From assembly GCA_017609245.1 (NCBI GenBank), contig JAFCEI010000002.1, forward strand, positions 2,639 through 36,211: a DNA stretch of 33,573 nucleotides, in the 5' to 3' direction. Numbering within the stretch: the first letter of the stretch is position 1; the number at the start of each line of letters is the position of its first letter. The position numbers were made by a program, and so were the translations under genes. The DNA is from Candidatus Woesearchaeota archaeon (lineage in GTDB: Archaea > Nanobdellota > Nanobdellia > Woesearchaeales > JAFCFN01). Below are positions 1-33,573 of the stretch, in pieces. The notes under the pieces were generated by a model, which was given only the letters and a program-made list of their open reading frames with translations, had not been told where the DNA came from and did no database searches.

Positions 1-456
1 TCCGCTGCCTGACTCTCCCATCTTCAGCTGGCCAGAAATAATCGGGAAGCCATAGCGAGTATCTGTAGTGTTGATGGTTGCGTTCTGCACCTTCTCAAGT
101 TTGACTGTGCCTTTTGGAAATGCCAATTCACATGCACCGCAGCCCTCGCAAAGGAATTTATTTATGACAGGCCTTTTGTTTTGCTTATCCCAGCTTATTG
201 CTCCGAACATGCAGACATCAATCTTGTCTTTGCACTCTGGGCATGTCTTTGCAATCACCCTTGCTTTTTCACTTGTCTGTATCTTTTGTTTTGTCTTGAA
301 TTTATCAACACCTAGGACCAATGCTAAATTAGGCGCATCAACATCGCAGTCAGCTGCAACAATCTTTTCCTTTTCAGCCAGCAGAACCGCTAATGAGGCT
401 GTCAAGCTGCTTTTGCCAACTCCCCCTTTTCCTGATAATATGGTTATTGTTTTCAT
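1..456 (-). CDS. MinD/ParA-type P-loop ATPase with inserted 4Fe-4S ferredoxin domain (COG1149-like); 3' end cut by the window edge
   Basis: Absent from the ORF track because it runs off the window. The reverse-strand ATG at 454-456 opens a stop-free frame down to position 1: [55 protein letters not shown]. It has a deviant Walker A (GKGGVGKS) and a CxxCxxC motif, and is a paralog of 2081..2911. Its start overlaps the upstream stop as ATGA. The + strand ORF 68..472 is its antisense shadow. Confidence 0.85.
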
Positions 457-644
457 ATCAACTCCTCGTTGATTGTCCCGTCTGGGAGCATGTTGTCGGG
501 ATGAGCTATGCCCTGCTCCTCCATCTGATATCGCTTGCATTTTGTAAAATCACCTTTACAATATTGTTTTTTCCATTTTTTGTCCAGCTTTCCTTGCTCC
601 TCAAACCTTCTTAACGGACAGACATCAATCCATTTACATGCCAT
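453..644 (-). CDS. Cysteine-rich small domain protein (zf-like family)
   Basis: 63 aa: [31 protein letters not shown]...PDNMLPDG. This Cys pattern matches my recollection of the cysteine-rich small domain family. It abuts the upstream gene with a 0-nt gap and overlaps the downstream gene as ATGA. Confidence 0.7.
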
Positions 645-1034
645 TTATATCTCTCTCATTTTTAAGTTATTAATATTTTTTAATGATTTTAACCTGAATA
701 GGTGAGAATGACAAGAGCAGTCAGAACAGCCAAATCCTTTGATAGGCTCTTCAAATTTATTAAGAAAACAGGCAATTTTACATTCCTGCTCTTTACCTGC
801 TTTTTTATAAACAGCTTTTTTTATCTTTACACTTGGATTTGCAAGCAAATAATCAATATGCCACCTTATTTTTTTGTTTTTGCTAAAATGTCTCGCTATT
901 CTTTTTTCAACATTATTTTGCGCAGAACCTACATAAACATAATTCCCTTTTTTGAATTTTATTCTGCCTAGAGCTCCTATCTTCATTTCAATATTTTTGC
1001 TTACATTGATTACCAAACAATAAATTCCTTTCAT
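645..1034 (-). CDS. GIY-YIG superfamily protein, DUF123 / Uri-type endonuclease-like
   Basis: The N-terminus reads KGIYCLVI...GNYVYVGSA...RIARH, which is GIY-YIG-like. The C-terminus carries a Cys/His cluster, [14 protein letters not shown]. Confidence 0.75.
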
Positions 1035-1037
1035 TTT

Positions 1038-2084
1038 CTATAAAAACCTATGCGCTTTCAAGATCAGCTGTTCAGTTGTCTCCCAACCCATGCATCCGTC
1101 AGTCACTGAAACTCCACACTCAAGTTTTTCAGCCCCTATATCTTGGTTGCCTGGCTTTAGATAAGATTCTAACATCAAGCCCTTGATGCTTGGATTGGTT
1201 TTCATCTGTTTTATTGCATTATCAAAGACAGATGGCTGCTTCTTATAGTTCTTGCCAGAATTCCCGTGGGAACAGTCAACAATTATGCTTTTAGGCAGGT
1301 TATTTTTTTCCAACAATTTGGTCGCTTCATCTATGTCCTCTTTTTCATAATTAGGGACACACTCACCTTCTTTTTCACCGCCTCTTAGGATTAAATGGCA
1401 ATAATCATTTCCCTTAGTGTGGACTATGCTGCTTTTGCCTTTATTATCTATCCCTATAAAAGAGTGAGGATTTTTTGCAGATCTGATCGAATTCACAGCG
1501 ATTTCAACATTTCCAGACGTATCATTCTTAAACCCTACAGGAGTTGATAATCCTGAAGCCATCTCCCTATGTGGTTGGGATTCTGATGTTCTAGCCCCTA
1601 TAGCGATCCATGAGATCAGATCACCTATATATTGCGGAGTTAAGGGTCCTAAAAATTCAGTTCCAGCAGGAATCCCCATCTCTGCTAATTCTAAAAGAAA
1701 TTTTCTTGCAATCCTCAGACCTTTTTCTATCTTATTGCTTCCATCCAGGTCAGGATCATAGATTAGGCCTTTCCACCCAATAGATGTTCTTGGCTTTTCA
1801 AAATAAGTTCTCATGACCAAGATGAATTTGTCATCCACCTTGTCTTGTAATCTTTTTAACCTCTTAGCATAATCCAGGGCTTCTTTGCTATTATGGATTG
1901 AACATGGGCCTGTTATGATTATTTTTTTGTCGATCTTTCCTTCTAAAACTCTCTCTATCTGCTCTCTTCTCTCTAAAACGATATTCTGAATCCCGTCAGT
2001 CACAGGCAATTCTCTTTTGATTTTTTCCGAACTGCTTAACCCTTCATATTTTTTTATGTTCTTGTCTTCTAACAGGTTTTTCAT
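1038..2084 (-). CDS. aroG: 3-deoxy-7-phosphoheptulonate (DAHP) synthase, class I-alpha (AroF/G/H type)
   Basis: 348 aa, collinear with E. coli AroG motifs: ITGPCSIHN, YFEKPRTSIGWKGLIYDP, GLRIARKFLLE, PQYIGDLISWIAIGARTSESQPHREMASGLS.PVGFKN, ILRGG, GNQ. The F/G/H isozyme type cannot be resolved. Confidence 0.93.
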   Translation of the reverse strand: MKNLLEDKNIKKYEGLSSSEKIKRELPVTDGIQNIVLERREQIERVLEGKIDKKIIITGPCSIHNSKEALDYAKRLKRLQDKVDDKFILVMRTYFEKPRTSIGWKGLIYDPDLDGSNKIEKGLRIARKFLLELAEMGIPAGTEFLGPLTPQYIGDLISWIAIGARTSESQPHREMASGLSTPVGFKNDTSGNVEIAVNSIRSAKNPHSFIGIDNKGKSSIVHTKGNDYCHLILRGGEKEGECVPNYEKEDIDEATKLLEKNNLPKSIIVDCSHGNSGKNYKKQPSVFDNAIKQMKTNPSIKGLMLESYLKPGNQDIGAEKLECGVSVTDGCMGWETTEQLILKAHRFL

Positions 2085-2911
2085 CTTATTGACTCCATGA
2101 TCTTGATTATGGACTCATCTTTTATTGGCTTGCCTTCTGAATATGCCTCTAAAATCTCTTTTTTATAAGGGATTTCTGCAACTATCTTTGTTTTATATTT
2201 TTTAACAACATTCTGCACTAGTTTCTTGTCTCCGACATCTGCCCTGTTCAGCACAACCATGGACGGGACTTTCAAGACCCTGCACAACTCTAATATCAGA
2301 TCAAGATCAGCAGCCCCTAATGGCGTCGGCTCTGTAACAGCTATTGCCAGGCCACACCCTAATAAGGCAGAGATCACGTTGCAGTGTGTCCCTGCTGCAG
2401 TATCAACCAAAACATGATCATATTTTTTTTCTGCTCTTGAGCTGAATTTTTTCAGGGCATTTACAACCGGGCTGGCTTCTTCATAGCCGATCCTCATCTC
2501 TGCTGTCAGTAGATCGACACCATAACCTTCTCCAGAATAGATTGCCCCTATTGTCTGCCTGCCTTTGCTTATTGCCCCTGTTGGGCAGGCAAGCATACAG
2601 GCGCCGCAGCCAGTGCATAAATCCTTGACAAAAACAGGATATTTTCCTTTTACAAACAGGATAGCGTTTTCCCTGCACACCTCTGCGCATCTGCCGCACT
2701 TGATGCATTTGTCTTTATTGAAAACAGGTATTAACTGAAAAATATCTTTTTCTTTTTTTCTTTTTATCGAGAGGATCAGATGGTCGTTTGGGCAGTCTGT
2801 GTCAGCATCCATTAAAAGCACTTTTTTTGTTTTGGCTAATCCGACTGCCAAAGCAGTAGCTACTGTTGACTTTCCAGTCCCTCCTTTTCCACCAGTTATA
2901 GCGATCTTCAT
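2081..2911 (-). CDS. MinD/ParA-type P-loop ATPase with inserted 2x[4Fe-4S] ferredoxin domain (COG1149-like)
   Basis: MKIAITGGKGGTGKST gives the Walker A. Two CxxCxxCxxxCP motifs follow (CIKCGRCAEVC, CTGCGACMLACP), then a MinD-like C-terminal half (VLVDTAAGTHC). Both ends overlap neighbouring genes as ATGA. Confidence 0.9.
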   Translation of the reverse strand: MKIAITGGKGGTGKSTVATALAVGLAKTKKVLLMDADTDCPNDHLILSIKRKKEKDIFQLIPVFNKDKCIKCGRCAEVCRENAILFVKGKYPVFVKDLCTGCGACMLACPTGAISKGRQTIGAIYSGEGYGVDLLTAEMRIGYEEASPVVNALKKFSSRAEKKYDHVLVDTAAGTHCNVISALLGCGLAIAVTEPTPLGAADLDLILELCRVLKVPSMVVLNRADVGDKKLVQNVVKKYKTKIVAEIPYKKEILEAYSEGKPIKDESIIKIMESIR

Positions 2912-3492
2912 CTTAACGCAGCAAAATCCTTTTTAAGCGCATCCAGCATATTGATATTGTAGGTAGCAACAGCAGGATGATACAAAGGGATTATTTTTAC
3001 AGGGCCAAAAAGCGTGTTTATAGAAAAAACCTGGCCATGTATCTTGCTTATCCCCTGGATCTTATCGCTTAGATTGAATTTTTTAAAGATATGGGCAGTC
3101 GCAAAATTACCCAAACAACAGATTATTTTAGGCTTTATCATATCAATCTGCCTGTCAAGATACTCTGAACACGAAGCAATCTCTTCTGCTTTTGGGTTCC
3201 TGTTTTCAGGAGGCCTGCATTTCAGGATGCTTGTGATAAACACATCTTCTCTTTTAAGCTCAGCAGAATCAAGAAGCTGGTCCAGTATCTTCCCAGATGC
3301 TCCGCAAAAGGGTTTTCCTGTCATGTCCTCATTATAGCCAGGCGCCTCTCCGACGAACATTACTTTTGCATCAACTGATCCCTCTCCGATAACCGGGTTT
3401 GTCCTTGTTTGCCACAGCCCGCACTTTTTGCAGCTGTTTATCTCAGCGCTTAGTTCTTCCATTAGTTCTTTTTTAGATTTATCCATATTCAT
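2908..3492 (-). CDS. udg: Uracil-DNA glycosylase, family 4 (Fe-S type)
   Basis: CKKCGLWQTRTNPVIGEG...VMFVGEAPGYNED...GKPFCGASGKIL, plus downstream Cys residues in ILKCRPP and ASCSEYL. This matches the family-4 UDG signature with its four cluster cysteines. Confidence 0.9.
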   Translation of the reverse strand: MNMDKSKKELMEELSAEINSCKKCGLWQTRTNPVIGEGSVDAKVMFVGEAPGYNEDMTGKPFCGASGKILDQLLDSAELKREDVFITSILKCRPPENRNPKAEEIASCSEYLDRQIDMIKPKIICCLGNFATAHIFKKFNLSDKIQGISKIHGQVFSINTLFGPVKIIPLYHPAVATYNINMLDALKKDFAALR

Positions 3493-3529
3493 TCATATAC
3501 AAACTCTTGTTTATATCTGCCATTTGCTT

Positions 3530-3910
3530 TCAAAACCTGACCCTTAATCTTCCTATCTTGATGCCTTGTGAAAACTTCTCTTTCAGCTTCCCAAAACACC
3601 CTTTTTCTTCTTCCCATTCCGATAATCCCAGGCTGATGTCAATTGCTTTTGACAACCCTTGTTTTGAGGGTGTTTCTCTGATGCCTATGGGCTGATAAGC
3701 CGGGCCTCTGACAAAGATTGTCGGAACAGCCATGATGCCAAGCTGCTGTGCTCTTTTCCGGCCATCAGGAGTTATTGTGCTCATTTCAATAACCTTAACA
3801 TCTTCTCTTTCTTTTGCTATTTCCCTAGCTAAGCTCACAGCTGAATGGCAATGAGGGCATGTTGGAGAGGTGAAGATCTCTATTTTTGCCTTATTTGAAT
3901 TATGTGACAT
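3530..3910 (-). CDS. Thioredoxin-fold protein (glutaredoxin-like, CPHC active site) with a C-terminal extension
   Basis: IEIFTSPTCPHCHSA...GIMAVPTIFV has the CxxC redox motif and the cis-Pro region of the thioredoxin fold. Confidence 0.75.
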   Translation of the reverse strand: MSHNSNKAKIEIFTSPTCPHCHSAVSLAREIAKEREDVKVIEMSTITPDGRKRAQQLGIMAVPTIFVRGPAYQPIGIRETPSKQGLSKAIDISLGLSEWEEEKGCFGKLKEKFSQGIKIGRLRVRF

Positions 3911-3983
3911 TTTTACATTACTCTACTCTTAATTTCCTCGATTGTTTTTTCTGCAACTGTTTTCTCTTTATTGAAATGTTTTA

Positions 3984-4256
3984 TCATTCTTTCAAGAAAT
4001 GCTTTTTTTCTTCTTCTGTTTTGAAATTTTCCATCAATTTTTTTGTTTTATTCAGATTTTCCTCTACTTCCAGAGGTATTTTCTCACTGTCATGCCTTAC
4101 TGCTTGCTGCGGACAAACATCATGGCATTTGCCGCATCTTATGCATTTATCCATATCTATCTCTGCTTTTCCTTCTTCCAGGATTATGGCGCTAACAGGG
4201 CATTCCTTAACACAAACTCCACAGCCAGTGCACTTATCCTTGTCTATCCACGGCAT
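3984..4256 (-). CDS. 2x[4Fe-4S] ferredoxin with a Lys/Glu-rich tail
   Basis: Two complete cluster motifs: CTGCGVCVKECP and CIRCGKCHDVCP. Confidence 0.88.
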   Translation of the reverse strand: MPWIDKDKCTGCGVCVKECPVSAIILEEGKAEIDMDKCIRCGKCHDVCPQQAVRHDSEKIPLEVEENLNKTKKLMENFKTEEEKKHFLKE

Positions 4257-4257
4257 C

Positions 4258-4629
4258 TTATTTTAATCCTTGGTGCATAGGTCCTGTGGGAGTTGTTGTT
4301 TCTGTCAGTTTTCCATCAATGAGCTGTTGGACAACATCTCTTATCTTCCCTTGCCCTTGATAAACCTTTATTCCAAGCTGATTAAAAACATCAAAAGCTC
4401 TTGGCCCGAAATTCACGCTTATGACGGCGTCTGCTTTCTCATTCGCAACAATCTGCGCAGCTGTTATCCCAGCTCCGCCTGCCTGTGCAGCTGCTGTGTT
4501 TTCAACCGCTTTGGCACCTTTTATTCTCTTATCTTCAATTTCTACAATCAAAAAATAAGGGCATCTTCCAAACCTTACATCTACATTATCGTCTAATGTT
4601 TTTCCTGTTGAACTTATTCCGATCTTCAT
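4258..4629 (-). CDS. NifX / NifB-C-terminal-like protein (dinitrogenase FeMo-cofactor-binding domain family, COG1433-like)
   Basis: MKIGISS.G..LDDNVDVRFGRCPYFLIVE......AVEN.AA.QAGGAGI.AAQIV....ADAVI...FGP.A...L...GIKVY is the typical signature of this family. Confidence 0.85.
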   Translation of the reverse strand: MKIGISSTGKTLDDNVDVRFGRCPYFLIVEIEDKRIKGAKAVENTAAAQAGGAGITAAQIVANEKADAVISVNFGPRAFDVFNQLGIKVYQGQGKIRDVVQQLIDGKLTETTTPTGPMHQGLK

Positions 4630-4643
4630 CTTACCTCCATAAC

Positions 4644-4808
4644 TTATTTCTCAATCGCACCTACAGGGCACATGTCAATTGTCTCTTCAATACATTTGGC
4701 TTTAGCATCTTTTATCTTTGCCTTGCCTTCAACAACATCAAATCCTTCTGGACATGCAGCTGCACATGCTCCGCAGCCAATGCATTTGTCTTTGTCTATC
4801 TTTACCAT
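4644..4808 (-). CDS. Small single-cluster [4Fe-4S]/[3Fe-4S] ferredoxin
   Basis: I chose the internal ATG at 4806-4808 because GGAGG (4819-4823) sits 10 nt upstream. Product: MVKIDKDKCIGCGACAAACPEGF....CPVGAIEK. The longer track ORF to 4895 would add an Arg-rich N-terminus read from the neighbouring gene's GC-rich tail in another frame. Confidence 0.8.
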   Translation of the reverse strand: MVKIDKDKCIGCGACAAACPEGFDVVEGKAKIKDAKAKCIEETIDMCPVGAIEK

Positions 4809-4825
4809 TTTATTTGCCTCCACAA

Positions 4826-5167
4826 TTATCCTTTTCTTCCTTGTCCTCCGCCTCTGCCGCCCCCTCTGCCATGGCCAGTACCATCGCCTCCGCACGAGCC
4901 TGGATTTCTATTACGGCCCCCCCCACCACTTCTTCCTTTTCCTCCTCTGCCATCCTTTTCTCCGGCCATAAGAAGATAATCTGCAATGCCTTCATACAGA
5001 TCAGTTGTTTTTCTGTTTAATGTTTCTACTGTTTCTTTGCTTTTTTCATACAAATTGCTTATTTTTTCATGCAGCACATCTCCAATTTGTTCAAGCGCAT
5101 TATTTATTTTATATAAACCTCTTAAATCTTTGATTTGGTAATTTTCAACCAGTTCAGCTATTCCCAT
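4826..5167 (-). CDS. Hypothetical protein: N-terminal helical / coiled-coil region plus a C-terminal Gly/Arg-rich (RGG-like) tail
   Basis: Start at the ATG at 5165-5167, preceded by GGAGG (5174-5178). Product: MGIAELVENYQIKDLRGLYK...EKDGRGGKGRSGGGGRNRNPGSCGGDGTGHGRGGGRGGGQGRKG. I recognise no family. Confidence 0.6.
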   Translation of the reverse strand: MGIAELVENYQIKDLRGLYKINNALEQIGDVLHEKISNLYEKSKETVETLNRKTTDLYEGIADYLLMAGEKDGRGGKGRSGGGGRNRNPGSCGGDGTGHGRGGGRGGGQGRKG

Positions 5168-5270
5168 TTTATCTACCTCCAATATCAAGTTAATGTGCAT
5201 GATCTTTTTTTGTCGGGGCGGGACACTCGCCCTGTTGTGTGCTAGTGGGGAGGTTAAAAATAGCCGAAAG

Positions 5271-6377
5271 CTATTTCCCCCTTCTTGTCATAAAAGAGCC
5301 GCATTCAGGGCATTTCATCTTGAAACAAGGTACTCCTCTCTGATGAGATGCAGTTGCTCCGCAGTTCAGGCAAAAGCATTCCCCTCCTGGACCCAGGGCT
5401 CTTCCGCCCATCCTTCCTCTCCAGCCAAATCTCATGCCAAAAACCCCTTTATAAGCCTCTTCTCTTATCTTATGGCTTTCTATCTGCACAACAACATATT
5501 TGACAGAAGGGATTTCCTCCTGTATCTTTTCCTGCAGTCTTTTTGTTATTGAGGATGCTTCATCTACTTTTAATCCAGGATCAAGACTTATCTTTAGCTC
5601 TGCAAACACAGCTGCTCCTGATCTTTGGGTCTTAAGCTCTGATAGCTTTATGCCTTGTTTTTCAATAACATCCTTTATTTTGTTTTCAATCTCTTCTCCT
5701 GCGCTCACATCAAGCAGGCTGTCTGTTGTTTTCTTTCCCAATGAAACAGATTCAATCAAGATATAGATTCCGATCAACAGGGCCAATACTGCATCAAGAT
5801 GTATCCAGTATCTTGTCAAGAATAGACCGATAAAAACACCAACAGAAGCCAAAACATCGACCCTTGAGTGCTGGCCATCAGCTATCAAAGCCATGCTTTC
5901 ATGCTGTTTTCCTGCTTTTATCTTTATCCTTGCCATCACCTCGTTTACAGCAGCAGAGAAAATCATCACCCCTAACGTTAAGGTTGTTATCAGAACCTCT
6001 TTTGGTGCAAAAAGATTGCTGACCGCTTCATAGATAATCCATAATGAGGTTGCCAAAAGGATGATCGTTATGACCAGGCCGGCAATGACCTCCATCTTAT
6101 AATGGCCGTATGGATGCTCTTTGTCAACCGGCTTTTTTGCTGCCCTAATCCCTGCAAAAGATATTGCTGAAGAAACAATGTCCATTCCTGAATGGACTCC
6201 CTCTGCAATCACTGCAGAGGATCTGCTGATTATTCCTATGGCTATCTTTGACAATGCTAATATAAAATTTGCAATGACTGCAATTATTGATGCCTTTTCT
6301 TTTTCCAATTTATTCACCTTGACTATTATTGCCTGACCATCTGAGCGCCGCACTTGGGGCATCTCTTGCTCATGCAT
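5271..6377 (-). CDS. Cation diffusion facilitator (CDF) metal efflux transporter fused to a C-terminal Gly/Arg linker and a 6-Cys zinc-ribbon module
   Basis: The transmembrane core has CDF motifs ([27 protein letters not shown]) followed by the cytoplasmic CDF C-terminal domain. An extra tail follows: [55 protein letters not shown]. The start is uncertain. The ATG at 6377 overlaps the upstream gene by 52 nt, and a GTG at 6315-6317 or a TTG at 6306-6308 would remove the overlap. Confidence 0.85.
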
Positions 6378-6829
6378 GGCTGTCCTCTGATCTGTGGCTC
6401 TTCATATCCGCAGCTTGTGCATCTGCACACTCCGCCAGGGCCTGCTGCCAAAGGGCCTCCCATCCTGCCTCTGCCGCGCCCCATTCCTCTGCCACCCATG
6501 CCTCTTCCTCGTCCCATTCCAGGCTGTATTGGTTGTTGTACCATTTTATACGAACCTCCTTCAATCCTTATTGCCTTGCCATTTACCAAGGCATCTGCAA
6601 TCTTTTTTCTTGCTGTATCAAGTAATCTTGAAAATGTCGGCTGTGAAATGTTCATCTTTTTTGCTGCCTTTCCCTGATCCATCCCCTCAGAGTCCTTTAG
6701 TCTTATAGCTTCAAACTCATCAACAGTTATCACTACATCAACCAGGCCAGCAAGCCTTACCCCTGCTGGCTTGAAATATGTTATTCCTGGCTGAAACCAT
6801 ACTCTTCTTCTGATAAATGGCCTTGGCAT
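6326..6829 (-). CDS. DUF134-family (UPF0251) HTH DNA-binding protein with a Gly/Arg-rich linker and a C-terminal 6-Cys zinc-ribbon module
   Basis: [10 protein letters not shown]...YFKPAGV......[52 protein letters not shown] is the DUF134 signature. It is followed by [22 protein letters not shown] and [38 protein letters not shown]. Confidence 0.85.
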
Positions 6830-6844
6830 TTTCTCGATGATAGT

Positions 6845-7198
6845 TTATTGTTTCTGTTTTTTTAATTCCTCAATCCTTTTCTTTATTTTTGTTAATTCAC
6901 TATTTAATGATTTCTGTTCCTCTTCAATTACCTTTGATTCCTGCTCAAGCATCTGCAGTTCCTGTTCTTTTGTTGGCTGATATGGCTGTGTTGGATAAGC
7001 TGGTGCTACTGGAGCAAATGCAAACCTTCTCCATCCAAAACCTCTTCCAAAGCCCCTGCCAAAACCCATGCCTCTGCCAAATCCTCTTCCAAACCCAGCG
7101 TTCATAAATCCTGGTGCATTATAGCCTGAGCAATAACCTAATCCTCTTCCAGTCCTTGGTCCCATTCCTGAAGGGCCTGTTTGATCTCCACCTGGCAT
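6845..7198 (-). CDS. DUF5320-family protein (Gly/Arg-rich N-terminus, C-terminal coiled coil)
   Basis: MPGGDQTGPSGMGPRTGRGLGYCSGY.. matches the DUF5320 N-terminus as I recall it. It continues with GFGRGFGRGMGFGRGFGRGFGWRR and a heptad-like tail, EQELQMLEQESKVIEEEQKSLNSELTKIKKRIEELKK. GGAGG lies at 7206-7210. Confidence 0.75.
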   Translation of the reverse strand: MPGGDQTGPSGMGPRTGRGLGYCSGYNAPGFMNAGFGRGFGRGMGFGRGFGRGFGWRRFAFAPVAPAYPTQPYQPTKEQELQMLEQESKVIEEEQKSLNSELTKIKKRIEELKKQKQ

Positions 7199-7214
7199 TT
7201 TATTACCTCCTGGC

Positions 7215-7270
7215 TTATGAATTAGTATTCATAACCTATAATGAATATATATTCATTAAAGTATATAAAT
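7215..7270 (-). promoter_or_regulatory. Cluster promoter: TATA box (minus-strand TTTATATA, 7262-7269) followed by two tandem inverted repeats ATGAAT-N4-ATTCAT (7239-7258 and 7215-7234)
   Basis: 7239-7258 is TAATGAATATATATTCATTA, a perfect 20-bp palindrome. 7215-7234 is TTATGAATTAGTATTCATAA, with 8-bp arms and a 4-nt spacer. Their centres are 24 bp apart. Both lie between the TATA box and the SD/ATG (7198) of the first gene. Confidence 0.55.
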
Positions 7271-7311
7271 GTTTCTATTTTAAAGAAAGATTTATGCTCG
7301 GAAATCTTTGA

Positions 7312-7551
7312 CTATCTTTTGAAGATTGTTTTGCCTTTTTCTCTAATCTCCACAACCCTATAGACAGGTATCTCAACCCCATCCAAGAGCATAAACCTGC
7401 CTTCAATTTGTTTGATATCAGAATAAGCAACCTCTTTTTTGACGCCTTTGTCATCATATATGATCGTAAAATCTTTTGGGTCAAGGCTTTTGTCCCATTT
7501 GATCTTATTCAACAGCTCTTTGATCGATTGCATTAGCTTGAATAAAATCAT
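7312..7551 (-). CDS. DUF504 / UPF0248 (MJ1316-like) small protein
   Basis: 79 aa: LLNKIKWDKSLDPKDFTIIYDD.G...V.YSDI......F.LLDGVEIPVYRVVEIREKGKTIF.R. The length and pattern match archaeal UPF0248 proteins. Confidence 0.7.
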   Translation of the reverse strand: MILFKLMQSIKELLNKIKWDKSLDPKDFTIIYDDKGVKKEVAYSDIKQIEGRFMLLDGVEIPVYRVVEIREKGKTIFKR

Positions 7552-7650
7552 GCTCTATTTAAAATAATATCCAAAAATATTTGTTTACTCTGAAGTGAGT
7601 ACAATAGAAATATTTATAAGTTCAGTTTATTTTTAACAGATGAAGACAAG

Positions 7651-8004
7651 ATGGATACAAACAAGCACTTGAGTGAATCGCACATAGAAAAGATCATTGG
7701 TAAATATTCAAAATACCTTGATGAAAATGCCCCTGATACTACATTCAAACATGTGTCAAGACACCTTATTCAGTATACACTTCTAGATGAAAACCTGAAG
7801 AAAGACTCCATTGAATCACTGAAAAAATACATCTCTTTATTGGACAGGTCTCCTAAATTCAGGGAAGATCAGTTGGAAAAAGATATATTCCCTCACGGTC
7901 AAAATACAAACGTTATCAAATATATAGAGGGGGTGTGCTCTGCCTACCGAAAATTTGATGAGACAGCTGATTTCATAAACCAAGAAAGACTTAAAAAGAG
8001 TTGA
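7651..8004 (+). CDS. Hypothetical protein (117 aa, acidic/helical, no Cys)
   Basis: Clean ORF ending 15 nt upstream of the radical SAM gene on the same strand. I recognise no motif. Confidence 0.5.
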   Translation: MDTNKHLSESHIEKIIGKYSKYLDENAPDTTFKHVSRHLIQYTLLDENLKKDSIESLKKYISLLDRSPKFREDQLEKDIFPHGQNTNVIKYIEGVCSAYRKFDETADFINQERLKKS

Positions 8005-8019
8005 TTCTGCACAAAACAA

Positions 8020-9708
8020 ATGGAAAAAAGAAACATATCGCTCATCGGCATCATCCCAAAATATCCAAAGCACTCGCAGCACAACATTTATGGCAAGATA
8101 AAGATGCCACCTGTCGGAATCGTGTCTGTGCTCAGCCAGATATCTGATGATCCAAAATTCAAAAACATCTATCTGGTTGATGAAAACAATTATGCAGGCC
8201 CAAATGATTTTACAGGCATGCCTGACCATAATTTTCTGAGAAAACAGGGGCGTGCAGACATAGCGATGTTCTATGGCGGAATGAGCAACTCAGTCCCAAG
8301 GATGTTTTCATTAGCAAAACAATACAAAAAATTTGGAGCAGTGACAATTGCAGGAGGAAGTCATGTTGATGCACTTCCAGAAGAAGCCTTAAATTCAGGA
8401 GTTGACATCGTGGTTCACGGAGAGGGTGAAAACACTGCAAAAGAGCTGCTTGAAGCGATCGTTGAAAAAGAATCTATCAGCCTAGATAAAGAAAAGCTGA
8501 ACAATGTCAGGGGAATCAGCTTTTTAGATAATAACAATCACATATTCACAGGCAGAAGATATCCTATCAGAAATCTAGATAATCTAAAAGATCCTGATCT
8601 GACCCTGATAAAATTCCTAAAAAAGAGGTGGAGTGCAATTCCTATCAGCAAAGGGAGGGGCTGCAACTACAGATGCGAATTCTGCGTCGTAAACGAACAG
8701 TATGGGAAATATAAATCAAGCTCTGTTGAAAAGGCACTTAGCCAGATAGTTAAATATTCTGATATGGGATATAAGCATTTTTTCTTTACAGATGATAACT
8801 TTGCGCAAGATCCTGGACAAACTATTGAGTTATGCAACATGATCAGCAAGTATAAGGATGAATTTAACAAGAATATTGATATGATGGTGCAGGTAAGAAC
8901 AGAGGTGGCTGAAGATGACAAGCTGATAAAAGCGATGAAGTCCGCAGGAGTAACCACCTTGGCAATTGGATATGAAAGCCCAATAGACCAAGAACTAAAG
9001 GCCATGAGAAAAGGGGTTACACTGGAAAAGCTCATCAACAGGTCGAGAAAATTATCCGAACATTTCTATTTGCATGGAATGTTTATTTTTGGTTATCCGA
9101 CATTTGAGGATTCCGAACACAGATCAAAGCTGACGCTAGATCAAAAATCAAAACAATATCAAAAGTTCTTCAGAAAGGCAAAAATAGACACCATACAGGT
9201 GTTGAATGCTGTGCCGCTTCCTGGTTCAAAACTAAGGGAAAAACTTGAAGCAGAAAACAGGATTTTTCCGCTGGAGATGGTCGGTTGGGACAAGTATGAC
9301 GGACTGTTTTTGTGCTATGATCCGAAACCAGAGGGATTGAATCCCTATGACCTTCAAAACCTGCCGAGAATGCTCATGAAAAACAAATATTTGGGAGGAC
9401 CTATTAACAGCAAGATAAATTTCGGAAATTGGATTAATTGGGCATATAACGCGACTGTAGGGTTCCCTATACAATTCTCATCTTTTTATACAAAACGCTT
9501 TTTTCAGAATTATGCCCAAAAAAAAAGGGAGAAAAAGATTGCAGCAGACTTAACTGAAACAGACATCTTTTTAGACCCATTGAAAATTGCCTGGCGAGAC
9601 ATCAAAAGAAAATGGAGAAATTTGGGAATCAAGACTTATGGTGGCAGACTGGTTGAAAAGTGGTTCAAAGAATATAAAAAAAGCGACCATTCAGATAAGA
9701 TCAGATAA
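8020..9708 (+). CDS. B12-binding-domain radical SAM protein (class B) with a long basic/aromatic C-terminal domain
   Basis: The N-terminal Rossmann-like segment (AVTIAGGSHVDALPEEALNSGVDIVVHGEGE) resembles a cobalamin-binding domain. It is followed by the radical SAM cluster motif GRGCNYRCEFCVV (CxxxCxxC). Confidence 0.82.
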   Translation: MEKRNISLIGIIPKYPKHSQHNIYGKIKMPPVGIVSVLSQISDDPKFKNIYLVDENNYAGPNDFTGMPDHNFLRKQGRADIAMFYGGMSNSVPRMFSLAKQYKKFGAVTIAGGSHVDALPEEALNSGVDIVVHGEGENTAKELLEAIVEKESISLDKEKLNNVRGISFLDNNNHIFTGRRYPIRNLDNLKDPDLTLIKFLKKRWSAIPISKGRGCNYRCEFCVVNEQYGKYKSSSVEKALSQIVKYSDMGYKHFFFTDDNFAQDPGQTIELCNMISKYKDEFNKNIDMMVQVRTEVAEDDKLIKAMKSAGVTTLAIGYESPIDQELKAMRKGVTLEKLINRSRKLSEHFYLHGMFIFGYPTFEDSEHRSKLTLDQKSKQYQKFFRKAKIDTIQVLNAVPLPGSKLREKLEAENRIFPLEMVGWDKYDGLFLCYDPKPEGLNPYDLQNLPRMLMKNKYLGGPINSKINFGNWINWAYNATVGFPIQFSSFYTKRFFQNYAQKKREKKIAADLTETDIFLDPLKIAWRDIKRKWRNLGIKTYGGRLVEKWFKEYKKSDHSDKIR

Positions 9709-9795
9709 GCTCTCTGCAAAACCTTTTTAAAGCAATATTCCATAGTAAACCTTATAAACCATAAAATAACTTGTTTTAAACAGGGGGTATATATC

Positions 9796-9981
9796 ATGAA
9801 GAAAATACAGGAGCCAACAAGCAAATTCATCAAAATAAGATGTCCTAAATGCAAGAATGAGCAGATAATATTTGGCAAGGCAAGCTCAGAGATCACATGC
9901 CTTGTCTGCAGCAAGGAACTAGCTACTCCATCTGGCGGCAAATCAAAGATAAAAGCCAGGATATTGGAGGTTTTGGATTAA
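9796..9981 (+). CDS. rps27e: 30S ribosomal protein S27e
   Basis: 61 aa with the zinc ribbon CPKCKNEQIIFGKASSEITCLVCSKELATPSGGK. A GGGGGT SD lies upstream. Confidence 0.93.
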   Translation: MKKIQEPTSKFIKIRCPKCKNEQIIFGKASSEITCLVCSKELATPSGGKSKIKARILEVLD

Positions 9982-10751
9982 TGCTTCTTTTACAAAAACA
10001 GGGATTTCCAGAAGAAGGTGAATTGGTGCTATGCACAATCACAAAAATATATCATAATTCTGTCTTTGCAAATCTTGATGAGTATGGCAAGTCAGGGATG
10101 ATTCATATTTCTGAAATTTCACCAGGGAGGATAAGAAATATCAGGGATTATGTCACCCCAAACAAAAAAGTGGTCTGCAAGGTTCTAAAATTAGACCAGT
10201 CAAAAGGCCATATTGATCTGAGCCTGAGAAGAGTCAACGAAAACCAGAGGAAAAACAAGAACGGCGAGATAAAGCAGCAGCAGATCGCTGAGAAGATAAT
10301 AAAATATGTTGCTCTACAGACAAAACAAGATGAAAAAAAGCTGTGCAACAGCATATACAGCAAGATAAAGGACAAATACACAAGCATTTATTCTATATTT
10401 GAAGAAGCTCTTACAGATGAATCAGTATTAAAAGAGCTAGGGCTTTCAAAAAAAGAGACAGACCTTATATTAGAAACAATAAGGCAAAGAATCAAGCAAA
10501 AAAAGGTGCAGGTAAAGCAAAAGATGATACTCCAAAGCTATGAACCAGACGGAGTAGAGCTCATCAAAAAGATACTGAAAAAGGTCCAGGATGATAAAGC
10601 AAGTATTTCATACGACGGCGGAGGCAAATATACTTTGGCTGTAACAGCAGAAGACTATAAATCAGCAGAAAAAAAGCTTGATGAAAAAACCAATACAATA
10701 GTTGAAGACATGGAAAAGCAGAAAGGTGTTGTCGAACTCATAAAAAGATGA
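9981..10751 (+). CDS. eif2a: Translation initiation factor aIF2 alpha subunit
   Basis: The start at 9981 overlaps the S27e stop as TAATG. The S1 domain reads FPEEGELVLCTITKIYHNSVFANLDEYGKSGMIHISEISPGRIRNIRDYV. The track ORF start at 9897 would overlap S27e by 85 nt and is rejected. Confidence 0.9.
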   Translation: MLLLQKQGFPEEGELVLCTITKIYHNSVFANLDEYGKSGMIHISEISPGRIRNIRDYVTPNKKVVCKVLKLDQSKGHIDLSLRRVNENQRKNKNGEIKQQQIAEKIIKYVALQTKQDEKKLCNSIYSKIKDKYTSIYSIFEEALTDESVLKELGLSKKETDLILETIRQRIKQKKVQVKQKMILQSYEPDGVELIKKILKKVQDDKASISYDGGGKYTLAVTAEDYKSAEKKLDEKTNTIVEDMEKQKGVVELIKR

Positions 10752-10927
10752 AACATGTCCTGAAGTGCACAAATTGCGGGCAGTATACAATGAAAGATGT
10801 TTGCCCAAACTGCAATGAAAAGGCAGTATCTTCAAGGCCTGCAAAGTTCAGTGTGCAGGACAGATATGCAAGATTAAGAAGAGCTGCAAAAAGAGATGAG
10901 CTGACCAAAAAAGGCCTGTTAATATGA
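10748..10927 (+). CDS. nop10: H/ACA ribonucleoprotein subunit Nop10
   Basis: At 59 aa it falls below the ORF-track cutoff: MKHVLKCTNCGQYTMKDVCPNCNEKAVSSRPAKFSVQDRYARLRR. It has the Nop10 zinc ribbon and the P.KFS..D.Y motif. Both ends overlap neighbouring genes as ATGA. Confidence 0.9.
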   Translation: MKHVLKCTNCGQYTMKDVCPNCNEKAVSSRPAKFSVQDRYARLRRAAKRDELTKKGLLI

Positions 10928-11709
10928 ACTCGTGGAAAATAATCAAACTGTTGAAAATAAAGCCAAAATCCCCGATCCTGATAGAAGGGCTGCCAGGAAT
11001 AGGTAATGTCGGGAAGATAGCTGTTGATTTTCTGATAACCGAACTAAAAGCAAAAAAGATATATGAAATATTCTCATATACGTTCCCTCATTCTGTTTTT
11101 GTCAACGAAGATAACCTGGTAGACCTGCCGAAAATAGAGGTCTACTACAAGAAGATGCCGAAAAATGATCTTCTGCTGCTGACAGGAGATATCCAGCCAG
11201 TAGATGAAACAAGCTCTTATGAGTTCTGTGAAAAAATTCTGGACATATTGGGGCAGTACAAAGCAAAAGAGATCATTACTCTGGGCGGGATCGGGCTTGC
11301 AGAAGCTCCAAAAAAGCCAAAAGTGTTCTGCACAGCAAATAACAAGAAAATAATTGAAAAATACAAAAAAGACACAGGGCTTGATAACAAGATATATGGG
11401 GTTGTCGGGCCAATTATCGGTGTTTCAGGATTATTGCTCGGATTATCAGAAAAAAGAAAGATACCTGCAATAACACTGCTGGCAGAAACACTGGGCCATC
11501 CGCTGTACCTGGGCGTCAAAGGGGCAAGAGAGCAGCTGAAAATACTGAACAAGAAGCTTGATTTAAAACTAAACCTGGCCAAGCTAGACAAAGAGATAAA
11601 GGATATAGAACAAGGATTGATAAAAAAGACAAGAGATATTTCTGCTGTATCAAAACAGCTGGCATTCAAGAAACTAGACAAGAAAAAAGAGACCAGCTAT
11701 ATCGGGTAG
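10924..11709 (+). CDS. PAC2-family proteasome assembly chaperone-like protein
   Basis: PILIEGLPGIGNVGKIAVDFLI.ELKAKKI.EI.S..FP is typical of archaeal PAC2/PbaA-like proteins, as is the conserved position after S27e-aIF2a-Nop10. Confidence 0.8.
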   Translation: MNSWKIIKLLKIKPKSPILIEGLPGIGNVGKIAVDFLITELKAKKIYEIFSYTFPHSVFVNEDNLVDLPKIEVYYKKMPKNDLLLLTGDIQPVDETSSYEFCEKILDILGQYKAKEIITLGGIGLAEAPKKPKVFCTANNKKIIEKYKKDTGLDNKIYGVVGPIIGVSGLLLGLSEKRKIPAITLLAETLGHPLYLGVKGAREQLKILNKKLDLKLNLAKLDKEIKDIEQGLIKKTRDISAVSKQLAFKKLDKKKETSYIG

Positions 11710-11773
11710 CATCATGAAAATAAAGAAAATCTTTTATAGATTTTCTGTCTTTTAACATTTTAAAACATTCAAG

Positions 11774-12994
11774 ATGGTCAAGATAAAAAAAATTTTTGCA
11801 AGAGAGATTCTAGATTCTAGGGGTGTGCCCACAATAGAAGTAGATGTATGGATCAGCCGCGGGATCGGAAGAGCGTCTGTGCCTTCTGGAAAAAGCAAAG
11901 GCAAGTATGAGGCATTGGAGCTTAGAGACAATGACAAAAGATTCCATGGAAAGGGCGTGAAAAAAGCAATACAAAACATAAACAGCACTATTGCACAAGG
12001 CCTGGTTGACATGGATTGCACAAAGCAGGCTAAAATCGATAACAGACTGATCAAACTAGACAAAACACCCAACAAATCAAACCTAGGAGCAAATGCTATC
12101 CTCGCAGCAAGCATGGCGTGTGCAAGGATAGGTGCATTGGCATCTGGGAAAGAGCTATATTCTCATCTCGGAAAGTGGAAAAAACTTCCGATTCCCTGCT
12201 TTAACATAATAAATGGCGGCCAGCATGCTGGAAATAAGCTGGCATTTCAGGAATACATGATAATCCCTGTCAGGTTTCATTCATTTAAGGAAAGGCTACG
12301 GGCAGGCTCAGAGATATATCATGAGCTAAAAGATATCCTGGAAAAAAGATACGGGAAAAAAGCTATCAACATAGGTGACGAAGGAGGATTTGCGCCTCAG
12401 TTGTCAAAAGTTGAGATGCCATTGAAGCTGATAACGCAGGCAATAGGTCAGGCAGGGTATGAAAGAAAAGTAAACATAGGTTTGGACTGTGCTGCAAACG
12501 AATTTTTCAAGAATAAAAAATATGTTGTTGATGGCAGGTCTCTGACGACAAAACAGCTTGTTGATTTCTATGCAGAACTGGTAGAAAAATATCCTATAAT
12601 AAGCATCGAAGACCCGTTTGCAGAAGATGAATTCAAGGCATTTGCTGACCTAAAATGCAAGATTGGCAAAAAAGTGATGATCGTTGGAGATGATCTGCTT
12701 GCAACAAACCCTGAAAGGATCAAGAAAGCGATCAGATCCAGGTCATGCTCGTGCTTGCTTCTAAAACCAAACCAGATCGGGACTGTAACTGAAGCGATAA
12801 AGGCTGCAAATCTGGCAAAAAAAGCAGGATGGAATGTGATGGCTTCTCACAGGTCTGGAGAGACAAACGATCCGTTCATAGCTGACCTGGCAGTTGCAAT
12901 TGGTGCAAGATACATCAAAGCAGGAGCTCCTTGCAGAGGAGAAAGGTTAGCTAAATACAATCGATTGTTAAGAATTGAGGAACAGCTCAGTTAA
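11774..12994 (+). CDS. eno: Enolase (phosphopyruvate hydratase)
   Basis: IKKIFAREILDSRGVPTIEVDV, NGGQHAGN, IGDEGGFAP, LLLKPNQIGTVTE and SHRSGET are full-length enolase signatures. Confidence 0.95.
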   Translation: MVKIKKIFAREILDSRGVPTIEVDVWISRGIGRASVPSGKSKGKYEALELRDNDKRFHGKGVKKAIQNINSTIAQGLVDMDCTKQAKIDNRLIKLDKTPNKSNLGANAILAASMACARIGALASGKELYSHLGKWKKLPIPCFNIINGGQHAGNKLAFQEYMIIPVRFHSFKERLRAGSEIYHELKDILEKRYGKKAINIGDEGGFAPQLSKVEMPLKLITQAIGQAGYERKVNIGLDCAANEFFKNKKYVVDGRSLTTKQLVDFYAELVEKYPIISIEDPFAEDEFKAFADLKCKIGKKVMIVGDDLLATNPERIKKAIRSRSCSCLLLKPNQIGTVTEAIKAANLAKKAGWNVMASHRSGETNDPFIADLAVAIGARYIKAGAPCRGERLAKYNRLLRIEEQLS

Positions 12995-13020
12995 AAAAAT
13001 AAAATAAAAAAATAATCTTT

Positions 13021-13302
13021 TTATTTCAGATCTATTTTTATTCCGCCAATCCGCTTTGCAACTATGTTGTAAAGCAGTGCGCAGATTACTCCTGCAACAA
13101 ATCCCACTATTCCGTATGTCAATGGGAACACTATTATGGATATAATCCCCACTCCAACTGCTGCTCCTGCTCCAGGAAGCACCGAAGTGATTAATCCGCC
13201 TAATGCTATTGCCAGGATTGCTATAACTAATCCCCAGACAACACCCATCATCCCAAGCACATTTGCCACGCTTAGCAGGCTCACTTTTTTCAGAACTTTC
13301 AT
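13021..13302 (-). CDS. Small hydrophobic membrane protein (about 3 TM segments), unknown function
   Basis: 93 aa, Gly/Ala/Ile/Val-rich, with predicted helices. It is convergent with eno. Confidence 0.55.
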   Translation of the reverse strand: MKVLKKVSLLSVANVLGMMGVVWGLVIAILAIALGGLITSVLPGAGAAVGVGIISIIVFPLTYGIVGFVAGVICALLYNIVAKRIGGIKIDLK

Positions 13303-13401
13303 TTGATCACCTCTTTTAAAATATATTTAAGACTATATAAGCTCAGATTATTTAAAAAGGTTTCCATTAAATATTTAAACAAGACAACATTATCTATTAA
13401 G

Positions 13402-14322
13402 ATGAAAAAAAGAGGGAAGCCAATCACTCTAAAAAAAGTTCTGAACATATTATTCATAACAATCATAATTGTCTTCTTCCTGAACATAATTTTCTCAATG
13501 GTAAACATAACACTTCCAAACTCGATAGCGATAATCCCGATAAAGGGGCTAATAGTAAGTGACGGAGAAAGCATATTTGAACTGACAACATCTGCTGACA
13601 AAACAATAGAATATATAGAAAAAGCAGAAAAAAACCCTAACATTAAGGCAATACTTTTTGATATCAACTCAGGCGGAGGGTCTGCTGTTGCATCAGACGA
13701 GATTGCAGCTAAGATCAAATCGTTGGAAAAGCCAACCTTGGCATTGATCAGGGAAGCAGGGGCATCAGGAGCTTATTGGATTGCTTCTGCATGCGACACT
13801 GTGATGGCAAACAGGATGTCAATAACAGGCTCAATAGGAGTTATTGCATCATACCTGGAATTTTCAGGATTATTGGACAACTACAACATAACATACCAGA
13901 GACTGGTTGCAGGACAATACAAGGACATGGGCTCTCCTTACAAGAACCTGACAACCGAGGAGAGAGAGTTGTTCCAGAAACAATTGGATAACATCCATGA
14001 ATATTTCATTGCCGAGATAGCATCAAACAGGAACTTGTCAATAGACAAGGTAAAGAGCTTATCAACAGGGATGTTCTACCTGGGTCAGGAAGCACTGGAC
14101 CTTGGGTTGGTAGACCAGCTTGGGAATAAGGATAATGCTTTAGAGCTGTTAAAACATGACCTTAATCTTGCATATATGAACACTGCAGAATTTGAAGAAA
14201 AAACCAGTTTTCTGGACATTATCACAAAGACTTTCTCTAGGCAGGCTTATTCTGTTGGAAGAGGGATAGGCGCCAGCTTAACCAGCAATAAAGACCACAC
14301 AATAATAGAGTTGCATACATAG
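13402..14322 (+). CDS. sppA: Signal peptide peptidase SppA (36K type)
   Basis: I chose the ATG at 13402 (MKKRGKPITLKKVLNILFITIIIVFFL, an N-terminal TM segment). Family motifs: INSGGGSAVASDEIA, EAGASGAYWIASACD, SITGSIGVI. Confidence 0.88.
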   Translation: MKKRGKPITLKKVLNILFITIIIVFFLNIIFSMVNITLPNSIAIIPIKGLIVSDGESIFELTTSADKTIEYIEKAEKNPNIKAILFDINSGGGSAVASDEIAAKIKSLEKPTLALIREAGASGAYWIASACDTVMANRMSITGSIGVIASYLEFSGLLDNYNITYQRLVAGQYKDMGSPYKNLTTEERELFQKQLDNIHEYFIAEIASNRNLSIDKVKSLSTGMFYLGQEALDLGLVDQLGNKDNALELLKHDLNLAYMNTAEFEEKTSFLDIITKTFSRQAYSVGRGIGASLTSNKDHTIIELHT

Positions 14323-14368
14323 AAATAGACGATTCAAATTTCAAATAAAAAATTAATTGTTATTATTG

Positions 14369-14518
14369 TTAACCAGCATTCTCATAGCCTTCCATAAATC
14401 CTGCTTCTTCTGGAGTCAGCTCATCGTCTTCCACAAGATTCTCTCTGGATTTATGTGAGTAAAGGTTGTTGTCTAGGTCTTCTTCAATTTGTTCTATAAT
14501 ATCTTTATTTTTTCTCAT
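14369..14518 (-). CDS. Small acidic hypothetical protein (49 aa)
   Basis: The internal ATG at 14516-14518 is preceded by AAGGGGGTTTAAT. Product: MRKNKDIIEQIEEDLDNNLYSHKSRENLVEDDELTPEEAGFMEGYENAG. The longer track ORF adds an implausible AT-rich leader. Confidence 0.5.
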   Translation of the reverse strand: MRKNKDIIEQIEEDLDNNLYSHKSRENLVEDDELTPEEAGFMEGYENAG

Positions 14519-14618
14519 ATTAAACCCCCTTACGTGAATATAAGAGAAACACTTAAATATATATACATTTTCCATATATTATATATAGCATATAATAAAC
14601 ATATACATTTCAAAGAAA

Positions 14619-15560
14619 ATGGAATACAGGAAATTGATCCAGTTTGGAAAGAACAGTTATGTAGTTTCACTGCCAAAAGAGTGGCTGAACAAGCATAAAC
14701 TAAAAAAAGGAGACACAGTATATGTTGATGAAGGCTCAGAAGGGCTTGCAATATCGCCGAAAGAAAGAAAAAACATAGAAGCTACAGAGATCACAATTGA
14801 TACTACAGGAAAGACAGTAGGAAATATCCAGAGAGAGATTGTAGCAGCATACATCAAGAACTATGATTCCATTGTTCTGGTCGGAGACAACCTCAAGAAG
14901 CACATGCAGGAGATGAGGACGTTCCTGCACCAACTGATTGGTCTGGAAACAATGGAGCAAAGCCTGACAAAGATGGTTGCAAAATCACTTGTAGACCTAA
15001 AGAGCATTTCTATCCCTCTTATGATCAAAAGGATGGACCTTATAGTCAGAGCAATGATACTTGATTCAAAAGGCCCAGCTATCAAAGAAGACGTTGACCT
15101 GGTATATCAAAGAGATTTTGATCTGAACCGCCTGAATTTTCTTTTGCAAAAATCAATACGTGCTGCAATAAAAGACCCTGTAGTATCAAGGATGGTCAAG
15201 AGAGCACCTGACCAGCTGGTAGATGACCTGACAATCACTTCAACACTCGAAAGCATAGGAGATGATATCAAGAGGCTGTTCAGGCTATCTTATGAAACAA
15301 AACCTAGCAAGACAGACCTAAAAGAACTGAACAAGATATACTCAAACACTGAAAAAGCATACCTTGATGTCATGAAATCTTACTATAAAAAAAATGTTGA
15401 GCTGTCTGAGAAGATATCAGACATATGCAAAAAAAATCTTGTAGAGTGCGATGAGTTCCTGGAAGAAAACCCAAAGCCAGGAGTAGTAAGGATGCTTGAA
15501 AAACTAAAGACATTACAGATCCACATCAGAACCATAGCAAGGCTAGTGAGAAATTCTTAA
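14619..15560 (+). CDS. AbrB/SpoVT-domain plus PhoU-domain regulator (archaeal PhoU-like phosphate uptake regulator)
   Basis: The N-terminus, RKLIQFGKNSYVVSLPKEWLNKHKLKKGDTVYVDE, is a swapped-hairpin AbrB fold motif. About 220 aa of helical PhoU-like repeats follow. Confidence 0.8.
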   Translation: MEYRKLIQFGKNSYVVSLPKEWLNKHKLKKGDTVYVDEGSEGLAISPKERKNIEATEITIDTTGKTVGNIQREIVAAYIKNYDSIVLVGDNLKKHMQEMRTFLHQLIGLETMEQSLTKMVAKSLVDLKSISIPLMIKRMDLIVRAMILDSKGPAIKEDVDLVYQRDFDLNRLNFLLQKSIRAAIKDPVVSRMVKRAPDQLVDDLTITSTLESIGDDIKRLFRLSYETKPSKTDLKELNKIYSNTEKAYLDVMKSYYKKNVELSEKISDICKKNLVECDEFLEENPKPGVVRMLEKLKTLQIHIRTIARLVRNS

Positions 15561-15639
15561 TGTATTCACTGGAGAATGGTGAAAAATAGAAAGCTTTATA
15601 TATAGGGAAAACACCTTGTTTATATAGGACTTTAATAAA

Positions 15640-16899
15640 ATGTCAGAAAATGAACTTCCCCCATATTTAGAAACTCAAAATGTCCTCGGATTGACCGAAG
15701 ACTATTTTAAGGGGGTGCTCTCGCCACATTTTGGGGGTCATCCTGAGATAAATGGACCAGTGATATTCAAAAGATCTGACAAAGGGTATAAATATTTCTT
15801 AGGGGGCCAGTATAAGATTTCTGTGCCATGCAAAAAAAATGAAAAAAAAGTAGATAAAGAGCTGTTTCTGAAGATATTTGATAAAAATAGGGTTAAGGGA
15901 GCTTTTTTCAAATCAGATACATATGAAGCAAGAATACTAAGATTCTATTCCCCGCTGCAATGTCCTGTCCCAACACTGATTGACCACAGAAGAGATGATA
16001 ATGCACTGATCATGAATTATGTTCATGGCGACACTCTTGAGGAAAAAATCATTGGACTGAAGACAAAAGACATAGGGAAGGTCGAAAATCCTGAAGAGAC
16101 GAGAAAACAGTTCATTACAAGATATCTGGAGCACTCAGTGAGAGCTTTGGCAAGCCTGCATGCAAAAGGCAGCCATAATGTGCAGATGCTGGAAGAAGAT
16201 GGCAAACTGCTGCTTTTTGTCCCAGATAAGAATTATTATCTCAAAAGATTCTTGAGATATTCCAAGAACATACTTCAGGAATCCAAAAAAGACTTTGAAG
16301 CTGACAGGGAATTCACATCCAAGCTTATCGAACCATTTTATATTATAGATGCTATTCTCCAAAAAGGCAGTTCAGTGATCCACGGAGATCTTCACCCCTC
16401 GAACATAATCATAGTAAAAGAAGATGTTAAGCAGCAGCTTGAAGGCCTGTCAGCAGCCCCTAAAATAACGTTTGTTGATTTTGACCGCGTGCAAAAAGGA
16501 AAAGACGTATCAGATCTTGTAGATATGTTATGCCACCCTCTGTTTGAGATGGATGACCACAAGACAAACCGTTTCATAGAAAAATATCTTGACCAAAGAG
16601 AAAAAACAGCAAGCGAATTGCATAAAGACGATAAGGATTATGGTTATCTCAAGAAAGGGCTTGAATATCATGATGATTTCAAGCTAGTCAGCGTGTTCAG
16701 AAACCTAAGAAGAGCGTCGATCCTGACTAAATTTGAAAAGAACAGGCCAAAAGAATTCAAGGCGTATATTGATGCTTTTCCTGAAAGAAAAAACTACAAG
16801 GCATGGTATCTTGAAGAAGCATTAAAAACATGCCAAAGCAGAGATTCTATAAAAAATCTTGAAAGATTATTTGAGACGGCGCTGGAAAAGCTAGTTTAA
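15640..16899 (+). CDS. Protein-kinase-fold phosphotransferase (APH / choline-kinase-like)
   Basis: The catalytic loop VIHGDLHPSNIII and the metal-binding FVDFDR motif are present. The substrate is unknown. Confidence 0.7.
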   Translation: MSENELPPYLETQNVLGLTEDYFKGVLSPHFGGHPEINGPVIFKRSDKGYKYFLGGQYKISVPCKKNEKKVDKELFLKIFDKNRVKGAFFKSDTYEARILRFYSPLQCPVPTLIDHRRDDNALIMNYVHGDTLEEKIIGLKTKDIGKVENPEETRKQFITRYLEHSVRALASLHAKGSHNVQMLEEDGKLLLFVPDKNYYLKRFLRYSKNILQESKKDFEADREFTSKLIEPFYIIDAILQKGSSVIHGDLHPSNIIIVKEDVKQQLEGLSAAPKITFVDFDRVQKGKDVSDLVDMLCHPLFEMDDHKTNRFIEKYLDQREKTASELHKDDKDYGYLKKGLEYHDDFKLVSVFRNLRRASILTKFEKNRPKEFKAYIDAFPERKNYKAWYLEEALKTCQSRDSIKNLERLFETALEKLV

Positions 16900-16925
16900 A
16901 AAATTTTGAAAATTGATAGTAAAGG

Positions 16926-18017
16926 TTATTTCTCTTTATTTCCTATCTTATCTATAACAAGCCTGCCTTTCTGAACCTTTACACTGAACTCATCTTTTTC
17001 TTTAAAGCCAGTGGCTTTTGTGATCAGTTCAGGCAGCAATATCCTCTCACCTCTAAAGTCAAGCTCAGTCAGTATCTCTTTTGCCTCTTCTTTAGGTTGT
17101 GCAATCCCCAACTCTTCAAATATCTGGGACGTCACGATTTTCTTTCCGCTCTCTTTCAGCGACTTTGTCCTATCAAAGAGGTATTTTGCTATCTTATCAG
17201 CAACATTTGTCTTTGTTGCTTTTGTGATTCCCTGCAGGCCAGGGCTCAGGTTAAGCTCGATGACAACCGGGCCTTTAGCACCCTCTAAGATATCAACAGC
17301 GCATATCTCTGCCCCAACTGCTTTTGCAGCCATGATTGCGATCTTCTTCGTATATGCATCAGGCTCATAAGGTGTGCCTGTTCCGCCAGCATGTATATTT
17401 GATCTTTTCTCTCCTTTCTGCGCCTCTCTTTTCATCGAAGCTACAACCCTGCCGTCAACAACTATTGCCCTGATATCTGATCCGCCTGTCTCAACATACT
17501 CCTGTATCAAAAAAGGCTGTTTAAGAGCAGCTAATGCGTCGAGCACAGAGGAAGCAGCTGCATATGAGTCTGCAAACATCACCCCTTTGCCCTGGGTTCC
17601 AGAAGGAAATTTCATTATGATTGGATAGTTTATTTTTTCTAGAATCTTTTTAGCTGCCTGGGCAGAGCTAGATAGATAAGTTTTTGGAGTCGGGACATTG
17701 TGCTTCTGCAGCACAAGCTGAGTCAACAGTTTATTTGTACATATAGTATACGAGTCAGGGGTGATGGGGCAATAGGTATTATGCAAAGCTCCTGTCAAAC
17801 TCCTCAACAAAGAAGCATATTTAAAAGATGCTTTGGCATAAACACAATCGTATTTGCTCATCTGCTTGCCATCATAAAGCACTTCCAAGTGCCCGCCAGA
17901 TATATTTACTTCAATGTCTCTTACATCTATTTCATCAACTACCCTGAAGTAATTTGCCATAGCGCTTGAGATCATCTGAGAACTCTTGCTTCCCAAGCTT
18001 ATAAGAGCAGCTTTCAT
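16926..18017 (-). CDS. rimK: RimK-family ATP-grasp alpha-L-glutamate ligase with a C-terminal AbrB-like extension
   Basis: ATP-grasp motifs: YPIIMKFPSGTQGKGV, FLIQEYVE, SDIRAIVVDGRVV, RSNIHAGG, VDILE...GPVVIELNLSPGL. The extra tail of about 70 aa contains ERILLPELITKATGFKEKDEFSVKVQKGRLVIDKI, which looks SpoVT/AbrB-like. Confidence 0.85.
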   Translation of the reverse strand: MKAALISLGSKSSQMISSAMANYFRVVDEIDVRDIEVNISGGHLEVLYDGKQMSKYDCVYAKASFKYASLLRSLTGALHNTYCPITPDSYTICTNKLLTQLVLQKHNVPTPKTYLSSSAQAAKKILEKINYPIIMKFPSGTQGKGVMFADSYAAASSVLDALAALKQPFLIQEYVETGGSDIRAIVVDGRVVASMKREAQKGEKRSNIHAGGTGTPYEPDAYTKKIAIMAAKAVGAEICAVDILEGAKGPVVIELNLSPGLQGITKATKTNVADKIAKYLFDRTKSLKESGKKIVTSQIFEELGIAQPKEEAKEILTELDFRGERILLPELITKATGFKEKDEFSVKVQKGRLVIDKIGNKEK

Positions 18018-18029
18018 TTTCCCCCTGAT

Positions 18030-18374
18030 TTATTTTTTATTTGGATCTATCAGAACATGCATCTTACGAAGCGTGTTCTTGCCGATCAAAACCTTATAAG
18101 TCATATGTGCTCTGTCTGCAATTGTAAAATCTGAATTAAGCTCTTTCCCATTTATCTTTATGTCTGCTTTGATGACTGGCCTTACCATGCCGCCTACAGC
18201 AGACCATATCTTCTTCGTCTTTATCACAGGACCAAGCCCTAACTGAGACGCAAGGGTTGTATCAATGGAGCTTTTGTCAGCTCCTGTATCTACCTTGGCC
18301 TTTAGTTTCTTCTTTTTATTCTTTCCTTTGACAGTTGCTGTTACAACTAATCCTATTATTGCTTTAGGTTTCAT
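18030..18374 (-). CDS. Retropepsin-like aspartic protease domain protein (RimB / DUF785 'ATP-dependent zinc protease' family)
   Basis: KAKVDTGADKSSID (DTGA motif) and its position directly upstream of rimK match the known RimB-RimK pairing. Confidence 0.75.
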   Translation of the reverse strand: MKPKAIIGLVVTATVKGKNKKKKLKAKVDTGADKSSIDTTLASQLGLGPVIKTKKIWSAVGGMVRPVIKADIKINGKELNSDFTIADRAHMTYKVLIGKNTLRKMHVLIDPNKK

Positions 18375-18407
18375 TGCAGAATTAGTTAGTTTAAGGCTTT
18401 ATAAAGC

Positions 18408-19970
18408 TTATGCTTGTTCAAACAGCTTTATTGCCCTATCTTTAAGCAAGAGTACAAAAGGTGCCAGACGAGGTCCTTTTTCCTTGTTTATAAGCACCTT
18501 ATAAGCTGCTTTAAAGAAATCCTGTGGCATGATATCTGATTCCTGGCTTAATTTATAGAAATATTCATACAGCATGTTCTCATCAAATTTTTGGGTTTTA
18601 AGCTTTTCAGCAAGAGTATGAAGTGCCTTTTTTTCTGTTTCAGAAACTGCTGCATCTACTTTTTCCTGAACCTTAAATTTAAACTCTTCAGGTGCATATT
18701 CATTGACCCAATTCAGTGCCCGTTCAGCCCTTGCCTTAACCCTTTTTGCATCTGAACCTTTTACATCCAGGTCTTTCAGGACCTTTTTCATGTCACCCTC
18801 ATATATCTGCACAAGATTTGTCAGATGCCTAAAAGGAACTTGCAGAGGCATTGTTTTTGCAGGCTTGTCAACACATGAAAGTTCATATATCCTCTTCTGT
18901 TTTTCGCGCTCTTTCTCACCAACATCTTCCTGCCCGTAATATATTCTTTCACACTTGTCAAAATCTTCATATATTTTCAACACGTCCAGGTCAAAGCTTA
19001 TCTCAAACTCTGCTTCTGGCCTTGTTCCTGCAAACATGTGCCGTATGATCTCCGGCTCATATATTCTAAGGGCGTCCTGCAATGTGGTTATTATCCCTGC
19101 TGAGCTTGAAAACTGTTTTCCGCCTTTGATTGCGATCCACTCGTACCTCATCGTTGTCGGCTGGCTGTAGCCATAAATCTTTACAACCAGCTCTTTTGCA
19201 GTGTCAAATGAACCTCCTGCAGCAAAATGATCCTTGCCCCCTGACTCAAAATCAACTTTTTCATGATGCCATCTCATCGGCCAGTCTACTCTCCACAATA
19301 ATTTGATAATTCCTTTTTTCCTTATGTCAAATGTGTTCAGGAAATTACAGTCGCACTTATAGCTGACCTTATACTCGCCATCATATTCTGTTATCTTTGT
19401 TGTGTCTTTTTTGCACTTTTCGCAGAACACAGAAACAGGATACCAATCTTCTGCTAACGGCTCTTTCCTGAATCTGTTGAGGATCTCTTTTATCTCTCTA
19501 GTTTTTAACAATGCAATTTTTATATCTTCAGCATAATCGCATTTCCTGTATTTTTTGCTTTGATAGATATAATCTGGCTTGATGCCGACAGCAGGCAGCG
19601 CTTTTTCGATAGGAGCTTCATTATGCTGAGCATAGCTTTTGTGCTTGCACTTATTTGTGTCAGGCACATCTGTGATAGGCATTCTAAGAAATTTTTTCAA
19701 AAAATCCTGCTTAGGCATGTTTACAGGAACTTTTCTGAATGTATCATAATCATCCCAGGAGTAGATGAATCTTACATTTTTTCCAAGGTCTTTCAAAGCC
19801 CTGTTCACTAGATCAACTGTTATTATTTCTCTAAAATTGCCGATATGGATTGTTCCAGAAGGGGTTATTCCAGCAGCTACAACATATTTCTTCTTGTCAC
19901 CCTTCTCAGCAATGATTCTTTTCGCAGTCTGGTCAGCCCAGTGCATCACCTTATTCTTTTTTTCTGCCAT
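18408..19970 (-). CDS. lysK: Lysyl-tRNA synthetase, class I
   Basis: MHWADQTAKRI...YVVAAGITPSGTIHIGNFREI (HIGH-type motif), with the length and pattern of class I archaeal LysRS. Confidence 0.93.
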   Translation of the reverse strand: MAEKKNKVMHWADQTAKRIIAEKGDKKKYVVAAGITPSGTIHIGNFREIITVDLVNRALKDLGKNVRFIYSWDDYDTFRKVPVNMPKQDFLKKFLRMPITDVPDTNKCKHKSYAQHNEAPIEKALPAVGIKPDYIYQSKKYRKCDYAEDIKIALLKTREIKEILNRFRKEPLAEDWYPVSVFCEKCKKDTTKITEYDGEYKVSYKCDCNFLNTFDIRKKGIIKLLWRVDWPMRWHHEKVDFESGGKDHFAAGGSFDTAKELVVKIYGYSQPTTMRYEWIAIKGGKQFSSSAGIITTLQDALRIYEPEIIRHMFAGTRPEAEFEISFDLDVLKIYEDFDKCERIYYGQEDVGEKEREKQKRIYELSCVDKPAKTMPLQVPFRHLTNLVQIYEGDMKKVLKDLDVKGSDAKRVKARAERALNWVNEYAPEEFKFKVQEKVDAAVSETEKKALHTLAEKLKTQKFDENMLYEYFYKLSQESDIMPQDFFKAAYKVLINKEKGPRLAPFVLLLKDRAIKLFEQA

Positions 19971-20039
19971 GATATTTCAAATTTTTTATCATTTAAATAA
20001 ATATGGGCTCTACGGGGTTCGAACCCGCGACCTTTCGGT

Positions 20040-20055
20040 TTCTTTGGATCTAGCT
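20040..20055 (-). other. tRNA intron at the canonical 37/38 position (16 nt, boundary +/-1 nt)
   Basis: 23 nt lie between the anticodon stem halves where 7 are expected. Removing AGCTAGATCCAAAGAA restores the loop CTCTTAA. Confidence 0.75.
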
Positions 20056-20070
20056 TAAGAGCCGAATGCT

Positions 20071-20090
20071 TTTGGCAAGTTTTTGACTTT
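20071..20090 (-). other. Non-canonical tRNA intron in the 3' strand of the D-stem (about position 22/23; 20 nt, boundary +/-1 nt)
   Basis: Removing AAAGTCAAAAACTTGCCAAA restores D-stem GCTC/GAGC. The surrounding sequence reads as a bulge-helix-bulge: TGGT|AGA|AAGT-CAAAA-ACTT|GCCA|AAA. Confidence 0.75.
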
Positions 20091-20118
20091 CTACCAGGCT
20101 GAGCTAAGAGCCCACATC

Positions 20119-20692
20119 TTAAAAAGAATTAACGCCGTTTAAATATCTTTCCATATGATATTGATTGTTTGGCTTGACTATTTGTATAAATTTTTTTATT
20201 TCTTTTTGATCTGCAGATAAATATCCCATCGAGTGTTGCTTGTCCCAGGCATTCTGTGGCTTTGGTGTGCCTCTTTCACAATTCTTTTCTTTGCAGTTCT
20301 GTCTGAGCATTTCAATTCTAAAATAATTAGATTTATGTTTTCTTTTTTAGCCAATCGATAAAACATTTTTCTTGAGGGAATCATATCAAAACAAGTATCA
20401 AGGAATACAAATTTGGCTCTTTTCAATATTTTTTGATCTCCATTATCTTCGCTTCATGGTGTTCCAATCTTTTTTTGGCCTGTTTTCTTGGTGAAAGATG
20501 AATGAAGTCTGAGTGGTACTTCTCAATATATTTTTTAGCAAACAAATCAGAGTCAAAATAAATGCAGTTTTTCAGCTTTTTCTTAAGAATTCTGCATGTA
20601 TAACTCTTGCCAACCCCTGGCAGTCCTCCAATAATAATTAAAGTTGGTTTAGATGAATCAAATTTAAGATATCTTTTAGTGAATAAACCCAT
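20119..20692 (-). pseudogene. P-loop NTPase / small-molecule-kinase-like gene (AAA_33 / zeta-toxin-like fold) broken by two frameshifts
   Basis: Track ORFs 20423..20692 (Walker A IIIGGLPGVGKSY), 20196..20426 (AKFVFLDTCF, Walker-B-like; LELKCSDRTAKKRI) and the tail of 20119..20310 (EIKKFIQIV...) read as one protein of about 190 aa across three frames. The shifts fall at TATTGAAA (about 20424) and the run CAAAAAG (about 20203-20209). Confidence 0.7.
20138..20146 (-). promoter_or_regulatory. Putative TATA box for the tRNA-Lys gene
   Basis: Minus-strand ATATTTAAA has its proximal edge 25 nt upstream of the tRNA 5' G (20113). It lies inside the 3' end of the frameshifted kinase gene. Confidence 0.45.
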
Positions 20693-20693
20693 T

Positions 20694-21035
20694 TCAGAAT
20701 GGTTTTAATTCTCCTGTAATCTTGTCGATCTTCTCTTCTTTGTCAGGACCGATTGCCAGGCAAGTGATAGTAGGTTTTTTGAAGACAGTCAGACCAGCGT
20801 CTTGTATCACAACCGCGATCAGCCCTGTCTTTTCTGCCTCAAGCTGATATTTAAACAATTCTTTTTTGTCCTTGACTTTCAGCACAACCTTTTTCATGCC
20901 TTCTGATTTCCATCTCTTGATATCCTCTTTGTGGCTTTTCAACAATCCTTCAACAGAAGCATGAGCTACCTGAGCTGACATCTTTCCAGCAGGCATCTTA
21001 AGATCCTGCCTTACCAGGATTACTTGTTTGTGCAT
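20694..21035 (-). CDS. pth2: Peptidyl-tRNA hydrolase, archaeal/eukaryotic type (Pth2)
   Basis: 113 aa: KQVILVRQDLKM..GK..AQVAHAS.......KVVLKV.......AG.T.....T.LAIGP is the PTH2 signature. Confidence 0.92.
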   Translation of the reverse strand: MHKQVILVRQDLKMPAGKMSAQVAHASVEGLLKSHKEDIKRWKSEGMKKVVLKVKDKKELFKYQLEAEKTGLIAVVIQDAGLTVFKKPTITCLAIGPDKEEKIDKITGELKPF

Positions 21036-21068
21036 ATTTAAACAATAGAACTAGTCTCTATAAAAGCT

Positions 21069-21941
21069 TTATGATTTAGAGGGAATCTTAAGCTTATGGC
21101 CTGAAGGAAGCTTGTTCTTGTCTACCAGGATATTATTATACATGATCTCGTCAACAGAAGTGTCGAATCTGTTTGCTATCATCGCAAGCGTATCGCCTCT
21201 TTTAACTACATATTCGATGGTGTTGACTTTTTCAGGCTTTATGCGAACTCCCCTATGATTCCTGCTGTCAAGGATGTTCACGATTGCGTAGATCTGAGCA
21301 ACATATCTCCAGGTCTCTGGAGGCAACTTGTTTTTTGGAACCTCCCAGAAACTTCCATATTTTTTTGCCAATCTTTCAACATTTTTAGGCCCCCAATTAT
21401 ATGCTGCAAGCCCAAAATCAATCGAACCGAATTTTTTTGACAGATAAGCCAGGTGATTCAATGCAGGACCGATAGTTCTTACAGGATCAAAAGTTTCATT
21501 AACATAATCATTTATTTCAAGATCAAAATAATCTGTTGCAAGCTCTTCTTCAAACTGATAAGGGCCTGTGCAGTTTGAATTCGGATTCACAGCTCTTGCA
21601 TAACCCTCGCTTTCCACAAACTCAAGACCAAGAACAAGATTTTTCAGATCCTCATAATCATAGCCAAACTGCTCAAAATCAGCAACATAATCTTCTAGAG
21701 TAGAAACATAATCATCCAGTCTGCCAAATATCCTGTTCAATCCTGACCTGCCATTTGATCCTTTTGTCAAGAATCTGCCATCTTTTTCTCTTTTTATGTA
21801 TAAATCCATCTCACTGATGATCCTTTCAACTTTCACTGCCTCAACTGGATCAATTTCAGGATAAAATGATTCAGCAAACAAACCATGCGAAGCTAGAAAA
21901 GTCATCCCTCCAAGTACTAAATGTTTAAGCTTAACCCCCAT
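21069..21941 (-). CDS. Secreted/membrane-anchored lytic transglycosylase (SLT domain) with a C-terminal LysM domain
   Basis: The hydrophobic N-terminus is LVLGGMTFLASHGLFA. The SLT-like core reads VESEGYARAVNPNSNCTGPYQF...AAYNWGPKNV. The LysM domain reads YVVKRGDTLAMIANRFDTSVDEIMYNN......LPSGHKLKIP. Confidence 0.8.
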   Translation of the reverse strand: MGVKLKHLVLGGMTFLASHGLFAESFYPEIDPVEAVKVERIISEMDLYIKREKDGRFLTKGSNGRSGLNRIFGRLDDYVSTLEDYVADFEQFGYDYEDLKNLVLGLEFVESEGYARAVNPNSNCTGPYQFEEELATDYFDLEINDYVNETFDPVRTIGPALNHLAYLSKKFGSIDFGLAAYNWGPKNVERLAKKYGSFWEVPKNKLPPETWRYVAQIYAIVNILDSRNHRGVRIKPEKVNTIEYVVKRGDTLAMIANRFDTSVDEIMYNNILVDKNKLPSGHKLKIPSKS

Positions 21942-21980
21942 GCAACAATGGGAAAATTAAAGATTTTTAAAGTTTTCGGA

Positions 21981-23036
21981 CTAAAACCTCGGCAGATACT
22001 TTGGCCTTTTCAGGCCAGGAATATCTTTCAGAAGATCAACATGCTTCAGCCCGATCTTTCCATAATATAATTTTTTCAGGTCACCGCCCTGTTCAAGCCA
22101 TTTTTTCAGCTCATAATAACCTTGCAGGTAAACATGATCCTTTATCATGCCCCCTGGCTTAGAAGTGTCAGCAACACCTCTTTTTGCGCGCACTGCAAGC
22201 TTAAATGCAGCTTTTTTTGCAAAATATTTTTTTAGATGTTTATAGATGTCAGAAAAAGAGCCTTTCAGAGCCATGTCAACAGCAACAACTCTTGCTGCAT
22301 AATTTCGCAATACCCTATTTGTCATAAGGCCATTCAGATCCTCGTTCAGCACAGCCAACCCTTCCTCTGTCTTCAGATAAGCTGGCAAGCCGATCATGAA
22401 TAATTGGTATGGCTGTTTTCTCCCGTTTTCTGCCCTCAGAACATGCGTGCCTATCTCATGTATTATCAATCGTTTAACAAAGGTTTTTGAAAAAACATCA
22501 TTTTTTCTTACAAGAAGTGTTTTCTTGCTCTGCAGGACATTTGCTGCAGTAGCTATTGACTCTTCCTTGACAATCCAGTTAAAGCCGCATTTTTTAAATG
22601 CTCTTCTCAGCTGGCTGACGACCATTGAGCTGGGCACGATCTTTCTCTCTTTCTCAACCTTTAATTTCAGCAACTCCTTTGCCTTTGCAACTAACTCCTC
22701 ATCAGGAACACCATATAACTTGACAGAGATATCACTAAAATCCTTCTTGCCCCTGTTCTTGATCAAAAGGCATTTCTTGATAATGACCTGCTTTTTCTGC
22801 CGAAATAGATTTTCAATCACAGAATCACCTGTTATCTTAAGATTATTCAGTCTTTTGATCATATAATCCAGGTCAAACTTAAACTCAGAATACTGAAACT
22901 GCGGGTTATAGTTAGGATTTGCAAGAACCTTCTCCATCTCCTCTTCAACATTTGCAGGATTGATGGCCAAAAATGAGACCTGTTTTGCGATTTCTGCAAG
23001 CTCTTTATCGATCTTCTGCAGCTTAGTCAGTCTCAT
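21981..23036 (-). CDS. DUF1704 / MATCAP-like metallocarboxypeptidase family protein (QEGLA-motif family)
   Basis: IIHEIGTHVLRAENG is an atypical HExxxH motif. TEEGLAVLNE is the QEGLA-type motif. RAKRGV.DTS.PG...KD.VYL is also present. Confidence 0.75.
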   Translation of the reverse strand: MRLTKLQKIDKELAEIAKQVSFLAINPANVEEEMEKVLANPNYNPQFQYSEFKFDLDYMIKRLNNLKITGDSVIENLFRQKKQVIIKKCLLIKNRGKKDFSDISVKLYGVPDEELVAKAKELLKLKVEKERKIVPSSMVVSQLRRAFKKCGFNWIVKEESIATAANVLQSKKTLLVRKNDVFSKTFVKRLIIHEIGTHVLRAENGRKQPYQLFMIGLPAYLKTEEGLAVLNEDLNGLMTNRVLRNYAARVVAVDMALKGSFSDIYKHLKKYFAKKAAFKLAVRAKRGVADTSKPGGMIKDHVYLQGYYELKKWLEQGGDLKKLYYGKIGLKHVDLLKDIPGLKRPKYLPRF

Positions 23037-23079
23037 CAGGTTTAGAAATCATATTGTTTATAAAAAACTTTGGTTTATG

Positions 23080-23101
23080 TCGGAAATGCCAATATTTCCG
23101 A
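23080..23101. repeat. Perfect 8-bp inverted repeat TCGGAAAT-N6-ATTTCCGA in a divergent intergenic region
   Basis: Read directly from the sequence. It lies just upstream of a TATA-like element (minus-strand TTTTTATAAA, 23058-23067) that sits 22 nt before the ATG at 23036. Confidence 0.5.
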
Positions 23102-23275
23102 GCATCCTAAAAATCTGTCGACGAAATATGGTTTATATTTTGACAGTTTTTTTGATAAATTATATAAAATCATATATAAAAATTGCAGTTTTTACCAAAA
23201 TATATATAAATGAACAGGCAATATATACTAATAAATACTGATTTTTAGCGGTTTAGCTAAAAAAGGGGGTTTAAT

Positions 23276-23422
23276 ATGCCAGAAGCAAGATGTATGAAAT
23301 GTAGAAAACAAGTTGAGATCAAGGATCCGCAGGAAGTAGTTATGAAAAACAAGATGAAAGCTGTAAAAGGTGTTTGTCCTGTTTGCGGAACAAAGGTTTT
23401 CAGAATATTAGGAAAAGCATAA
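23276..23422 (+). CDS. Small zinc-ribbon protein (DUF5679-like), 48 aa
   Basis: Below the track cutoff: MPEARCMKCRKQVEIKDPQEVVMKNKMKAVKGVCPVCGTKVFRILGKA, with a CxxC...CxxC pattern. It is preceded by AAGGGGGTTTAAT. Confidence 0.75.
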   Translation: MPEARCMKCRKQVEIKDPQEVVMKNKMKAVKGVCPVCGTKVFRILGKA

Positions 23423-23425
23423 AGC

Positions 23426-23448
23426 TTTTTCTTTTATCTTTTTCTTTT
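23426..23448 (+). terminator. Oligo-T tract (archaeal-type terminator candidate)
   Basis: TTTTTCTTTTATCTTTTTCTTTT begins 4 nt after the stop of the zinc-ribbon gene. Confidence 0.45.
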
Positions 23449-23503
23449 AGTTATTTACTCCAGAGTAGAAATACTTAAATAAAAAGTTTCACCAAGAGTT
23501 TCT

Positions 23504-24424
23504 ATGGAAAAAGACACACAAGAAGCTATTTTAAAAGCCAGCATGAACCATACTTTGCTACACAATCCTCCTAAAACATCCAGATTAAAGCTAAAGCATA
23601 CTGTCCCAGTTATCATGGCCTTGACATTCTGGGCAGCATTGAACTACACTAAATACAAAATAGACAGATATGCATATCCTATTATAAAAAATTGTTCAGC
23701 ACTAGAACAGATAATCGAGCCAGAGGCAAAAAAATATATGCACTATATCTTAGATGCATGTGAAAAAAACAAAGAGACATACCCTGTTGACCCTGCTTTA
23801 TTCATGTCACTGATCAAAGCAGAATCTGAATTTAAGCAGTTTGCCATATCATCAGTAGGTGCAGCAGGCTTGTGCCAACTCATGCCATCTACAGCTCAGG
23901 GATTTGGCCTGGATGTTTATCTGCCTGAATATTTTGAAAAAGCAAAAGAAATAAGGTCTCTGGCAGTAAAAGAAAATAGCCTGGCCCACAAATATCTGGA
24001 TAAGAACTGGTTTGAGAGCGCAAAAAAACACGAATTGATTGCAGACAGATATTTCAAAGAATCATCAAAGCTTTTTGAAAAATATATCAATGAGCTCAAA
24101 ACCAAGCATAAAGAAGATGAAAGGTTTGACCCTCAAAAAGCAATCCCTGTTGGCGTCCTGATACTGGCCAGCAACCTAAAAGAAAGAAAAGGAGACATAA
24201 GGGAAGGGACCTCAGGGTATAATGCAGGCATGGCAGCAGTCAGAAGGCATAACGGAATTCCCCCTTATGATGAAACAGTGCCTTACCAGAACAAGATATA
24301 CAATTACTATAAAGAGTATATAACAAAATATTTAAAAACAAAGCAAGATAATACTATTTCTAATGAAGATATTAACCTTACACTCAGACTTCATCGTAAT
24401 AGAACCAAAGAAAAAGGCAATTAA
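23504..24424 (+). CDS. Membrane-anchored lytic transglycosylase (SLT domain, family 1)
   Basis: The N-terminal TM segment is VPVIMALTFWAALNY. Canonical SLT motifs: LIKAESEFKQFAISSVGAAGLCQLMPSTA, SGYNAGMAAV, Y.NKI. Confidence 0.85.
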   Translation: MEKDTQEAILKASMNHTLLHNPPKTSRLKLKHTVPVIMALTFWAALNYTKYKIDRYAYPIIKNCSALEQIIEPEAKKYMHYILDACEKNKETYPVDPALFMSLIKAESEFKQFAISSVGAAGLCQLMPSTAQGFGLDVYLPEYFEKAKEIRSLAVKENSLAHKYLDKNWFESAKKHELIADRYFKESSKLFEKYINELKTKHKEDERFDPQKAIPVGVLILASNLKERKGDIREGTSGYNAGMAAVRRHNGIPPYDETVPYQNKIYNYYKEYITKYLKTKQDNTISNEDINLTLRLHRNRTKEKGN

Positions 24425-26219
24425 AGATGCTGAGAAGATAAAAAAGGCAAAAGAGGAGATAAAAGAGTGTCTGGTTGTCTTGACAGCAGTTGAAAAAAGA
24501 GATGAGCAAAATCCTTCTAATGTTGTCAAAAAGCTAGTCAAAGAAGTTAAAGATATTGCAAAGCAAGTCAAGACAAGGAAAATCGTTCTCTATCCATATG
24601 CTCATCTGAGCAGTGATCTGGGTTCTCCTAAAACAGCATTGCATATCCTTAAAGATTCTGAAAAAGCTCTGAAAAAAGATTTTAGCGTTTACAGAGCTCC
24701 GTTTGGATGGTATAAAGCATTTAATGTAAGCTGCAAAGGCCATCCTCTATCTGAGCTGAGCAGGGAATTTGGGGCTGAACAAGAAAAAGAATCAAAAGCC
24801 CTGAAAGCTGAGAAAAAGCTAAGATCATACTGGCACATCATGGACACAAGCGGCAAGCTTCATGATGTTGATAAGTTCAATTACAAAGGCCACGAAAACC
24901 TGAAAAAATTCGCATTCTATGAAAAATCAAAGACAAGGGCAGTAACACAGGAGCCAGATCATGTCAGGCTTATGAGAAAACTGGAACTTGTTGATTATGA
25001 GCCTGCTTCTGATGCAGGAAATCTCAGATATTACCCAAAAGGAAGGCTTATCAAATCATTGTTAGAGACATATGTGAGCGAGAGAACAATAGAATACGGG
25101 GGGGTTGAAGTAGAGACACCGTTGATGTATGATGTAAACCATCCTACCTTATCAAGATACTTGAACAAGTTTCCTGCAAGACAATATCAGATCGAAAGCG
25201 ACAAAAGGACATTCTTCCTGAGATTTGCAGCGTGCTTTGGACAGTTCCTGATGGCGCATGATGCAACACTCTCTTACAGGAACTTGCCGTTGAAATTATT
25301 TGAGATGACAAGATACTCGTTCAGAAGAGAACAGAGCGGAGAGCTTACAGGATTGAGGAGGTTGAGGGCATTTACAATGCCCGATGTGCATGCATTGTGT
25401 TCTGATTTAAAACAGGCTATGGACGAATACAAGACAAGGCTCAAGCTATGCCTGGATGTCCAGAAAAAGATCGGACTTACAAAAGATGATTTTGAGCTAG
25501 CAGTGCGGATCACCAAGGATTTTTACAAAGAACACAAAGAGTTTGTCGAGTGGCTTGTAAAGACATTTGGCAAGCCTGCACTGATCGAGATGTGGGATGA
25601 ACGGCCGTTCTATTTTATGCTAAAATATGAGTTAAATTATGTTGACAATCTTGATAAAGCATCTGCACTTTCAACAGACCAGATCGATATTGAAAACGGA
25701 GAAAGGTATGACATACGATTTACCGGCAAAGACGGAAAAGACCATCATCCTTTGATACTGCACTGCTCACCATCAGGCGCGATCGAAAGAGTGATATATG
25801 CTTTGCTTGAAAAAGCAGCTAAAGAGAGCAAAAAAGGAAAAAAGCCAACTCTCCCATTGTGGCTTTCACCTTCACAGGTAAGGCTTTGCACAGTTTCTCA
25901 GGACCATAATAAGTTTGCAGAAAAGCTTGCAGATGAGATTGCAAAACAAAAGATAAGGGTTGACATTGATGACAGGGCAGAGTCGATCGGCAAGAAGATA
26001 AGAGAAGCTGAAAAAGACTGGGTTCCTTACACATTAGTCATAGGTGACAAAGAGGCAAAGAGCAAAAAGATGATGGTCAGGGTAAGAGAAAAAAATAAGC
26101 AGATTGAGATGACAAAAGATGAGCTGATAAAAGAGATCAAGAAAAAAACGCAAGACATGCCTTTCAAACCTTTGCCATTGCCAAGAGAGATTTCTAAAAG
26201 ACCGATTTTTGTAGGCTAA
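24363..26219 (+). CDS. thrS: Threonyl-tRNA synthetase, archaeal type with N-terminal editing domain
   Basis: MKILTLHSDFIVIEPKKKAI.. is the archaeal tRNA-Thr editing domain. The class II core follows (FRREQSGELTGLRRLRAFTMPD, motif 2-like), then the anticodon-binding domain. The gene overlaps the preceding gene by 62 nt. Confidence 0.92.
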   Translation: MKILTLHSDFIVIEPKKKAIKDAEKIKKAKEEIKECLVVLTAVEKRDEQNPSNVVKKLVKEVKDIAKQVKTRKIVLYPYAHLSSDLGSPKTALHILKDSEKALKKDFSVYRAPFGWYKAFNVSCKGHPLSELSREFGAEQEKESKALKAEKKLRSYWHIMDTSGKLHDVDKFNYKGHENLKKFAFYEKSKTRAVTQEPDHVRLMRKLELVDYEPASDAGNLRYYPKGRLIKSLLETYVSERTIEYGGVEVETPLMYDVNHPTLSRYLNKFPARQYQIESDKRTFFLRFAACFGQFLMAHDATLSYRNLPLKLFEMTRYSFRREQSGELTGLRRLRAFTMPDVHALCSDLKQAMDEYKTRLKLCLDVQKKIGLTKDDFELAVRITKDFYKEHKEFVEWLVKTFGKPALIEMWDERPFYFMLKYELNYVDNLDKASALSTDQIDIENGERYDIRFTGKDGKDHHPLILHCSPSGAIERVIYALLEKAAKESKKGKKPTLPLWLSPSQVRLCTVSQDHNKFAEKLADEIAKQKIRVDIDDRAESIGKKIREAEKDWVPYTLVIGDKEAKSKKMMVRVREKNKQIEMTKDELIKEIKKKTQDMPFKPLPLPREISKRPIFVG

Positions 26220-26220
26220 G

Positions 26221-26988
26221 ATGCTTGTAGATGTCCATGCGCACATGTACAGCAAACATTTTGCCAAAGATCTTGATAAAGTTATCAAAAGAGCTGAAAA
26301 CGCAGGTGTTAAAGCCATAATTGCAGCAGGGGTTGATCCTGAAACAAACAAAGGAACACTTGAATTGGCAGAAAAATACAAGATTATCAGGCCAGCTTTG
26401 GGATTATATCCTGTTGATGCTTTAGAAAGAGAGACTCGCAAAAAGATTTCTTATGATGTTGGTAAGGCTATTCAATATATCAAGCAGCAAAAAAACAAGA
26501 TAATAGCAATAAGCGAGTTTGGCCTGGATTACCTGTCAAAAGATGCTGATAAAAAAACTCAAAAACAGATGTTCACAAAACTGCTAAGGCTGGCAAAAGA
26601 CATCAAAAAACCGGTTATTGTCCATTCCAGAAAAGCAGAAGCAGATGTTGTTGATATCTTAGAAAAAGAAAATATGAAAAATGTGGTGATGCACTGCTTT
26701 TGCGGAAAAAGATCATTGGTCAAAAAAGCAGCTGACCTCGGATATTATTTCTCAATTCCCTGCATTGTTACAAGATCTGAACAGTTTCAAGATCTGGTGA
26801 AAAATGTTGACTTAAAGCAGCTGCTGACAGAGACAGATGCACCTTATCTAAGCCCCTTCCCAGACAAAAGAAATGAGCCAGCTTATGTCAGAGAAACAAT
26901 CAAAAAGATTGCTGAGATAAAATCCTTGCCTGAAAAACAGGTTGAAAAGCAGATATCTGCAAACTATCACAAATTATTTGTTAAATAG
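26221..26988 (+). CDS. TatD-family metal-dependent hydrolase
   Basis: MLVDVHAHM, SEFGLDY, VIVHSR, HCF.G and TETDAPYL are TatD signatures. The gene starts 2 nt after the thrS stop. Confidence 0.9.
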   Translation: MLVDVHAHMYSKHFAKDLDKVIKRAENAGVKAIIAAGVDPETNKGTLELAEKYKIIRPALGLYPVDALERETRKKISYDVGKAIQYIKQQKNKIIAISEFGLDYLSKDADKKTQKQMFTKLLRLAKDIKKPVIVHSRKAEADVVDILEKENMKNVVMHCFCGKRSLVKKAADLGYYFSIPCIVTRSEQFQDLVKNVDLKQLLTETDAPYLSPFPDKRNEPAYVRETIKKIAEIKSLPEKQVEKQISANYHKLFVK

Positions 26989-27023
26989 TAAACCTTTTAA
27001 ACCAAGATTTCTTTAAAACACTA

Positions 27024-28376
27024 ATGGTATTAGAAAAGCTGTCAAGCTCGCTGAAAAATACTCTGCAGAAGATCACAAAGAGCATGTTTGTAGACAAGAA
27101 GCTGGTTGAAGCATTGGTCATAGACATCCAGAGAGCTTTGCTTGCTGCAGATGTTAATGTAAGGTTAGTTCTTGAGCTCTCAAACTCTATCAAAAAACGA
27201 GCTTTAGAAGAAGAGGCACCAAAAGGGATTGACAAAAAAGAATATCTAATAAAGATCGTATATGAAGAGCTGGTCAAATTCCTGGGTGAAAAAGAGAGCA
27301 AGATAGAGATCACAAAAAAGCCGTTCAAGATAATGATGATTGGTTTGTTTGGCTCTGGAAAAACAACAACAATAGGCAAACTTGCAAAATACTACACAAC
27401 ACGCGGCCATAAAGTTGCTGCAATTGGGCTTGATGTTCACAGGCCAGCTGCTCCAGACCAACTGGAACAGATATGCAGACAGGTAAAGATTCCCTGCTTT
27501 ATAGACAAGAAACAAAAAGATCCTATAAAGATATACAAAGAGTTTGAGTCTGAACTAGATAGATTTGATATCATATTGATTGACACTGCAGGAAGAGATG
27601 CTTTGTCAGATGACCTGATAGAAGAGATCAAAGAGCTTCACAATCTGATAAAACCAGATGAAAACCTATTGGTAATCTCAGCAGACATCGGCCAGGCAGC
27701 ACAAGACCAGGCAAAAACATTCCATGATTCTGCTTCAATAACAGGGGTTATAGCCACAAAGATGGACGGCACTGCAAAAGCAGGCGGGGCTTTGACAGCA
27801 TGCGCTGCAACAGGAGCCAAGATCAAGTTCATCGGAGAAGGGGAAAAGATAGATGATCTGGAGGTATTTGATCCAGAAGGTTTTGTCGGCAGGATGCTTG
27901 GGATGGGTGACCTGAAACTGTTGTTAGAAAAAGCTAAACAAGCTATCACAGAAGAAGGTGCAGAAGATCTTGGAAAAAGATTCCTGAAAGGCGAGTTCAA
28001 CCTGGTTGACCTGTATGAGCAGATGTCTGCAATGAAAAAGATGGGGCCTCTGACAAAAGTTATGGAGATGATCCCTGGAATGAGCCAGATAAAGATACCA
28101 AAAGACCTTCTGAAAGTCCAGGAAGGAAAACTGGAGAAATGGCGCCATATCATGGATTCTATGACCAAAGAAGAGCTGGAAAATCCTGAGATACTTGCCA
28201 GAGACAGGATAGATAGGATTGCAAAAGGCTCAGGCACAACATCTGGCGATGTAAGAGAATTGATAAAGCAATACAAGCAGGCCAAGAAGATGTCAAAGAT
28301 GATGAAAGGCGGCAAAGGTATGGAAAAGCTCATGAAGAAGTTTGGCGGCAAGATGCCCCCTGGCATGGGTATGTGA
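27024..28376 (+). CDS. srp54: Signal recognition particle protein SRP54
   Basis: N domain, then a G domain (GLFGSGKTTT, DTAGR, TKMDG.AKGG) and a Met-rich M domain (MKKMGPL..MIPGM). The C-terminus is MPPGMGM. Confidence 0.95.
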   Translation: MVLEKLSSSLKNTLQKITKSMFVDKKLVEALVIDIQRALLAADVNVRLVLELSNSIKKRALEEEAPKGIDKKEYLIKIVYEELVKFLGEKESKIEITKKPFKIMMIGLFGSGKTTTIGKLAKYYTTRGHKVAAIGLDVHRPAAPDQLEQICRQVKIPCFIDKKQKDPIKIYKEFESELDRFDIILIDTAGRDALSDDLIEEIKELHNLIKPDENLLVISADIGQAAQDQAKTFHDSASITGVIATKMDGTAKAGGALTACAATGAKIKFIGEGEKIDDLEVFDPEGFVGRMLGMGDLKLLLEKAKQAITEEGAEDLGKRFLKGEFNLVDLYEQMSAMKKMGPLTKVMEMIPGMSQIKIPKDLLKVQEGKLEKWRHIMDSMTKEELENPEILARDRIDRIAKGSGTTSGDVRELIKQYKQAKKMSKMMKGGKGMEKLMKKFGGKMPPGMGM

Positions 28377-29516
28377 TCACTTATTCTTGACAAAAATACC
28401 TAAAGCAACAGCAGCTATCAAAGCGATTACTGCTCCATAGATAAATGCTGTTTTAGTTCCAATGCTGTCCCACAGGATTCCAAATACCAAGCTTGCTGGA
28501 AAAACTGCAAGCCCTGTAAATGTATGATAGATACCTAAAGCTGTTCCTCGCTTTTCTGATCTTACAAGGTCTGAAACAAATGCTCTTGATGTGCTGTTGA
28601 TCAAAGCCATATGGATCCCGTAGACAGGGAACAATATCCAGGCCAGCAGCGTATTGTTTGCATAAGCAAATCCCAGACAGACCAGCGCAAGAACCAGATA
28701 ACCTGCTAAGATAATGGGCTTTTTCCCTATCTTGTCTGACAGTTCCCCGACAGGCAGGGCAAACAAAGCATATGCAATATTATATATCAAATAGATTATG
28801 GGAACTAATGCGACTGCAATACCCAACGATTGCGCTTTTAGTATAAAAAATGCATAGCTGAAGCTTGCAAGATTAAACAGGGTTGCAATGATGACAAATC
28901 GCTTGTATTTTTTGCTTAATCTTCTTAATGAAAACCTTATCTTATGCGTGATACGTTTGGGCTTTATCTCTTTTATATGCGGGATCAACAGGACAGATAT
29001 GATGGCAGGGATAAAAGCCAGCCAGAATATGAGCCTGAAGCCATCTGCCAGGACATAAAGCAGATAAGAAGCTATCAGCGTACCTACAACAGCCCCCAGG
29101 TTGTCCAGCATCCTGTGAAAGCCAAAAGCAGTCCCTCTTTTTTTTGATGAGGCAGCAATCAATGCATCTCTTGGCGAATCTCTGATACCTTTACCTGCCC
29201 TGTCTAAAAATTTCAATAAGAGGACATGCGGCCATATTGTGGACAGTGCCAGCAAAGGCTTTGTCAATGAAGACAGCGTGTAGCCTGCAAGGATAAACGG
29301 TTTTCTCTTCTTGGTCTTGTCTGACCAGTAGCCTGAAAATGTTTTCATCAGTGATGCTGTTGCTTCTGACAAGCCGAACACCAGGCCCACAACTGCCATG
29401 TTTGCCCCCAGCGTGATTGTCAGAAACAAAGGCAGGATAGGCAGTATCATCTCTGAGCTCACGTCTGTAAAAAAGCTGACCAATCCCATCAGTTTGATGT
29501 TTTTATGAATTTTCAT
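28377..29516 (-). CDS. MFS transporter
   Basis: 379 aa with about 12 hydrophobic segments. MFS loop motifs are present: SDKTKKRKP.. and GELSDKIGKKP. Confidence 0.8.
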   Translation of the reverse strand: MKIHKNIKLMGLVSFFTDVSSEMILPILPLFLTITLGANMAVVGLVFGLSEATASLMKTFSGYWSDKTKKRKPFILAGYTLSSLTKPLLALSTIWPHVLLLKFLDRAGKGIRDSPRDALIAASSKKRGTAFGFHRMLDNLGAVVGTLIASYLLYVLADGFRLIFWLAFIPAIISVLLIPHIKEIKPKRITHKIRFSLRRLSKKYKRFVIIATLFNLASFSYAFFILKAQSLGIAVALVPIIYLIYNIAYALFALPVGELSDKIGKKPIILAGYLVLALVCLGFAYANNTLLAWILFPVYGIHMALINSTSRAFVSDLVRSEKRGTALGIYHTFTGLAVFPASLVFGILWDSIGTKTAFIYGAVIALIAAVALGIFVKNK

Positions 29517-30271
29517 CTTGACCTATTTCTGACAAACCATGTCAATGCTGCAATCACCATGGCTGAACAGAACAGCTGCCCCATTGTCAGCCCGAATATG
29601 ATAAAGCCCAGCTGAGGATCAGGGGCCCTGAAAAACTCTATCATGAACCTGAACAATCCGTATAATAAGACAAAAAGCCAGAATAAGGTTCCTCTCTTCA
29701 GGTTCTTTATCTTGCTTGCAGAAAACATGATAAAAAACAATACAAAATTTTTGAATGACTCATATAATTGAGAAGGATGTCTTGGCAATCCATCTCCAAA
29801 ATCAACAGCCCATGGCACATTTGCGACTCTTCCGACCAATTCGCCGTTGATAAAATTAGCTACCCTTCCCAATGCCAAAGCTATCGGCAGTGCGACCAAA
29901 AAGATGTCAGCAATATCATAGAAATGCATCTTTCTTTTTTTGCAAAATAAAAATAATCCTATAATTGCGCCCAGCAAGCCACCGTGAAAAGCTATCCCTC
30001 CTTCCCAAAGCACAGGAATCTCTGCAAGATGATGCAGATAATACATCGGATTATACACAAAAACATACACAAACCTTGCGCCAACTATCACTCCGATGAT
30101 TGTCCAGATAGCTGCATCAAGGATCATATTCTTGTCAATCTTTCTTTTCTCAGCAAGCTTTGTTGACAGCCACAGCACCAAAAGAAAACCTATTGCAAAG
30201 ATCAGGCCATAATATCTTATCTCTAATCCGCCTATCCTAAGAAAAACCGGGTCTATGTTGTGAACAAACAT
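29513..30271 (-). CDS. lgt: Prolipoprotein diacylglyceryl transferase (Lgt)
   Basis: L.IRYYGLIFAIGFL, GARF.Y, G.AFHGGLLGA, ALALGRVANFINGELVGR and HPSQLYES are Lgt signatures. Its stop overlaps the MFS start as ATGA. Confidence 0.88.
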   Translation of the reverse strand: MFVHNIDPVFLRIGGLEIRYYGLIFAIGFLLVLWLSTKLAEKRKIDKNMILDAAIWTIIGVIVGARFVYVFVYNPMYYLHHLAEIPVLWEGGIAFHGGLLGAIIGLFLFCKKRKMHFYDIADIFLVALPIALALGRVANFINGELVGRVANVPWAVDFGDGLPRHPSQLYESFKNFVLFFIMFSASKIKNLKRGTLFWLFVLLYGLFRFMIEFFRAPDPQLGFIIFGLTMGQLFCSAMVIAALTWFVRNRSR

Positions 30272-30323
30272 ATTTATTGTATAACAAGAAACTATTTATA
30301 TATTTAATTGTTTGAAAAAAATT

Positions 30324-31031
30324 ATGCAGTTCAAGGGTTTTCAAAAGACATCACTTATCGAATATCCGGGCAAGATAGCATCAATAGTGTGGGTTGCTGG
30401 CTGCAACTTCAGATGCCCTTTTTGCTATAATGTGGGGCTGGTCATGAATTCTGATGAGATTGAGAGCGTATCTGAAGAAAAGATACTTGATCATCTTAAA
30501 AAAACAAAAGACTGGACAGATGCCCTTGCAATAACAGGCGGGGAGCCGACACTTCAGAAAGATCTGCCTGAATTCATAAAAAAGGTCAAGAACATGGGGC
30601 TGCTGGTTGAACTGGAAACAAACAGCACAAACCCTGACATGCTCAAGCAACTTATTGACAGTAAGATGATAGATTATATTGCGATGGATATCAAAGCTCC
30701 TCTTAATTTTGAAGATTATCAAAAAGCTACAAACATCAAAGACAGGCAATTGTTTGAAAATATCAAGAAAAGCATCAAGATGGTGATGAGATCAAGGATC
30801 GATTATGAGTTTAGGCTGACTGTAGTGCCAACACTCCATACAAGAGAAAAGCTGATAGAGATCGGCAAGCAGCTTAATGGTGCTAAAAAGTTCTATCTGC
30901 AGCAGTTCAAGAACGATGTGAGCCTGATGGATGAGAGCTTTGAGAAGATTGAACACTTCTCAAGGCCAGAACTGGATGAGTTCTGCAAGAGGCTGAAAAG
31001 ATATTTCAAAGAATGTAAAGTGAGAGCCTAA
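30324..31031 (+). CDS. Radical SAM activating enzyme (anaerobic ribonucleotide reductase activase NrdG-like / glycyl-radical activase-like)
   Basis: The ATG at 30324 is preferred over the TTG at 30312. SLIEYPGKIASIVWVAGCNFRCPFCYN contains the CxxxCxxC cluster motif, and ITGGEPTLQ is a SAM-binding motif. Confidence 0.8.
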   Translation: MQFKGFQKTSLIEYPGKIASIVWVAGCNFRCPFCYNVGLVMNSDEIESVSEEKILDHLKKTKDWTDALAITGGEPTLQKDLPEFIKKVKNMGLLVELETNSTNPDMLKQLIDSKMIDYIAMDIKAPLNFEDYQKATNIKDRQLFENIKKSIKMVMRSRIDYEFRLTVVPTLHTREKLIEIGKQLNGAKKFYLQQFKNDVSLMDESFEKIEHFSRPELDEFCKRLKRYFKECKVRA

Positions 31032-31837
31032 CCCTGGGTCACAAAAAATCTCAACATATCCCTTATTGTAATCAGGCCAACTGGCTTGTTATTTTTAACT
31101 AAGACAACACTTGGCACTTGTTTTCTCGTCATCATCTTGGAGATTTCTGTAACAGAAGCATCTGGATCAGCAGTTACAAGGTCGCTGATCCTCATCATGT
31201 CCTGGATAGGCAGGTCAAGCACATTTTTTAATTCCTTGAACTCTCTTGTGCCTGTTTTTACCTTGGTCCCGGTCATCTTGACGCCAAAATCATTGTTTAT
31301 GGGCCGCATGACATATTTTTTCATCCATTGTTTCAGCGTGACTATGCCGACCAGCTGCTTGTTTTCAGTTATTGGCACCCTGCCGATCTTGTTCTCTTTC
31401 ATCAGGTTAAGAACATCGCCATATCTCGCATTAATATCTACCAATATCTCTTTCATGGTTCCAACCTGCCTGGCCTTAAGATCCCCTTTTATCAGCTTCA
31501 TCATGTCTATTGATTTTACAACGCCGATGACTTTTCCATTATCTTTAACAGGCAATATTCTTGAATCAGAGTTATACATCAGCTCTGCTGCTTTTTTTAG
31601 GTCAGTGTCTGGCTTTAAGGTTGAAACATGAGCCAGGAATTTCTTTACTTTTGTCTTTGAAGAGTCAATATTTGACTGCAGCAGCCACTGCCTTTTCAAG
31701 ACTCCTTTAAAGTCTTTTTTATCAAATATCAGTGCGTCATCATCCTCATGTTTTATTGCCTTGCCTATAAATTTAGATAAAGTATCATTTATGTCAACCT
31801 TAATGTAATCTTTTGAGACAATGTCCTGAACATTCAT
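31028..31837 (-). CDS. CBS-domain protein (four CBS repeats, i.e. two Bateman modules)
   Basis: Repeated CBS-like segments, for example ILPVKDNGKVIGVV, RVPITENKQLVGIVT and VVLVKNNKPVGLITIRDM. Confidence 0.8.
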   Translation of the reverse strand: MNVQDIVSKDYIKVDINDTLSKFIGKAIKHEDDDALIFDKKDFKGVLKRQWLLQSNIDSSKTKVKKFLAHVSTLKPDTDLKKAAELMYNSDSRILPVKDNGKVIGVVKSIDMMKLIKGDLKARQVGTMKEILVDINARYGDVLNLMKENKIGRVPITENKQLVGIVTLKQWMKKYVMRPINNDFGVKMTGTKVKTGTREFKELKNVLDLPIQDMMRISDLVTADPDASVTEISKMMTRKQVPSVVLVKNNKPVGLITIRDMLRFFVTQG

Positions 31838-32085
31838 TTTTCTGTCCTCTTGCTTGCGATAAGTATTCCTATGACGCAGATAAACGTGATAATGATTGCG
31901 GCGATTATCTTGTATAAATATGTTGTTGTCTGAACATTCATTATCTCCAGCAGCTTGTCAACAGCACCCCTTATGGCGTCATTCCATGTCAGTGCGATCA
32001 CCAAAGCAAATGCAGAAGAAATAGCGATAAACATCCTATTTCTGAACTCTTTCCTAATATTGTTGTTTTTGCCTCTTTTTTTCAT
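31834..32085 (-). CDS. Small membrane protein (DUF5654-like)
   Basis: I chose the ATG at 32083-32085 (MKKRGKNNN...), which avoids overlap with the upstream gene. It has two TM segments and the motif AFALVIALTWNDAIR. Its stop overlaps the CBS gene start as ATGA. Confidence 0.55.
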   Translation of the reverse strand: MKKRGKNNNIRKEFRNRMFIAISSAFALVIALTWNDAIRGAVDKLLEIMNVQTTTYLYKIIAAIIITFICVIGILIASKRTEK

Positions 32086-32116
32086 ATTGACTTGTATATA
32101 AAGGTTATATAAAAAC

Positions 32117-32758
32117 TTATCTGTGTTTGGTTTGTTTCTGATACTCAAGATAAGAATAAAGGATTACATATATGACTAACGCTAAGATTGGTGCCAGTAT
32201 CAGCCACATGGAATAATCAGGCAACAATAATCCCAACAGTGCGATAACCCCTGCAATCTTAAACAGCTTGCCGCCGATCTTATGTGTCTTGTCCCAGACT
32301 TTCTTGTTGCTCAATGTCCAGGGAGTTCTTATGCCGATAAACCAGTTCTGCTTTGCATTCTCAGTAAGTATTCCGATGTAATAGAACAATATTCCCAACG
32401 CAGGCAGGATCATCACAGTCATGTTAAAAACATTTCCAAGGTTCCAGTAAAGCGATAAACCATGTATGTAGAACAGAAAGATCATCAGCAAAAGGATAAA
32501 CCAGTCAAAATACTTCCTGAATTTCTGGATGTTCTTTTTCAATGGATCTATGTTAGGTATTAACAGGAACATCAGCAGGATTACAAAAGAAACAATCGGC
32601 ATCAGGAAAACTCCCCAAAACCTTGGCATGTATCCATCAACCTCGCCCCTCGAATTCCAGTGCGACGCCATTGTCTCAGGCATCTGAGGATAGAGGTAGA
32701 TGCTTATAACAAAGGACAATAAGATTATTACTAAGATTGAAATGCTTATCTTTTTCAT
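32117..32758 (-). CDS. SdpI/YhfL-family membrane protein with N-terminal DUF1648
   Basis: YPQMPETMASHWNSRGEVDGYMPR is DUF1648-like. Further TM helices follow, with NWFIGIRTPWTL as the SdpI motif. Confidence 0.78.
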   Translation of the reverse strand: MKKISISILVIILLSFVISIYLYPQMPETMASHWNSRGEVDGYMPRFWGVFLMPIVSFVILLMFLLIPNIDPLKKNIQKFRKYFDWFILLLMIFLFYIHGLSLYWNLGNVFNMTVMILPALGILFYYIGILTENAKQNWFIGIRTPWTLSNKKVWDKTHKIGGKLFKIAGVIALLGLLLPDYSMWLILAPILALVIYVILYSYLEYQKQTKHR

Positions 32759-32762
32759 GAAT

Positions 32763-33011
32763 TTATGCGCCTAAAAACTTAAGCAGTTCATAGATCAGGA
32801 AAGCTGGCCAAACAATGGCTTTCAATATTCCAAGAACCCCTGTCCAGAAACTGGCTGCTGTTGAGATGTAATAGATCACAGCTCCGATAAATCCCAGACC
32901 ATAGATTCCGCTGCCCTTGCGCGTGTTTATGCAGCAGTAAGCTCCTTGCATCTTTGGTACAATTACCTTTTTTGTATTTCTTTTTGCTCGTTTTGTTTTT
33001 CTTTTTGCCAT
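32763..33011 (-). CDS. Small membrane protein with a basic N-terminus, unknown function
   Basis: 82 aa: MAKRKTKRAKRNTKK...GLGFIGAVIYYISTAASFWTGVLGILKAIVWPAFLIY. The SD GGTGAT and a TATA box (minus-strand ATTTATATA, about 33048-33056) lie upstream. Confidence 0.6.
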   Translation of the reverse strand: MAKRKTKRAKRNTKKVIVPKMQGAYCCINTRKGSGIYGLGFIGAVIYYISTAASFWTGVLGILKAIVWPAFLIYELLKFLGA

Positions 33012-33202
33012 TAAACATCACCTCTGATTGATGTTGGTTTGGATGGTATATAAATATTTCTGATTCAGGCGAGGACTGGGTTTAACATCGCAACTAAACG
33101 AAGTTTCAGTTTAGAGTAGATTTTAGGGGGTTCTATTCTATCTTTTGAGCGTTAGCGTTGCTTAGAGAACAAGAATTTAGGGGGGCGTTTTGTCTTGAAT
33201 AA

Positions 33203-33573
33203 TCATTTGATGTTCTTTTTTGCAATTTCAGTAATTTTATTAAAGTCTTTATTGTTTGCTTCATATTTTGCAAACTCGACTAAACTACAAAGATCAAAAC
33301 ATTTTTTTATTTCTTTGTAACTTTTTTTGTGTTTCTTTAGGTATTTTAAGATTTCATCATTAGTTAATTCTTTTTTCAATCCATATTTATAACTAAGATA
33401 CAATCTCAAAGCCTGCCCAGATTTCCCATAGGCATCTTTATATTTTTTTAGGCTAAACAATTTTTCAGCTTCTTCAAGCAACTTTTTTGATACTGAAACA
33501 TAATCAAATGGCTTCTCTTCAACAATAATTTTACTTTTTGGAATGGCTTTTGTTTTCTTAAAATATTTGTTAT
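33203..33573 (-). CDS. Hypothetical Lys-rich helical protein, 5' end beyond the window
   Basis: The track ORF 33203..33481 starts at a TTG, but the same frame stays open to the window edge (..NKYFKKTKAIPKSKIIVEEKPFDYVSVSKKLLEEAEKLF..). The gene is therefore partial. Confidence 0.5.
   Translation of the reverse strand, partial: NKYFKKTKAIPKSKIIVEEKPFDYVSVSKKLLEEAEKLFSLKKYKDAYGKSGQALRLYLSYKYGLKKELTNDEILKYLKKHKKSYKEIKKCFDLCSLVEFAKYEANNKDFNKITEIAKKNIK

Follow-up and report, generated by a model that had tools for sequence, protein, structure and literature searches.

How does an archaeal gene for tRNA-Lys(CUU) yield a mature tRNA if it is interrupted in both the D-stem and the anticodon loop? 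This question is raised by a 110-nt segment on the reverse strand of the 33,573-nt stretch of Woesearchaeota DNA analysed here (the window), which the initial annotation had read as a tRNA gene with two introns, one of them at a non-canonical site. We conclude that the segment is very probably a functional gene for tRNA-Lys(CUU) from a Woesearchaeota-like member of DPANN, with two protein-spliced introns of the bulge-helix-bulge (BHB) type. The anatomy of the gene and the cloverleaf that is restored when the insertions are removed can be seen directly, as can the way in which the D-arm BHB is conserved and covaries among relatives. These observations place the gene in a well-described class of archaeal tRNA introns, and no new mechanism is involved.

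The boundaries first proposed for the gene, 20004-20113 on the reverse strand, proved exact. The Rfam tRNA model (RF00005) aligns to the segment end to end from 20113 to 20004 (44.5 bits, E 1.7e-6, full length), with 26 nt inserted in the D-loop and 18 nt in the anticodon loop. This is the sole RNA-family match of the whole window, even at E<=1, and a search of the window for further hidden tRNAs gave neither another Rfam match at this threshold nor a T-arm-like motif in the intergenic DNA. ARAGORN in default mode called no tRNA in the raw 110-nt segment. When the 20-nt D-arm insertion (pre-tRNA nt 24-43, positions 20090-20071) was removed, ARAGORN called tRNA-Lys(CUU) and listed a 16-nt intron, AGCTAGATCCAAAGAA, after position 37, and removal of both insertions left a 74-nt standard cloverleaf with all four arms intact and the D-stem GCUC/GAGC. 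Removal of the anticodon insertion alone gave no sensible tRNA. The proposal that a cloverleaf forms only after two insertions are taken out is therefore supported both by ARAGORN on the edited segment and by the two inserts of the Rfam alignment. These checks with a covariance model and ARAGORN gave no fold with one long intron, nor did the gene look degenerate.

All parts of the gene lie on the reverse strand, and the exon limits given here follow Rfam and ARAGORN. Exon 1 (20091-20113, tRNA positions 1-22) contains the 5' acceptor strand GGGCUCU, U8 and A9, the 5' D-stem strand GCUC, the D-loop AGCCUGGUA and G22. It is followed by the 20-nt non-canonical intron AAAGUCAAAAACUUGCCAAA (20071-20090), which interrupts the 3' strand of the D-stem between G22 and A23 and whose removal is both required and sufficient for the ARAGORN call. 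Exon 2 (20056-20070, positions 23-37) supplies AGC of the D-stem, A26, the anticodon-stem strand UUCGG, and C32, U33, C34, U35, U36 and A37, with the anticodon CUU at 20059-20057. The second intron, AGCUAGAUCCAAAGAA (20040-20055, 16 nt), occupies the canonical 37/38 site, as indicated by ARAGORN, a constrained fold and the canonical introns of relatives. Exon 3 (20004-20039, positions 38-73) comprises A38, CCGAA, the variable loop AGGUC, the T-arm, the 3' acceptor strand AGAGCCC and A73. In the spliced form, the acceptor stem is GGGCUCU/AGAGCCC, the anticodon stem UUCGG/CCGAA with the loop CUCUUAA, and the T-arm GCGGG-UUCGAAC-CCCGU. The features of a tRNA-Lys(CUU) are present: CUU in a 7-nt loop, U33, A37, G18G19, the T-loop UUCGAAC and the discriminator A73. 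CCA is not encoded at the 3' end. A putative archaeal promoter can be read from the sequence at 20138-20152, also on the reverse strand, where a BRE-like GGAAAG (20152-20147) precedes a TATA-like ATATTTAAA (20146-20138) centred about 29 nt upstream of tRNA position 1. Its assignment as a promoter is suggested by the established geometry of archaeal BRE/TATA elements.

The BHB described for the D-arm intron is confirmed in the sequence, where the RNA reads UGGU, AGA, AAGU-CAAAA-ACUU, GCCA and AAA in succession. The top strand of the central helix, UGGU (U17a, G18, G19 and U20; 20093-20096, pre-tRNA nt 18-21), pairs with GCCA (intron nt 15-18; 20073-20076, pre-tRNA nt 38-41) through U:A, G:C, G:C and U:G. 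It is flanked by a 5' bulge A-G|A at 20092-20090 and a 3' bulge A-A|A at 20072-20070, and the intron side carries the hairpin h' (AAGU-CAAAA-ACUU, 20077-20089), for which relatives have an equivalent helix. In archaeal BHB motifs the cut falls after the second bulge nucleotide (PMC4090602), and cuts at these points, as had been proposed, join ...GGUAG to AGC... and so complete the C13:G22 pair and the D-stem GCUC/GAGC. The placement between G22 and A23 stands as a choice made by BHB geometry; in sequence terms, 22/23 is equivalent to 23/24. The outer helix h of the D-arm motif consists of a single pair, C17:G45, with C.C at the next position, so that the motif belongs to the relaxed HBh' type instead of being a full hBHBh'.

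The D-arm structure as a whole is rare among shuffled sequences. A central helix with four of four pairs arose alone in 5.7% of shuffled-intron trials, and together with an intron hairpin of at least 4 bp in a fraction of 7e-5. The UGGU:GCCA helix is present in the unconstrained minimum free energy (MFE) fold of the precursor as well as in the fold with the acceptor, T and anticodon stems enforced; a competing pair in these folds sets A22:U37 against A25:U37. The unconstrained MFE fold (-33 kcal/mol, z -1.9) pairs D-arm with anticodon-arm bases, and the cloverleaf-plus-BHB conformer is 3-9 kcal/mol less stable than this fold under nearest-neighbour rules. We rejected the unconstrained fold as an alternative structure, as it is a misfold incompatible with any tRNA and the D-region helix is seen once the three stems are enforced.

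The anticodon-loop intron had also been placed correctly, as a 16-nt insertion at 37/38, and ARAGORN reports it after position 37 (20055-20040). Its BHB had been called less regular, an accurate description given that three of the four pairs form in the canonical register. The central helix of a canonical archaeal BHB includes the first two anticodon bases (PMC4090602), and here it is CUCU:AAAG, with C32:G, U33:A and U35:A paired and a C34.A mismatch. The bulges, UA|A and AA|A, are stacked on the 5-bp anticodon stem, and the intron-side helix is at most 1 bp. A register shifted by one nucleotide has a perfect UCUU:AAGA helix. Both registers give an identical mature sequence because both junctions lie within runs of A. 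The 37/38 introns of relatives with a CUU anticodon have either AGAG, a perfect match, or AAAG or GAAG with the same C.A mismatch, and AAAG is a perfect match in relatives with a UUU anticodon. Neither intron of the window gene has the structure of a strict hBHBh', which is the substrate of strict alpha4 or alpha'2 EndA and is defined by h and h' of at least 2 bp each and a perfect 3-4-3 core. Both are relaxed: the D-arm intron is HBh'-like and the anticodon intron is hBH/BHL-like.

Other tRNA genes of the same lineage indicate that such relaxed structures are not peculiar to this locus. Named Woesearchaeota metagenome-assembled genomes (MAGs) have an orthologous tRNA-Leu(UAG) gene downstream of lysK in which the number of introns varies from 0 to 3, and the intron-free form served as the reference for setting the junctions. 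For example, L059 has no introns and L029 has a 20-nt D-loop intron; introns are found in the D-loop and at 37/38 in L012, L016 and L072, in the D-loop and at 30/31 in L040, and at 30/31 and 37/38 in L037 and L042. Every non-canonical intron in this series has a central helix with four of four pairs, 3-nt bulges, an h' of at least 4 bp and an outer helix of 0-1 bp, and the 37/38 introns have central helices with three of four pairs. Introns with a relaxed HBh' motif are thus normal in the Woesearchaeota lineage, and so are canonical introns with a slight imperfection.

To place the D-arm intron among related genes, metagenomes were scanned with the pattern TAGCTCAGNNNGGTAG-N{10,40}-AGCNNNNNNCTYTTA, in which exon bases alone are fixed and an insertion is obligatory. 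There were at least 120 matches, and 105 of the matches listed were unique, the window's own included; these 105 contain 103 tRNA-Lys genes and 2-3 spurious hits. For each sequence, the register was picked among those that give an identical mature sequence. The 22/23 register was assigned to 55 of the sequences among the matches listed, the window included, and 48 of these have a perfect 4-bp central helix; excluding the window, the matches listed thus contain 54 distinct 22/23 tRNA-Lys genes, 47 with a perfect helix. A register two nucleotides upstream, 20/21, was assigned to 47 of the matches listed (43 perfect), with the helix CUAG:CUAG and similar. The 20/21-class sequences among the matches listed are mostly GC-rich and often contain a T-loop intron as well. 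This sister family of introns occurs on GC-rich, TACK-like contigs.

Within the 22/23 class, the top strand of the central helix, NGGU, is exon sequence and the bottom strand is intron sequence that was left free in the search pattern. Among the matches listed, the helix is AGGU:GCCU in 22 sequences, UGGU:GCCA in 14, UGGU:ACCA in 3, UGGU:AUCA in 3, AGGU:ACCU in 2 and CGGU:GCCG in 1. Pairs were counted on a gap-free alignment of the junctions of 49 distinct 22/23 sequences among the matches listed. In these 49 junctions the central helix is 96.4% paired, and its variable first pair is A:U in 21, U:A in 21, U:G in 3, C:G in 1 and another combination in 3. The intron hairpin h' is 81% paired, with changes on both sides in all four of its pairs. 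In the outer helix, C/U:G is the one real pair, present in 43/49 sequences, and a second h pair occurs in 3/49. The covariation score was 0.449, compared to 0.173 +/- 0.014 in shuffled alignments, and was reached by 0/500 shuffles; sliding the partner strand by 1-3 columns lowered the pairing to 32-51%.

The 54 metagenomic 22/23 members among the matches listed have introns of 13-37 nt and the anticodon CUU (42 genes) or UUU (12 genes), and their contigs range from 30 to 60% GC. Among the matches listed, the D intron stands alone in 27 members of the class and is accompanied by further insertions in 26. A comparison of gene order between the window and the metagenomic D-intron loci among the matches listed found no genes in common. 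A motif that covaries while intron length, GC content and isoacceptor differ suggests that selection acts on the motif and not on the sequence of the intron. Selection on the motif by the splicing endonuclease would be expected to leave such a pattern.

The surroundings of the gene are those of a Woesearchaeota-like genome. A class I lysyl-tRNA synthetase gene (lysK, 18408-19970, reverse strand; Pfam PF01921, E 2.9e-126) starts 33 nt downstream of the tRNA gene on the same strand. The encoded LysRS is at most 62% identical to that of any species representative, and nearly all of its best approximately 60 matches are from Woesearchaeota, Nanoarchaeota or Nanoarchaeia MAGs. Also encoded in the window, whose GC content is 37-43%, are aIF2-alpha, SRP54, PAC2, PTH2 and a ThrRS that has the archaeal editing domain, together with lytic-transglycosylase-like proteins of the SLT/LysM kind. 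Upstream of the tRNA gene lies a zeta-toxin-like fragment. The adjacency of tRNA-Lys and lysK is not conserved among 80 related LysRS loci. Only two of these loci (L009 and L068) have a tRNA-Lys gene, which is intron-less and located 1.2-1.9 kb upstream, and the exons of the window gene closely resemble these intron-less Woesearchaeota tRNA-Lys(CUU) genes.

The contig has been found in hydrothermal and sediment metagenomes and is recorded in two samples. Logan contigs of DNA run X1 cover 19931-20081 and 20068-20226 with 0 mismatches at a word depth of 2-3x; the only irregularity in the second of these is a gap of 1 nt at 20191, which lies upstream of the tRNA. No intron-less allele of the locus was seen in DNA runs X1-X3, which contain other tRNA genes with similar exons and D regions of differing lengths, for example one with a 13-nt D intron. 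None of the RNA runs searched for the window locus contains it. For one relative (L131), short contigs from three marine metatranscriptomes join a 5' part ending in GGTAG straight to exon 2. We rejected these contigs as a spliced form of the L131 transcript, as their 5' exon, GGGTCGGTAGCTCAGCTGGTAG, differs from that of L131 and fits an intron-less bacterial-type tRNA-Lys.

Searches of the 33.6-kb window by Pfam, and by tblastn with an M. jannaschii EndA sequence, found no gene for EndA or RtcB, and the same tblastn query against 1.46 Mb of other loci matched only L118, an unrelated hot-spring contig. The initial annotation had argued that this lineage needs an EndA of broad specificity. This is plausible, and is a reasonable reading because the D-arm motif has an outer helix of just 1 bp and a mismatch interrupts the central helix of the canonical intron; it also agrees with the work of Kaneta et al. 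2018 (PMC5829648), who found that several DPANN lineages have an alpha4 EndA with the L3 loop and linked it to a larger number of disrupted tRNA genes. Going by that study, an alpha4 EndA with the L3 loop, as opposed to an epsilon2 enzyme, would be predicted for the window's lineage.

The proposed route from gene to tRNA follows steps of the established archaeal pathway (PMC4090602). We infer that a BRE/TATA promoter of its own drives transcription of the gene into a precursor of approximately 110 nt, and that cleavage by EndA, ligation and the removal of the two introns, in whichever order, come after. In the precursor, U17a-G18-G19-U20 would pair with the GCCA that lies close to where the 20-nt intron ends on its 3' side, forming the 4-bp helix between the bulges AG|A and AA|A, with the 4-bp hairpin closing the intron side. 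In each bulge EndA would cut behind the second nucleotide to produce ends with a 2',3'-cyclic phosphate and a 5'-OH, and an RtcB-type ligase would join G22 to A23 and so complete the D-stem GCUC/GAGC. The 16-nt intron after A37 would be excised in the same manner, its relaxed BHB being stacked on the stem of the anticodon arm. The tRNA would then be completed by RNase P, by trimming of the 3' end and by the addition of CCA.

Other explanations for the two insertions have to be weighed against this route. The gene could be a degenerate or pseudo-tRNA whose insertions are products of decay or remnants of mobile elements, with an intact tRNA-Lys(CUU) elsewhere in the genome doing the work. The raw sequence is indeed not called by ARAGORN, its Rfam score of 44.5 bits compares with 66-70 bits for intron-less relatives, and the zeta-toxin-like fragment lies upstream. 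However, the lower score is the cost expected from two unmodelled insertions, and the three exons are intact and assemble into a perfect cloverleaf with all conserved tertiary positions. Decay also accounts poorly for an insertion with a precise BHB whose cleavage yields exactly the junction needed, for the presence of the same site and covarying motif in 54 other distinct genes among the matches listed, and for the promoter-like BRE/TATA in its place. We therefore consider a degenerate copy improbable. An artefact of assembly, in which the insertion stems from a chimeric metagenome contig, has a negligible probability. The organism is present at low coverage in a metagenome assembly, at 2-3x word depth in run X1, but the contig is recorded in two samples, independent X1 Logan contigs span 19931-20081 and 20068-20226 without mismatches, and an artefact would not create a covarying BHB common to dozens of other assemblies.

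Alternatively, only the 37/38 intron might be spliced, and the 20-nt D-arm insertion might be kept in the mature tRNA as an enlarged D-loop. The Rfam alignment treats the extra bases in this way, as a D-loop insert (D-stem GCUC/AAGC, 26-nt insert), and non-canonical D-arms are known in DPANN archaea, for example the single-pair D-arm of ARMAN-2 tRNA-Pro (PMC3239211). If the insertion were retained, however, the D-stem would contain a C13.A mismatch and a helix would tie up G18G19. Introns of 13-37 nt that are otherwise unrelated in sequence all keep a 4-bp helix and two 3-nt bulges at constant spacing, which is the signature of EndA recognition as opposed to that of a structurally extended D-loop, and in the tRNA-Leu series the intron-free orthologues define the same junctions. 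Retention of the insertion is thus very improbable.

Non-canonical and multiple introns in archaeal tRNA genes have ample precedent. The background given initially, which named Thermoproteales and some ultrasmall archaea as their main carriers, is right though a little out of date, as a wider range of lineages has been documented: Thaumarchaeota have them too, and so do several lineages of DPANN and Asgard archaea (PMC8450103, PMC5829648). Pyrobaculum islandicum tRNA-Pro(UGG), for example, is interrupted at 25/26, at 37/38 and at 56/57 (Marck & Grosjean 2003; Sugahara et al.; see the review PMC4090602), and tRNAscan-SE 2.0 counted 673 non-canonical introns in 217 archaeal genomes (PMC8450103). 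Like the introns of Thermoproteales and Thaumarchaeota, the D-arm intron of the window is short, predicted to be spliced by proteins and located outside 37/38, and it shares its gene with a canonical intron, as is often the case. Its splice sites likewise fall within the 3-nt bulge/4-bp helix/3-nt bulge motif or the relaxed HBh' or hBH forms of it, and its removal restores a cloverleaf. In contrast to them, the host of the window belongs to DPANN and not to TACK, the site is G22/A23, and the central helix is drawn from the D-loop G18G19.

Closer parallels come from DPANN itself. In ARMAN-2 (Ca. Micrarchaeum), experiments have demonstrated that the epsilon2 EndA cleaves motifs of relaxed form (Fujishima et al. 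2011, PMC3239211; Hirata et al. 2012, PMC3488258), although the introns described in ARMAN-2 are in the T-loop, at 53/54 and 59/60 (PMC3239211), unlike those of the window gene. The DPANN set of Kaneta et al. 2018, which includes Ca. Woesearchaeota archaeon RBG_13_36_6 (PMC5829648), is from the same superphylum and probably from the same phylum as the window. Single non-canonical and multiple introns were reported in these DPANN tRNA sets, some of which were incomplete for lack of manual curation (PMC5829648). That study gives proportions per genome (PMC5829648), and the window locus and the 22/23 tRNA-Lys family are specific instances. A combination of D-arm and anticodon-loop introns, both of the BHB type, is also found in one eukaryotic nuclear tRNA gene; that two-intron gene is processed by the Sen complex, a heterotetramer, and shares no descent with the gene in the window.

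The present analysis adds a large, covarying family in environmental archaea, made up of D-arm introns at 22/23 in tRNA-Lys. One consequence concerns annotation. The gene is missed entirely by standard bacterial-mode tRNA finders, and DPANN genomes would therefore seem to be without tRNA-Lys(CUU) unless intron-aware archaeal tools are used, a cause to which Kaneta et al. 2018 ascribe frequent gaps in DPANN tRNA sets. In addition, the locus and approximately 100 related genes provide a compact, covariation-backed set of substrates with D-arm HBh' motifs at 22/23 and 20/21, which could be used for testing the specificity of DPANN alpha4/L3 endonucleases.

A further reading of the family is that the G22/A23 intron of tRNA-Lys is old and has been kept vertically across many archaeal lineages, as opposed to being a recent, sporadic "translocatable" insertion. 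This reading draws on the 30-60% GC range of the contigs, the occurrence of both CUU and UUU isoacceptors, and the presence of G18G19 in the central helix in every case; we regard such an age as rather unlikely. If the family were old, its upkeep could reflect a function, such as gating the folding or modification of the D-arm or shielding the gene from integrating elements. An old family would also challenge the view that 37/38 introns are the only ancient ones.

In the tRNA-Lys(CUU) gene, the AAAG of the canonical 37/38 intron faces C32-U35 of the exon, giving a C34.A mismatch (window 20040-20059, reverse strand). In related genes with a UUU anticodon (L139 and L190), this AAAG pairs perfectly, and the C34.A mismatch recurs in the tRNA-Lys genes with a CUU anticodon at L094, L100 and L085. 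The pattern hints that the CUU genes carrying the mismatch were derived from UUU isoacceptors via a U34 to C change. Variation was also observed at the D-arm intron. A contig from sequencing run X2, aligned to window 20060-20106, carries a related tRNA gene from the same environment with identical exon flanks and a D-arm intron of 13 nt, 7 nt shorter. Length thus changes in the intron region, whereas the exons remain constant.

A separate second family of D-loop introns, located two nucleotides upstream (20/21), was found in tRNA-Lys(UUU) among the metagenomic loci L082-L201 (for example, L088, L096, L109, L093 and L116), mostly on GC-rich contigs. Its central helix is CUAG:CUAG, CCAG:CUGG or UCCG:CGGA. 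These genes usually have a T-loop intron between GGTTCGAA and TCCCC, and sometimes a 37/38 intron in addition, for three introns per gene. One 20/21-class tRNA-Lys is on L118, a 394-kb hot-spring contig that also encodes two splicing endonuclease (EndA)-like units in tandem (10232-11287, reverse strand; 31-33% identity to a Methanocaldococcus jannaschii EndA query, E values of 1e-22 and 2e-19). The pair would be either a fused two-unit enzyme or neighboring subunit genes.

In named Woesearchaeota metagenome-assembled genomes, orthologous tRNA-Leu(UAG) genes contain 0, 1 or 2-3 introns at D-loop, 30/31 and 37/38 sites, forming a series in which introns are present or absent and their junctions are exactly defined. 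All non-canonical introns of the series have the HBh' motif, a relaxed bulge-helix-bulge with a weak or absent outer helix. These genes lie on the reverse strand downstream of lysK at L059 (5299-5382), L029 (1739-1842), L037 (~5066-5221), L040 (~5249-5382), L042 (~4574-4718), L012, L016 and L072. A reverse-strand feature at L012 (~4700-4800) and L072 (~4550-4650) could be half of a split tRNA, or an att-site duplication that an integrating element left behind.

Only 33 nt separate the end of the tRNA-Lys(CUU) gene from the downstream start codon of lysK, the class I lysyl-tRNA synthetase gene, on the same strand (window 18408-20113, reverse strand), placing cognate tRNA and synthetase genes side by side. 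Such an upstream tRNA-Lys(CUU) is absent near lysK in most relatives; at L009 and L068, an intronless copy lies 1.2-1.9 kb upstream. A TATA-like TTATTTAAAT (window 20000-19991) ~25 nt before the lysK ATG suggests a leaderless mRNA from a putative promoter overlapping the tRNA trailer.

An 89-amino-acid open reading frame (79 amino acids in the JGI annotation) 310 nt upstream of the tRNA gene (window 20423-20692, reverse strand) matches zeta toxin/AAA_18 kinases only in its N-terminal P-loop part and may be a gene fragment. Farther along (window 21069-21941, 21981-23036 and 23504-24424), two SLT-domain lytic transglycosylase-like proteins, one with LysM, are encoded on either side of a MATCAP-family metallopeptidase-like gene. 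On this archaeal contig, the SLT/LysM proteins are predicted bacterial cell-wall-degrading functions, and such functions are typical of host-dependent DPANN archaea.
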